Shown here one piece after another: positions 1 to 64,000 of a stretch of DNA of 64,000 nucleotides. The position numbers were made by a program, and so were the translations under genes. The notes below the pieces were generated by a model that was given only the letters and a program-made list of their open reading frames with translations, had not been told where the DNA came from and did not search any database. Each line of letters starts with the position of its first letter. Positions within the stretch are counted from its first letter, which is position 1. Origin of the DNA: an uncultured Methanoregulaceae archaeon (GTDB lineage Archaea > Halobacteriota > Methanomicrobia > Methanomicrobiales > Methanospirillaceae); assembly GCA_963701095.1 (NCBI GenBank), contig OY969564.1, forward strand, positions 608,001 through 672,000, written 5' to 3'.

Positions 1-2
1 AA

Positions 3-1580
3 GAGCTGGATACCAAGCAACGCCTTCTCTATGAAGCTGAGGAAAAATTTTCGGCAATGACACGGGCAAAGGAACTGGCCGAACACGATCTTAATTCTGC
101 CAGGGATCTGGCGGCAGTGCAGGAGCAGGATCACCTCGCTAAAATCCAAGAGATTACTGATGCCCTTGATGTTGAGAAGGATGCGAGGTTAAAGGTTGAA
201 GATAATCTTGCACGTATTATCGAAGAAAAAGAAGCGGCAGACCAAAAACTCTTCGCAATTGCCCAAGAGAGGATTGCCGAGAGGGAGTCCAGGGAGCAGG
301 CAGCATTCCGAGAACGCGAGCTCCTCGCTAAGATTCAGGGGCTAACCGAGACCCTTGATGCCGAAAGAGATGCACGATCAAAGGCAGAAGACGACCTGGC
401 TCGCATTACAGCAAAGAAAGAGGCAGCAGACCAGAAACTCCTCGCAATTGCCCACGAAAGAGTTGTAGAAAGAGTGTCAGGGGAGCAGGCCGCAACGCGA
501 GAGCGCGAACTTCTGACAAAAATCCAGGACCTGACCGATACACTGGGTACGGAGAGGGATGCGCGATCGAAAGCAGAAGACAATCTCGCTGCCATGACCC
601 GGGAAAAAGAAGCTGCAGAACTTCAATTGCATGCCGTAACCGAAGACGTAGCAAAAGAAGAGGCCCCGGGTAATGAGCGTATTACAACGCTCGAAGCCGA
701 TCTCAAAATTGCCCTTGAACGACAGCGATCCCTGGAAGAGCAGCTCCGCGCTGCTGAACGGGAGCAGGCCGATAAAGAGGCCACTGTGCAGGCTCTTACT
801 GTAGAGATTGAAAAGGCTACCGCGGCACTCTTTGCAGAAAAAGAGGAAAGACATGCGGCAGAAGATGCATATGCCGAAGCAAAAAACGTTCTTGTCGCAT
901 TGAGGAAAAAGCCGCAGATCCCATCCTCGGCAATAGAAGAGGTTCAGATAGCAGACCACGCACTCATATCCAAAAAACCGGATCTTCCGGTCATGATTTC
1001 AGGTGGTTCGCATGCCCTTGCCAGAAAAGAGATTGATCGACCTGTCCCGGTACAGGCAGATCCAACGACGCCGGATACCAGTGACGAAATGGAAAACCCC
1101 CATCTCAGGATCAAAAGCGTTGAAGACCTTTTCGAAGAACCTCGTGAGATAAGGCTCGATGAACTTCCTGACGCGATCCCGACAAAAAAGGCACTGGCGG
1201 ACGAGGATGATATATCCGGAGCGCCCGAGACCGATTCCTCCGATATTGAAACAGTAGTGCGCGGTGAGGGAGGTGATCTCTCTGACGATCCTGAAGATGA
1301 TGGCGACGATGTTTGTGTTGGAGAGATTGAACAGACCGAAGATGGTGCTGAAGGCACTCATGTTAATGACGCCGGTCCCCCGACATTCAGCCGGCAACAA
1401 TGGTTTGATCTGGTAAGATGGGCGCACAATGCGGGTTCACTGAGCCATGAAGATCGTATCAGAATTGTCAAACTCGGTCGTTTGATCCAGAAAGGTAGGT
1501 TGCTTACTCATCGACAGGAATCGCAGTTAGCAGAGCTCGTGACGCTCGCCCATGCAAAAGGGTACCGGCCACCGGAATAG
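3..1580 (+). CDS. Long coiled-coil protein with 63-aa repeats, acidic linker and small helical C-terminal domain (5' partial)
   Basis: Frame is open from the window edge (pos 3) through ATG 57 to TAG 1580. E/A/K/R-rich heptad pattern. Confidence 0.75.
   Translation, partial: ELDTKQRLLYEAEEKFSAMTRAKELAEHDLNSARDLAAVQEQDHLAKIQEITDALDVEKDARLKVEDNLARIIEEKEAADQKLFAIAQERIAERESREQAAFRERELLAKIQGLTETLDAERDARSKAEDDLARITAKKEAADQKLLAIAHERVVERVSGEQAATRERELLTKIQDLTDTLGTERDARSKAEDNLAAMTREKEAAELQLHAVTEDVAKEEAPGNERITTLEADLKIALERQRSLEEQLRAAEREQADKEATVQALTVEIEKATAALFAEKEERHAAEDAYAEAKNVLVALRKKPQIPSSAIEEVQIADHALISKKPDLPVMISGGSHALARKEIDRPVPVQADPTTPDTSDEMENPHLRIKSVEDLFEEPREIRLDELPDAIPTKKALADEDDISGAPETDSSDIETVVRGEGGDLSDDPEDDGDDVCVGEIEQTEDGAEGTHVNDAGPPTFSRQQWFDLVRWAHNAGSLSHEDRIRIVKLGRLIQKGRLLTHRQESQLAELVTLAHAKGYRPPE
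135..630 (+). repeat. Intragenic tandem repeat, 189-bp (63-aa) unit, about 2.6 copies
   Basis: LAKIQ/LAKIQ/LTKIQ units start at 135, 324 and 513. GCAGACCA(A/G)AAACTC recurs at 237 and 426. Confidence 0.85.
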
Positions 1581-1689
1581 ATGGCCTGTCTCAAATTATT
1601 TTAGTCAGATCGTAAATGTCCCGGATTTTACCAATTCTGCTCTTTTTACCAAATGATGGTATTGAAAGGCCATCCCATAAAGAGAGTTT

Positions 1690-2436
1690 TTAATTATCAT
1701 CACACTGTAAGATCGGATGTATTACCAGTTTGCTTGCAGGAGCAGTATCCTGACATATTCTAACGTCAGAAGCATATATCATGAAACCTAGACTGGTTGC
1801 AAGGCCAGCCATACTGATCGTGAAAACCAGATCTGGGCGAATCAATCGTAAATTTTCAACCATAATTAGGATTACAAGTACGCTACAACCTTGGATTTGG
1901 TACAGAGTACTGCGAGAATCCGCTCGATCGCATGGACGGATCGAACCAGCAACCTTCATCGCACTGAATGGGAAGAGAGGGGAAATTCCTTTTCTTGTAC
2001 AAAGATCTTCTGCCATGTGAAGTCCAAGACCAAGAAAGATTCCGCCGAGGAATATCCCCATATACCCGGCATATGCGCTATTTATGAGCATGGCAGGAAC
2101 AAAGAAGAGAACACCTGTAAATATGGCGATAAAAAGAACGCCTGGAATGGAATGTGTAAGGCGCTTGTCAAAAGGATCCCGGACCGGATATCCTAATTGT
2201 GCATATATCCTATCCAGAACCAATACACAGAGCATCCGAGGTACCTGGACAATACCCCATGCAATAGTAAGAAAGGAGAGGTGACGCGGCCGGGACATAT
2301 GAATATCAGGAAGGATTGCACCCAGACACGTACCGGTACTGATAATAGCGACAATAAGAGGGTTTGAGAAAATAAGAGAACTGAATACAATAAGAGAGCA
2401 AACCAGGGCAAGTATTACATGGTGCCGGGTGATCAT
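1690..2436 (-). CDS. Membrane-bound metal-dependent hydrolase (YdjM/LexA-binding family)
   Basis: N-terminal HH, GAILPDI, RLTHS and HMAEDLCTRKGI motifs. Several TM segments. Confidence 0.75.
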   Translation of the reverse strand: MITRHHVILALVCSLIVFSSLIFSNPLIVAIISTGTCLGAILPDIHMSRPRHLSFLTIAWGIVQVPRMLCVLVLDRIYAQLGYPVRDPFDKRLTHSIPGVLFIAIFTGVLFFVPAMLINSAYAGYMGIFLGGIFLGLGLHMAEDLCTRKGISPLFPFSAMKVAGSIRPCDRADSRSTLYQIQGCSVLVILIMVENLRLIRPDLVFTISMAGLATSLGFMIYASDVRICQDTAPASKLVIHPILQCDDN

Positions 2437-2962
2437 GATGAGATTTTCCTTATTTTTCCGTATTTTAGTGATCTTTTGGGCAGAGGATCAAATCTAAAAT
2501 TGATATTTAGCCCGGGATTACCTCGGGTAATTCAGTTTTTGAGGACGATCGATAATAATATAGGAAAATAATCTGAGGCCGGGCACATATATGTGTTGGG
2601 ATTTAGTTGTTTTAGAAGGAATATATAATAAAAATAATTAACGAAATGCTTAACCATATCATAATCCTTCCTTAACGAACTCTTAGTGGAAACCCCAGAT
2701 AAATACATATAGTGTTAGTTCAGCGTTGTGAGGTGATTATTAGAGGGAAGAGACACAATTTGCCTCGTTTATCCGGCCGGGTTACCACCGGTTTTTAAAA
2801 AACAGGAGGACACTTATCTCTTCCGGATAATTGATCATCAAAACAAAATTTGGATTATAAAAGGTAACATTTTCTGATTACCTTTCCGACAATATAAACA
2901 AAATTTTAACTACTTTCCTGAGAAAAGATATTTGAAGAGTTAATTTTTCAGGATTGTGATTC

Positions 2963-3916
2963 ATGAAAGCAATGCTTACCCCCACGAGATTAGCGCTCAT
3001 CGGAATGATCTGCTGCCTCTTGTTCGTATCGGCACTCTTTGCCGGTTGCACGCAAAGCACAACGACTACCCCGACAACTGCCACGCCGACCGAGATACCG
3101 GCAACCCCGGTACCCACAACAGTAGAAGTAGCACCTACCGCTGCCCCGACCACTGTCGCACCTACAGCGACTCCGGCCCCTTCATTCACTCCATCCGCAA
3201 ATAACCTCGTTGTGTATACAGCTGCCTCCCTGACAGGAGCCTCCAAAACCATAGGATCTTCCTTCACGAAAGCCTACCCAAGTACAACGGTGTCATTCGA
3301 TCTTGACGGAACTCAGGCACTCAAGACTCAAGTCGAGAACGGAGCCTATGCTGATGTTTTCATCTCTGCAAGTAACAGTTATACGAACACCCTGAAAAGT
3401 GAGGGCTATTTTGTCGACGGCACCGTACAGCCCCTGGCGACAAACTACATTATTGTCATTCTTCCTCCCGCTAACACAGCAAACATCCAGTCCCTTGCCG
3501 ATCTTGCAAAGCCCGGTGTGAAGATTGCGATAGAGCAAAAGGCGGTTCCCGCTGGCACGGCAACATTAGCAGTCATCGGAAACCTTGCCAACGATACCTT
3601 GAGTCAGAGCTGGGCTAATGCAACGATGAGTAACGTCGTAACCCAAGAGACTTCCGAGCCTGCCGTTGCCGCTAAAGTAGCTCTTGGCGAAGTCGATGCA
3701 GGATTCGTATACCAGTCCACGGCGACGGCAGCACCGAGCGGCACATATACGACGCTCACCATCCCCCAGAAGGACAACTATCTCCAGACATACACTATAG
3801 GCATTCTCAAGGGAAGTCAAAACAAGGCAGCGGCAGCAGAATTCGAGCAGTATATGCTCTCATCTGCTGGCCAGCAGATACTGGCGCAGTACGGTTTTTC
3901 CGCCCCGCCAAAGTAA
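2963..3916 (+). CDS. modA: Molybdate/tungstate ABC transporter substrate-binding lipoprotein
   Basis: Lipobox FAGC, P/T-rich linker, TAASL, ADVFISA, VPAG and GEVDAGFVY motifs. Confidence 0.9.
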   Translation: MKAMLTPTRLALIGMICCLLFVSALFAGCTQSTTTTPTTATPTEIPATPVPTTVEVAPTAAPTTVAPTATPAPSFTPSANNLVVYTAASLTGASKTIGSSFTKAYPSTTVSFDLDGTQALKTQVENGAYADVFISASNSYTNTLKSEGYFVDGTVQPLATNYIIVILPPANTANIQSLADLAKPGVKIAIEQKAVPAGTATLAVIGNLANDTLSQSWANATMSNVVTQETSEPAVAAKVALGEVDAGFVYQSTATAAPSGTYTTLTIPQKDNYLQTYTIGILKGSQNKAAAAEFEQYMLSSAGQQILAQYGFSAPPK

Positions 3917-3938
3917 AAAATATCTCATCCTTTTTCCT

Positions 3939-4805
3939 ATGAGCCGGGCCGCCGGCATCCCTGCCGGTAGCGAAAACCCCATGATCATCGATCGTTTCCG
4001 GTTAAGAAACTACCGCCAGAGGCTTACATACCTTATTGCAGGGATATTGATCGCAGCAGTTACGTTGTATCTGGCACTCCCTATTTTTGCACTTTTTCTT
4101 AGGATGACACCGGATTTGTTTTTTGCCACCCTCCATGACCCGGACGTTGTAAGTGCACTCTGGCTGAGCCTGTTTACTACATTCATTACCCTTGCTGTAG
4201 TCGTTCTTGTCGGAACGCCTTTTGCCTATTTCCACTCACGGTATTCGTATCCGGGAAAGGTGATAGTTGATACCCTGATCGATCTTCCCCTTGTCCTTCC
4301 CCCGGCGGTCGCCGGTGTTGCCCTCCTCGTACTCTGGGGGAGGGCCGGGATCCTCGGCAGGTACCTCAACATGTACGGGATCACAATTGCATTCACAACA
4401 CTTGCGGTAATCATGGCACAGATCTTTGTCGCATCACCGTTCTATCTACGTCAGGCCAAATCGCTTTTTGAGCAGCTGGACCCCGCTTATGAGCAGACCG
4501 CCCGTACCCTTGGTGCCTCATCACTCCGGATCCTTACCAGTATCACCGTTCCTATGACGGCAGGTGGCCTGATTTCAGGTGCAGTCATGACTTTCGGGCG
4601 TGCCCTTGGTGAATTTGGCGCGACGATCATGTTTGCGGGTAACCTACCCGGGGTGACACAGACTATGCCCCTTGCAGTCTATGTTGGCATGGAAGGCGCC
4701 AATATCAATGTCGGGCTGACAATCTCTATCCTGCTAGTAATCATCTCATTTGGCATCATGATTGCCGTGCGCCTGATCCAGAAAAGGGAGATGCCCCATG
4801 CTTGA
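3939..4805 (+). CDS. modB: Molybdate ABC transporter permease
   Basis: DLPLVLPPAVAG, EAA-like loop EQTARTLGA, RALGEFGATIMFAGN. Confidence 0.92.
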   Translation: MSRAAGIPAGSENPMIIDRFRLRNYRQRLTYLIAGILIAAVTLYLALPIFALFLRMTPDLFFATLHDPDVVSALWLSLFTTFITLAVVVLVGTPFAYFHSRYSYPGKVIVDTLIDLPLVLPPAVAGVALLVLWGRAGILGRYLNMYGITIAFTTLAVIMAQIFVASPFYLRQAKSLFEQLDPAYEQTARTLGASSLRILTSITVPMTAGGLISGAVMTFGRALGEFGATIMFAGNLPGVTQTMPLAVYVGMEGANINVGLTISILLVIISFGIMIAVRLIQKREMPHA

Positions 4806-5496
4806 AGCCGTCATAGTAAAACAACTGCGAGACTACACGCTTGACCTGAAGCTGATAGTAAAGGCCGGCGAGATCACGGCCCTGATGGGTGTAAACGGTT
4901 CCGGGAAATCCACGACACTCAACATTATCGCCGGCCTTGTGAAACCAGACACAGCTTCTATTAGCCTCAATAACGAAGTCCTGTTCAGAACCAAGGATAA
5001 CATTGATATCCCCACTGAAGACCGCCAGATAGGATATGTTCTCCAGAACTCAGCCGTATTTCCTCATATGACTGTCCACGATAACGTCGCGTTCGGTCTT
5101 CGTGCCCGGCACCTCCCGCGTATGGACATCTCGGAACGCGTTGAGTACTGGACAGAGCATATGCATATCGAAGATTTAGTTGGGGTAAAAGCAGGGAATC
5201 TTTCTGGTGGCCAGAAACAACGGGTCGCACTTGCCAGGGCTTTTGCGGTTGAGCCCGATCTTTTAATGCTGGACGAACCGTTTACCGGGCTCGATGCAGA
5301 CAGTATGAAAGTCGTAAAAGTGCTTGTCCGGGAATTTGTTAAAAAGATGCAGATACCCTGCATTACGGTTACGCACCGTGCTGTCGACAGCGCGGATATT
5401 GGGGACTTTGCCTGTGTTCTCTGTCAGGGTAAAAAAGAATGGGAAGGCTCACCTGCAAAAATACCGGAGCTCTATTCGGTCTGTCATTGCACATGA
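4798..5496 (+). CDS. modC: Molybdate ABC transporter ATP-binding protein
   Basis: Walker A GVNGSGKST, LSGGQ signature, LMLDEP. Overlaps modB. Confidence 0.88.
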   Translation: MLEAVIVKQLRDYTLDLKLIVKAGEITALMGVNGSGKSTTLNIIAGLVKPDTASISLNNEVLFRTKDNIDIPTEDRQIGYVLQNSAVFPHMTVHDNVAFGLRARHLPRMDISERVEYWTEHMHIEDLVGVKAGNLSGGQKQRVALARAFAVEPDLLMLDEPFTGLDADSMKVVKVLVREFVKKMQIPCITVTHRAVDSADIGDFACVLCQGKKEWEGSPAKIPELYSVCHCT

Positions 5497-5748
5497 ACCT
5501 TAAGAAAGACAACACTATTTTGATCATGTGTCTGAAATAATCCAGGTACATTCTTCGGTCAGAAACTCCGAAATATTATTTGTCTGCTGATCCGGTTTGC
5601 CTAACAAATTACTGAATATCCTTTTGCACAAGCGTCGGTAGTGAGCCAAGAACAAGGGCATATTTATACCAAGCAGCAAAACAGCTGACAAGCGATCCTG
5701 CCGGCATAAAAATCCGGTTTGATGAGAGATAGGTGAGGTAATCGTTCC

Positions 5749-8180
5749 ATGACTACCGATTCAATCGGGGCAATGATCAAAAAACAGATAAAACCTGCGG
5801 TTCTGATTTTTTTACTGCTTACCCTCGTAGTAGGCGTTCTTTATCCGCTTTTAGTCACCGGTATCGCGCAGGTGGCCTTTCCGGTCCAGGCAAACGGAGA
5901 TATTCTTGTACACAACGGCAAAGTTGTCGGATCGTCACAGATAGGGCAACCGTTCTCGTCCCCGCAATATTTCTGGGGACGCCCTTCGGCAACTTCCCCG
6001 GTACCCGACAACGCAGATTCTTCTACCGGATCTAATCTTGGCCCCAATAACCCGGTACTTGAACAGCAGGTGCAGGCCCGGTGGAAGCCCTTCATGCGAT
6101 AGATCCCAATAATACCAACGAGATCCCTGTGGATCTCGTCACGACATCGGGAAGTGGCCTCGATCCCGACATCTCAGTTGCAGCTGCGTATTACCAGATC
6201 CCCCGTGTCTCCCGTGAACGCAACCTCTTACAAGCCGATGTCACGGCACTTGTTAATTCACAGATCGAACCCCGGCAGTTCGGCATATTTGGTCAATCCC
6301 GGGTAAACGTTCTTTCATTGAACCTAGCTCTTGACGATCTCAGCGCACATGCGATCTCTGCAAAAGAGCTTTCCGGATCCTCACCCATACCGGAGAATCG
6401 TGGCCCGGATCTGCTCTTTGGTATGGAAATACAGGATTGGATCCAGATACTCCTTTTCATTTTCATAGTCGCAGTTATCACGGTTCCTCTCGGATCGTGG
6501 ATGGCAAAAATATTCACCGGTAAGCCTAATTTCCTCTCTCCGGTCACCGACTGGTTCGAACAAAAAGTTCTAACGATCTGTGGCGTCAGCATAGGCGAGG
6601 AGATGGACTGGAAGGAGTTTGCAGTAGCCGTAATGGTATTTGCCGTTCCCTGCATTGGCGTTGTTTTTGTAATACAGCTTGTTCAGCAGTTCCTGCCCCT
6701 CAACCCGGCAGGACTGGGGTCCGTGCCGTGGGATCTTTCTTTGAATACCGCGATCAGTTTTGCGACAAACACCAACTGGCAGGCATATGTGCCGGAAGTA
6801 ACAGTCAGTTATTTTACCCAGATGGTGGGTCTGGTAGTCCAGAATTTCATCTCAGCTGCAGTCGGAATTGCTGTTCTTATCGCGCTCATCTATGCATTTA
6901 TGCGACGATCGGCAACTACCATTGGTAATTTTTGGGTGCTGTTGGTTCGTGCGGTCATTTTTTTGATCCCGCTCGCTCTCGTTATATCTCTCGTGCTTGT
7001 TTCTCAGGGAACCCCCCAGACGTTCGGCGGTCCGGTTACAGTTCCTCTGCTTAACCCGATCAACGATTCTTCCGGAAATCTGGTAACCACTCAGACTATC
7101 CCGCTTGGGCCGGTAGCATCACAAATCGCCATCAAGATGCTCGGTACAAATGGCGGTGGATACTACAATGCCAACTCTGCGCATCCTCTCGAAAATCCGA
7201 CACCTTTCTCCAATTTTGTAGAAATGCTTGCTATGATCATTATTCCTGCCGCGCTCTGTATAGCGTTTGGGGCAATGATCGGCTCGAGACGCAAAGGAGT
7301 CGCTCTTCTCATCGCCATGTCAATTATTTTCCTTCCACTGGCCGGTCTTGCCATATGGTCAGAACAAAGCGGAAACCCGGTACTTACCCCGCTCGGTGTC
7401 GATCAAGCTCCCTCTCATCTCCAGTCGGGAGGGAATATGGAAGGAAAAGAGGTACGATTCGGCATTGTTTCTTCAGCCCTTTTTGCTGTCATAACCACGA
7501 GTACCTCCTGTGGTGCAGTCAACTCGATGCATGATTCGTTTATGCCCATTGCTGGCGGAATTGTCCTTTTTGATATGCATCTGGGAGAGGTTGTTTTTGG
7601 AGGTGTCGGATCCGGTTTATACGGGATGCTCATCTTTGTCATTATAGCGATGTTTATTGCCGGCCTGATGGTAGGCCGGACACCGGAACTCTATGGCAAG
7701 AAGATCGAGCAGTGGGAGATGAAGATGGCTACGATAATTATCCTCGTCCCCATCATCATGATTCTTGCCTTCACGTCCCTCGCTGTCCTGACAAGTGCCG
7801 GCCAGGCTGGCGTTTTTAACCCGGGACCGCATGGATTTACCGAGATCCTGTACGCATATACCTCAGCATCCCAGAACAACGGCAGTGCTTTTGCCGGTCT
7901 GAATGCAGATTCCCTGTTCTACAACATTACAACAGCAATTGCGATGTTTATCGGGCGCTATTTAGTCATTATCCTGACACTCGCACTCGCTGGATCACTT
8001 GTCACAAAAAAGATTGTTCCACCCAGTGAAGGCACGCTGTCGGATCATCGGCCGCTGTTTATTTTGTGGCTGGTGTTTGTCATTATCATCGTTGGAGCGC
8101 TTAGTTTCCTGCCAGCTCTTTCGCTTGGTCCTATTGCAGAGTATATGAGTATGGTTGCGGGGGGGCTGATCCATGTCTGA
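5749..8180 (+). CDS. kdpA: K+-transporting ATPase KdpC-KdpA fusion (one probable sequencing frameshift near 6080)
   Basis: 5749-6080 encodes the KdpC N-half (IGQPFSSPQYFWGRPS, GSNLGP). ORF 6081-8180 carries the KdpC C-half (DLVTTSGSGLDPDIS, RVNVLSLNLALD), a linker, then full KdpA with filter motifs NTNWQ, TNGGG, SCGAVN and NNGSAF. No stop between the two parts. Confidence 0.85.
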
Positions 8181-10272
8181 TACAAAAAAGCCGCGTAATG
8201 GGACTGCGATCCCTGGTCTTTACCAGCGTGCAGTTGTGGATGCATTCTTCAAACTGGATCCGCGGACACTTATCAACAACCCGGTAATGTTTACCGTGGA
8301 AGTCGGTAGTGCCATAACGACTCTGCTCTATTTCCAAGCACTTCTCGGTCCGGGAGAGGCTCCGCCGGTTTTATTGGCGCTATCTCCGCATGGCTCTGGT
8401 TCACGGTGCTTTTTGCTAACTTTGCGGAAGCACTTGCTGAAGGCCGGGGTAAGGCGCAAGCTGAATCTCTCCGTAAGATGCGGCAGGACACCACCGCAAA
8501 AAGGCTCAAACCAAAGTACAAAATAATCAAAGGGAGCGAACCCCAGGAAACAGATTTCGAAATAGTTTCATCTTCGATCCTGCAAAAATCCGAACTTTTC
8601 TATGTCAGGGCCGGGGATTTAATTCCGGTTGACGGTGAGATTTTAGAAGGTATCGCATCAATCAACGAGAGCGCGATTACTGGCGAAAGCGCCCCGGTTA
8701 TCCGGGAAGCCGGCGGTGATCGCAGTGCAGTCACGGGAGGGACAGCTCTTCTCTCCGATTGGTTGATTGTCAAAGTCAGTGCAAATCCTGGCGAAGGGTT
8801 CCTTGATCATATGATAAGCCTTATCGAAGGAGCAAAGCGCCAGAAAACACCCAACGAGATCGCGCTCAATATCCTTCTGCTCGGCCTTACTACCGTCTTC
8901 ATTGTTGTTGCAGCGTCCCTTTATGCATTTTCCGGATATAGCGTACAGGCAGTCGGCGCCGGAACAACAATATCCATAACCGTGCTTGTTGCGCTCTTTG
9001 TCTGTCTTGCACCGACTACTATTGGAGGGCTCCTTTCTGCCATCGGAATTGCAGGAATGGACAGGTTGATCCAGAGGAACGTAATAACGACATCAGGCAG
9101 GGCTATCGAGGCTGCCGGTGACGTGGATGTCCTCCTGCTTGATAAGACTGGTACAATTACGCTCGGGAACCGGCAAGCCGTTGAATTTATCCCGGTGGAC
9201 GAGACAAAGATAGAGGATCTTGCCGGGGTCGCTCAGACTGGCGTCTCTTGCCGATGAAACTCCAGAAGGCCGAAGTATTGTTGTACTTGCAAAGGAGAAG
9301 TACGGCCTCCGCGGCAGGACTGTCGGAGCATCCGGTGACGATGCCGGTATGCAGTTTGTCCCGTTCTCAAGCCAGACACGAATGAGTGGGGTCGACCATG
9401 GTGATCTCCACATACGAAAAGGCGCTGCTGATGCCCTATATAAGTACATTCATGCGAGCGGAAATGTCGTTTCAGATCAGCTCAGGGAAGCTGTAGATAC
9501 TATCTCACGGGCTGGGGGAACGCCACTTGTTGTGGCACAAAATGGAAAAGCGCTCGGTGTTATTCATTTAAAAGATATCGTAAAGGGCGGGATCAAGGAA
9601 CGTTTCGTCCAGCTCAGGAAAATGGGCATCAAGACGGTGATGATTACCGGTGACAACCGGCTTACCGCTGCGACGATTGCGGCTGAAGCTGGTGTCGATG
9701 ATTTCCTTGCCGAGGCCACACCTGAAAGTAAATTAAAATTGATCCGTGAATATCAGGCCGGTGGTCGGATGGTGGCAATGACCGGAGACGGCACAAACGA
9801 TGCCCCGGCACTTGCCCAGGCAGACGTTGCCGTCGCTATGAATACCGGTACACAGCCTGCACGTGAAGCCGCCAACATGATCGATCTCGATTCCAACCCT
9901 ACCAAACTTATCGAGATCGTTGAAATCGGAAAACAGTTGCTTATGACCAGAGGGGCCTTAACGACGTTCTCAATTGCTAACGATATTGCCAAATATTTCG
10001 CCATTATCCCGGTTGCTTTTGCCACGACGTACCCATCGCTTTCCGCACTCAACATTCTGGGGCTTCACAACGGGATTCTTTCGGCAGTCATTTTCAACGC
10101 GATTATTATCGTCCTGCTTATACCGCTTGCATTGAGAGGAGTGAAATATCGTGCAATGTCTGCTGAAGAGGCGTTACGCAACAATATTCTGATTTTTGGG
10201 ATTGGTGGTATCATAGCACCCTTTATCGGGATAAAGATTATCGATATACTGCTTGTTTTCTTTGGAGTGTGA
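8173..10272 (+). CDS. kdpB: K+-transporting P-type ATPase subunit B (two probable sequencing frameshifts near 8365 and 9238)
   Basis: [26 protein letters not shown] and TGDGTND motifs across three consecutive frames. Confidence 0.93.
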
Positions 10273-10279
10273 CAAATCT

Positions 10280-12256
10280 GTGACAAATCCGCTCGACTGT
10301 CGCCACGATCAACGTCCCGATCCAGACACCCTGCTTGCTTGCGTCCAGAAAGAAGAACTACAAAACACTCGGGGTAAACTTAAGATTTTTTTAGGATATA
10401 TTGCCGGGGTCGGAAAGACATATGAGATGCTCAAATCTGCGCATCTCAAAAAGGATGAAGGCATTGACGCCAGGATAGGATACATCGAGCCTCACGGAAG
10501 AAAAGAGACTGAGGAGCTTATGGAAGGGCTCCCGATCATCCCTGTCCGCACTACCGAGTACCATGGCGTAAAACTTACCGAAATGGATCTTGATGCCATT
10601 CTTTCAGCACATCCTCAACTTGTTCTGGTTGATGAACTCGCTCATACCAATGTTCCTGGATCCCGACACCTGAAACGTTACCAAGACGTTGAAGAACTCC
10701 TTGCAGCAGGTATCGACGTCTATACCACGCTTAATGTGCAGCATATAGAAAGTCTCAATGATGTGGTTGCACGGATTACCGGTGTTATCATAAAAGAGAA
10801 AATCCCTGACAGGGTCATCGACGAGGCCTCAGAGATCGAAGTCATTGATCTGGCGCCGCCTGAATTGCTCCAGCGCCTTCGTGAGGGAAAGGTATATGTG
10901 CCCGATATGGCGGCCCGGGCAATCGAGCAGTTTTTTAATGAAGGTAATCTTTATGCCCTTCGTGAACTTGCACTTCGCCGGGCCGCTGAACGCGTCGATA
11001 ACCAGATGCTTGCTTATATGCAGACACGTTCAATTCCCGGTCCCTGGCCGGTTGGCGAATTCCTGCTAGTCTGCATTGGTCCCGGCCCACTCGCTGAAAG
11101 GCTTATCCGCACTGCCCGCAGGCAGGCTGACCGTATAAATGCACGCTGGTGCGCCATCTATATCGAAACGCCAACCCATCACCGGCTCTCGCGGGAAGCT
11201 AAAGAACAGGTCGATCGGTCACTTCAGCTCGCTGAGAAAATGGGAGCAATCACGACGACCCTGTTCGGACTCAATGTCGCAAATACAATCCTTGAGTACG
11301 CACGGCAGCACAACGTAACACGAATTATTATAGGAAAGACTCTGCGTCCCCGTTGGCAGGAGTTTGTTTTTGGATCGGTTGTCGACCAGCTTATTCACAA
11401 CAGCGGACCTATCGATGTCTACGTTATCAGCAGTGGCAAGGACCTTCCGGAAAAACCGGCGGCGACCGAACCCCTATTTCCGGCAACACCCCCGCGGGAT
11501 TATATAGACAGCCTGACGCTCGTCGTGGCGGTTACTATCTTTGGCTGGCTATTCCATGCCTTTATTTCCCCATTCAACCAGCTTATGTTTTACCTGCTTG
11601 CCGAAGTCGTCATCGCATTCAAGCGTAGCCTCAAGGCTGCAATCTTTACTGCGATCGTCGGTGTGCTCGCGTTCGATTTCTTCTTTGTGCCGCCCTATCT
11701 GACATTCCGGCTTTCCGACACTCAGTATCTTCCTACATTCCTTGCCATGATCATTGTTGGGACTGTCATTAGTATGCTTGTCACCCGTGCCAAACGTCAC
11801 GGTGACGCAGCCCAGGTTCGTGAAAAAGAAACCAGCACACTTTATGCACTCTCACAGGACCTTGCAGTAGCTATGGATGCAGCCGCGATCATGAGAGCCG
11901 TTAGTCAACACATACGGGAGATCTTCCAATGGGAGAGCGTCTTTTTCATCCCGGAAAACGGTCTTCTTGTTGTTCAGGCAAAGACCCCTGGGCTGGTTAT
12001 GGACGTAGATGATATTGCTGTAGCAACCTGGGCTTTCCAGCATGGAACCATCGCGGGTTACGATACCGATACCCTGCACGGGTCAAAACTCAGGTATATC
12101 CCGCTCCGGAGTACCCGGGGCGTTCTTGGGATTTTGGCAGTCCAGCCAATTGATCCCACAGGTGTTATCACCTATGAACAGTCCCGAATACTGACTGCAT
12201 TTGCAAACCAGGCAGCACTCGCACTTGAACGGGTAAATTTGGCAAAGGTCGTATAG
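10280..12256 (+). CDS. kdpD: KdpD-like sensor (KdpD N-domain + Usp + 4-TM DUF4118 + GAF) lacking the histidine kinase module
   Basis: GKLKIFLGYIAGVGKTYEML, VDELAHTN and LRELALR motifs. Ends at QAALALERVNLAKVV*, where HisKA would begin. GTG start at 10280. Confidence 0.88.
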   Translation: MTNPLDCRHDQRPDPDTLLACVQKEELQNTRGKLKIFLGYIAGVGKTYEMLKSAHLKKDEGIDARIGYIEPHGRKETEELMEGLPIIPVRTTEYHGVKLTEMDLDAILSAHPQLVLVDELAHTNVPGSRHLKRYQDVEELLAAGIDVYTTLNVQHIESLNDVVARITGVIIKEKIPDRVIDEASEIEVIDLAPPELLQRLREGKVYVPDMAARAIEQFFNEGNLYALRELALRRAAERVDNQMLAYMQTRSIPGPWPVGEFLLVCIGPGPLAERLIRTARRQADRINARWCAIYIETPTHHRLSREAKEQVDRSLQLAEKMGAITTTLFGLNVANTILEYARQHNVTRIIIGKTLRPRWQEFVFGSVVDQLIHNSGPIDVYVISSGKDLPEKPAATEPLFPATPPRDYIDSLTLVVAVTIFGWLFHAFISPFNQLMFYLLAEVVIAFKRSLKAAIFTAIVGVLAFDFFFVPPYLTFRLSDTQYLPTFLAMIIVGTVISMLVTRAKRHGDAAQVREKETSTLYALSQDLAVAMDAAAIMRAVSQHIREIFQWESVFFIPENGLLVVQAKTPGLVMDVDDIAVATWAFQHGTIAGYDTDTLHGSKLRYIPLRSTRGVLGILAVQPIDPTGVITYEQSRILTAFANQAALALERVNLAKVV

Positions 12257-12333
12257 GATTACACTCCAACGCATATTAGTTTGGGAAAAATCTTTTTTTT
12301 GCAGGAATGATTGAGTCAAACCGCCAGAATAGT

Positions 12334-12552
12334 TTATATCAATCCGGTCCGACGGAGCCACAATCCAATGAGAATATATCCAAAAATAGCACCGATAATG
12401 ACGGTAACAGATTCGAGTAGTACAAGATAATTTCCGTTTATCGCAGATTCCAGGATAAAATAGAGAAACTGGAGAACTGCATACCCAACCAATACAATAC
12501 CTGCGTAGAGTACAACAAGGGCAATTGTACCGGAAATAATTAGATCATCCAT
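12334..12552 (-). CDS. Small membrane protein (2 TM)
   Basis: Hydrophobic 72-aa ORF immediately downstream of the glycosyltransferase. Confidence 0.55.
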   Translation of the reverse strand: MDDLIISGTIALVVLYAGIVLVGYAVLQFLYFILESAINGNYLVLLESVTVIIGAIFGYILIGLWLRRTGLI

Positions 12553-12560
12553 GAATGAGC

Positions 12561-13649
12561 TCATTCAAGATACTCCGCCAACAGCTCATTATAGAGCCTT
12601 TTTGTGTTCTCCGCAGTACGGGCCATTGCCGGAAACCCGGGAAAATCCCGTGTCTTTGCCACATCATCTGCAAGATCCAAGTGTTTCTGATTTACCGAAT
12701 AGTACCAATTTTTCTGCCGGTAATACCACGAGAGGTACTCCTGTTCAGTCTGCCCGGGTGTTGGTATCAGGAGCGCTTGGTTTTTTCCCAATTCGGCAAG
12801 CTCCATGAGGGTCGTATATCCCGAACGGCATATAATACACTGGGCACGGTTCATCAACTCGGTCTTTATTTCGGTAGAAACATAGGGAATACAGGTCCAA
12901 TTCCCGCTCCGGACTATGGCTTTTGGTCCCTGCGGACTCCCCAGCAACGCAACCCCAGAACCTTCAAGCTCCCCGATCTTTGCAAGGATAATCTTTTCGA
13001 GAATAGTCCTTTGAGGTTCAGGACCGGAAATAATAACAAGATAATCGAGGTCCTTCGCACATGCAATTTGATGGGTACCAGAGAGAATTCCCGAGAAAAA
13101 GACACGATCCCTGGCCACATCAGTTTGAGGAAGCGAAAGTTTTCCGGCAAGGGAAAGCTCGCCCGGAAGATTGTCAGGGACAATGATGCGGTTGTACCGC
13201 TCATGAAGAAACATATTTGCCGGAATAGCGAGCAGTTCAGCAGGCCAGTATAATAGTGGCAGGTGGTAATGGAGCTGATGGGAGATAAAGATGGACGGGA
13301 CCCGGGGAGAGAAAACGCCAAGCCTGTTATCACTTATGACAAGATCGTACTGATCTTTAGACAGGATAGTTTCCAGTGTTGCATGCTCGCGTGCAACTGC
13401 TTTGAGCATGAAGGGCAGGGAGGCACAGAAGCGCGGGACAAAAAACCGGCCAAAACTAAAAGCGACGGAATAATCAGGATAATCGATATATTGGGCATCC
13501 GGAAATTCCTGCCTGAGCACCGAGAGGGCATTACCACAGGCTGCAATCGTAACTTCATGACCATGATCATGCAGGGTCTTGATAACCGGGATATCACGCG
13601 TGGCGTGGCCAAGACCCCAGTTCAGTGGTGAGACAAGAACACGCGCCAT
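12561..13649 (-). CDS. GT-B glycosyltransferase (GT28/MurG-like)
   Basis: PLNWGLGHATR, ICRSGYTTLMEL and IPTPGQTEQEYL motifs. Confidence 0.85.
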   Translation of the reverse strand: MARVLVSPLNWGLGHATRDIPVIKTLHDHGHEVTIAACGNALSVLRQEFPDAQYIDYPDYSVAFSFGRFFVPRFCASLPFMLKAVAREHATLETILSKDQYDLVISDNRLGVFSPRVPSIFISHQLHYHLPLLYWPAELLAIPANMFLHERYNRIIVPDNLPGELSLAGKLSLPQTDVARDRVFFSGILSGTHQIACAKDLDYLVIISGPEPQRTILEKIILAKIGELEGSGVALLGSPQGPKAIVRSGNWTCIPYVSTEIKTELMNRAQCIICRSGYTTLMELAELGKNQALLIPTPGQTEQEYLSWYYRQKNWYYSVNQKHLDLADDVAKTRDFPGFPAMARTAENTKRLYNELLAEYLE

Positions 13650-13747
13650 CAGGTACTTCCCTGAATTAACATTGCACTAAAAAGTATATTGAGATGATGT
13701 ACAGCGGATTAAACAGGCTGTTTGGTTTTTTAGACTTCTTCGCCGGA

Positions 13748-14431
13748 TCAAATTGCGAGCATCCCTTCATTTTCACGCAACCAGTGCCGGTGACGCAGAT
13801 AATCCGGCATCACCTTTTCGACTTTTGCCCAGAAACGATCAGAGTGATCAGGCTGGCGCAGATGGACGAGTTCGTGAATAACCACATAATCAATAACTTC
13901 CGGAGGGGCAAGGATAAGACGCCAGCAGAACGATAGCGTTCCGGACGTACTACACGAAGCCCAACGCCGTCGTGTATCAGAGATCCGTATTTTTTTTGGA
14001 ACATAATCGAGAATTGCGGCGATCCCAGCGACACGGGCAGGTAATATCTCGGCCGCTTTTTCTGCGTACCACTCCTTAAGAAGCCTCCGACACTCTGGCA
14101 GTCGTTCTTCACCGATATAAAGCCGATCGCCAAGTGAGATCCCGGTATTGCTTCCCGAGAGCACTTCAAGAACATACAATTTCCCGAGGAACAGGAATTC
14201 TTCGCCCCGGACAAAGTGTCTTTCACCGAGTGACGGCCGGTTTTTTGTTTCAATTATCTTCTTTTCGATCCAACCACGTTTTTCTTCTACAACCTTCATG
14301 ATCCAAGCGTCTGACGCCCGTATCGGTGCACGGACGATAAGCGCCGCATCGGGAGTAATCTCAAGTGAAATGGTCCGGCGGCGGGAGCGGATTATCCGGT
14401 TTGGTCGAAGGTCGCCCATCGCGTAATTCAT
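13748..14431 (-). CDS. YgjP/DUF45 (M48-like) metal-dependent hydrolase
   Basis: RSRRRTISL, RWASCS and IDYVVIHELVHL...HSDRFW motifs. Confidence 0.88.
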   Translation of the reverse strand: MNYAMGDLRPNRIIRSRRRTISLEITPDAALIVRAPIRASDAWIMKVVEEKRGWIEKKIIETKNRPSLGERHFVRGEEFLFLGKLYVLEVLSGSNTGISLGDRLYIGEERLPECRRLLKEWYAEKAAEILPARVAGIAAILDYVPKKIRISDTRRRWASCSTSGTLSFCWRLILAPPEVIDYVVIHELVHLRQPDHSDRFWAKVEKVMPDYLRHRHWLRENEGMLAI

Positions 14432-14541
14432 TTTTAAATGGGAGTTCCTAGCAGATGAGCCTTTAGCGAATTATGCACCATCCCAAAATTTAATAGAATT
14501 ATTAGCAAATGCACATGTCTACCCTACAAAGGAGGGAAAAT

Positions 14542-15150
14542 ATGACGAATGTACCAAAAGGATGCCTCGATATGCTGACCGACAAGAACAGTATGCTTGT
14601 ACTTGTCGATTATCAGTCTACAATGTTCAAAGGTGTTGCATCAGGAGACAAAACCGTTATCCGGAATGCGGCGTTCTGTGCAGCAAAAGCGGCGAGTATC
14701 CTTTCGATCCCGGTCGTGCTTTCTGCCATTAATCCCTCCAGTAACGGGGATTTCATGCCAGAAATTACCAGATTATTTCCGGGACAAGAAGTATATTCTC
14801 GTAAAGTCCTTGGGTTTGATGCTTTTGAAGACGAGATGACGCGGAACGCAGCCAAGAAGGCGAACAGGAAGAAAATGGTAATCTCGGGTCTCTGGACAAG
14901 TATGTGTTTTGCCTATACTACTCTCCACGCGTTAAAGGAAGGATACGAGGTATATGGATTGATGGACGCGGCCGGTGACTCCACGCATGATGCCCATGAG
15001 TTCGGGATCAAAAGAATGATTCAGGCAGGAGTGATACCGATCACTGTTGAATCTCTTGTCTCGGAGTGGATGCACGATTGGGGGAACCCAAAGGTTGGCG
15101 ATCTGGTAAAGGAAGTATATTCACGATACGGGTATATGATCGGGTTTTAA
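14542..15150 (+). CDS. Isochorismatase-family cysteine hydrolase (YcaC-like)
   Basis: LVLVDYQ and SGLWTSMC catalytic motifs. GGAGG RBS before ATG 14542. Confidence 0.85.
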   Translation: MTNVPKGCLDMLTDKNSMLVLVDYQSTMFKGVASGDKTVIRNAAFCAAKAASILSIPVVLSAINPSSNGDFMPEITRLFPGQEVYSRKVLGFDAFEDEMTRNAAKKANRKKMVISGLWTSMCFAYTTLHALKEGYEVYGLMDAAGDSTHDAHEFGIKRMIQAGVIPITVESLVSEWMHDWGNPKVGDLVKEVYSRYGYMIGF

Positions 15151-15331
15151 TCCCGGATTTTTCCGCGTCAATAGTAAAACGTCTGATCGAGGTGCATTCA
15201 CCCTGGAACCTTTCACGTTTGAATCTGAAGAAAACGATGGGAGATCATCGGATGAGTGTTATCAAAATAACGCTGTAAGATATTATAAGAACACTCTGTT
15301 CACAGAAGGTAGAAATTGCCGGTCAAATGGA

Positions 15332-16921
15332 ATGACAGGACACATCACATTGCCCAATCTTATCACCAAAATTCAAGACTATTACCGTTTAACCCCAGTC
15401 CAAATTGAAAATGTAACCCGGTTAAAGAAAATATCCGATCATTTTAACAAAAGAATGGGTTTGCCATCTGATCCTAGTGAAAAGATTACATCAGATACAG
15501 TCATATTGGAATCAGGCCACCAGCCCAATTTTCTCCCGCATTGTGGAACATGGAAGAAAGCTTTCCTTCTCGATAGGATATATCGAAAACTTCAGGAAAA
15601 AGGGATTCCGGCAATTGCATTTTTCGGCCTTGCCGACCAAAACCAGTCTACCGCCCGATTACTCAGCAGAAATAGCATTCCTGATTTTAACAAAAAAGGA
15701 TCACTGGTAATCGGATTTCGAATAAAAGAACCTGATAAATATACGGGATTTGCTTCCCAGAAAAAGCCCGACCGCGATCAATGGGAAAAGGAAATGTCTC
15801 AGATTAAGACGCATTATCAGGATATGTTAACAAGGGCTGACCCGGTCGATAGAAGGATCCAACCACAATTAGAGACACTGATGGAGATCATTGAAGACTG
15901 TTATGAAAAGGCAGAAACTTTTGCAGATCTCAATTCTAGGATTTTTACAAGGATTTCCCATGATATTTTAGAATTGAAACTCAGTTTTTTCAGTTATTAC
16001 GATCTTCAACGAGAGAACCTTTTTCTTGAGGAATCCCGAAGACTTCTTGATAATTTTCAGGATTATTCTCGGATATACAACAATACTGTAGTACAAGAAA
16101 AACTTGATATCCCTGTGATCGAACCGACGGAGCTTCCATTATGGTATCATTGCACGTGCGGCAGAAAGCTTTCACCACTCCTAAAAGAATCTATGACCGC
16201 AGAGGCCGTCTGCCCAACTTGTAATTGTCATCACCGCTTGTCTTTTGAGAAGGGTTTCCACGATCTTAAAAATTATTATGCCAATATGGATTTTCGTGCG
16301 GTATCCAGAGAGATCATCATTTCCGAAGCAATTGGAAACAGTCTCTATATTTCAGGTTCCGGAGGTTCTCTCATCTACGGTAGGATATCAAGGCAAATTG
16401 CGGACGCTCTGGCATTTCACCGTCCTTTAACAGCTTACTGGCGTTCCGATGATAATTATCTCGGTTTAGCTCACGTAATCGTCTTGAAAGAGATGATGAA
16501 ATTGTTTTCTCTGAAAATAGATGACGTAGAAAATTCCAATCTTGCCGAAAAAACAAAAAATGTTATCAAGTCTGTTGAGCTAGACCTCGAAACGGCTGCG
16601 GCAGATGTACCTGATAAAAAGACAAGAGAAATTTTCAATCTGAAAAGGCGCCTAAACAGCCTGACAATGGTTCTGAATTCAGCAAACCAGATTTTTTCCT
16701 CGCCTCCTTCGGCATTCGATGTAATCGTCAGTACCAAACCAGAAACTATAACCGGACTGTGGGATTCAGCGCTTAATACTGCAGATATTTTATACGAAGG
16801 AGATCAGTTTTCTTTAGACGTCAATATAGACTATCCGCCATTTCTCTTGCCCGAAATTGCCCAGCAGACAGTACCTGTCATCTATCATTCCCTGAAAAAA
16901 TTAGGAGTTGCGGAGAACTGA
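15332..16921 (+). CDS. Hypothetical protein with BshC/WbqC-like N-terminal nucleotide-binding motif and a Zn-ribbon
   Basis: 529-aa ORF with SGHQPNFLP..G..KK, FFGLAD, WYHCTCG...CPTC and SGSGGSLIYG. Confidence 0.5.
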   Translation: MTGHITLPNLITKIQDYYRLTPVQIENVTRLKKISDHFNKRMGLPSDPSEKITSDTVILESGHQPNFLPHCGTWKKAFLLDRIYRKLQEKGIPAIAFFGLADQNQSTARLLSRNSIPDFNKKGSLVIGFRIKEPDKYTGFASQKKPDRDQWEKEMSQIKTHYQDMLTRADPVDRRIQPQLETLMEIIEDCYEKAETFADLNSRIFTRISHDILELKLSFFSYYDLQRENLFLEESRRLLDNFQDYSRIYNNTVVQEKLDIPVIEPTELPLWYHCTCGRKLSPLLKESMTAEAVCPTCNCHHRLSFEKGFHDLKNYYANMDFRAVSREIIISEAIGNSLYISGSGGSLIYGRISRQIADALAFHRPLTAYWRSDDNYLGLAHVIVLKEMMKLFSLKIDDVENSNLAEKTKNVIKSVELDLETAAADVPDKKTREIFNLKRRLNSLTMVLNSANQIFSSPPSAFDVIVSTKPETITGLWDSALNTADILYEGDQFSLDVNIDYPPFLLPEIAQQTVPVIYHSLKKLGVAEN

Positions 16922-17084
16922 CCAAAAAAATTTTACATCCAGATTTTTCCCTCAACCAATCCTAAACCATCTCATGGATGTGGATCCCTTTTGGAACCCT
17001 TCATAAATAACACGGATATGCTCTCCTTTCCTTGAGAAACGCTGTCGGTTTTCATTTGGGATCCTAAGATTCGGTCACAAAAAC

Positions 17085-18267
17085 TCATTCTGTTTCGATA
17101 TAACAGAAGGGATCTTCGGCTAAAAAATCACCAGTCTTAGCATACGCACGGACCCGGCAGCCACCTCCACAGAGATCGAAATACCCGCATGTTTTACATT
17201 TCCCCTCGGTACGATTAGGTTTTCTCCGAAAACATTCAAGCACCGGGTGTCCATCATCAGCCCAGAGCATACTGAATGGTTTTAAGCGAATATTACCGAT
17301 AAGAAAATCCGGGAACGGGCAAACTGGCAGGGATACACATTGCCGCACGGATCGATATTGGCTACACGGTTGCCTGCACTGCATCCACCTTTTAATGATG
17401 CAATCAGATCGCGGGCGTATTCAAGGTCTGCTGATCCATCCCTTTCCATAGACTGGATCAGGTGGATACAATCCTGTGGTGCATCAACGGTGAGAAATTC
17501 CATAGTGCCGGGATCTATTTCATTAGCTTTTCGATACAGGATGCTAAGCGCTTCAGTCACTTCACCCTTGTCCAACTGCAGCCGGGCGTAGGAATCGCTT
17601 CCTCGTCCTGTTGGTACCAGCCAGTATAGGCAGAATCGGGAAGCACCGAGAGAAAGAGAGAGATCAACGAGATCTTCAAGTTCCCTGCAGTTTTCTTTTG
17701 TAAGGGTGATCCGGACCCGCACCGGAGCCCGGCCTCCTTACAGGCAGCAAATGCACTGATTGTTTGTTCAAACGCATCACAAGAATTACGGAACCGGTTG
17801 TGAGTCGCTGCCTTCGCACCGTCAAGCGAAATTCCGGCATATTCAATCCCGCATTTTTTTACCCTGTGGGCAATGTCGGAGGTTATGAGTGTTCCGTTGG
17901 TGCTGAGCGCCATTTTGAGACCACGGTTGCCGGCATAACGTGCCAATTCCCAGATATCCTCGCGGATAAGTGGTTCCCCACCGGTGAATAAGATAAGAGG
18001 GACACCCATTTCCGCAAGATCATCAATGACCCCCAACGCTTCAGCGGTTGTAAGCTCCTCCTCCGTTGTGCGTCCAGGTCCTGATTTGCTGTAACAATGG
18101 GTACATCTCAGGTTACAGCGATCCGTAAGGTTCCAGAAGACTACCGGCCGGTAATTCGTGGAAAATGCAAGATAATTACTAGGTACTTCGGCTTGCGGTT
18201 TGTGGCAGTGCTGTAATACACTGCTGACTGTTCCCCTTCCGTGCAGACACTGAGTAATCCGGTTCAT
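17085..18267 (-). CDS. ahbC: Radical SAM Fe-coproporphyrin III synthase AhbC/NirJ1 (two probable sequencing frameshifts near 17716 and 17311)
   Basis: RPVVFWNLTDRCNLRCTHCY, GISLDG, LVPTGRG and SPASM C..C....LCGGGCRVRA motifs. Confidence 0.82.
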
Positions 18268-18752
18268 TTTAGGTTTTTCCCGTTCTCACGCAGACGAACA
18301 TTCGGCACACGCTTAAACTCCCGGGTGCTGAAAAGGACTACATAATTCCGGCAGCCGGTTTGTTCTGCAATAGTCTTGACATCATCTAGGACCTGATCCC
18401 TGTTATGCCCATGGTGCACAGTATAATGCGTGTACTCCCACCTGCCCGGTACAGGCATGCGTTCATAGCAATGGGTTGCTGAAGGAAATGCTGCAAGCAG
18501 TTTCCCAAGATTGTCTCTTCCAGATCCTACGGGTTTCCACGCCACAAGAGCGTTCGCGGTGATCCCTACCCTTCGCTGATCGATGCGGGCCCGGAATTTT
18601 CGGATGATACCAGATTTCTTCAGGAGCCGGATCCGTTCCACAACTTCGTCGCCACTGATGTCCAATCGCTTTCCGATCTCTTCAAAAGGTGCCGGGACGA
18701 ATGGGAGACCCTGTTCCATTTCCCGAAGTAATTGAACATCAGTCAGATCCAT
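18264..18752 (-). CDS. ahbB: Siroheme decarboxylase subunit beta (NirH-like, Lrp/AsnC fold)
   Basis: P.PFEEIG, ANALVAW, THCYER...W.Y, LFSTREFK. Confidence 0.85.
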   Translation of the reverse strand: MDLTDVQLLREMEQGLPFVPAPFEEIGKRLDISGDEVVERIRLLKKSGIIRKFRARIDQRRVGITANALVAWKPVGSGRDNLGKLLAAFPSATHCYERMPVPGRWEYTHYTVHHGHNRDQVLDDVKTIAEQTGCRNYVVLFSTREFKRVPNVRLRENGKNLK

Positions 18753-19251
18753 GAGAAACCTCCCCGGATTGGACGGGCAAAAAGGAAAACCGCACATCAA
18801 TTTTTATCTTTTTTACTGTCGGTAAATTAAGAGCATCCGATACCTGAATCCCGGTCCTCTCAAGCATATCATTCAGCACACGTTCAATCTCCTTCTTATC
18901 CTGCGCAGCAATTGTGAACCAGAGAGAATAGTAATGATCCCGTTTGAAGTTATGCGATACTTCCGAATAGCTACTGATGATAGCAGCAATCTTGTCTACT
19001 CTCTCCTCCGGTACATGGAGGGCAACCAGTGTCGCAGCACGCAGGCCGATATGGTGGGATTCAAGTACAGGGGATATGCCCCGGATAATTCCTGAATCTT
19101 TCAACCGATTCATCCGAATGAACATATCAGTTTCCGTAATGCCCAACCGGTCAGCGATTGCCTCCCATGGCCGGGGGACCAACGGGAGATCATCCTGGAG
19201 GGCATTGAGTATGGCCAGATCGGTCATGTCGGGAGTAAAATTGCTTGTCAT
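18739..19251 (-). CDS. ahbA: Siroheme decarboxylase subunit alpha (NirD-like)
   Basis: LQDDLPLVPRPW, ATLVA, VSHNFKRDHYYSLWFT. ATGA overlap with the upstream radical SAM gene. Confidence 0.85.
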   Translation of the reverse strand: MTSNFTPDMTDLAILNALQDDLPLVPRPWEAIADRLGITETDMFIRMNRLKDSGIIRGISPVLESHHIGLRAATLVALHVPEERVDKIAAIISSYSEVSHNFKRDHYYSLWFTIAAQDKKEIERVLNDMLERTGIQVSDALNLPTVKKIKIDVRFSFLPVQSGEVSHGSD

Positions 19252-20348
19252 AATGTCATCTCCCCGGGCTTGTACAGGCACCAAGGATCTTCGCCGCAGC
19301 ACTCCCCGTTATAAGTCCCCGGTGTTGCAAGACCATCGCACCAGAGCGGGGATGCTGCGTCTTCTCCTAAGTATGCCCGGGCCCGGCAGCCACCGCAGGT
19401 CGTTTTGAAACTGCACTTTCCACATTTTCCCATAAGCCGCGATGGATCCCGGAGAGCGACAAAGAGCGGTGAATTGTTCCAGATCTCAGAAAACGGCGTA
19501 GTCCGGATATTGCCAACACTTACCGATAAATACGGGCAGGGGGTTACATCGCCGTTGGCAAAGATCCGGCAATAGGTAATACCGGCAAGGCAGCCTCGTC
19601 CCCACGCGGGATTGATGATGCCAAGACTATCCGCTATTCTCCGGAACTGCGGGGCGCAGGTCGGGCGGATGTTCAGATTGCTGTCCCGGTACCGGATGAG
19701 GACCTGCCGGATTAGCTCTTCATATTCTATCGGGCCGCGCGGGGCGATCTTCGATGCCCTGCCGGTTGGAATGGGGAAGAAGAGCTGATAATCGTGAACG
19801 CCAAGCGAAGTCCCGAGCCCGATCACATCTTCGACATCGCTTATGGAAGATCGCATTACCGACATATTGATTTGTATCGCGATTCCTGCATCGCGGCAAT
19901 GTCCAATCGCCTGCAAGGCTCTCTCCCACACTCCATTAAGACCCCGAAAAGAATCGTGAGTTGCTGGATCTTTTGAGTCCAGGCTTATGGCTACTGCCTT
20001 TATCCCGGCGTCCCGGAGATTCTTCGCTGCATCCTGATCGATGAGATACCCGCTGGTCCCAATCGCCATCCGGAGCCCCTGCTCCGTGCCATACCGGGCA
20101 ATCTCATAGAGGTCGTCTCGCATCAGGGGCTCGCCTCCGCTGAGCACGACTACCGGAGTTCCAATCGCCCGGATCTGATCAATGACTGCGAATGCTTCCT
20201 CAGTGGAGAGTACTCCATCTGCCTCCTTTTCGCCCGCATCCACATAACAGTGAGAACACTTCAGCGGGCACCGCAGCGTGATATTCCATGAAATGATACG
20301 CGGTGCACTTGATGTACCCTTCAATGTTTCAGTCTGTTTGCCAAACAC
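19248..20348 (-). CDS. ahbD: Radical SAM heme b synthase AhbD/NirJ2
   Basis: CPLKCSHCY, IPTGR, RPTCAPQF, GCLAG, PCPYL and CGGCRARA motifs. Confidence 0.78.
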   Translation of the reverse strand: MFGKQTETLKGTSSAPRIISWNITLRCPLKCSHCYVDAGEKEADGVLSTEEAFAVIDQIRAIGTPVVVLSGGEPLMRDDLYEIARYGTEQGLRMAIGTSGYLIDQDAAKNLRDAGIKAVAISLDSKDPATHDSFRGLNGVWERALQAIGHCRDAGIAIQINMSVMRSSISDVEDVIGLGTSLGVHDYQLFFPIPTGRASKIAPRGPIEYEELIRQVLIRYRDSNLNIRPTCAPQFRRIADSLGIINPAWGRGCLAGITYCRIFANGDVTPCPYLSVSVGNIRTTPFSEIWNNSPLFVALRDPSRLMGKCGKCSFKTTCGGCRARAYLGEDAASPLWCDGLATPGTYNGECCGEDPWCLYKPGEMTL

Positions 20349-20403
20349 TGCCCGAGATCCTTATCCACTTTGTTAAGATTCTTAACTATTGAAGACATTT
20401 ATG

Positions 20404-22594
<2,191 letters not shown>

Positions 22595-23092
22595 TCATAC
22601 ATAGGTAGAAGGAAAATCCCTTTAATTAATATTGGTATGATGATCGTGCTCATTAGTGTTTTTTACGAGTCCTAATAACTCGGAATTTGAAATCAGAAAA
22701 AATTGTTATGGCTTGGATAATGAAGACATAATGTTGTGACGTCTTATTTCACTACAATATTGTATTTCTTTAAAAATTGAAGCATGAAATGACGTTATCT
22801 ATTATAATCCCTCAATAAAACTATAGGAATTTTTTGATATATAGAACAAATTAAAAAGATATATAGTTGCGTATTTCTAATATCTCATTGGTTAAGTATC
22901 CACAAGTGAGGTGGCAGATTGTATGCGAATACTCAGATGCGAACGCTGTATAAAACCCTGTCTGTTAACAACCCTTAACGATATAGAGATGAAATTCTGC
23001 CCCGTTAATAAAGGATCGGCAGATTGGAAACTGGTCAACAGGAAAGAGCAAGTGGTTACGTAACCCTATCGCGTTACCAGCGGTGGTTTCCC

Positions 23093-24547
23093 ATGGGAGT
23101 CTTTGAGAAGATCCTGAAAAAGACGGCAATTGATCCCGAGTCAATGTATCTTAAGGCGGAAGAATTCTGTCGTCAGGGGTATTATCTCGACGCTATTGAT
23201 ATTCTCGACAAACTGATGACCGCAGATCCTCTCAATGCCCATACTTCACGTCTTAAAGGCTATGCACTATACCAGATCGGGTCGTTTGAAGAGGCGCTGC
23301 AATATTTTGACCAGGCACTTAGCATTGACCCTAATCTCCCTGATGCACTTGTATATAAAGGGCTTATTTACTCAGGTTTTGGAAAACATACCCAGGCACT
23401 CACTCTCTATGAACGTGGACTTGTTATCCATCCCAACCTTATACAGGCTTGGTACGCAAAAGGTCTGACTCTTGCCATATTGCAAAAATATGATGAAGCC
23501 CTTCTTGCATATGAAAAAGTTCTCTATCTGGATCCAAGACACGTCGATGCTTTAATTGGCATCAGTGTCGCACGGAAGAAATGTGGGATGGTCCGGGTGG
23601 ATAAATCGCCAACAGACTCTTCGGCTAAAGAAACTATTCAGAACAAATCCGGCAGCGTTTCTCCTTTACCCGACAAGGCAAATCCGGTGAAAGTTTCAGT
23701 CGTTCCGGTACCCTCATTCCCCAGCCGGCCGGAATGCATTAAACTGGTAGCAGAGGCGCCTGATGCCGAACCTGTTATAAAAATACAAGAGAAACAAGGA
23801 TCAGTTTCGACGCACTCAAAACCCTTGTCGCTATCCAAACCTGTTGTCGCAAAATCCGAAATAAAAAAACCCGGTTCTCCAAAAAGCGTAGTGGAATTTG
23901 ACCGGATCAAAATAACTCCGAAAAATACCGAAAGTACCAGACACTCTCGTGAGACAATGGTTGTCCCTTCAGGTTTCTCTCAGAAATCTGCAGAAACGGA
24001 ACCAATTGATATCCCTGTTCCCGATTCCCCCCGGTGCAGTTCGTACAATGAAATAATTCGGGAAATGGAGAGAAATCCAGACGATGGAATGAATCTGGAC
24101 CAATTGCACATCCTCGGAGATCTCTATATGAAGACCGGGAGGTACAATGATGCGACCGAGCTTTTTGAACGCATCCTTGAAACTGAAAACGAGAACGCCC
24201 GTGCTTGGCAATTTCTGGGGGATGCTAGAAAGAAATCCGGCGTTTATGATGAAGCATTATTCGCGTATGAGAAATCGCTTGAAATCGAACCGGAAAATTC
24301 GCTTGTCTGGATAAATCGCGCAAAGGTCCTGGTTATGATGGAGAGACATGACGAAGCGATCATTTCGTGCAACAGGGCAATATCGTTGGATGACGTCTCG
24401 CTCGAGGCATGGCTCTATAAGGGATTTATTCTCAAAAAGACCCAGCGACGATCTGATGCTATCGCTGCCTATAACCGGGTGCTTGAACTCAACCCGGGTC
24501 ACGATCAGGCAGCTCGTCAGCTTAAAAACATAAAAGGGGGTGCCTGA
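23093..24547 (+). CDS. TPR-repeat protein (N- and C-terminal TPR blocks joined by a low-complexity linker)
   Basis: Repeated A/W..KG..L...Y.EA...Y...L..DP units. Confidence 0.85.
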   Translation: MGVFEKILKKTAIDPESMYLKAEEFCRQGYYLDAIDILDKLMTADPLNAHTSRLKGYALYQIGSFEEALQYFDQALSIDPNLPDALVYKGLIYSGFGKHTQALTLYERGLVIHPNLIQAWYAKGLTLAILQKYDEALLAYEKVLYLDPRHVDALIGISVARKKCGMVRVDKSPTDSSAKETIQNKSGSVSPLPDKANPVKVSVVPVPSFPSRPECIKLVAEAPDAEPVIKIQEKQGSVSTHSKPLSLSKPVVAKSEIKKPGSPKSVVEFDRIKITPKNTESTRHSRETMVVPSGFSQKSAETEPIDIPVPDSPRCSSYNEIIREMERNPDDGMNLDQLHILGDLYMKTGRYNDATELFERILETENENARAWQFLGDARKKSGVYDEALFAYEKSLEIEPENSLVWINRAKVLVMMERHDEAIISCNRAISLDDVSLEAWLYKGFILKKTQRRSDAIAAYNRVLELNPGHDQAARQLKNIKGGA

Positions 24548-24726
24548 ACCAAAAAAAGAAGATCCTACATGTATCCGTTTTCCATGTTATCTGCATTAAA
24601 AGATCTTTTAATTCGTTTTTATCCGGCAGAAATCGATATTCAGGCAATTGCGTGATCTTGATTTCGTTTAATGCTTGCTTTTCCGATGTAAAAGTTAATC
24701 CCCGACCAAACGAAAGAGATTTTGAG

Positions 24727-25119
24727 ATGCAGCAGATACCTGAAAATAAAAAAATGCAAAAGTCCGAGCCCGATTTCCGGTACAAACAGTGCCTTATCAT
24801 GAGAAATGACGTGAAAATGAGCTGTGGAAAGAAATGTGCACAGGCAGCACACGCATCCATCGGGGCTTTTGAAAGTGCTGATAAAACAGTCCGCAAAGCC
24901 TGGCAGGCAGAAGGACAGAAGAAAGTTGTTCTTAAAGCGGACAGCGAACGGGTTCTTTTTGAGATCAAGGTTATTGCGGAGCGTGCCGGTATATCCACAT
25001 CACTTATCCAGGATGCAGGGATGACCGAAATCCCCCCCGGCACGATCACTGCGCTTGGTCTTGGACCGGCAAAATCCGAAGACCTTGATAAGATTACCGG
25101 ATCGCTTTCGCTTTTATGA
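24727..25119 (+). CDS. pth2: Peptidyl-tRNA hydrolase Pth2
   Basis: KQCLIMRND.KMSCGK.CAQAAHAS, GQKKVVLK, DAGMTEIPPGT.T.LG.GP. Confidence 0.93.
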   Translation: MQQIPENKKMQKSEPDFRYKQCLIMRNDVKMSCGKKCAQAAHASIGAFESADKTVRKAWQAEGQKKVVLKADSERVLFEIKVIAERAGISTSLIQDAGMTEIPPGTITALGLGPAKSEDLDKITGSLSLL

Positions 25120-26385
25120 TGGAAAGTCCGTTTGATCTTGAACGTGAGCTGGGGATGCAGTATTATGCCACAATTACCCCGGGCATTGGTGGAGCCCTCC
25201 GGACTGCTCCGGAAGATTTCATTGTCGAGGAGATCTCCCTTGAGAAAAAGGACACATCCGGACCGTACCTCATCTGCCGGCTTACAAAATCCAACTGGGA
25301 ACTCCAGCATGCAGTAAAGGAAATATCCCGCAGGCTTGGGGTGAGCCACCGACGTATTGGCTGGGCTGGCACCAAGGACAGAAATGCCCGGACCACGCAG
25401 TTGATTTCACTCTATAAGGTCACTGCAGAAGAGATCTCTGCACTACATATAAAGGACATCGCCCTGGAACCGGTCGGGATTGCAAACGAACAGCTTTCCC
25501 TTGGTGATCTCGCGGGAAACCGGTTTGATATTCGGATCCGGGATGCAGATCCCGAGGATCTCGCTTTAAGGGTGGCCGAGGTGACAGACACGGCAGCCAC
25601 AGCCCTGCCAAATTATTTCGGTCTCCAGCGTTTCGGCGTTGTCCGTCCCCTGACGCATAGAGTGGGCGAGCTGAATCCTCCACGGCGAGTATGAACTGGC
25701 AGTCGCCACGTATGTTGGCAAGGCATTTCCCTACGAGAAAGATGATGTCCAGAGGGCCAGAACCGCATTCTGGGAGTCCCGGGACCCGGCAATTGCCCTT
25801 CGTGAACTTCCGGTACAGATGTCATTTGAACGTTCAATGCTTTCTCATCTCCAGTCGCGTCCGGGAGATTATGCCGGAGCCCTCCGGCAGCTGCCACCTA
25901 AGCTTCTTTCCATGTTTGTTTCAGCGTTCCAGTCATACCTTTTTAACTGCGCCCTCTCTTACCGGCTTTCTGAGGGAATTGGCTTGACAGAACCGGTGCC
26001 CGGCGACCATTTGATCTTTGCAAACGGTCGCACCGACACTGTTACACAACAAAATATCCCCGCTGTATCCCTTCACCTGGCCCGGGGAAGATGTAACATT
26101 GCGCTCTTTATGCCGGGAAAGGATGATCCGGCTACTGTCAATTGTAATGATGCCACAAGATCCATGCTCAACGATCTTGGAATAACATCCGAAGATTTCC
26201 GCCGCGCATCGGTATTTGTCCAGACAAAATTTGACGGCGCATGGCGCCCGATTGCCATGAAAACTGACATCCAGGCTTCTGTTGAAGGAACATGCGTACA
26301 CTTGGCATTTTCCCTGCCTCCGGGCCATTATGCAACCACGGTCTGCCGGGAATATATGAAAACCGATCCAATCCGGATGGTATAG
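25116..26385 (+). CDS. truD: tRNA pseudouridine(13) synthase (one probable sequencing frameshift near 25675)
   Basis: PEDFIVEE, AGTKD, GNRF, NYFGLQRFG, AFQSYLFN and FSLPPGHYAT motifs. Confidence 0.92.
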
Positions 26386-26468
26386 ATTATTTTTCTTTAC
26401 TAAATATGGAACTCATGATCCCTGCTCATCTAAGCAGTGGATCATCCCAAAAAGAGAACCGGGTACTG

Positions 26469-27272
26469 TTATTTCCGCTGCTCAGTAAGCTGCTGTGCAC
26501 CTGCGATTGCGTCATTAAGGTTACCCAGCTGGTCGACCAGATTGATCTTCAGGGCGTCCGCACCCCGGATAACTCGGCCATCCTGGATATCCGACCGTGC
26601 TATCATACGCTGTGTCGTTACATCTGTAATGAATTCTTCAAAACTCTCATTAACAATCTGTTGGGCATATGTTTGTTCATCAGGAGTTAAAGCACGAGAC
26701 GTTGTGCCCATATCTTTGAAGGCCCCGGATTTAACATCCGTGATATTGTAGCCCTCCTGGTTCAACCACCCGCTTATATCCGTAAACGTCCAGATAACAC
26801 CGACTGCCCCGGTCAATGTATCAGGATCTGCGTAAATCTTGTTTGCATGGGCACTTACATAGTATGCGGCCGATGTGTCAATGTCTCCCATCGAGACTAC
26901 TACCGGTTTCTTGGTTTTTGCATACTCCATATCGCCGATAATTTCTTCTGCTGCTGCAGGTGTCCCTCCCGGGCTATCTACACGGAGAACAATAGCGTTG
27001 ACAGTGGGGTCATCAGCAGCCTCGCGGATCTGATTGCCTACGTATTCGCTTCCAACTCCCTCGTCAGTGGAGAAATCCCCGGTCGAAAGTGTTCCTTCCA
27101 TTCGGATGACTTTCACACCGGCATGGGTGTTGGCTGTGAAAAAATACACAACCGCAAAAACGCCAATCACAAGGAAAAGACCGGCGAGAATGATCAACAA
27201 CCACTTCATGCCGACCCGGTGCGATGGCGGGGCCGGTATAGTCATTGCAGGGTATATATCTGGAATTTCCAT
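26469..27272 (-). CDS. sppA: Signal peptide peptidase (S49)
   Basis: LRVDSPGG, KPVVVSMG..TSAAYY, KSGAFKD. N-terminal TM. Confidence 0.88.
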   Translation of the reverse strand: MEIPDIYPAMTIPAPPSHRVGMKWLLIILAGLFLVIGVFAVVYFFTANTHAGVKVIRMEGTLSTGDFSTDEGVGSEYVGNQIREAADDPTVNAIVLRVDSPGGTPAAAEEIIGDMEYAKTKKPVVVSMGDIDTSAAYYVSAHANKIYADPDTLTGAVGVIWTFTDISGWLNQEGYNITDVKSGAFKDMGTTSRALTPDEQTYAQQIVNESFEEFITDVTTQRMIARSDIQDGRVIRGADALKINLVDQLGNLNDAIAGAQQLTEQRK

Positions 27273-27284
27273 AAGGGTGTGCTC

Positions 27285-27965
27285 TCAGGTATACAGCACA
27301 TCAAACTCTGAAACGAGGTTGCTGCCGCACATATAATATTTTTTGAGATTTAACCTGATCATCTCGTTTTCGGTATTGATATGCATTCCGCCTACGAGGG
27401 AAGGCGTATCAGATCCTCCGACAATAAACGGTAGGTGGATAAGTCGTATTTCATCAACAAGCTTTTCATGAAGCATATGCCAGTTAAGCGTCGGGCCTCC
27501 TTCTATCATCAGTTTTTTAATCCCGAAATCATCGTGAAGGATTTGCATAAGGACTGAAAGATTGACATGATCCTTTCCAGCAGAGACTACAGTCGCACCT
27601 TTGTTTTTAATTGCAGCAACCCGGTCTTTAGGGGCACGTTCTGAAACTGCGATTAATGTCGGCGCATCAGTACCAAGCACATTTGCATCGAGAGGGATAT
27701 CCGCCAAACTACACGGAATGACCCGGAGCGGACTCTTGCCCGGAACAAACCTGACAGTCAGAAAGGAATTGTCGATCCGTATTGTATTTGCCCCAACCAT
27801 GATCGCGTCGTAAGCAGCTCGTGTTTCATGAAGGAGGATTTCAGTTTCGTGCGCCATATATTTCATCAGGATCTTGCTGGAGGCTCCTTTTTTTAAGGTA
27901 AGCTTGCCATCAGCTGTGATCTCGGACATCATCAATACATGCGGACGGATCGTTGCTGCTGCCAT
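27285..27965 (-). CDS. RibD C-terminal (DHFR-fold) reductase, pyrimidinone 5'-phosphate reductase family
   Basis: TADGKL, DAIMVGANTI..DN..LTVR and LMIEGGPTLN motifs. Confidence 0.8.
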   Translation of the reverse strand: MAAATIRPHVLMMSEITADGKLTLKKGASSKILMKYMAHETEILLHETRAAYDAIMVGANTIRIDNSFLTVRFVPGKSPLRVIPCSLADIPLDANVLGTDAPTLIAVSERAPKDRVAAIKNKGATVVSAGKDHVNLSVLMQILHDDFGIKKLMIEGGPTLNWHMLHEKLVDEIRLIHLPFIVGGSDTPSLVGGMHINTENEMIRLNLKKYYMCGSNLVSEFDVLYT

Positions 27966-28107
27966 TGCAATCAACTCTTTTGCTTTATTGGACGTGTGAC
28001 GTAAAAAATATGGTGATTACTGGAAGGCAATATAGAACAGGCTGAAAGATTATATGGCCGGAGTCATCCCGCAACTATTAATAGTTCGTATTTCTACGAT
28101 GTGAGGA

Positions 28108-28770
28108 ATGAATATTACCGCTCTGATAACACGGGTCAAACGCGTCTCGAACCAATTGCGGGGGTCTTTATCCGGGGTGCTGTATTAATACCAACCCGTG
28201 TTGGTTCTTTACCCTTATCGCGGGGATTTCCGCGGTAGTTCTTTTTATGGAATGTTTGTTCCTTGTTGAAAGCCTGTTTTATCCCTTTCTGCAATTTCCG
28301 ATTTCATAGATGGCAGTATAGTCCAGCGTACCAACTCCCCAACAAAATTCGGTGCGGTCTTTGACTGGATCGGTGATAAATATGTTGATGTCCTGGTGAT
28401 CCTCGGGATGGGTCTTTCCGAAATTCCTGTCCTGAGTGGAATCCTTCCGGTCCCGATTTACCGCAGACTCGGCAATCACAGGTCTTGCCATTACCGGCTC
28501 ACTGATGAACACGTTTATCAAACCCGTTGTCTGCGCAGAAGTCGGGACCGGGAAAAAGTTGAAGGTAAAATTGACGACCTCTTCGAAGGTGTGGGTTTCT
28601 TTGGTCGCCCTGATACATTTCCTGTCCCGATTCTCGGCAAGGTCACCAAGTTTGTCTGGATATCCATAATCATTATCGCAATCTGCACAAACCTGTCGGC
28701 AATCCAGCGGATCCTATACCTTTATAGTATTCTTTCCCGACGATTATGCAGAATACTTTTACGCCACTAA
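28108..28770 (+). pseudogene. CDP-alcohol phosphatidyltransferase (archaetidylinositol-phosphate synthase-like), disrupted 5' third
   Basis: Starts MNITAL, then several frame breaks and stops up to about 28270. Then DFIDGSIVQRTNSPTKFGAVFDWIGDKYVD, a D..DG...G...D...D motif with AR replaced by VQ. Confidence 0.65.
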
Positions 28771-28828
28771 ATTCACGCCATCAATAGTCTTCCTGCCACC
28801 ATCGTGCATAACAGAAAATTCTGAAAAC

Positions 28829-29722
28829 CTATGTTTTCGGGGGTTGGAGTTCGTCGCAGCCGAGGTTATGCACTGTTGCTTGCTCATGATCCGGCTTATG
28901 GTGCCACCTCCTCCGGATCAGGTCAAATTCACGTATGACCTCACCATAATATAACTGGTACAGGTCATCAGCAAAAGAACCGAGCTGAGGAATGAGCGTA
29001 AAGAGGCCGAACGCGATTATGATAAGGGCCACGAGCGCCAGCATCTCTGCGATTACGTTATGTGCCCAGAAGAAGCTCTCATATCCGATCTCACCATTCC
29101 CCGCTATTTCAGTCCAGTACGGGAACCATTGGCCAGTGTAAGCCATGATCACAAAGACGTTCCGAAAAAGGTTAAGGATGTAGATGGTTGGAGCAACAAT
29201 AAGAAATGCAGATATTTTCTGTCTCAATGTTGTTGGAACTGCGGCGGCAACACCGATCATGATCGCGATGCTCTGAATTCCGGTACAGGCCAGAATAATT
29301 TCAACACGGTATCCGTTCTGGGCGATTATATTCCACGCATCAAGATGGACCGGGTAATTGAATATCTGGAGCAGCCATAGAACTTCGTTTACAACGCTCA
29401 AAATAAGCCAGTTGCCAGCGATGGAGAGGTACGCGAATGGTGCATAAATCAGGAACGCAACTGCTGCAGCCCTGGTAAGATGCATAACCGTGTTGTTCTC
29501 ATCAATCAGGTATCGTACAGTAATTAGCAGGAATGGAACAGAAAGCGCAGCCATGATGGGGTAAAGAAAATTGCTTTCCGAGAAATATTCCGGCAAATCG
29601 AAAAAGAGGAAAGCAACGATGAAGATCCAACCGATAATTGCTGCATACTTCCTATGGGGACCGGGGATCAGGGACACCAGAAATCCGATACAGGATATCA
29701 GGACCAGATACTCGATCATCAC
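28829..29722 (-). CDS. artA: Archaeosortase A
   Basis: Multi-TM protein with IILACTGIQSI (catalytic Cys), LNLFRN (Arg) and FFWAHN. Confidence 0.85.
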   Translation of the reverse strand: MMIEYLVLISCIGFLVSLIPGPHRKYAAIIGWIFIVAFLFFDLPEYFSESNFLYPIMAALSVPFLLITVRYLIDENNTVMHLTRAAAVAFLIYAPFAYLSIAGNWLILSVVNEVLWLLQIFNYPVHLDAWNIIAQNGYRVEIILACTGIQSIAIMIGVAAAVPTTLRQKISAFLIVAPTIYILNLFRNVFVIMAYTGQWFPYWTEIAGNGEIGYESFFWAHNVIAEMLALVALIIIAFGLFTLIPQLGSFADDLYQLYYGEVIREFDLIRRRWHHKPDHEQATVHNLGCDELQPPKT

Positions 29723-29888
29723 TTAGCTGTTAAGCGTCTAATCAAAAAAAGGATTCTCCCTTGACATATCGTTTATCGGGGGATAAACCCGTTCGATGCC
29801 TTTTGTGGGAAAGCAATGATATAACACAATCCGTAAGATTAGCTGGATAATCACTTTAATCTTGTAGCATGATCCATACTGTTATCCG

Positions 29889-30203
29889 ATGTTTTGCCCG
29901 GAATGCAAGAGTATGCTGATGTCCTCTGGCGGCCAGCTCAAATGCCGCAAATGTGGGTATGTCAGAAAGATTGAGTCCTCTGAACGCATGACGCGCGAAA
30001 AAAAGCGCACGGAAAACGAGATCACCATCGTTGACGATGAAGACGACAAAGTAAAAACGATGCCCACGATCCAGATCAAGTGCCCAAAATGCGAAAACAA
30101 CCTTGCCATCTGGTGGCTCCGTCAGCTCCGTGCCGCTGATGAAAGTGAGGTGCGGTTCTTCCGGTGTACCGAGTGTGGCCATACCTGGCGGCAATACGAT
30201 TAG
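29889..30203 (+). CDS. tfs: Transcription factor S (RpoM/TFIIS-like)
   Basis: MFCPEC..CRKC, CPKC, QLRAADE and FFRCTECGHTWR. Confidence 0.95.
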   Translation: MFCPECKSMLMSSGGQLKCRKCGYVRKIESSERMTREKKRTENEITIVDDEDDKVKTMPTIQIKCPKCENNLAIWWLRQLRAADESEVRFFRCTECGHTWRQYD

Positions 30204-30586
30204 GCAAAAATCAAACTTTTAAAATCCGTTTTTTAAAATCTCAAAAAATATTTGTCCGATTCTTTATACTAGGAAAAGACGTGTCGATAAAATTGAAAGC
30301 TGTCGAATCAGAACAAGACTCTTGTATTTATTTCATTTTTATTATACATCCCTTCGAAGACGGAAAAAATTGGGATCCCTTGCATACAACCAGGCATATA
30401 CATTTTTGACAGGAGAATCTTCCACATTCCTACAATATCGCAACGAAACCATATTCCACAAAATATTTTGGCCAAAATCAGCATTTTAATCACCAAAAAG
30501 CAATTTTTGCAAATAACAGAAGAGGATAAAAAGAAGCAATTCATTACGGTGATTGTTGGAGGATGCCAACATAATGGAGAAGAGGT

Positions 30587-30739
30587 ATGACACAAATGAC
30601 TAAAGTATCACGAATATTAGCATTGTTAATAGGAGTTATTGCGATCGTATTATCGTTAGCAAAGTTTTTCCCTCTGTCTAATGATGGACTTATAATATCT
30701 GCTTTTCTGGCGTGTTGGGGACTTGACGCGCTAATTTAA
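30587..30739 (+). CDS. Putative 50-aa two-TM membrane protein (below the ORF-track cutoff)
   Basis: MTQMTKVSRILALLIGVIAIVLSLAKFFPLSNDGLIISAFLACWGLDALI*, preceded by GGAGAAGAGGT. Confidence 0.4.
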   Translation: MTQMTKVSRILALLIGVIAIVLSLAKFFPLSNDGLIISAFLACWGLDALI

Positions 30740-30852
30740 GTTAAAATTTTTTATTTCCGTAGAAACCTTTTAACTCATTAAGAACCGCAAAAAGTAGCAT
30801 TAATCTTGGGAGGTTCTACATAACGTTGGCGAAAAAAGAGAGCGTGAAAAAA

Positions 30853-32915
30853 TCAAAGCAGTCCCGGTGCCTTGACACGGTACATCTGCCACAGAACACG
30901 GCCCATAACACGATAGGTGAAATCGAGTTCGTCAAAGCTGGGAATACCGTGCTCCTTGAGCATCTCGCGCCCGATGTTCATCGAATCGCCGCCGAGCAGT
31001 GTTGCGATCAGCCTGTTTTCTGTCCGCTCTGAGAATTTGAGAATCTGTTTTGCCATCTGTTCTGATGAGAGCACAAGGTTGGGGAATCCGATAATAAACG
31101 CCATATCCCAGAGATCGCCGTGTTTTGCGAGCACTTCAAATGTCTTTTCAAAGCGTTTCTCCGTGGCATCGCCTAGAAGGTCAAGAGGATTTCCCTTGTT
31201 CCAGAATTCGGGAAGAAACTCGTTGAGCTCGTCAATGACCGTTATGGGAAGATCGACGATTTCAATACCGTACCGTTCGGCATAGTCAGAAGAAAGAACA
31301 GCAAACCCACCGGCATTGGTAATTACAACCGCACGCTTCCCCTTGGGGTACCGCTTGGGATGGGCAAGCACCTGTGCTGCAAGAAACGCTCCGGTCAGGG
31401 TATGGACCGCGATAACCCCGGACTTACGGAATGCTTCCATATACACCTCGTACGAGCCGGAAAGAGATCCTGTGTGGGAAGAGGCAGCAGCCTGGCCCCG
31501 GCGTGAAGAGCCGGATTTGATCGCGATGACCGGCTTTGACTTAGCCACTTCGGCAACAACGTCCATAAACGCTTTGCCGTCGTTGATCTGTTCAATGTAC
31601 ATAATAATGGCTTTTGTTTTGGCATCTTTTTCCACGTATCTCAGGTAATCAAGAAAGTCAAGATCGCACTGGTTGCCGACCGAGATGACGTTGGAAAATC
31701 CGATATTCTTTGCAAGGCTCCAATCAACGACCGTGTTAATAATAGCTCCGCTCTGGGAGATGAACGCAATATTTCCGGGCTTTGGTGACTGATGTACGTA
31801 TGTAGTGTCAATACCACGTGGTGGAATGATCACACCAAGACAGTTTGGTCCGATAATACGCGTCCCGTGGCCCCGAGCAATTGCGACAACACGATCCTCA
31901 AGTGCCTTGCCATCAGGCCCCATTTCCTTAAATCCGGCGGTAATGATAATGACCATCGGAACGCCTTTTGCCCCGCATTCCTCAACTACGCTTGGAACAT
32001 GAATAGCAGGGACGGTGATAACAGCCAGATCGACCGGGGCAGGAATTGCCGTAATCGTTGGATATGCTTTGAGCCCCTGGATCTCTGACCGTTTGTTGTT
32101 AACCGGGTATAATTGTCCCGGAAAATGGAGGAGGTTGTGCATAACCGCGTACCCCATTTTTGATGAGTCCTGAGATGCACCGATAACAGCGATTGAACGG
32201 GGCGTGAAATATTCTATTGGTACAGGTAGCCGGTCTTTAGGTTCTGGTTTATGGATGAGCTCCGAAACAATAACTCTTGCATCCACGGCACAGGCACCGG
32301 ATTCGTACAACCGGAGTGGGTTAACGTCAAACTCAACAATATGCTCATTTTCCAGGAAGAAGCGGCTGACATTGGCAATGATCTTTACAAGTGTCTCCTC
32401 ATCACGGGGTTTTGCACCCCGGTAACCTGCAATTAACGGATATGCATTGATCTCGTGGATCATCTGCCGGATTTCAGCCTCAGTCACCGGCAGGATGCGC
32501 AGCGTTATATCCTTCATGAGTTCCACCATTGTTCCACCCATGCCAAAGGTGATTACCTTGCCAAAAGCCGGATCAGTTCGCCCTCCGATAATCAGCTCAA
32601 GGCCGGGTTCTGCCTGCTGCTCGACCATGACCCCGTCAATCTGCGCTTCCCCATTGTAGGCCTTTGCGTTATCGATGATCTTGGTAAATGCGCCCAATGC
32701 AGCCTTCCTACTGCCGATACCGACCATCACGCCTCCCGCATCACTCTTGTGAACAATCTGCGGGGATATGATCTTCATCACCACCGGGCATCCCATCTTC
32801 TCGGCCGCAATAGCCGCATCCTCACCATTCTTGACGATCTGGTACTGGGGACCGGGATCTCGTATTTTCTTAAAATGTCATATCCTTCCGCTTCTGAGAG
32901 CATCTTCTGGGTCAA
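30853..32915 (-). CDS. acd: ADP-forming acetate--CoA ligase, fused beta-alpha type (one probable sequencing frameshift near 32848)
   Basis: MLSEAEGYDIL, PVVMKIISPQIVHKSDAGGV (ATP-grasp), SIAVIGAS, IIGPNCLG, SQSG, SSHTGS (phospho-His) and TNAGG. Confidence 0.88.
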
Positions 32916-33188
32916 ATGTTCACCTCGAATCATGAGTAAGGGGATTTCAACTTTTAGTTTCCCCGGATAAATCTGGCGTACAGGAAAAAGGCCCTTAAAA
33001 GGACGCGGCTGCACACCCCTGTTTCATTATGTGATAACAAATTTGGCGAGACCTCATTTAAATGTGCTGAATTGTAAGTAATGCGCGATATAGGATAAAC
33101 GGGCAGATATTTGGGCGAATTTTCCCATTCTAACCGCAAAGATTAACTTTGATTCATCATTATTGATAATGTAGATTAAAGGTGCATT

Positions 33189-35083
33189 ATGGGTAAAAGC
33201 GCAGATGACGGAAAAGGGTCCGGCTATTATACACCGGACCCATCATACCGTGTGCACAGCTGGATGGGTGATTATACCTGGACCTACAATGAATTTGTCA
33301 AGGATCCGGAAAAATTCTGGGATCATATCGCCCAGAAGCTTCACTGGTTTTCTCCCTATGACAAGGTCAGTGAATGGCAGTACCCGTATGCGAAATGGTT
33401 CGTGAACGGTAAGACCAACATCACCTATAACTGTCTCGACCGGCATGTACTCGGAGACCGGCGTAATAAGGTGGCACTGATCTGGAAAGGTGAGTTTCCC
33501 GAGGAAGAACGGGTCTTCACGTACCGCCAGCTGTACCGTGAGGTACAGCGGTTCGCAAACGGTCTCAAAAAACTCGGTGTCACGAAGGGCGACCGGGTCT
33601 GCATCTATATGCCGGTCATCCCCGAACAGATCATCGCCATGCTCGCTTGTACCAGGATAGGCGCGATACATTCGGTGGTTTTCGGGGGATACGGTGCTGC
33701 AGCCCTCAACCAGCGGATCGTAGGTGCAGGCGCAAAAATCGTTATAACCGCAGACATGGCGATTCGCCGGGGCAAAGCCATCCAGCTCAAAAACGTAATT
33801 GAAGAAGCTGTGATCAACGCTCCTACCGTTGAAACTCTCATTATTCTGCGCCGGGAACAGCGAACACCGGTTGAACTCCACAGCGAATTGGAAGTTGATT
33901 TCTATGAACTGATGGCTGACGTGGACTCCGACTGCCCGGCAGAAGTTATGGACTCCGAAGATCCGCTGTTCATTCTCTACACAAGCGGTACCACAGGCGC
34001 TCCCAAAGGCATTGTCCATACCTGTGGAGGCTATATGGTCGGAGCGTTCTATACAACCAAGTATATCTTCGATATCAAAGAGCACGATGTTTACTGGTGT
34101 ACGGCAGACCCCGGCTGGATCACCGGGCATACATACGTCGTCTACGGTCCGCTCTCCGTCGGTGCTACTATTCTTATTGCCGAAAATACCCCCGATTACC
34201 CGGACCGGGCACCTGGTGGAAAATCGTCGAGGAATATGGGGTTAATATTCTCTATACCGCACCTACCGCAATCCGGATGTTCATGAAACTGGGGCGAGAA
34301 TGGCCGGATAAATACAACCTCAGCAGCCTGCGGGTTCTGGGATCGGTCGGTGAACCGCTCAATCCTGAAGCTTTCGAATGGTTCTACCACGTGATAGGAA
34401 AGGACCGGTGCCCCATTGTCGATACCTGGTGGCAGACGGAGACAGGGATGCATATGGTGACAACCGTACTGGGAGAACCGATGCGGCCGGGTTACGTGGG
34501 TAAATCAATTCCCGGTGTTGTAGCCGATGTCGTCGATAAAGACGGCAAAAGTGTCGGTCCCGGGGAAAGCGGGTTCCTTGTGATCCGGCAGCCGTGGCCT
34601 GCGATGATGCGGACAATCTATAACAACGATGAACGATATCGCAAATACTGGGAAACCCTTCCCGGCTGCTACGTTGTTGGTGACCTCGCGATAAAAGGAG
34701 ATGACGGCTATATTATGGTGATCGGAAGATCCGACGACCTCATCATCGTCTCCGGCCACAACATCGGCACTGCAGAAGTGGAGAGTTCGCTTGTTTCCCA
34801 TAAGGCAGTCGCAGAAGCTGCAGTTATAGGAAAACCCGATCCGGTTAAGGGAAACACCATCAAAGCCTTTGTTACGCTCCGTGTCGGCCATACCCCAAGC
34901 GACAAACTCAAAAACGAACTTATCTATCACGTGCGAATCACGCTTGGCCCTATTGCCATGCCCTCGGAGATCGAGTTCACGGAATCGCTGCCTAAAACCC
35001 GTAGCGGTAAAATTGTCCGGCGTATCTTAAAAGCAAAAGAGATGGGCATGGATCCAGGCGACATCTCCACACTCGATGAATGA
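33189..35083 (+). CDS. acs: AMP-forming acetyl-CoA synthetase (one probable sequencing frameshift near 34206)
   Basis: [40 protein letters not shown] and PKTRSGKI. Confidence 0.93.
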
Positions 35084-35237
35084 GACCTGTATACCGGTCT
35101 CCCTGTTTTTCTTCGGTAATACCCGATGCCTTTTTATACAGTGCACCCCTTTCTTTATATGCTTTATATACGGGGACACCGATCCTAGGATCTCCCCGTC
35201 CTTAAAAAAATTGGGAAAAAGTAAAGGTGATGATACC

Positions 35238-35798
35238 ATGAAGGTTAATCCAGAGGACTCACTGAAAATAGAAAATATCGTTGCTTCCGCAAAGGTTTGC
35301 GATTATCTCGACCTACCGGCACTTGCATCCAAGATCAAAGACGCTGAATACAATAAGAAACGATTCCCCGGCGTTGTCCTGCGGATGCAGAACCCGAAGA
35401 TCGCCGCGCTCGTCTTTGGATCGGGAAAAGTAGTCCTTACCGGGGCAAAGAGTGTCGACAGCCTTTCAAAAGGCCTAACGATTCTTGGAAACCAGCTCCG
35501 GAGTCTGGATATTGACATCCCAAAGAAACTTACCTATAAGATCCAGAATATTGTCACTTCCGCTGATCTTGCAACAGCGATAAATCTCAACAAGATTGCC
35601 GTGGGATTTAATCTCGACAGGATCGAATATGAACCGGAACAATTCCCGGGCCTCGTGTACCGTCTTGAGAACCCCAAAGTTGTTGTCCTGCTCTTTGGGT
35701 CAGGAAGACTCATTATAACAGGTGGCAAGGAACCTGAAGATGCAAAAAAGGCCGTTATCAAGATCCTCGCTGATCTGCGAAGTCTCGGTCTTATGTAA
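35238..35798 (+). CDS. tbp: TATA-box-binding protein
   Basis: Two TBP repeats (IENIVAS/IQNIVTS; FPGVVLR/EPEQFPGLVYR; LFGSG). GGTGA RBS before ATG 35238. Confidence 0.96.
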   Translation: MKVNPEDSLKIENIVASAKVCDYLDLPALASKIKDAEYNKKRFPGVVLRMQNPKIAALVFGSGKVVLTGAKSVDSLSKGLTILGNQLRSLDIDIPKKLTYKIQNIVTSADLATAINLNKIAVGFNLDRIEYEPEQFPGLVYRLENPKVVVLLFGSGRLIITGGKEPEDAKKAVIKILADLRSLGLM

Positions 35799-35970
35799 CC
35801 TTTTTTGGTAACAGTGATACTTTAATTTTAGATGAAGTGTAATATATCAAGCAACCCATTCACTTGGGCATATAAAAGTTGTGTTTGTTGTTTATCAATA
35901 ACAGAGGATATATATCGCAGGTATGATAAATTATGGTCAAAGAAAGGAAAAAAATGACGGAGGAATGTGC

Positions 35971-36345
35971 ATGAGAACAGAAAATGTAATGTATTTTACG
36001 GAAAAAGAAGAGGAATTCGCAAATCTTCTTGTAGAGATCGGCACGAAGAAGAACGTTGCTAAAGTGCTGGTATTTTTAGCAAATATTCCCGAAGCAACCT
36101 CGCGGGCAATCGAACGTGGAACAGACCTTCGTCAACCAGAGGTTAGTATCGCTATGCGGTACCTGATGGACCAGGGATGGATCACCAGCCGCGAGAGCAA
36201 AGCCGAAAGCAAGGGACGCCCGGTTAAGATCTATGAACTGGCAAAACCCATAACCGATATTATGGACAGTATCGAGAAAGAAAAGAAGAAAGAAGCGACC
36301 AACCAGCTCGCAATGATCCAGAAATTACGTGATTATATCCGCTGA
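35971..36345 (+). CDS. Archaeal winged-HTH transcriptional regulator (COG4738-like)
   Basis: SRAIERGTDLRQPEVSIAM and KGRPVKIY motifs. Confidence 0.8.
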   Translation: MRTENVMYFTEKEEEFANLLVEIGTKKNVAKVLVFLANIPEATSRAIERGTDLRQPEVSIAMRYLMDQGWITSRESKAESKGRPVKIYELAKPITDIMDSIEKEKKKEATNQLAMIQKLRDYIR

Positions 36346-37038
36346 ATTAAAAACCCCACATTTTTTATCATCGCCGACGATTACCGTCGTGTTTCCTAGG
36401 AACCGGGTAAAAAGACCACTCTCGACCACACCGGGGATTGCCGCAATTGCTGCTTCGATGGCAGCCGGGTCCCCGATTTCGTTGAATTGGCAGTCAACAA
36501 TAAAATTTCCATTATCCGTTATTACCGGGCCATCCTTTTTTACCGCTTCGCGAATGAAAGGCCGGCAGCCCAGTCCCCGAAGTTGTGCCATTGCCGGCTT
36601 CGTTGCAAAGGGAAGCGTCTCAACCGGCACTGTACCGGAGAGTTTAGGAACCATCTTCGACTCGTCCACAACAACGATGAACCGGAAAGCCGCTGCAGCC
36701 ACGCATTTTTCCCGGGTAAGCGCTGCTCCTCGTCCCTTGATCATACGGAAGCCGGGATCCACCTGGTCTGCGCCGTCAATAGCGAGATCGAGTACCGGGT
36801 TGTCATCAAGTGTAGTCAGGGGAATGCCGTATTCCCGTGCCCGCATCGCAGTCTGGTAGGATGTGGGAATACCGTAAACCGACAGACCGTCCCGGATCCT
36901 GCCGGAAAGGCATTCGATGGTATGATAGACCGTGGAACCTGTCCCAAGGCCGATGACCATCCCGTCCTCCACCATTCCTGCCGCCATATATCCTGCAGCC
37001 CGTTTCGCCGCGGCAGCTGTATCTGTTATGTCAGCCAT
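36325..37038 (-). CDS. rpiA: Ribose-5-phosphate isomerase A
   Basis: GLGTGST, DGAD, IKGRGAALTREK, ITDNGNFI and GVVESGLF. Confidence 0.95.
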   Translation of the reverse strand: MADITDTAAAAKRAAGYMAAGMVEDGMVIGLGTGSTVYHTIECLSGRIRDGLSVYGIPTSYQTAMRAREYGIPLTTLDDNPVLDLAIDGADQVDPGFRMIKGRGAALTREKCVAAAAFRFIVVVDESKMVPKLSGTVPVETLPFATKPAMAQLRGLGCRPFIREAVKKDGPVITDNGNFIVDCQFNEIGDPAAIEAAIAAIPGVVESGLFTRFLGNTTVIVGDDKKCGVFNSADIIT

Positions 37039-37108
37039 ACTGATGATAGGATTGGGGTGCCGGATAATTAAAACTGGTGAAGACCGGGTACCCGGCGGAG
37101 AGGATCGG

Positions 37109-37891
37109 TTAATCCTGGAAAATTTTCCTTGTACAGGTATCAGCCGCATGGGCTGTACAGTCCAGCGTGATAGGCGTAATCGAGATGTTACCCTTCCTGA
37201 CCGCATGCACATCGGTACCTTCCTCAGCATCTTCAAGGAGGGGTCCATTGATCCAGAAGTATGGCCTCCCCCGGGGATCGAGTCTTTTCTCGACACCGGT
37301 ACGAAAGAGTTTTCGTGCAAGCCGGGTTACTTCGTAGCCGCCTTTAATCTTCGAGGGGATATTTACATTAATGACATCGGCATCCGGGCAGAAACCCGCT
37401 GAAAGCACACGCTCGACCACATCCCGCACAACTTTTTTTGCCTCATCAAAACTCTGGGCTGACTGGCCGGGATCATCGAACTTGTCTCCCTGGTCTTCTA
37501 CCTGCAACGAGAAAGCAATTCCTTTGGTTCCCTGGTTTGATGCTTCCAGAGCTGCACCCATCGTACCTGATGTCATAATCGATTCATACGAGAGATTTTC
37601 GCCTATATTAATACCGCTTACCACAAGCGTGGGTGCAAGCTTGAGTGCATACAACCCGATAATGACTGCATCGGTAGGTTTCCCGGCAACTGCCCAGGCA
37701 GGGATACCGTTGATCCGGATACTGTTTGCCCGGATAGGTTCGAAGATCGAGATCGAGCGGCCAACCGCGCTCTGCTGGGTAGCCGGGGCAACGACCGTAA
37801 CGTCAGCAATGGGGCAAAGCGCCTCATAAGCCGCCCATATACCAAGGGAGTTCACACCGTCGTCATTGGTGAGCAGGATCGCGGGTCTCAT
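37109..37891 (-). CDS. surE: 5'/3'-nucleotidase SurE
   Basis: ILLTNDDG, QQSAVG, VSGINIGEN, SGT.GAA and ISITP. Confidence 0.95.
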   Translation of the reverse strand: MRPAILLTNDDGVNSLGIWAAYEALCPIADVTVVAPATQQSAVGRSISIFEPIRANSIRINGIPAWAVAGKPTDAVIIGLYALKLAPTLVVSGINIGENLSYESIMTSGTMGAALEASNQGTKGIAFSLQVEDQGDKFDDPGQSAQSFDEAKKVVRDVVERVLSAGFCPDADVINVNIPSKIKGGYEVTRLARKLFRTGVEKRLDPRGRPYFWINGPLLEDAEEGTDVHAVRKGNISITPITLDCTAHAADTCTRKIFQD

Positions 37892-38003
37892 AACACGGTA
37901 CTCTTGGAGCAACCTTGCCAAATAACTGATCGATCCGTGCAGATCGCCAATTGGGCATAAACGGATAGGGTAATTTCCTGTAACGTCACAATAGTACCCG
38001 GCT

Positions 38004-38891
38004 ATGAAAGTCCTTCTTGCCGAGTATGCTACGTTCCGTGACCCTGTCCTTGCTTCTGAAGGAAAGGCGATGCTTGATGTCCTGCACCAGAGTTTTACCC
38101 GGTGCGGTTATGAAGTAATTCTTCCCGGTCCCGGGGATTTTCTTGAAGAGATACAACGGCTTTCGCTTACCTGTGAGATGGGCCTTGTAATTGCCCCGGA
38201 TTGCCTGCTTTCGAAATGTACGTTCCCGGTCGAACAGCACTCCCATAACCTTGGCTGCGGCAGCATGAATGCTGCACTCTGCGCTAACAAGGTCACGACC
38301 GGCCGGATCCTCAAAACCCATGGAATTCCAGTCCCGGCAGACGCGCCTTCAGGGAAACACGTCGTTAAACCCATTGCCGGTTGCGGTGCTCAGGGGGTCC
38401 GGCTAACCACCGATGCCCCCCGAAAGGATGAGTTTGCCCAGGAATATATCGAGGGTGAGCACTACTCGGTAAGCATCGTAATAAGCCGGGTCATCGGCGA
38501 AGCCTGCCTGTACTTTTCCGGCAATCCACCACTTATCCTCGCTGTCAACCGGCAGTTTGTAGCCCTCAATGCAGACGGCACGTTCACTTATTCAGGAGGT
38601 GAAACGCCCGTCCATCCCCAGCGGGAACAGGAGATCACTGAAACCGCAGTAAAAGCCGCTGCGATTCTTGGCTGCCAGGGTTACTGCGGCGTCGATGTAG
38701 TGGTCGGAGACCGTGTCTATGTTGTGGACGTAAACCCGAGGATCACTACAAGTCTTGTCGGTATTGCTGCCTGCATGAACGAAGAGATCGCTGCACTGCT
38801 GGTCGGCGCCTCACAGGGAAACATCCCGGACAAAGTGACCTATCGGAGCAGGGTGCGTTTCGACCGGAGCGGGACGGTCACCCCGTTATGA
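38004..38891 (+). CDS. mfnD: ATP-grasp ligase, tyramine--glutamate ligase of methanofuran biosynthesis
   Basis: EGKAML, VIAPD, VKP..GCG, QEYIEG, GYCGVD and DVNPRITTS. Coupled to mfnF. Confidence 0.8.
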   Translation: MKVLLAEYATFRDPVLASEGKAMLDVLHQSFTRCGYEVILPGPGDFLEEIQRLSLTCEMGLVIAPDCLLSKCTFPVEQHSHNLGCGSMNAALCANKVTTGRILKTHGIPVPADAPSGKHVVKPIAGCGAQGVRLTTDAPRKDEFAQEYIEGEHYSVSIVISRVIGEACLYFSGNPPLILAVNRQFVALNADGTFTYSGGETPVHPQREQEITETAVKAAAILGCQGYCGVDVVVGDRVYVVDVNPRITTSLVGIAACMNEEIAALLVGASQGNIPDKVTYRSRVRFDRSGTVTPL

Positions 38892-39823
38892 TCGGTATTG
38901 ACGTCGGCGGGGCAAACCTCAAGGTCGCTGACGATAATGGGATCCACATTCACTATTGCCCTCTCTGGTCCGGGGCACCAATTGCCGGGATCCTTTGCCA
39001 GTACTCCAAGGAGAGGAATACCGGGGCCGCTGTCGTCATGAGCGGTGAACTTGCCGATTGTTTTGAGAACAAGACCCAAGGCATCGCATTCATTGTCAAT
39101 GCAGTCCGGGAGGTTTTTCCAGCAGCCCGGTTCTACGGCACCGACGCCACATTCCATGATCGTCCGGTACCGGAGCTTGCAGCAGCAAACTGGCTCGCTT
39201 CGGCCGATTTTCTGCGTGAAAAATACCCGGATGCCTTGCTTCTCGACATCGGCAGTACGACCGCCGACTTTATCCCGCTCTCCCGTTTTTCTTCCCTTAA
39301 AGGCCTTTCAGACCTCGCACGGCTTCAAAAAGGATACCTTGTGTACACCGGCATGCTCCGGACACCGGTAGCTACCCTTCTTTCTTCCGTAGACCTTGAC
39401 GGGATACCAACCCCGGTCAGCACCGAATATTTTGCTGCGAGTGGCGATGCTCATCTCGTGCTTGGCCATATCAGGGAAAACGATTACAGCTGCGATACCC
39501 CGGACCACAAAGAAAAGACCCGTGGAGCCAGCCTGCGCCGGCTTGCCCGGGTAGTCTGCGCAGACCTCGAAGAGATAGGTGAAAATGGTGCCCGGCAGAT
39601 AGCAGAAGCATTCTGGGAACGGCAGCAGGCGCTGGTTTGTGATGCGGTGCACAGGGTTACGAAAGAGACAGAGACTACCACGGTAGTCGTGGCCGGTTTA
39701 GGTTCGGCACTCTTTGCCCGGGTATTGCGAGGTATTGATCTTTCACAGGAGATAGGACCAGCCGCAGATGCGCTCCCAGCATATGCCGTCAGGGAGGTGG
39801 CACTACGGAAGCATGGAAACTGA
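38888..39823 (+). CDS. mfnF: Hydantoinase A-fold methanofuran biosynthesis protein MfnF
   Basis: MIGIDVGGANLK, VMSGELADCF, AAANW, DIGSTTAD, YTGMLRT and RLARVVCAD. Confidence 0.85.
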   Translation: MIGIDVGGANLKVADDNGIHIHYCPLWSGAPIAGILCQYSKERNTGAAVVMSGELADCFENKTQGIAFIVNAVREVFPAARFYGTDATFHDRPVPELAAANWLASADFLREKYPDALLLDIGSTTADFIPLSRFSSLKGLSDLARLQKGYLVYTGMLRTPVATLLSSVDLDGIPTPVSTEYFAASGDAHLVLGHIRENDYSCDTPDHKEKTRGASLRRLARVVCADLEEIGENGARQIAEAFWERQQALVCDAVHRVTKETETTTVVVAGLGSALFARVLRGIDLSQEIGPAADALPAYAVREVALRKHGN

Positions 39824-39879
39824 GCCTTGGTCTCCTTGCCGGTTCAATCGGCATTACAGCTGTTCTTTGGAGTTTGCAT

Positions 39880-40497
39880 CTACCGTTCTTTTTCCTTTTT
39901 CTCTGCATCCCGATCTTCCCCTTCCTGGGGAAGCGTCAGGTCAAACGCTGTCCGGTGTGTGGATGGGAAACCACAGGCAGCGAGAACTTCTGCCCCGCGG
40001 ACGGGACTGCCCTTCTCGGCCCGGGAGGAGACGGAAGACAATGAGATTACCGAAAGCGGCATCCGGATACCGAAAAGATCCGTGGACGGTACAATGTGAA
40101 CCTGCTTCTGTACATACTGCCGGCAGCTGGTCCGGTCAACAATAATATCCACCGCGTCAAGCCATGCCGCAGTCCGGTTGACCGGCATCATGGTTGCAAG
40201 CGTCAGGCAGAGGTCAACAACCGGTGATCCGATCCGGGTGCCCGGGTAGAACGGTTCATCGGCGTTGACAATACGGCCGCATGAATGGCAGGAAAATCGT
40301 TTGACAGACACGGTGAGGGAACGTTCGTGATCATTTTCACGGACAACAGCAAACACTTTTTTCCGGGTATCGTATCCAGAAACCGCCCCACCACAGACCG
40401 GACAGGAGGCAAGCTCGCTGAAGGTTACCCTGTCAACAGCCAAAAGCCCAGCCTGGACGATCATTGCAAGCATAGGTGGGATGCGGGGACTTTTCAT
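39880..40497 (-). CDS. Hypothetical Zn-ribbon + HTH-like protein
   Basis: CPVCGG...KRFSCHSCG followed by a helical segment (PVNRTAAWL..VDRTSC). Confidence 0.6.
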   Translation of the reverse strand: MKSPRIPPMLAMIVQAGLLAVDRVTFSELASCPVCGGAVSGYDTRKKVFAVVRENDHERSLTVSVKRFSCHSCGRIVNADEPFYPGTRIGSPVVDLCLTLATMMPVNRTAAWLDAVDIIVDRTSCRQYVQKQVHIVPSTDLFGIRMPLSVISLSSVSSRAEKGSPVRGAEVLAACGFPSTHRTAFDLTLPQEGEDRDAEKKEKER

Positions 40498-40635
40498 CAG
40501 GACGCCTTCTTATGACAGGTTAAAATTCAGCACGCAAAAACTGCCCTGAAACCCACCATTAATCATCATATTTTGTAGCGTTTTGATCACCCTTAAATAC
40601 TCCGGTAACAGACCTTTTTTGTTCGAGGTTAGAAC

Positions 40636-42492
40636 ATGGACTTTAAATATGTACCAAGCACCTGTCCCTACTGTGGCAACGGGTGTGGTGTCAACCTTGT
40701 CGTAAAAGACGGCAAAGTTGTCGGGCTCTCCCCGTGGCACCGCAACCCGGTCAACGAGGGAAAGGTCTGTATCCGCGGGAACAAGCCATATGAGTTTGTC
40801 AACAGCCCGGACCGGATTATGGCTCCGCTCGTGAAAAAGGGCGACAAGTTCGAAGAAGTCAGCTGGGAAGACGCCTACAAGGAGATCGCCGCTGCTTTTA
40901 AGGCAGTCAAGGGCGACGCCATCGGTGTTGTCGCTTCTGCAAGGAACAGCAACGAAGACTCTTTTGTCTTAAAACACTTCGCGTCGGACGTGCTCAAGAC
41001 GGCAAACATCGATTACTGCGGCCGCCGGTGTAATGCTGACGCCGTTAAAGGTCTTACCGATGCATTCGGGAATGGTGCAACCACGAATTCGCTTGCCGAT
41101 CTTGAACAGGCAAAGGCAATCCTCATCGTGGGAGCAAACCCGCTCGAAGAGAACCCGCTTGCAGGCCGAAGGGTTATCATTGCCAAACAAAACGGTGCAA
41201 AGATAATCGTCGCCGACTCCCGTAACACGGCAACGGCAAAGCTTGCCGACATCCATATTACCTGCAACCCGGGCACGGGTGTGGCGCTGGTCAACGGTAT
41301 TATCACTGCCATCATCAAGGCAGGTAAAGAGAACAAGGATTACATTGCAAAGCACACCAAGGACTTTGAAAAGGCAAAGGCGGCAGCAGCAGCCTGCACA
41401 CCGGAAGCGGTCGCAAAGGCAGCTGGTATCAGCGCTGATGTTGTCACCCAGGTGGCCGAGATCTTTGCCTCAACACAGCCAGCGGCAGTAGTTACCTCAG
41501 CAGGCGCAGGTGCAGGAGACCTTATCCGGGCCCTTGCAAACCTCCAGATGGTCACCGGTAACGTCGGCAAAGCCGGTGCAGGTGTCAATCTCCTCCGCGG
41601 CAAAAGCAATGCCCAGGGAGCAGCCGATGTCGGCGCAGTTCCCGGAGAGGGCGGTCTCACCGTTCCGGCCATGATCGACGCGGCAGCAGCCGGTAAAATC
41701 AAGGCACTCTATGTAGTCGGTGAAAATATTGCATCCGCAGGTCCTCATGTAGCTGACGCCCTGGCAAAGCTTGACTTCCTGGTTGTCCAGGACCTCTTCA
41801 TGACTGCGACTGCCGCAAAGGCAAACGTTGTCCTGCCCTCAGCCTCTTTTGCAGAGCGCGACGGGACCGTCACCAATGCCGAGCGCCGTGTCCAGCGGGT
41901 CAGGAAAGCCATCGAACCTATCGGCTCCTCCAAACCCGACTGGCAGATTATAAGCGAGATTGCAAAGGCAATGGGTCACGAGAAGGACTTTGCATTCAAG
42001 GACGCAGAAGCTATCTTTAACGAGATTGCAAAGACTGTCCCTGCCTATGCAGGTATCACCTATGCAAAACTCGAAAAACCAGAAGCTGTCCAGTGGCCTG
42101 CCGCCGGGGGCGTGTTTGGCACTCAAATCCTGTACACGGACAAGTTTGGTACAAAGGACGGAAAGGCGGCATTCGCGGCCGTCGAGTACAAGGCCGTCGA
42201 AGCAGCTGGCGGGGAGTTCCCGTTTGCGGCAGCTGCCGTCTGGCCCATGGGCACACTTTCTGCCCACACTTCATCTATCATACGCGAGTGGCCGGTGCCA
42301 AGAGTCGAGATTAACAAAGACGATGCAAAAGCACTGGGTATCCTTGACGGATCATTTGTCAAGGTCACCGGAAAAGCCGGGTCAATTACCCTTACCGCTG
42401 ATGTGACCAAGGATATCAAGAAAGGTGTCGTCGGTTTGCCCGCGAACGTTGGCGCTGCTGTCAAGCTTGAGAAATCCACAGGAGGGAACTAA
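40636..42492 (+). CDS. FdhA-like molybdopterin-oxidoreductase-fold protein, degenerate at active-site and cofactor motifs (ElpA-like)
   Basis: N-terminal CPYCGNGC...C [4Fe-4S] motif and an overall FdhA scaffold. NIDYCGRRCN replaces NIDHCARLCH. Domain IV is truncated. 618 aa. Confidence 0.8.
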   Translation: MDFKYVPSTCPYCGNGCGVNLVVKDGKVVGLSPWHRNPVNEGKVCIRGNKPYEFVNSPDRIMAPLVKKGDKFEEVSWEDAYKEIAAAFKAVKGDAIGVVASARNSNEDSFVLKHFASDVLKTANIDYCGRRCNADAVKGLTDAFGNGATTNSLADLEQAKAILIVGANPLEENPLAGRRVIIAKQNGAKIIVADSRNTATAKLADIHITCNPGTGVALVNGIITAIIKAGKENKDYIAKHTKDFEKAKAAAAACTPEAVAKAAGISADVVTQVAEIFASTQPAAVVTSAGAGAGDLIRALANLQMVTGNVGKAGAGVNLLRGKSNAQGAADVGAVPGEGGLTVPAMIDAAAAGKIKALYVVGENIASAGPHVADALAKLDFLVVQDLFMTATAAKANVVLPSASFAERDGTVTNAERRVQRVRKAIEPIGSSKPDWQIISEIAKAMGHEKDFAFKDAEAIFNEIAKTVPAYAGITYAKLEKPEAVQWPAAGGVFGTQILYTDKFGTKDGKAAFAAVEYKAVEAAGGEFPFAAAAVWPMGTLSAHTSSIIREWPVPRVEINKDDAKALGILDGSFVKVTGKAGSITLTADVTKDIKKGVVGLPANVGAAVKLEKSTGGN

Positions 42493-42494
42493 CC

Positions 42495-43748
42495 ATGACA
42501 AAGAAAGGCGATATGCTCTACGCATGGACCAACGACGCTGAGATCCAGAAGAAAGCCGAACTTGGCGGTGCGGTCACGTCCCTCTGGAAGCACGCGCTTG
42601 AATCCAAGACCATCGACGGCGTCCTCGTCATTTCCAAAGGTAAGGATCTCTACGATGCAAAACCCACGCTCGTAACCGATCCGGCACAGCTTGCAAACAC
42701 GGCAGGCTCACTCCACTGCGGTACGCTCCTCCTGCCCAAACTGATCAAGAAGTACTTTGACGGTGCGGCAAACACCAGAATTGGCGTTACCGTAAAAGGC
42801 TGCGATGCAATGGCGTTCTACGAACTTGCCAAGCGCAAGCAGATCAATCTCGACAATATCTTTATGATCGGTGTCAACTGCGGAGGATCCGTCAGCCCGG
42901 TACTCGCCCGCAAGATGATCGCTGACAAGTACGGTGTTGACCCGGACACGGTCCACAAGGAAGAGATCGACAAGGGCCAGTTTATCATCGAATACGAAGG
43001 CGGCCACAAGGGAATAACCGTCGACGAACTCGAAGAACACGGTTACGGACGCCGGTCCAACTGCCGCCGCTGCAAGATGAAAGTGCCCCGGCAGGCAGAC
43101 CTTGCCTGCGGTAACTGGGGTGTTATCGGGCCCCGTGCCGGCAAAGCGACATTTGTTGAAGTATGCAGCGAGAAAGGTGCAAACCTTCTGGACAGCGCAG
43201 TCAAGAAAGGTATCCTTGCGACAGAAGCAGCAAACCCCAAGGGTCTTGAGATCCGCGGTAAAGTCGAAGGTGCCATGCTCAAGCTCGGCGAGAAGTGGCG
43301 AACCAAAGACTTCACTGGTCTTGGCGAAGGAAAAGAACGCCTCAAGAAGATCATGACCGAAACCTCACGGTGCATCAAGTGCTACTCGTGCATCTCCGCC
43401 TGCCCGATCTGTTACTGTGTTGACTGCACGACCAAGAACCCGGTCTACGTAAAACCCGGCGAAGTCCCGCCAAATTTCATGTTCCACCTTATCCGGTTTG
43501 CCCATATTGCAGACTCCTGCGTGAACTGCGGCCAGTGCCAGGAACTCTGTCCAGCAGAGATTCCGAATGCGCTTTTCATGCACGCCCAGCAGGTCGAACT
43601 CGAAAAGATGTTTGGCCATGTTCCGGGTATCAACATGGAACTTCCGTTGATGGCGTTTGTTGAAGAACGCGAAGAACGCGCCCGGCTTTCAAACACCGGA
43701 AGCGACATGATCTACCAGAACGTGTTCAACCCGGTTCCCAAGAAATAA
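42495..43748 (+). CDS. fdhB: F420-interacting formate dehydrogenase beta subunit (FrhB/FdhB family)
   Basis: GGAVT, GSLHCG, KGCD, IGVNCGG, RRSNCRRC, ADLACGNWG, and two ferredoxin motifs (CIKCYSCISACP; CVNCGQCQELCP). Confidence 0.92.
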   Translation: MTKKGDMLYAWTNDAEIQKKAELGGAVTSLWKHALESKTIDGVLVISKGKDLYDAKPTLVTDPAQLANTAGSLHCGTLLLPKLIKKYFDGAANTRIGVTVKGCDAMAFYELAKRKQINLDNIFMIGVNCGGSVSPVLARKMIADKYGVDPDTVHKEEIDKGQFIIEYEGGHKGITVDELEEHGYGRRSNCRRCKMKVPRQADLACGNWGVIGPRAGKATFVEVCSEKGANLLDSAVKKGILATEAANPKGLEIRGKVEGAMLKLGEKWRTKDFTGLGEGKERLKKIMTETSRCIKCYSCISACPICYCVDCTTKNPVYVKPGEVPPNFMFHLIRFAHIADSCVNCGQCQELCPAEIPNALFMHAQQVELEKMFGHVPGINMELPLMAFVEEREERARLSNTGSDMIYQNVFNPVPKK

Positions 43749-43770
43749 TCTCTTTTTTTTTAAAACCATT

Positions 43771-44823
43771 TCAACAACATTCTGTGAAACAGCGTTTAGC
43801 GGGCACGGTCGTTGGTAATACCGTGCAGTTTCCGGAACATCCGTACCGCGCCCGGGTCGTAGCAGAGGGTTCCGGCAGGGGATCGGTGAACCGCCTGCCA
43901 TCTACGGACTCAAGGATGGCATTAATAGCCGCAGGGTTGCCCGGCCCGTACCCTCCTTCAAGGACAAAGGCGGGTGAAAGACCCGTTGCATCCAGAAGAA
44001 GGCTTGTCAGGGTTCCGTAATCTTCCGGAACAAGACCCATGACACTGAGGGGATCATCGAAAAGCATGTCCTGGCCGGCCGAGACCAGGATAAGATCCGG
44101 ATGCACCCGTTCCAGCACCGGGAAAAAAGATCCGTGAAAACATGGGCAACATCTCCGATCGTGCTTCCCGGCATAAGCGGGGCGTTAACCGTGTAGCCGG
44201 CACCGGGGCCGGTGCCAATTTCCACTGCCGCTCCGGAGTAGGGGAACAATCCCTCTGCATGGACCGAACAGTACACTACCCGGTCGCTTTTTACAAAAAT
44301 TTCCTGGGTACCGTTCCCATGGTGCAGGTCCCAGTCAATAATAGCGACTTTGTCGACGGAATCCAGAGCCCGTGCAGCCGCAACAGCAACATTATTGATA
44401 ATGCAAAACCCCATTGCCCACCCGGGAAGGGCATGATGGCCCGGTGGCCGGACAAAGGCAAAACAGCTCTCCCCGTCCCGTGCACGATCCGCTGCCCTGC
44501 ATGCGGCTCCTGCTGCGTAGGTTGCAACGTCGTAGGACCATGGCGTGATGTACGTATCAGCATCGATAAACCACTGTATTGCCGCAAGGTCCGGGTCTTT
44601 GGTAGTGCCGGTAACGGGAAACGGGCTCAGACTTCGCAGCCATGAGAGGTAGCCGGCCTTGTGGACCCGGCCCAGATCCTCTGCCGTTGCCGCCACAGGA
44701 TCGAGCACCGGAATACCAGACCGGCAAATGCGCAGCAATCGTATGAAGACGTTGAGCAGATTCAGGATGGCCCGGGCAGTCGTGGCGATCATAGACCGGC
44801 CCGGTAATAACGGAGCATTTCAT
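43771..44823 (-). CDS. Histone deacetylase/AcuC-family amidohydrolase (two probable sequencing frameshifts near 44721 and 44124)
   Basis: HPE..RL, RPPGHHA, GFC..NN, DWDLHHGNGTQ, SAGQD..DDPL and LEGGY. Confidence 0.88.
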
Positions 44824-44960
44824 ACTGCACCATCGGCCCCGATTCGGACACGGAGATGATATGTTTGTGAGCTGATGAATATTACGACACACACCGTAAT
44901 CAGGACAATCTCAAAAGGAATAGAGAGAGATAAAACGTTAAAAAAGAAAACAAACCCTTT

Positions 44961-45287
44961 CTATTCTTTTGACTTCCGTATCATCTGGACTTTCTGAAGG
45001 GTAATCTGGCCATGCTCGATGTATTTTTCGATCTCCGGGAGAACCGCCATAATTTTCTCTTCTTCATCAACAATCTCAAGGGTAACCGGCAGATCGAGGG
45101 AGAGCCCGATCACGTCGACCGTATGGACAACGCTCTCGTGGCCAAACCCTGCCATCCCCCGATAAACGGTACATCCCGGAAACCCCTTTTCCTTGAAATA
45201 GTTCACCAGGAATTTGTATGCGGGCCGGTCTTCAATCTTGGCCGATTCAGCGATATAAATTTTGAGTAATATCCCGTCCATTATCAT
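44961..45287 (-). CDS. DUF190 PII-like protein (CrcB-associated)
   Basis: LKIYIAE, GCTVYRGMAGFG and LSLDLPV.LEIVD. Confidence 0.88.
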   Translation of the reverse strand: MIMDGILLKIYIAESAKIEDRPAYKFLVNYFKEKGFPGCTVYRGMAGFGHESVVHTVDVIGLSLDLPVTLEIVDEEEKIMAVLPEIEKYIEHGQITLQKVQMIRKSKE

Positions 45288-45305
45288 ACGATAACCTCCG
45301 TTTTT

Positions 45306-45662
45306 TTAGATTGCCCACCAGGTGCAAATAAGATATCCAGCTGCCACAGCAGCAAGGCCGCCTCCGACACTAATCGCACTATATGTCGCAAGAGTGCGAT
45401 AATCATGATCCTCCAACATACGAAACGTCTCATACGAAAATGTTGAAAACGTCGTAAAACCACCAAGACCGCCGGTCCCGATAAGATAATACAGGTCGCC
45501 TTTGACCAGTGAAAATACCAGCAGGGAAAATGCGAAACTTCCTATAATGTTGACAAGAAACGTCCCGGTAGGAATGCCCCGGATTGGCTCGATGCGTGAG
45601 AAGACAAAGCGGAGTACCGATCCTGCCGCCCCGCCCACGCCGACAAGGAGAACCGGATCCAT
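45306..45662 (-). CDS. crcB: Fluoride channel Fluc/CrcB (copy 2)
   Basis: GGAAGSVLRF, GTFLVNIIGS and GGLGGFTTFSTF. Confidence 0.92.
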   Translation of the reverse strand: MDPVLLVGVGGAAGSVLRFVFSRIEPIRGIPTGTFLVNIIGSFAFSLLVFSLVKGDLYYLIGTGGLGGFTTFSTFSYETFRMLEDHDYRTLATYSAISVGGGLAAVAAGYLICTWWAI

Positions 45663-46064
45663 TCAAAATCTCCGGTAAAGGATAACAAGTCTCCCCAGCC
45701 ATATGGCGCCAAAACCCAGTAGCAGTGTGACCACGAGATTTAAAACGCCGATGAGCGGACCTGCTGCAAAGGACTGGACTTCAAGAGCAGAGAAGGTAGT
45801 GTACGATCCGATAATACCGACCGCACAGAACTGCCGGGTAGTTTGCGAAAACCTTCCCAGGTACATCGATTCGTACATGAATATTCCAAGGAAAAAGCAG
45901 CCGGTGGTGTTGACAAACAAGGTTCCGGGAAGGGTGAAGACGATGCCGGTATCGACAAGGTACCGTAGCACAGCACCGATAAAACCTCCGATGGCCACCG
46001 CGGCAAACGCAACGCACGACTCAACAGAAGGTAAAAACGCCGTATGAAGGCTTCCGGACGACAA
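45663..46064 (-). CDS. crcB: Fluoride channel Fluc/CrcB (copy 1)
   Basis: GGFIGAVLRY, GTLFVN..GC and GIIGSYTTFS. Confidence 0.92.
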   Translation of the reverse strand: MSSGSLHTAFLPSVESCVAFAAVAIGGFIGAVLRYLVDTGIVFTLPGTLFVNTTGCFFLGIFMYESMYLGRFSQTTRQFCAVGIIGSYTTFSALEVQSFAAGPLIGVLNLVVTLLLGFGAIWLGRLVILYRRF

Positions 46065-46096
46065 CGAATTAATTCCCCCAAATCACCGTTCGTTTT

Positions 46097-46156
46097 TTGT
46101 AGAAGTCATCAGTCACGCGAATCGGTGGCGGTTGGAGGCGGACTTCATCGCCGTTA
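46097..46156 (-). ncRNA. Fluoride riboswitch (crcB motif)
   Basis: Minus strand reads GGCGATGAAGTCCGCC-TCC-AACCGCC...CTGATGACTTCTAC, matching the GGCGATGrrGTyCGCC...AACCGC...CTGATGACyyCTAC consensus. The GAAGTC/GACTTC pseudoknot pairing is intact. About 35 nt upstream of crcB. Confidence 0.93.
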
Positions 46157-46298
46157 TCATAGATTGGTTTTCAGTGTTTTTGAATCTGGCGAAAAAAGCT
46201 TCAGTAATATGGCTTACATCCACCCGGATCAGCCGATCTGCTGCCACCAAACTGATCTCTTTTGCCTCTTTCCGGTATTCTTTTATAATGCGTGGCAT
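46113..46298 (-). pseudogene. Possible N-terminal remnant of a TetR-family regulator
   Basis: MPRIIKEYRKEAKE resembles the N-terminus of methanogen TetR regulators. Similarity is lost after about 15-20 codons. Confidence 0.35.
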
Positions 46299-46480
46299 GA
46301 TTTTTTGTAGTCCAAGGCGTAGAGTAAAAATGGTAGAGCGAGTAATATTTATGACATTGGGAAGCGCGTTCCGAAAGGTTATGATACAATTATACCTGTC
46401 AACACACAAACATTGACATATATTCCGGCATCTTTTCGAACGCTGAAAAAAAATCCAAACGAGAACAAAAAAGGAAAACC

Positions 46481-47746
46481 ATGAGATCCAGTACTATCGT
46501 TATTTGCATCCTCCTCTCTGCCCTGATGGCCATGGCAGTTATGCCGGTCTTCGCCGATGATATCCCAACGGTGAACGTTGGTAGTTTTGAGGTAAATCCT
46601 TCAGTGCTCTTGCCCGGCAGCTTTGGCACGATAACGATTACGGTAAACAATACTGCCCAGAGTGCCTCTCTCACCCAGGAATCCGGGGAGCTCCAGTCAA
46701 CTACCTATACCCAGGTAAGAACCAACGATATCAGCGTCAATATCCAGAATGTTCATCTTGAAGGAGACGGTATCACGGTTTTAACCGATGATTTCAACCG
46801 AATTGGCGATTTAGGCCCGGGCAAGTCCATTCCTCTTACCTTCTCCATACAGGCCCCGGACCAACCAGGCATATATTATCCCGAGATCTGGATCGATACC
46901 CAGGGCGGGCAGAGCACGCGGTTCCCGATCCCGGTCAATGTTGATACTGCAGTCGGCATCCAGAAACAGGCCATCCTTATCATGAACAGTGATATTAACA
47001 GCACTGTCAACCCCGGAGATGAGATCCCGGTAACGCTGACAATCAGTAACGCAGGCCAGCTTCTCGCAGACGATGTTACCCTGAAAATATCAAACGTGAG
47101 TACAGACATTGCTCCCGAGAATACCGATACCTACAATATCGGCCTTCTCAACCCGGCCGACCAGAAAACGATCGATGTTGTCCTTCTTTCAGATAAGCTG
47201 ACACCCCCCGGCCTTATCCAGATACCGGTAACGATAAAGTACGCAACAATTGACGGAACCCAGATAACGCAGGCTTCAAGTATCGATCTTACGCTCGAGG
47301 GAAAGGCGGAACTCGGCATCGTTTCCATAGATACAAACCCGTCACCGCTTGTCGCAGCAACCCCGTTTGATCTTACGATCCGTATAGAAAACACCGGCAC
47401 CGGTGATGCAAAACAGGTCGCGGCGACCGTGGATCTTCCTGCTGAGGGGACGAAAAAGGCATTTATCGGGAAGATCGCCCCGGGTGATGACGCACCCGCA
47501 CTATTCCAGATCGAAAACATGAAAGGCGGTACGTACCCGTATAACCTCACCGTAAATTACACCGATGATTTGGGTTTTCATTCCTATACCCAGCCAATGA
47601 GTCTCCGGGTGCCACCTTCTGATTCTGTTGGAGGCGTTATCTTCGGGCTTATCGTCCTTGTGATCCTCGGGTTCCTCGGGTACCGCTACTGGTACCTGCC
47701 CCATAAAAAAGGCGACGGGACATTCCCATGGGTAAAAAAGAACTAA
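46481..47746 (+). CDS. COG1361 S-layer-domain (Ig-like repeat) protein with signal peptide and C-terminal TM
   Basis: Signal peptide, repeated IGDLGPG/IGLLNP/IGKIAPG and I.N.G...A..V motifs, C-terminal TM. Confidence 0.8.
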   Translation: MRSSTIVICILLSALMAMAVMPVFADDIPTVNVGSFEVNPSVLLPGSFGTITITVNNTAQSASLTQESGELQSTTYTQVRTNDISVNIQNVHLEGDGITVLTDDFNRIGDLGPGKSIPLTFSIQAPDQPGIYYPEIWIDTQGGQSTRFPIPVNVDTAVGIQKQAILIMNSDINSTVNPGDEIPVTLTISNAGQLLADDVTLKISNVSTDIAPENTDTYNIGLLNPADQKTIDVVLLSDKLTPPGLIQIPVTIKYATIDGTQITQASSIDLTLEGKAELGIVSIDTNPSPLVAATPFDLTIRIENTGTGDAKQVAATVDLPAEGTKKAFIGKIAPGDDAPALFQIENMKGGTYPYNLTVNYTDDLGFHSYTQPMSLRVPPSDSVGGVIFGLIVLVILGFLGYRYWYLPHKKGDGTFPWVKKN

Positions 47747-48945
47747 AGGTCGCCTTCCTGCTCGCTATTCGTTCTCTCCAACGAGGGGGCAGGACAAGTG
47801 TGATCCTGACCGTCCTGATTGTGGGGATGTGTTTTACCAACATGATCTTCCTGCCGTCCCTGTTTAGCGGGATCGAGCAAAGCATCACGACCCAGCTTGT
47901 TGACTACGAAGTGGGAAATGTTTTCGTGAGCCCCGAATTAGGCTACCAGTATATCACGAACCTGACAGACACGCTTGGTCTTATTAACGGTATGCCCGGC
48001 GTGGAACGGGCAACGCCCCATATATCAGAAGGTGCGACTCTCAAATACCGGCAACGTATCCTCGGAGTCTCGGTCCGAGCCATCATGCCCAATGACGAGA
48101 AATACGTCTCACCGTTGTACACAAAGATAATAACGGGCAACTATCTCGGCAACACGGATACCGGTGAGGTTATCATCGGGAAACCGGTAGCCGGTAATCC
48201 TGCAATCCGGGCAGAAGATGAATTCCAACCGTCGCTCGGCGGTGTCCGTGTCGGCGATTCGATCACGATCGCGTATGCAAACGGGTATACAAAAAATTAC
48301 ATCGTAAAAGGGATCTATTCCACCGGCTGGAGCGAAGCGGACAGTTCAGTCTATGTAAGCTGGACTGATATGGAACAGGTGCTGGGCCAGCAGCCCCTCA
48401 ATTATGCGGATGATATTACCGTTAAGACGGCACCGGGGTATACTGATGAGTTTGTCAAAGATGAACTCACCCAGTACGGGGTTTCGCAGAAAGTCCAGAC
48501 AACAAACGACCTGCTTGGAAAGAGCCTGGGCGCTGCATTCCAGAGTTTTGCCATCATTAACGACGTATCCCTGATTGTAAGTATCATCATTACAACAGTC
48601 GTGCTCTTCATTGTTATCACGATTAAGACCCTCAACAGCCGAAAACAGATCGGGATCCTCAAGGCAATCGGTGTCGATAAGGAAGTGATCATGCACAGTT
48701 ACGGGTTCCAGGTCATGATCCTTGCAGTCCTTGGCATTATCCTTGGTATAATTGTCACGTCGTTACTCGCAGTCTATATGGCCCTTCACCCCATCGTAAC
48801 TCCCGCATGGTCTGCAACCCTGTACCTGACCCCTATGGACCTGTTTACCAATTCCCTGATCCTCTTTATCGCCGCTATTGTTGCCGGGTATGTCCCGGCG
48901 TACCAGGTATCGCGTGAAGATATCCAGTCGGCAATGAGGACCTGA
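47728..48945 (+). CDS. ABC transporter permease, FtsX/MacB/LolE family
   Basis: TM1, large extracellular domain, RKQIGILKAIG motif, three C-terminal TMs, YVPAYQVSR. Confidence 0.88.
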   Translation: MGKKELKVAFLLAIRSLQRGGRTSVILTVLIVGMCFTNMIFLPSLFSGIEQSITTQLVDYEVGNVFVSPELGYQYITNLTDTLGLINGMPGVERATPHISEGATLKYRQRILGVSVRAIMPNDEKYVSPLYTKIITGNYLGNTDTGEVIIGKPVAGNPAIRAEDEFQPSLGGVRVGDSITIAYANGYTKNYIVKGIYSTGWSEADSSVYVSWTDMEQVLGQQPLNYADDITVKTAPGYTDEFVKDELTQYGVSQKVQTTNDLLGKSLGAAFQSFAIINDVSLIVSIIITTVVLFIVITIKTLNSRKQIGILKAIGVDKEVIMHSYGFQVMILAVLGIILGIIVTSLLAVYMALHPIVTPAWSATLYLTPMDLFTNSLILFIAAIVAGYVPAYQVSREDIQSAMRT

Positions 48946-48946
48946 A

Positions 48947-49660
48947 ATGATCGAGATCCTCGATTTGCAGAAAATCTACCGTATGGGAAATGTCGAGGTC
49001 AGGGCCCTTGACGGTGTCACTCTCACTATTGAAAAAGGAGAGTTCCTCGGTATTATGGGTGCAAGCGGCAGTGGCAAGACTACGCTCCTGCACATGCTGG
49101 GTCTCCTTGATACACCCACCTCCGGTAAGATCCTGATTGACGGGATGGACATTTCCCTTTTCAGTGATTATGAGAAAACCATGTTCCGGCTCTATAAGCT
49201 CGGCTATGTTTTTCAGGATTACGCACTGGTCCCCGATCTCACGGTTATGGAAAATGTGTCGATTCCTGCAATGCTCCGGCAGGACCGTACCGATGAACAG
49301 ACAACAAAGGACACCCTTGAAATACTGGAACGTATCGGCCTGCGTGACCGGAAAGACCACCTTCCCCGGGAACTCTCGGGCGGCCAGCAGCAGCGGGTTT
49401 CGATAGCCAGATCTATTGTCAATAAGCCGGATATCCTCTTTGCCGATGAACCCTGTGCGAACCTAGACACGGAAAACTCAAAGATTGTTCTCGATCTGTT
49501 CCGGGAGATCAACCGGGAAATGCAGCAGACTATCGTGATGGTCTCGCATGAAGAATGGCACAAGGATTATTTCCACCGTATTGTGCAGCTTCGGGACGGA
49601 AAAGTCGTCAGCGATGATATGCACGAGGAGAGAAAAACTTCAGCCGGTTTTCAACAATAA
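48947..49660 (+). CDS. ABC transporter ATP-binding protein (LolD/MacB-type)
   Basis: GASGSGKT, LSGGQQQRV, FADEPCANLD and VMVSH. Confidence 0.9.
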   Translation: MIEILDLQKIYRMGNVEVRALDGVTLTIEKGEFLGIMGASGSGKTTLLHMLGLLDTPTSGKILIDGMDISLFSDYEKTMFRLYKLGYVFQDYALVPDLTVMENVSIPAMLRQDRTDEQTTKDTLEILERIGLRDRKDHLPRELSGGQQQRVSIARSIVNKPDILFADEPCANLDTENSKIVLDLFREINREMQQTIVMVSHEEWHKDYFHRIVQLRDGKVVSDDMHEERKTSAGFQQ

Positions 49661-49681
49661 TCATAATACTTTACCGGGAAA

Positions 49682-50302
49682 ATGAACAGTATGTATTATG
49701 AATTCAAGGAACTGCTTTTTTCCCCACGTGCATTTTTCTCCAAAAAAACAGGACCTGCATTCAACCTCCTGGTACCCACGCTAATTGTTTTAACAGGCGG
49801 TGTTTTTGGACTTATAACACCGTATGTTATCAGTTATTTTTCACATGAAGGACTGGCACCGGTAAACGCGATTTTACCTGTCTTCGCGGTTCCTCTCTAT
49901 ATATTAGGACCGTTTGTTGCCTGGTTCCTTTTTTCCGGTATTCTCTATGGGATCTGCAAATTGTTCTTCTCAGGCACCGGGACGTTTATCCTTACCCTCC
50001 AGAATACCGGCTATGCCGTCCTGCCCCTCACCATTATTTCACTTGTCCCGCTGATCCAGGCTCTGTTCTTCAGTAAAATCGGGGAAATTCCCGGGACCTA
50101 TGATGTGTTGATCCTGTTCGGGTTCAACATACTTTCCCTCTTGTTTATCATCTGGACCGGCTACCTCTGGGCCGCTGCAATGGAAAAAACGCATGCCATC
50201 ACCCGGAGCAGATCCCTGGTGGCAGCCTCCGTTACGGTGCTGATATACCTGGCGTACCACCTGATCGTTTTGTTTGTTATGGCAAGCCGGTTGCTTTCCT
50301 GA
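49682..50302 (+). CDS. Yip1-family membrane protein
   Basis: LLFSPRAFF N-motif, five TMs, GYAVLP motif. Confidence 0.7.
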   Translation: MNSMYYEFKELLFSPRAFFSKKTGPAFNLLVPTLIVLTGGVFGLITPYVISYFSHEGLAPVNAILPVFAVPLYILGPFVAWFLFSGILYGICKLFFSGTGTFILTLQNTGYAVLPLTIISLVPLIQALFFSKIGEIPGTYDVLILFGFNILSLLFIIWTGYLWAAAMEKTHAITRSRSLVAASVTVLIYLAYHLIVLFVMASRLLS

Positions 50303-50353
50303 TTTTTATTCCAAAAGAATAATTTTAAGTAGCCTTTCCGGTTACTACCTAAT

Positions 50354-51685
50354 ATGGCTGTGATCGATCTGGAACGGGTGGACAGGATCAAACAGATACT
50401 CAAGTGGAATCCGCGGGGCATGACCATTTCGGATCTCACTAAAAAAATGCAGATCAACCGGAACCTCATCGCCAAAAACCTGGACATGCTGGTGATCTCG
50501 GGTCAGGTTGAGATGCAGCCCATCGGGACCGCTAAAGTGTATTTTCTCTCAAAACGCGTTCCTGTCTCGTCAATGCTCGAATTTTCATCTGATCTGGTGA
50601 TCATGGTCGACCAGCAGGGAAAGATCGTGTATACCAACGAACACGTTCCTGCACTCCTGGACATCAGCCGGGAAGACCTGATCGGAAAAAAGATCGACGC
50701 AATCGATCATCCCTTCCTGCGGGATCTCTCGCGGAGTGTACAGGATCGGGATCCCAAAGACCGGACCGGTAAAGAAGACATCGGGCAGATAAGCAGCAGT
50801 ATACGGAACGTGCACCGGTATTTCCGCACAAAAAAAGTGCCTACGGCGTTTGAAGACGGAAGCCAGGGATTTACTTTTATTATTGAAGATATCACAGCGC
50901 AGATAACCTACCAGCAGAAGCTCGAGCTGAGTGAAGCCCAGTACCGGGGCCTGGTGAGGTCGTCCGGTGAAGCAATCATCGGGAGCACGGAGGAGGGTAA
51001 GATCACCAGCTGGAACCATGCGGCACAACGGGTCTTTGGTTATACCGAAACGGAGATCGTGGAACAGCATTTCAGCCAGCTGGTACCAGCAAAGACCCAT
51101 GCGGATCTTGACCGGCTCCTGCAGGATATTCGCAATGGTGACTGTGTCCAGCGGCGTGAGATGAAGATGGTCCGAAAAGATGGAAACGTGATTGATACCC
51201 TGATCACCATCTGTCCTATCCGGGACGAGCAGGGGACTATCACCGGTGCGTCATCGATCGTCCAGGATATTACCTACGAGAAACTCGGTGAACGGGCACG
51301 CGAATACGAAGACCGGTACCGTACCCTCGTTGAGGATATGAATGTCGGCGTCTACCGGAGTACCGGTGATCCTCGCGGAAGGTTTGTCTGGGGAAATACG
51401 GCACTCCTCCAAATCCTGGGCTTTGGCTCCATGGACGATCTCAAAGAGATCGATGTCACCGATGTTTTCTCTGAACCGGACGGGCGATCCCGGCTTCTTG
51501 ATGAATTACACCGGCAGGGGTTTGTTAAAAACCGGATCCTTTCCCTGAAACGCACCAACGGTTCGCCGGTAACCGTCAGCGTCACCGCTCTTGCCGAATT
51601 TAACGATGACAATAACCTGGTATTCGTCAACGGTATTGTCCAGGACATTTCCGGTTTTGTGAACCAGTCTGCTGAGACGGGATAA
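50354..51685 (+). CDS. Winged-HTH + three PAS-domain sensor protein
   Basis: N-terminal PRGMTISDL...NRN..AK.LDML HTH. PAS/PAC repeats (ITSWNHAAQRVFGY, RKDG, I.QDI). No kinase domain. Confidence 0.8.
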   Translation: MAVIDLERVDRIKQILKWNPRGMTISDLTKKMQINRNLIAKNLDMLVISGQVEMQPIGTAKVYFLSKRVPVSSMLEFSSDLVIMVDQQGKIVYTNEHVPALLDISREDLIGKKIDAIDHPFLRDLSRSVQDRDPKDRTGKEDIGQISSSIRNVHRYFRTKKVPTAFEDGSQGFTFIIEDITAQITYQQKLELSEAQYRGLVRSSGEAIIGSTEEGKITSWNHAAQRVFGYTETEIVEQHFSQLVPAKTHADLDRLLQDIRNGDCVQRREMKMVRKDGNVIDTLITICPIRDEQGTITGASSIVQDITYEKLGERAREYEDRYRTLVEDMNVGVYRSTGDPRGRFVWGNTALLQILGFGSMDDLKEIDVTDVFSEPDGRSRLLDELHRQGFVKNRILSLKRTNGSPVTVSVTALAEFNDDNNLVFVNGIVQDISGFVNQSAETG

Positions 51686-51945
51686 GTATCCGTAAGTTTT
51701 ACCAGAGGCTGACATGTCCCTGCTCCGAGCAGAAGTAGCCATGCACCTCTGCCTTGCATTAATTAATGTTTATTCTTTTAGTAGGATAGTTTGATCACGT
51801 TTCTCCTGCCTATCGGAGATTTCATTGATTCGGAAAATGTGTATCCAACCACGGGATTACGTGGGCGCTAGTACAGATTCTCCACTCCTGCCATCAGGAT
51901 TGTAGACAATTCATGGGAGTTGGATTTGGTTTAAGGGAGGATAAA

Positions 51946-54063
51946 ATGGTTAAATCAATCGGACTGTTCTCAACCAGGATACTATCTATCATTCACATCC
52001 CCAGAAGTACTTCTCTGGATAAAAAAGAGGCCTCACACCGGGTATTGGCTGAATATGACGGCGAAACACATAGGAAGAGGAAACGGTATGTTCTTGTTCT
52101 TGTCGGATTGTTGATGATCATTGCGCTGGTAATGGTGATGCCGGTATCTGCATCGGTCTGGACACAAGTCAGTGGTTCCTCCGGAGTGCCGTTTGCCGGG
52201 ATTCCCGAAGGTACGCTCATCTCCGGCGGGACACTCTATGCCTGGACGGATGGAGACGGCGTGTGGGCGTGGAACGACACTTCCTGGTCACAGGTTGGGG
52301 GTTCTTCTGGATTGACGGGTTATTCCAGGGTTGTCCAGGGTATGATCAGCTCCGGCGGGATGCTCTATGCCGCGACTGATAACGGCGTGTGGGTGTGGGA
52401 TGGTAGAACATGGTCGCTGGTCGGCAGTTCTCAGCCGTTTTATTCTAATAATGGAGGGCTTAACATTCCCGGACCGCTGGTCAGTTCCGGCGGGACGCTC
52501 TATGTAGTATATGGCGACGACTTGTGGTCATGGAACAGCACAATGTGGTCTCAAGTCGGAACATTCCCACAGACGACTCCCGTTGTCAGTTTTGTCATTT
52601 ACAATGGAGCATTCTATTTCGGCTCGTGGCAAAGCGTGTGGACAAGGCATGGCACCTCCTGGATACAGGTCGGAGATTCCGTAGGTGACGGGTGGGTTTA
52701 TAACCTTGTCAGTTCCGGCGGGACGCTCTATGGTGGGACTGAAAACGGTGTGTGGGCGTGGAATGGCACAACCTGGACCGAGGTGGGAGGTTACTCCGGA
52801 CTGACAGGGAATGCAGCATTTATCATGTCCCTGATCAGTTCCGGCGGGTCACTCTATGCCGGAACTGATGGAGGTGGTGTATGGACGTGGAACGGCGTCT
52901 CCTGGTCGCAGATGGCTGGACCCTCCGGAATGACATCTGGCATTATCTTTAGTCTTCTCAGTTCTGGCAGTACACTCTATGCCGGGACGTATAATGGCGT
53001 GTGGGCTACGACTCTGACTCCACTGTCCCCTCCGGTTATAACCGGTATTTCACCTTCGAATGGACCTGCATCCGGAGGAACATCTGTGACAATTACCGGA
53101 TCCGGATTAAGCGGGGCAACCGGGGTTTCATTTGGATCAATTCCTGCAACCAGTTTCACGGTGGTCTCTGACACCCAGATTAACGCCACGTCACCGGCCG
53201 GTTCTGCCGGAATGGTTCATGTAACCGTTACTACTCCGGGTGGGACCAGCGCAACTTCATCTGCCGATGAGTTCACCTATTTCTATCCAGCACCGGTCGT
53301 AACTAATATCTCTCCGGATAACGGACCCGTTGCCGGGGGAACATCGGTGACCGTTTCCGGTTCCGGGTTTACCGGGGCAACCGGGGTTTTATTTGGATCA
53401 ATTCCGGCCACGGGTTTCACAATAAACTCAGATTCTCATATCACCGCCACATCGCCGGCCGGGTCGGGAATTGTTGATGTAATCGTAACTTCTCCGGGAG
53501 GAACCAGCACTGTATCGTCTGGTGACCAATTCACCTATACCACCAATATAGTCAATCTCATCACGACAACAGGTATCCTGATTACCCTGTCGAGCAGTCC
53601 GGGGACCACTCTCTCGAACGTTGAAGCAATTGCGAACCCTTCACCATCAAATACCCCGGCAAATATTACATGGCCACTGGGGTTCATCAGTTTCGATGTC
53701 AACAATGTCCCGGTTGGCGGGTCGGCTACGGTTACTATCACCATGCCAGTCGGTACGATTGTGAACACCTACTACAAGTATGGTCCGACTCCGGACGATG
53801 CAACACCGCACTGGTACCCGTTCATGTACGATGGCCAATCCGGTGCCCAGATTAAAGGTAATGTTATTACCCTCCACTTCGTTGATGGAAAACGTGGCGA
53901 TAACGACATCGCGGCTAACGGGGTAATCTCTGATGCCGGTGGCCCGGGGTATAATGCAAATATCCCATTAGTTCCCGAATTCCCCTCGCTTGTTTTACCC
54001 GTGACCATGATCATTGGTATACTGGGAACGGCCCTCTTCCTCAGGAGAACCAGGGAAAACTGA
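51946..54063 (+). CDS. Surface protein: signal peptide, Trp-rich beta-propeller-like repeats, two IPT/TIG domains, choice-of-anchor U-like domain, PEF-CTERM
   Basis: About 7 SSGGTLYAGT..GVW.WNG..W repeats, P..GP..GGTSVTI.GSG IPT motifs, DG.RGD.D...NG.ISD.GGP, and VPEF+TM+RR tail. GGGAGG RBS. Confidence 0.82.
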   Translation: MVKSIGLFSTRILSIIHIPRSTSLDKKEASHRVLAEYDGETHRKRKRYVLVLVGLLMIIALVMVMPVSASVWTQVSGSSGVPFAGIPEGTLISGGTLYAWTDGDGVWAWNDTSWSQVGGSSGLTGYSRVVQGMISSGGMLYAATDNGVWVWDGRTWSLVGSSQPFYSNNGGLNIPGPLVSSGGTLYVVYGDDLWSWNSTMWSQVGTFPQTTPVVSFVIYNGAFYFGSWQSVWTRHGTSWIQVGDSVGDGWVYNLVSSGGTLYGGTENGVWAWNGTTWTEVGGYSGLTGNAAFIMSLISSGGSLYAGTDGGGVWTWNGVSWSQMAGPSGMTSGIIFSLLSSGSTLYAGTYNGVWATTLTPLSPPVITGISPSNGPASGGTSVTITGSGLSGATGVSFGSIPATSFTVVSDTQINATSPAGSAGMVHVTVTTPGGTSATSSADEFTYFYPAPVVTNISPDNGPVAGGTSVTVSGSGFTGATGVLFGSIPATGFTINSDSHITATSPAGSGIVDVIVTSPGGTSTVSSGDQFTYTTNIVNLITTTGILITLSSSPGTTLSNVEAIANPSPSNTPANITWPLGFISFDVNNVPVGGSATVTITMPVGTIVNTYYKYGPTPDDATPHWYPFMYDGQSGAQIKGNVITLHFVDGKRGDNDIAANGVISDAGGPGYNANIPLVPEFPSLVLPVTMIIGILGTALFLRRTREN
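52215..53010 (+). repeat. Intragenic repeats (about 40-47 aa) with DNA core (A)GTTCCGGCGGGACGCTCTATG
   Basis: TCCGGCGGG(A/T)..CTCTATG recurs at about 52222, 52351, 52486, 52714 and 52840, with a variant near 52963. Confidence 0.75.
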
Positions 54064-54109
54064 CTTTTTTTATTTAATCCGGCTTTTTGAAACCAGGATG
54101 AAATGAGAT

Positions 54110-54928
54110 TTATGTTTTTTGAGATTTTTTAGCGACCAGGTAGATCCGGTTAAACGTTAGGTTCACCATACCATATTCATCGGCCTGTTCTTTAAAAGCG
54201 GTTTTCATCAGGCTCCGGAAGGTCTCAACGTATTCATCCGTCAGGGGAACGGAATAAAATGACTGGTTTAAATAACCGTTTTCCGCACCCGACTGATAAA
54301 TGCCATATACCTGATCTACGGTATACCGGGCTGACTCTTCGACTATGGTGCATTTTTCAACGTCAAATCCGGATTTCTCAAAAAGCGTACGGTAATCATC
54401 TTCTCTTTCCAGAAACATCCATGGATTTTTAAAAAAGCCGAAGGTTTTTCTGGTGGCCGGATTATTACAGACTTGTTCAATAGCGCTCACAAAATTGGGA
54501 CAGTACATCGCGGTGGCAGGAGCCTGGATACCCATGCGGCCGTTGGGTTTTAGCGCTGCAAAACATTGTTTGAGCACTTTTTTAGGATGTGAGAACCACT
54601 GGAAAGCAGAATTGCAATAGATTACATCAAATGAGTTCGAAATGCCCAGACACTCAGCATCTTTTACGAGAAAACTCACATTTGGCTGGCCGGCGTTCTT
54701 GCTGATGGCTTCGTTGATCATGCTCCCGGAAATATCTGTGCCCACGACGATACCCTCTGTACAGCGGGCAATTTCCCGGGTTGTGCGACCGGATCCACAC
54801 CCAAGGTCAAGGACATTTTCATCTTCCCGGATGGACATCAGCCCCAGCAAAACATCCGACGCCGATTTCTGGACCAGAGCCTTTTGTTCATACACGGAAG
54901 CTTTACTGTCGAAATTAATGTCCACCAT
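54110..54928 (-). CDS. Class I SAM-dependent methyltransferase (Tam/BioC-like)
   Basis: VLDLGCGSG, GTDIS, FDVIYCNSAFQW and LKPNG. Confidence 0.85.
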   Translation of the reverse strand: MVDINFDSKASVYEQKALVQKSASDVLLGLMSIREDENVLDLGCGSGRTTREIARCTEGIVVGTDISGSMINEAISKNAGQPNVSFLVKDAECLGISNSFDVIYCNSAFQWFSHPKKVLKQCFAALKPNGRMGIQAPATAMYCPNFVSAIEQVCNNPATRKTFGFFKNPWMFLEREDDYRTLFEKSGFDVEKCTIVEESARYTVDQVYGIYQSGAENGYLNQSFYSVPLTDEYVETFRSLMKTAFKEQADEYGMVNLTFNRIYLVAKKSQKT

Positions 54929-54957
54929 CACTTTATCTCCCACATCAATGCGTATTT

Positions 54958-56581
54958 TCAGGAAAATCCTGTCGAAAGACCGTCCCGGATATCCTGTTTC
55001 TTTTCTGCATTCAAAACCGTAAGGTAATCCTCGAACTTGTGGATCCGGGTGCTGACCGGGAAGGGGATCGAGAGGGTACTGATAATTGCCTCGCCCCGGT
55101 CCAGGGTCTGGATCTCGACTTCCATCCGGGACAGGTCCTGTTTGGCACTCCCCATCACAATATCCCGGTCGCCCCGGTCGCCAAGGCCCATGATGACAAA
55201 GGTGTTAATCTGGGCGAGCACTTTGGGATCCACGTTTTTTGGCTGTTGCGTGATGACGCAGAGCCCGACCCCGAACTTCCGGCCTTCCATGGCACATTCC
55301 CGGAACACCTGGGTCGATGATCCGCCGCTCGCAAGCACCCGTTGCGCTTCGTCAATGGCTATGAGGATCTGGTGCTGTTCTACCGATTCGTCCTCGATAC
55401 CGAACTCTTCTGCGGTTTTCCGGTGTTCGTGCAGGATACGCCGGGTGATCATGGAGAGGATGAAGAGTTCGCTCCGTTCACTCATCCGGGGGATATCGAT
55501 GAGGACAACCTTGTGATCGTGGAGGGCGTTGATAATTTCCTGGATTGCGGATCCCTTGGAACGGAAGAACCGTTCATTACCGTGCGCAATAATTTTTACT
55601 TTTCTCTGGATAGACTGGAGCGTTGAAGGGTGGAAAGCTTTGAGCCGGTCTGCGATCTCAGGGTAAATCCCCCGGTACGTCCCGTCTTTTACCTGGTCCG
55701 GGAGGCTTTCAATATCTTCTACGGCTAGGAAAAAGGAGATGGTCTTGCTGCCGGAGAACTCTTCCAAGGCTTCGATGGCTTCTGCCTGGGCTGGTGAAAG
55801 TTCATAGAGAAGGCTGAGGTCACCCATCCGGAAATCGTCGTATTCCAGCCAGAGTCTGGTTTGCCCCGTATTTTTTCTGGTTGTTTTTATCGATAGAGAA
55901 AATGGCAAGCCCCTCTTTTCCCGACGAGTAGTGCGGCAGTCCCTTGCGGGTCTCCCCGGAAATGGACTTTCCGCCTCGGACGTATTCACCGTGGGGATCG
56001 ACAATCAAAAGGCCGAACTGCCGGGCTTTCATGGACGAGGCACAGAACACCCGCATGAAATTGCTTTTTCCCATACCGGTCGTTGCAAAGACGCCCATGT
56101 GCTGGGGGAGGACAGCACTGGGGATCTTCACGGGGACACCTTTGAGATCTTCCTGGCCGGTCCGGATAACGCCGACTTCGATATCGCCCATGACTTTTTT
56201 CAGGAAATCAAAGTCTTCAGCCGCCGGGATACTGACCCGGGAGAATTTCACGGGGACCGTCCGGGGTTTCCGGAAGATGCTGGTTTCATCGATAAAGCCG
56301 AGCGGGACTGCTTCGACCCCGATAAAGACATCCTCGCCAAGGTCATAGAACTGTTCGCTGTAGGGTCTGGTATCCCAGTTCTGGTCAGAAAAATTGCTCT
56401 CGTGGAAGAGGTCGGTGACTTTGGCAAAGAAGGTATACTTTTTCTTATCGTCTTCGATCTTGATGATGTCACCCACAAAAAGACCTGCATCATGGGGAAC
56501 GATGAAACGGTACGCGAGAACGCTTTTGCCGATGAGCCGGAATTTCGTTTTATCTGTCGTTTCAATATCGTTCAAAGTCAT
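54958..56581 (-). CDS. herA: HerA DNA translocase/ATPase (one probable sequencing frameshift near 55858)
   Basis: HAS-barrel N-terminus, HMGVFATTGMGKS, VDPHGEY, IDEAQ, EGRKFGVGL..TQQP. Confidence 0.88.
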
Positions 56582-57584
56582 CATGGAGGTCACCAAAGAG
56601 CATATCAAACATTTCCTTGTTCAATCCCCGGACGGAAAATCCTTTCATTAAGTCCTGCCGGACGTGTTCGATTAAGGGATCGTCAATTACCACGGTACGG
56701 TGTGCATCAAGGAGCGGGTACGGGTATCCCGGTATTCTCCCGTCATCGGCACAGGATGCAATGGCACCCATTATTTTTTTAACGGTCTGGTCATCCGTGT
56801 CGCTCGGCAGCTCAAGCCGGAAGGGCACATTTTTGGACGGGTGAAACGAGGCCACGTACAGGTCACCGAGCTTGTCCCGGACGGGACTGTCCGGGATGCG
56901 TTCATCGATCTTTATCCACCAGGGACCGGTCATGCCGAACTTTTTTGCAAGGCCGGCCATTGCCGGAAGGAGAGGATGTACTCCTCCCCACATGGCGTTT
57001 GTCCGTTTTGCAATCGCTGCAATAAGGACACCCCGGTTCTGTGTGGTCTGGATGATTTCCTGCATGACTGGCTCATGGTTGGCGTCCGTGACCCGGAAGG
57101 TGCCGTCTAGGAGGAGCAGCGATCCTTCCGGGAGGGTTCGTGCCTGGTTTAAGGCTACGCCGTATTCCAGCGTGTCCCGGAGAATGGCAGAAACCCGGAG
57201 CACATCCTTGTTTTTCAGGCCTTTTGCAGGAATGATCCCGAAACACTCGTTCATGAGGATGAGATAATCCTCGTTCTCATGCTCAGGGCCGATGGTGACG
57301 ATCCGGAGCGGCGTGATCGCCCGGGAGCGCCGTTCCCCCGCAAAAAAGGTGGTGTGTGCCGCTCGGACGGCAGCAAGAGCAAAACCGCCCGATTCCGCAA
57401 TTGTCACGTTGCTCCCGTCAACGGCAGAGATAACGCCCCGGAATGTTCCGGTAATGGGGTGGATATCGTCTGCGGTCAAGGTACTCTGGGCAGCAAATTT
57501 CTCCACCATGTTGTCTCCCACCTGCCGGTAAATCTGGTCGAGGACGTGGGCAAGGGAATCTTCATACAACGGATCGGTCGGCAT
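56562..57584 (-). CDS. nurA: NurA nuclease
   Basis: AVDGS, LLLDG, IAKR and GYPYPL.DAH motifs. Lies between rad50 and herA. Confidence 0.88.
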   Translation of the reverse strand: MPTDPLYEDSLAHVLDQIYRQVGDNMVEKFAAQSTLTADDIHPITGTFRGVISAVDGSNVTIAESGGFALAAVRAAHTTFFAGERRSRAITPLRIVTIGPEHENEDYLILMNECFGIIPAKGLKNKDVLRVSAILRDTLEYGVALNQARTLPEGSLLLLDGTFRVTDANHEPVMQEIIQTTQNRGVLIAAIAKRTNAMWGGVHPLLPAMAGLAKKFGMTGPWWIKIDERIPDSPVRDKLGDLYVASFHPSKNVPFRLELPSDTDDQTVKKIMGAIASCADDGRIPGYPYPLLDAHRTVVIDDPLIEHVRQDLMKGFSVRGLNKEMFDMLFGDLHDDFERY

Positions 57585-60022
57585 TATTCCACCACCTTGA
57601 CCCGGCTTGCGAGGTCTGCGCCCATCTCGACGACCAGCGTGGTTTCAAACTCGCCCTGCATTTCCGGGATATGGGAGATAAGGATAATCTGCGGGAACCG
57701 GGATTCCTGGGTCCGTAATGCGGTAAGCAGGTTGTTTCTCCGTTCTTCGTCCTGGCTCCCGAATATTTCATCGAAGATGAGGAGCGTGCTTTCATGGACA
57801 TTGTGGAGCTCGGCAAGGTACCGGGAGAGGGCGATTCTCAGTGCTACTGCGATGTCGTCCTGTTCGCCGCCACTGAACCGGTCGATGGCGTAATCGGCGT
57901 CGATGTCCCGGATACTGAGGTTAAAATCATCGTCTAAAAGGACCTGTTCGTACCGGCCACCGGTGATTTCGCTGACAATGCGGCTGACTTCACCTTCGAT
58001 CCGGTTCCGGACGACCTGCATGAGGTAGACAACGTATTCGGCGATGATTGATCTCGTTAGTTTCAACAGTTCGATCTCTTCGGACGCGGCTTTGATGCGG
58101 ACTTCAAGCTCTGCGAGTTTTGCCTGCTCACTTTTAATTGTTGCAATCTTTTCCTCGGCATGCCGGACCTGTTCGGTGGCCCGGGCATGTCCGGTGTCTG
58201 CTTCCCGCTGAGCTTCAGTGACCTGTGCGAGCTGTTCCTCAAGCATGTACTCATGTGCCGGATCGAAGGGGTTTCTGGCGATCAGGGCATCTGTTTCTTT
58301 TTGCGCCGCTTCATTTTCTGCGATCCGTGTTTTTACGGCGGTCAGTTGTGTCTGGATCTCGCCAGCCTGTGCCAGCTGCCGGGCAAGCTCATTGTATCGC
58401 GTTTGTACCTTTTCAAGGTCGGTGACTGCTTTTTCTATTGCCGTGAAAGCCACAATATCGAAATGGCACGCCCTCATTTTTTCGGCGATTTGCTTTTCGG
58501 CTGTTTCCTTTTCGTGCAGCGTTTTCAGGAGATCAGCCAGTTCTTTTTCGATAGCGGGTAACCGTGCCTGAGCTTCAGCATATTTCCGGAGGCCGACAAG
58601 TTTCGGGACAATACTCTCCAGGACTGATTTCTCTTTTTTGAGTTTCTCCCAGGAGGCAAGGACCGTGATCGCTTCGTCTTGGATTACGGCAAGCTGGGAT
58701 GCGAACTCCTGTTCGATTTCGGTGTAATGCTCGCCGAGTTTCTGCCGGCACAGGGGGCATGTGCCATTTTCACCAGCGGCCTGGAGTGTGTCGCGGTCGC
58801 TGATGAGTTTGGCCTGGTCTTTCTCAAGGCGTTTCTGCCGTTCTCCGAAGGTTCCAAGCGAACGGTCGATCTCCTGGTTCTTTGCGGCAACGAGCGTTTC
58901 AAGATTCGCATCCGGGACGGTCCCGACGATCCGGAGCCCGGTCCGGATCTCAGCCCGGAGTTTGTCTGCTTTTTCTGCATCTTTCCGGATTTCTGCGACC
59001 TGTTCCTGGTGTTTGGCAATTCGAATGGAAAGATCGCCACATTGCTGACGGGCAAACTGTTGTTCTGCGGTGAGCCGGTCTACCTGACCTTTGAGATTTC
59101 TCAGGTTCTCGAGCTGCCGCTTTTTCTCCGGGTATGCTGCGACCTGTGCTTCAAGGGAACGGCATTCCTGTTCCCGGGCAGATAATGAGGTGAGACGGTG
59201 CGCCAGATCGTCCTGCTGGTGCCTGAGTCCGGTCATTTCCCGGACCAGCGTATTCTTTGTTTCTGTCCGCCGGGTATGCTCGTCCCTTTGCGCATTGAAT
59301 TCCCGTATCGCTTTATAAACCGTATCTTTTTTTATCGTCAGTGATGCTCGTTCTTTTTCGTACGCCGCAATTTGTGTCCGGGTCGACATTAACTCGGCAT
59401 GGAGCCGGGGGAGGTCTTCCGGATTCTGTCTTCCACGGATACCAATAAGTTCTCCTTCGAGGAGCCGGAGACCGGATTCTGCAGCATCAACCCGTTCTTT
59501 GAGGATCTTCTGGGACTCAGCGCTGAGGTAATCGATGCCGAGTGCCTTGAGGAACCATTCCTTTCTCTTGCCCGGCGTGCTTTCAAGGAGGGTTAAAAGG
59601 TCTTTCTGGCCGGCATAAATGGTATTTTTGAAATCCACCGGGCCCATGCCAAGGGTCCGGCGGACTTCGGCTTCGACGGGACCTACTTCTTTTGCCACGA
59701 GCTTTCCGTTCCGGTAGAACTCTGCATCGTGCTGGACGCTCTTTCCCTTTTTGAATGTCCGGATGACGGTGTAGTGTTCGCCACCGACGGAAAATTCGAG
59801 CTTTACTTCGCACTTGTCTTTTGGTGCAGCAAATGAGGAGACGATGTACTCCGGGGCAATGCCGGTTGCCCGGACGCCATAGAGGGCAAAGAAGATTGCC
59901 TGGACGATGCTGGATTTTCCTGTACCGTTGTTCCCGAGGATGCCGGTGATGCCATCAGTGAATTCAATGGTCTCGTTCCGGAACCGTTTGAAGTTCCGTA
60001 CCGTGAGCCGGTCAATGATCAT
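57584..60022 (-). CDS. rad50: Rad50/SbcC ATPase
   Basis: GNNGTGKSS, Q-loop, zinc hook CPLC, FSGGE and IFDE. Confidence 0.93.
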   Translation of the reverse strand: MIIDRLTVRNFKRFRNETIEFTDGITGILGNNGTGKSSIVQAIFFALYGVRATGIAPEYIVSSFAAPKDKCEVKLEFSVGGEHYTVIRTFKKGKSVQHDAEFYRNGKLVAKEVGPVEAEVRRTLGMGPVDFKNTIYAGQKDLLTLLESTPGKRKEWFLKALGIDYLSAESQKILKERVDAAESGLRLLEGELIGIRGRQNPEDLPRLHAELMSTRTQIAAYEKERASLTIKKDTVYKAIREFNAQRDEHTRRTETKNTLVREMTGLRHQQDDLAHRLTSLSAREQECRSLEAQVAAYPEKKRQLENLRNLKGQVDRLTAEQQFARQQCGDLSIRIAKHQEQVAEIRKDAEKADKLRAEIRTGLRIVGTVPDANLETLVAAKNQEIDRSLGTFGERQKRLEKDQAKLISDRDTLQAAGENGTCPLCRQKLGEHYTEIEQEFASQLAVIQDEAITVLASWEKLKKEKSVLESIVPKLVGLRKYAEAQARLPAIEKELADLLKTLHEKETAEKQIAEKMRACHFDIVAFTAIEKAVTDLEKVQTRYNELARQLAQAGEIQTQLTAVKTRIAENEAAQKETDALIARNPFDPAHEYMLEEQLAQVTEAQREADTGHARATEQVRHAEEKIATIKSEQAKLAELEVRIKAASEEIELLKLTRSIIAEYVVYLMQVVRNRIEGEVSRIVSEITGGRYEQVLLDDDFNLSIRDIDADYAIDRFSGGEQDDIAVALRIALSRYLAELHNVHESTLLIFDEIFGSQDEERRNNLLTALRTQESRFPQIILISHIPEMQGEFETTLVVEMGADLASRVKVVE

Positions 60023-61161
60023 TCCGGCTCCTCCCGGTGCTGTTCCATGACTTCGGCAAGGACGGTTTTACCGGTCCGGGCAACAAACTCCTTCTGCTTT
60101 GTGCTGAGCTGTTGTTTTTCAACAAACGTCCCGAATTCGGCAAGGTAATCTATTGCCCGTACGTCCTGATTGATTGAAACCGGGGACTCTTCTCCGGCGG
60201 CAACGACCCGGATCTTAAGGTCTAATAGTTGTTCCCGGATGGGAGCTAATACACGCATATCGATGCCTTTGTCATGTTCACGGGAGATGCGGTCCAGGGT
60301 TATTTGTACGAGGGAGAACTTTTCCGGACACTTTTTTTCAATTCTCTTGATGATCTCCTCAGTAATTTCTGTTACATGGCGACCGGCGCAGGCGATGGTG
60401 CCACAGTCGTACATGGGTGTATGGGGAAGGTCAAGGTGGTCGACGGTGTGTTTGCCGGGGTTTATCACAAGACCACCTTTGATGTCCCGGATCTCGCCAT
60501 AGGTGAGGTATTCGGTGGAGCCGGAGTACCACGCGTTTTCAGCTATCTGCACCTGGTTGTGGTAGTGGCCAAGGGCAATGTAATCGAAGTCTGCCGAGAG
60601 GATGGTGCTGTCGAGCTCGTGTTCAGCGACGGTCGCAAGGCGCTTGTCCTTTATGGTTGTTGCAAGACCGTGGGTGACCAGCACATTGTTCTTACACTTG
60701 TCGAGTTCGACCTGATCGTATGCTGTCCGGTAGTCTTCAACCCGGAGCATGTTGGGGATCAGGTGGAAGACGGTATCGCCAATTTCGACTTTTTCGTACT
60801 TGAACTGGTATGCCGCGTGAATTTCCGCTGGGTAGTAGGTGAGGAGGACAAGCGGCGATGTGGTGTACCTGGTCTTGACCATGCTGTGGTTGCCGGTGAC
60901 GACCACAAGTGCGATACCTGCATCCTTAAGCCGGGTAAGTGCATCAAGGACAGTTTTGAATGCCCGGGTCTTTGGCTTGACGGTATCGAAAAGGTCGCCG
61001 GCGTGCACGAGTACATCCGGTTTTTCGCAGATGATCTGATCTATCGCAGTAAGGAAGTTATCGTAGATCTGCTTCTCGCGAAGGTTCATTCCTGACTCAG
61101 GATCGAGTCGGGAAAATGCGGAAAGGCCGAGATGGGTATCTGCGATATGGACGAGCTTCAT
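60019..61161 (-). CDS. mre11: Mre11/SbcD nuclease
   Basis: IADTHLG, AGDLFD, GNHS, THG, ALGHYH and YSGS. Confidence 0.93.
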   Translation of the reverse strand: MKLVHIADTHLGLSAFSRLDPESGMNLREKQIYDNFLTAIDQIICEKPDVLVHAGDLFDTVKPKTRAFKTVLDALTRLKDAGIALVVVTGNHSMVKTRYTTSPLVLLTYYPAEIHAAYQFKYEKVEIGDTVFHLIPNMLRVEDYRTAYDQVELDKCKNNVLVTHGLATTIKDKRLATVAEHELDSTILSADFDYIALGHYHNQVQIAENAWYSGSTEYLTYGEIRDIKGGLVINPGKHTVDHLDLPHTPMYDCGTIACAGRHVTEITEEIIKRIEKKCPEKFSLVQITLDRISREHDKGIDMRVLAPIREQLLDLKIRVVAAGEESPVSINQDVRAIDYLAEFGTFVEKQQLSTKQKEFVARTGKTVLAEVMEQHREEPE

Positions 61162-61273
61162 TTTCTTAAGGAGTTAGATGGGGTGTACTGGGATATAAGG
61201 GGAAGGGGAGGACGGTGAAAATGGAATAAACAACCGAAGATTAAACCGGCTCAAATTTTCTTCTCCCTACTTG

Positions 61274-61361
61274 TGTACGGTTATAACCCAACATAAATAC
61301 GAGTTTGTGAGGGGTTATATCCTTACACTTTTGAAGGAATATCAAGGGGTATAACCTGACA
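61274..61361. promoter_or_regulatory. Three 20-bp quasi-palindromic sites, consensus TGT-NN-GGTTATAACC-NN-ACA, at a 34-bp period
   Basis: Cores GGTTATAACC (61279), GGTTATATCC (61313) and GGGTATAACC (61347), each followed by NN-ACA. Confidence 0.6.
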
Positions 61362-61365
61362 TTAT

Positions 61366-61446
61366 CGACCGCTCTTTGATGATCCAATCAATCCCGGCAA
61401 GGGAGTTATCGTAGATCTGCTTCTCGCGTAAGGCTCATCCGCCTCA
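61366..61446 (-). pseudogene. Degenerate fragment of the mre11 5' region
   Basis: AGTTATCGTAGATCTGCTTCTCGCG (25 bp) is identical at 61056-61080 and 61404-61428, and the flanks align. Translates REKQIYDNSLAGIDWIIKER versus REKQIYDNFLTAIDQIICEK. Confidence 0.75.
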
Positions 61447-61734
61447 AAAAGAGCGTGAGATTTAACCCCGCTGCCACTATCGAGGACAACGGAGGGATTG
61501 AGGAGGATATTTTATTTCGAAATCTGTTATTAGGATTTTTTTGGCTGGTATGAAAAAATGCCATCAAAGAGGGAACGTATCTTCGTTTTTCATAATCATT
61601 CAAACAATAATATTAAATTCAATAAAAAAAGAATTCAAAATGACGTAAATGAAACATACTTTTGATAGTTATTCGTGTTTTGAGAGGTGGAATAATACCA
61701 AAGCAAATTATGTCGCTCACTGGAGGGATATCTA

Positions 61735-62199
61735 ATGAGTCTTTCTGATGAGGATGAAAACGAACTGCGTCAAATAGATGCTGATACTGAGGAATATCAG
61801 GACCATATAAGGGAATCGGAACACGGTCGTATTAGACGACTAAAACCGATAAATCCCATCTACATCGTATTTTTCGTTATCTTTTTTATTGTTGCCTTTG
61901 CCTATAGCTTTGGCATGTTCGATCCATTATTAACTTCTCATCTGACAGAAAAAGTAATTGGGAAAGAGCGGATTTCGGGATTCAAGGGGAGTTCAGTATA
62001 TGTGATTTACACCCTTGATCAGCAAATATTTGAAGTAAATGATAATTTTTTTGTCGGGGCGACGAATGCACAGAACATCTATAATGAAATTCAAGCCGAA
62101 CATACGTATAATATGACCGTAATCGGTTGGGATATTCCGATACTCCATGTGGCTGGTGGGGGATACCCCAATGTTATCCAGGTTCAGGAAGTCAATTAA
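61735..62199 (+). CDS. Membrane-anchored protein, DUF1523-like
   Basis: Single TM, then KVIGKER...YVIYT...FEVND...IY..I....TY..TVIGW.IP...YPNVI. GGAGG RBS. Confidence 0.55.
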   Translation: MSLSDEDENELRQIDADTEEYQDHIRESEHGRIRRLKPINPIYIVFFVIFFIVAFAYSFGMFDPLLTSHLTEKVIGKERISGFKGSSVYVIYTLDQQIFEVNDNFFVGATNAQNIYNEIQAEHTYNMTVIGWDIPILHVAGGGYPNVIQVQEVN

Positions 62200-62433
62200 T
62201 AAAAGAATTTTTTTATTCCTTCCCACCGATTGTGAAAAAATTGAAAAAGCGGACTGATCAATTTATTCGGCAAAATCTCAAGGAAAATGGAGAGAATGCA
62301 AAAAAGGGAGCGAAATTTGTGGATTTCTGGGCCTTTGGTGATTATTTATTAGTCCCACAGATGCACCCAAACTAACTAAAATTTAATATATACAAAACCT
62401 TGAATAATAAATAGAATCGAGTGAGGAATAAAC

Positions 62434-62712
62434 ATGGTATTCGACTTGGATATCGTTAATCTCCTTAATTTAGTGCTTTGTATTGTTATCATAATTCTGG
62501 GAGTAATTGTCTTCACGCGAAAGGACGAACTGGGCGCATTGATTATCAGTCTTGCTTTCTTTCTTTTTGGCATTTCCCATCTTTATACTCTGTTGGGGCT
62601 GGGATCAACCTGGGAAGCCGCTACGATCTCTGCCCGGACTGTAGGCTATATGTTGATAATCTTTGCGTTATACTTATTCTTAAATCATGGAATCGATAAA
62701 GGAGAGGAATAA
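62434..62712 (+). CDS. Small 3-TM membrane protein
   Basis: Hydrophobic ORF (NLVLCIVIIILG; AFFLFGISHL; RTVGY). GTGAGG RBS. Confidence 0.65.
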   Translation: MVFDLDIVNLLNLVLCIVIIILGVIVFTRKDELGALIISLAFFLFGISHLYTLLGLGSTWEAATISARTVGYMLIIFALYLFLNHGIDKGEE

Positions 62713-63037
62713 ACAGGAGCTCTCTGTTGGCCTCGATTATATGGTGAGGGTCCGGCATTACGGTAAAACCTCAATACTGTCCATTTTCTTTTGCCACATC
62801 AGGTTGTCTGGAGTGCAGCATTGCCATTATCGTTGCCTCATCGAGATTGCCATAAGTTCCAGTTTCCGATGGATTGTTGCCGGGCTATCGCCCATTGCCC
62901 GGATAAGAAAGCAACTTCATCGAATACAGCAGCGAATTTCTGAAAATAGGACATTGAATATATTGGTGTTTTACGGGATTATAGCCGAGTATGAATTCGG
63001 CAAAATCGCGGGGAAAATGGAAGAATTGGAAAAAAGG

Positions 63038-64000
63038 TTAATGTTCTATGGTTCTCCTGATGAAGAGAACCGTTCCCAATAATCCGATGATCACGATAAC
63101 TGGAATCACTGGCGAGGGAAATTCTGGGATAACCGATGTATAGGAGAATTCGTCAGTAGGCGAAGTTGCAGATGTGCCGTACGGTGTCGTTACCGTAACG
63201 TCTACAACACCGGCAGTTTGGGCCGGGCTCACCGCGGTGATTGATGTATCCCCGTTAAAAGTGAAGGATGTTGCCGGTCTCGTGCCGAACGTTACGGCCG
63301 TTGCCCCGGTAAAGCCGGTGCCGTTGATGGATACTGATGTTCCACCGGCTGTAGGGCCGGAGATCGGTGAAATCGAGGTGACGGTCGGAATTATTAAACT
63401 AGAAGATACGGAAGCTAATTGCCAAATTGCTTGGTTGGGACCCGGTCCATCATTAGGATATCCTTCATACTGTCCCAGTATCAAGTAGAGAGGAGCTGTT
63501 CCTGCATTGACATTATCGAGTGTACCGAGTATATTGTTCCCGTGAGACAGCGTGATGTTCGCCTTCCCGTTTTTATCGACAGTAATTGTGAATGAATAGA
63601 AGATGTTATTTTGGGGATGGGCGTCTAAACAAGTGTCCTGATCATGATATTGAGAATTTCCAGCCCAAATACCCGTGTAACCGCTATTCGGATCAGTGTC
63701 TCCGAAGATTAGTACTTTATTCTGAAGGTCACGACTTACGAGAAATATTGTAAATGGGTTACCCGTTGCGACATTCCCTTCAACCGTTGTCTGAACAGTA
63801 AAAGGAGGAGTGAAATTGTTGTTGGATTGCATACCCGTCATCTGATATAGTCCATTAACACCTCCCATTGTCATACCCGTTTTGCTGAAACTCAATTGAA
63901 GACTAACGAAATTTTCTCCCAAGGATGAAGCTGTATTTTGAAGTACCGGCCCATTCATGGTCCAAAGTTGAGTGTTCAAACTAGTATCATTTGAAAAAAT
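63038..64000 (-). CDS. Surface protein with lectin-like beta domain, IPT/TIG domain and PEF-CTERM (5' partial)
   Basis: Frame open to the window end. ISP.SGPTAGGTSVSI.GTGF IPT motif and IPEF+TM+RR tail. Confidence 0.8.
   Translation of the reverse strand: MFSNDTSLNTQLWTMNGPVLQNTASSLGENFVSLQLSFSKTGMTMGGVNGLYQMTGMQSNNNFTPPFTVQTTVEGNVATGNPFTIFLVSRDLQNKVLIFGDTDPNSGYTGIWAGNSQYHDQDTCLDAHPQNNIFYSFTITVDKNGKANITLSHGNNILGTLDNVNAGTAPLYLILGQYEGYPNDGPGPNQAIWQLASVSSSLIIPTVTSISPISGPTAGGTSVSINGTGFTGATAVTFGTRPATSFTFNGDTSITAVSPAQTAGVVDVTVTTPYGTSATSPTDEFSYTSVIPEFPSPVIPVIVIIGLLGTVLFIRRTIEH

Follow-up and report, generated by a model that had tools for sequence, protein, structure and literature searches.

A gene pair annotated as formate dehydrogenase in a Methanoregula genome probably encodes an Elp-type electron-input module

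The fdhA-like and fdhB genes described here, from the genome of a peat-bog methanogen of the genus Methanoregula, probably encode an Elp-type module by which F420H2 delivers electrons to heterodisulfide reductase (Hdr). The pair lies in a stretch of 64,000 nucleotides, the whole of which we call the window, and the initial placement of the host among the Methanomicrobiales was correct. The fdhA-like gene (P0001, 40636..42492, + strand) encodes a 618-aa protein with the four-domain Mo/W-bisPGD fold, which is catalytically degenerate and which we propose to be a non-catalytic, ElpA-like subunit. It ends with a TAA stop codon (42490-42492, + strand) and is separated by only 2 nt, 'CC', from the ATG of fdhB (P0002, 42495..43748, + strand), both as read directly in the sequence. 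The 417-aa product of fdhB carries the N and C domains of FrhB/FdhB followed by a 2x[4Fe-4S] ferredoxin domain, and is proposed to be the F420H2-oxidising, FAD-containing subunit. Direct reading also revealed a ribosome-binding-like motif for fdhB, GGAGG (42481..42485, + strand), within the end of the fdhA-like gene. Both open reading frames and the spacer are therefore as first described, an intact FdhA-like frame 2 bp ahead of a complete fdhB. The fdhA-like frame is intact at 13/13 pseudo-type loci, and fdhB lies directly downstream in all of them, being split in one (L024).

The initial annotation had also claimed that the partner is an intact F420-binding FdhB. P0002 matched PF04422 (1.8e-23), PF04432 (8.7e-39) and Fer4 families, and it aligned with the Hdr-bound FdhB of M. 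hungatei (7bkb_E) over 412 residues with E=1.8e-217 and with ElpB (8rvu_E) with E=1.9e-99. Moreover, 18 Cys positions were identical in P0002 and the seven other FdhB/ElpB-like sequences compared, including FdhB encoded beside canonical FdhA; the G068 sequence has three Cys beyond the common 18. These results bear the claim out.

The FdhA-like protein has lost catalytic motifs but retains a conserved core

We aligned P0001 with E. coli FdhH (Ec numbering), M. formicica FdhA and PDB 9t1s_L/7bkb_D, and found all seven of the differences from canonical FdhA that had been listed. The ligand codons of the FS0 [4Fe-4S] cluster, C10, C13, C17 and C45, are present together with R47 (40663..40770, + strand), an Arg at the bridge position Lys44 of FdhH, and each of these five residues occurs in 100/100 Methanoregula-type sequences. 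The active-site remnant YCGRRCN (residues 127-133; 41014..41034, + strand) keeps Cys132 at the Mo-ligand position Sec/Cys140(Ec), while His141(Ec) is replaced by Asn133; C132 and N133 are each found in 99 of the 100 sequences. His181(Ec) is also changed to Asn, and three conserved histidines are lost from P0001. The loop SAGAGAG (residues 288-294; 41497..41517, + strand) stands in place of SMGITQHTTG, the GITQH loop having lost 5 aa. RGKSNAQG (residues 321-328; 41596..41619, + strand) differs from RGQNNVQG by Q335K, N336S and V338A but keeps Arg333(Ec), and both R321 and K323 are present in 100/100 sequences.

Three deletions accompany these substitutions in the second half of the protein. After GAVP336, ~28-29 aa are gone (Ec ~348-376, the YPGY region), leaving the cap-deletion junction P336/G337 (41641..41646, + strand), and this deletion was found in 13/13 aligned pseudo-type loci and 3/3 ElpA-like loci. 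At the domain IV remnant FPFAAAAVWP (residues 528-537; 42217..42246, + strand), a 5-aa deletion takes out the conserved Ec R581. At the C-terminal junction N604/V605 (42445..42450, + strand), 22 aa are missing (Ec 656-677, with N662, D670 and P676), and Ec K679 is not conserved. The domain IV anchors Ec R581, H/Q655, N662 and K679 are thus all lost, of which R581, N662 and K679 are MGD contacts in the FdhH structure, in segments of domain IV that hold the two pterin dinucleotides. An assembly artefact as the source of the deletions was ruled out, because 13 independent loci and ~100 proteins in databases have them in common; the window's assembly does carry one-base frameshifts elsewhere.

Across 71 canonical FdhA-type representatives, 77 columns are conserved at >=90%; 58 of these are unchanged in P0001 and the other 19 are altered or deleted, indicating that the seven differences are not due to chance. 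Most of the 19 altered columns belong to what we take to be catalytic, pterin-contact or cap motifs. All 71 representatives have His after Cys/Sec, but only because the set was chosen that way. Against the FdhA profile TIGR01591, P0001 scored 599.4 bits, under the cut-off of 666.25. On the other hand, N168, D194, E363, N364, Q385, D386 and D435 of domains II/III, which we take to be nucleotide or pterin contacts in FdhH, are kept and near-invariant in the clade. The initial description of a protein stripped of molybdopterin ligands therefore holds for the lost motifs but is overstated, since P0001 still has the Mo-ligand-position Cys, the active-site Arg and many residues of domains II/III.

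The AF2 model of P0001 (pLDDT 92.7) contains all four domains, predicting that the fold is kept, and its pLDDT falls to 74 across residues 531-540 in the domain IV remnant. A Foldseek search with this model returned 1fdi (TMq 0.93) and 7bkb_D (TMt 0.88).

The fdhA-like gene is maintained by selection

The dN/dS of the fdhA-like gene was 0.07-0.13 in the closest pairs, compared with a median of 0.087 for canonical FdhA (53 pairs). Domains I-III are constrained as strongly as in true FdhA, whereas selection is relaxed on the remnant of domain IV (dN/dS 0.16-0.30). Each of the derived residues Lys323, Asn133, Asn173 and Arg47 is fixed, being found in 99-100 of 100 relatives; the changes are common to ~100 Methanoregula relatives, and the same deletions recur in other genera and in forms of as little as 53% identity. 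A canonical-type FdhA is also encoded in 12/16 genus genomes with the pseudo-type gene. The gene is thus maintained under purifying selection rather than decayed, as had been suggested, and values of dN/dS near 1 were not seen.

P0001 belongs with the ElpA-like proteins of Methanomicrobiales

P0001 grouped with ~490-aa ElpA-like proteins of Methanomicrobiales with SH-aLRT support of 98 in a 51-row tree and 99 in a 21-row tree. A tree with the ElpA-like proteins outside the group received a p-AU of 0.015 (21-row LG+G4 AU test), for a group that was named only after the tree had been seen. The label 'ElpA-like' for the ~490-aa rows denotes their length and an adjoining ElpB-type gene rather than the accessions of Nomura 2025. 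The cap deletion (~29 aa), His141Asn and His181Asn are common to P0001 and these proteins. The 5-aa deletion of the SAGAGAG loop is shared by the Methanoregula forms and the ~490-aa proteins but absent from three distant forms of 616-631 aa, which have Ser at the Cys position (P0114, P0115) and at the Asp202 position (P0113-P0115). A search of genome contigs with P0113 returned mostly canonical FdhA loci, and also the record CP121470 (L088). In the ~490-aa forms, domain IV is wholly absent, and the ligand-position Cys is missing in some.

Judged from the tree and the shared deletions, P0001 is a longer member of the ElpA-like lineage, in which a worn domain IV persists. The earlier suggestion that it might have been derived independently of Elp does not agree with the deletions and the clade that it shares with the class II 'ElpA-like' proteins. 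The cap and the catalytic His appear to have been lost first and domain IV later.

Genome inventory and expression of the gene pair

In the window's genome, no canonical FdhA was found, the only other PF00384 protein being a 442-aa frame assumed to be of the FwdB/FmdB type. Searches of this genome also gave no formate/nitrite transporter and no Hmd, and Mvh was not found, the [NiFe] large subunits being only FrhA and one energy-converting type. hdrCBA-mvhD is present ~690 kb from the fdhA-like/fdhB pair; there is no linkage between the pair and hdr. A one-base shift within a stretch of C residues splits mvhD in this assembly, probably through an assembly error. Taken together, this gene inventory fits the formate-independent role in F420H2-to-Hdr electron transfer that had been proposed. 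Another genome, G134, has the pseudo-type gene only, yet a formate/nitrite transporter gene is present.

The same gene pair is carried by Ca. Methanoregula pelomyxae (CP121470, L088), whose published transcriptome (Dataset 5) gives 1467 TPM for the 1863-bp fdhA and 2096 TPM for fdhB. These are Hdr-like levels (hdrA2/B2/C2, 2776-3895 TPM), while the 2061-bp canonical fdhA, at 57 TPM, lies ~26-fold below the pseudo-type fdhA. In metatranscriptome contigs from four runs of three studies, searched with the region 38000-46500, both genes are covered by pieces that are 90-100% alike, while nothing covers the flanks 39988-40555 and 45384-46235. We did not take these contigs as expression, because they come from relatives and RNA libraries may hold DNA.

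Databases label P0001-type proteins formate dehydrogenase or molybdopterin oxidoreductase, and SI Table 1 of Nomura 2025 (PMC12350162) enters the 621-aa orthologue of M. boonei under FdhA, not ElpA-like, so that the initially suspected mis-annotation is indeed present in the sources. A passage of PMC10579272 gives M. boonei as having no formate use and no formate transporter, and calls its Hdr donor, or the dependence on formate, 'enigmatic'; a scheme in Treitli 2023 draws FdhAB as the Hdr donor.

Proposed function and alternative explanations

We propose that F420H2 would be made in this organism by the F420-reducing hydrogenase Frh and oxidised by FdhB at its flavin, and that the iron-sulfur clusters of FdhB would relay the electrons to the electron-bifurcating heterodisulfide reductase MvhD-HdrABC. 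The 618-aa FdhA homologue would not oxidise formate but would act as a structural partner of FdhB, with its own [4Fe-4S] cluster kept. We infer that the Mo/W cofactor has been lost, that the pair binds Hdr physically and that electrons flow in this direction. Several points speak against this Elp-type reading. The constraint on domains I-III exceeds what a passive scaffold might need, and the retained Cys132, Arg321 and near-invariant residues of domains II/III may, as far as sequence can tell, point to more than a scaffold. Moreover, the pair is unlinked to hdr, mvhD is split, canonical FdhA is found in 12/16 genomes and G134 has the transporter. Frh could also feed Hdr by another route, as Thauer and colleagues reportedly proposed earlier.

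The retained residues and the constraint would suit a neo-functionalised enzyme, in which the FdhA homologue still binds a cofactor (one or two pterin dinucleotides, a nucleotide, or a metal at Cys132) and performs, with FdhB, F420-linked redox chemistry on a non-formate substrate. Cys132, Arg321, Lys323, Asn133, Asn173 and Arg47 are fixed in 99-100/100 relatives, FS0 persists, as does the Lys-to-Arg bridge position, the presumed MGD contacts of domains II/III are mostly retained, dN/dS outside domain IV equals that of true FdhA, and a full four-domain fold is predicted (pLDDT 92.7). We nevertheless consider this unlikely: none of the conserved domain IV anchors survives and three conserved histidines have gone, what is left of domain IV is under relaxed constraint (dN/dS 0.16-0.30), sister forms lose still more (Ser at the Cys and Asp202 positions; ~490-aa forms without domain IV), and we found no candidate substrate and no extra gene conserved beside the pair. 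There is also a bolder extension of the Elp-type reading, which we regard as rather improbable: the module would be the sole electron entry to Hdr in M. boonei-type Methanoregula, dominant in acidic peat, and the FdhA relic would be more than a scaffold, its invariant Cys132/Arg321/Lys323 pocket and strongly constrained nucleotide-binding domains accommodating a ligand or providing a regulatory site that tunes the module. If the module were the sole Hdr entry, all electrons for CO2 reduction would run constitutively from a single cytosolic hydrogenase, Frh, through F420H2, rather than as a nickel-starvation back-up.

The retained Cys and Arg could likewise belong to an unusual but functional formate dehydrogenase, which would supply Hdr by oxidising formate that is produced internally or diffuses in, in line with the annotation of the sources (SI Table 1 has the 621-aa M. 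boonei protein under FdhA) and with FdhAB as drawn in Treitli 2023. This is very unlikely, however, given that the His beside Cys/Sec, present in 71/71 canonical representatives (a set chosen so), is Asn, that deletions have removed the cap and the domain IV anchors, that the score falls under the TIGR01591 cut-off and that no formate transporter was found in the genome of the window, nor does M. boonei use formate according to a passage of PMC10579272. Finally, the several deletions, the many conserved residues lost and the absence of canonical fdhAB from the window's genome could be taken for a decaying fdhA relic, heading for loss and carried along by a still-useful fdhB downstream. We rejected this explanation as having next to no chance of being correct: the frame is intact at 13/13 loci with dN/dS of 0.07-0.13, identical deletions reach down to 53% identity and into other genera, canonical fdhA stands alongside in 12/16 genomes, and the orthologue reaches 1467 TPM in Ca. 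M. pelomyxae.

Methanoregula is a major peatland methane producer, and genome papers could not name its Hdr feeder because neither Mvh nor a formate transporter nor growth on formate had been found (as stated in part of PMC10579272). Reading its 'FdhA' as a non-catalytic ElpA-like subunit would give a simple answer, F420H2 made by Frh, and would correct an annotation from which models would predict formate use. P0001 also represents a stage intermediate between a genuine FdhA and the ElpA-like proteins of smaller size, which helps to reconstruct the way such pseudo-enzymes come about. The concept is already published, for Elp and for non-catalytic Molybdop-FdhB-Hdr, so that the gain lies in scope and evolution rather than in principle; the long form had been tabulated as "FdhA".

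Comparison with known systems

The Mo/W-bisPGD fold is kept without a pterin cofactor in NuoG/Nqo3 of complex I and in QrcB. P0001 matches NuoG chains with E~1e-28 and, over residues 4-609, the QrcB model with 148 bits, below the cut-off of 440, but these are distant relatives in unrelated complexes and the likeness is an analogy only.

A closer functional parallel is the non-catalytic 'Molybdop' protein that, as reported in part of a 2025 article (Microbiol Spectr, PMC12054007), ANME-2/3, Methanolobus and Methanosarcina possess together with FdhB and type II HdrA. It has the same proposed role, a structural FdhA homologue with Hdr using F420H2 and not formate. However, its clade is placed there near FdhG/FhcB, as a convergent adaptation within hdrA gene clusters, whereas the branch of P0001 comes off Methanomicrobiales FdhA and its gene has no linkage to hdr. 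In M. hungatei's Fdh-Hdr-Fmd supercomplex (7bkb-7bke), FdhB is nearly the same protein as P0002 and FdhA has the same fold, but that FdhA, with 686 aa, has canonical motifs, while P0001 has neither cap nor catalytic His and has lost its domain IV anchors. A passage of PMC11362671, citing Watanabe 2021, reports that this complex uses both formate and F420H2.

ElpABC of M. marburgensis (8rvu/8rvv/8rvy; Nomura et al. 2025) shares the layout of an FdhA homologue with an FdhB homologue. As described in sections of that paper (PMC12350162), the FdhA homologue has no formate dehydrogenase activity and the F420H2-oxidising FdhB homologue feeds HdrABC. Class I ElpA, in contrast to the 618-aa, four-domain P0001, is truncated (340-398 aa in SI Table 1) and lacks the MopB domain, and the 60 best PDB matches for P0001 do not include it. 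In the Methanothermobacter operon as given there, elpC is an mvhD homologue, whereas mvhD lies with hdrCBA elsewhere in the window's genome; Elp is described as induced by nickel limitation in a host with Mvh and Hmd, neither of which was found in the window's genome. The closest known relatives are the class II ElpA-like proteins, which, as worded in Nomura et al. (Nature), were separated from FdhA 'by phylogeny and sequence length' and which, in the legend of Extended Data Fig. 8a and SI Table 1, have 482-563 aa, each with an ElpB of ~383-425 aa. Compared with these forms of ~490-563 aa, the long forms have 614-631 aa and keep a worn domain IV, and those of Methanoregula keep the ligand-position Cys. 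In both, the fdhB/ElpB gene follows directly, and the class II products are 72-74% identical to P0002 with the same Cys pattern.

Sequence state of the FdhA homologue

The 618-aa FdhA homologue in the window (P0001, pseudo-type) was aligned with E. coli FdhH (K-12 record, TGA read as U) and M. formicica FdhA, and HMMER alignments to PDB 9t1s_L and 7bkb_D served as a further check. The motif changes reported in the initial annotation were all recovered. The four cysteines of the N-terminal [4Fe-4S] cluster (FS0) are present; the active-site motif reads YCGRRCN (residues 127-133), the GITQH loop is replaced by SAGAGAG with five residues fewer, RGQNNVQG has become RGKSNAQG, and about 28-29 residues of the YPGY cap are absent after GAVP336. 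TTGR...HYH of domain IV has become AAAAVWP with deletion of a conserved Arg, and 22 residues close to the C-terminus are gone, the N..T and PE(Y/F)K positions among them. The description of the protein as stripped of its ligands held only in part: the adjacent catalytic His is lost (Asn133), but the metal-ligand Cys and the active-site Arg are kept, since the second Cys of YCGRRCN corresponds to selenocysteine 140 of FdhH and the Arg of RGKSNAQG to Arg333.

A conserved-column comparison that relies on no motif list gave the same picture. The canonical set comprised the 71 of 150 proteins (149 representative matches plus M. formicica FdhA) with C/U140, H141, R333 and K679. Among the 77 columns conserved in at least 90% of this set, P0001 retains 58 and alters or deletes 19 (FdhH numbering: K44R, K122H, R125S, H141N, H181N, P203S, T300G, G305, P331L, Q335K, V338A, G353, W370, R581, H655N, N662, D670, P676 and K679). 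For pterin contacts we used a residue list that we take to be that of the 1997 FdhH structure paper; 47 of its 48 residue names match the fetched sequence.

P0001 carries the Pfam domains Molybdop_Fe4S4, Molybdopterin and a partial Molydop_binding (profile positions 25-82 of 110), and its best NCBIfam model, FdhA (TIGR01591), scores 599 bits, below the curated cut-off of 666. Its nearest canonical enzyme is M. formicica FdhA (686 aa, 48% identical), and its closest named relatives are Methanoregula proteins, among them P0022 (621 aa, M. boonei 6A8 according to NCBI; 83%). The AF2 model (pLDDT 92.7, pTM 0.91) superposes on FdhH with a TMq of 0.93, and the predicted fold is complete.

The gene is maintained under purifying selection

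By ORF call, the fdhA-like gene occupies 40636-42492 (+) and ends in TAA (42490-42492); a two-base spacer, CC, precedes the ATG of the 417-aa fdhB (P0002, 42495-43748, +), ahead of which GGAGG is read at 42481-42485 (+). From 120 listed matches, 114 ids were used (P0001 and P0003-P0115), 103 of them 600-640 aa long, with 11 shorter fragments left out. The full-length set contained 100 Methanoregula-type sequences (63-93% identical to P0001) and three more distant ones (53-55%). Across the 100 sequences, conservation reaches 99% or more at 179 of the 618 positions, and the derived residues at the former active site are fixed (R47, N173, R321 and K323 in 100; C132 and N133 in 99). The deletions of the cap, the domain IV Arg segment and the C-terminus are also common to the three distant forms.

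Nei-Gojobori dN/dS was computed between 13 genome loci (L001, L013-L024). The closest pairs (dS 0.5-1.0) gave 0.07-0.13 for the pseudo-type fdhA, rather than a value near 1, and the adjoining fdhB gave 0.025-0.08, while the median for canonical fdhA of the same family was 0.087 (53 pairs). Relaxed constraint is confined to the domain IV remnant (0.16-0.30). The fdhA-like frame is open, with fdhB directly 3', in 13 of 13 loci, fdhB being split in one (L024). Taken together, the low dN/dS, the fixed derived residues, the deletions common to distant forms and the open frames reject a decaying relic, as the initial annotation had expected.

Distribution and origin

The 614-622-aa type was found in 16 of 41 sampled genomes of the genus; the wider sample of the family added three genomes, from two other genera. 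Twelve of the 16 also have a canonical-type match, and four, including the host, have the pseudo-type alone (G000, G005, G134 and G145). In genome G085 (L042, G085:C1:1826000-1842000), the order is ATP-grasp, hydantoinase-A-type, a small divergent Cys-rich gene, pseudo-type fdhA, fdhB, canonical fdhA (690 aa), fdhB and a 278-aa gene; G116 (L043) has a similar tandem, its second fdhB being only a 260-aa frame. The same three left-hand genes stand in the window, all 5' of the fdhA-like gene: the ATP-grasp and hydantoinase-A-family genes at 38004-39823 (+), and at 39880-40497 (-) one for a divergent Cys-rich protein of 205 aa, whose weak match to DUF6431 stays under the cut-off. Similar genes occupy this place in the loci whose flank extends that far. 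The arrangement suggests an ancient tandem duplication, after which the boonei-like branch lost the canonical copy.

Two occurrences were unusual. A contig titled Nitrospirota bacterium MAG (L116, CAVYLT010000095.1, 116.6 kb) carries a match of pseudo-type length (1858 nt, with 51% identity to P0113), most simply read as a mis-binned archaeal contig. A 73%-complete MAG (G131) has two full-length copies on different contigs (72% and 68% identical to P0001), perhaps because the bin is mixed or because the gene was duplicated a second time.

The maximum-likelihood tree had 51 rows: 13 pseudo-type, 17 canonical of the family, three proteins of ~490 aa whose genes each precede an ElpB-type gene, 17 representatives hand-picked from the 149, and E. 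coli FdhH as outgroup. Pseudo-type and ~490-aa proteins formed one clade (SH-aLRT 98), set apart from canonical Methanomicrobiales FdhA (SH-aLRT 95). The grouping reached 99 in a 21-row tree, and an AU test on the group, named after tree inspection, rejected placing the ~490-aa proteins outside it (p 0.015); the grouping does involve long branches. The ~490-aa proteins share the cap deletion, His141Asn, His181Asn and the five-residue loop deletion, and end before domain IV, so that indels, which lie outside the tree data, agree with the tree. They fit the class II 'ElpA-like' proteins of Nomura et al. 2025. The 60 best PDB matches for P0001 did not include ElpA.

FdhB partner, genome inventory and expression

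In P0002, the two FrhB/FdhB domains are accompanied by a ferredoxin domain with two clusters. The protein matches ElpB from the Elp-Hdr structure (1.9e-99) and is 84-86% identical to Methanoregula FdhB beside either pseudo-type or canonical FdhA; 18 cysteine positions are identical in all eight FdhB/ElpB-like sequences compared.

The host genome, a 2.63-Mb single contig of which the window is G000:C1:608001-672000, contains only one further PF00384 protein, a 442-aa frame assumed to be FwdB/FmdB-type, and [NiFe] large subunits of two kinds only, FrhA (TIGR03295, 594 bits) and an energy-converting NuoD-like form. The genes hdrC-hdrB-hdrA-mvhD adjoin mcr, and a third FrhB-type gene sits with glutamate synthase genes. 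Searches of this assembly that read through stops found no formate/nitrite transporter family gene and no Hmd. These absences carry a caveat because completeness is given as 86% and one-base frameshifts occur: outside the window, a single-base shift within a run of C breaks up mvhD (about 1340867-1341261 of G000:C1), and acs (window 33189-35083, +), which encodes an AMP-forming acetyl-CoA synthetase, lies in two overlapping frames. Taken with 86% completeness for a contig that is closed, such splits suggest indel errors at homopolymers in the assembly rather than real pseudogenes. A histone-deacetylase-family gene (PF00850, 2.7e-54) just 3' of fdhB (43771-44792, -) is likewise broken up, its overlapping frames being 115 and 261 aa long, and may be another such frameshift. 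At 44961-46064 (-), a DUF190-like small gene and, after it, two putative crcB-like fluoride-channel genes were read by eye from translations.

CP121470 (L088), which Treitli et al. 2023 (PMC10579272) give as type genome for Ca. Methanoregula pelomyxae, carries a pseudo-type gene of 620/622 aa that reads SCGRRCN and shows the deletions seen in P0001. A 416-aa fdhB begins 2 nt after this gene, and a third fdhA-type frame comes 861 nt later. Dataset 5 of the paper, whose locus tags we paired with these ORFs from the length and order of the genes, gives 1467 TPM for METHP_01620 (fdhA, 1863 bp), 2096 for METHP_01621 (fdhB, 1251 bp) and 57 for METHP_01624 (fdhA, 2061 bp), beside 2776-3895 for hdrA2/B2/C2 and 26788 for frhA. 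The same paper reports Ca. M. pelomyxae and M. boonei as without Mvh and formate transporter, describes M. boonei as unable to use formate, and calls a dependence of heterodisulfide reduction on formate 'enigmatic'.

Proposed role and comparison with known systems

We infer that the pair most likely forms a module in which Frh reduces F420 with H2, FdhB would oxidise the F420H2, and the FdhA relic, probably free of Mo/W cofactor, would hold FdhB and keep FS0; the pair would bind Hdr and pass the electrons to it. Alternatively, P0001 may still bind a ligand or have gained another activity. Outside domain IV the protein is as constrained as working FdhA; Cys132, Arg321 and most contact-type residues of domains II/III, presumably nucleotide or pterin contacts, are kept and near-invariant; and the complete predicted fold gives no sign of an empty pocket. 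This alternative is therefore a live rival, although we consider it unlikely. The pseudo-type gene accompanies loss of formate use as a tendency, not a rule, since a transporter gene persists in G134, which has only the pseudo-type, and is missing from G022, G116 and G149, three genomes that do have a canonical-type match.

Related arrangements are published. The M. hungatei complex is described as using both formate and F420H2 (PMC11362671, citing Watanabe 2021), Elp is a dead FdhA homologue that with FdhB lets Hdr use F420H2 (PMC12350162), and non-catalytic Molybdop-FdhB-type II HdrA clusters follow the same principle (PMC12054007). SI Table 1 of Nomura et al. 2025 (PMC12350162) places the 621-aa M. 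boonei protein under FdhA. Our literature search found no paper with Methanoregula and ElpA together in one main text and, on Methanoregula FdhAB, MvhD or F420H2, only the Pelomyxa paper as relevant. What is new is that proteins of 614-631 aa from Methanoregula and relatives, which annotations and tables list as FdhA, appear from their sequences to belong to the ElpA-like lineage, of which they would represent a less reduced stage, and that in boonei-type genomes the pseudo-type FdhA-FdhB is the only candidate Hdr donor module.
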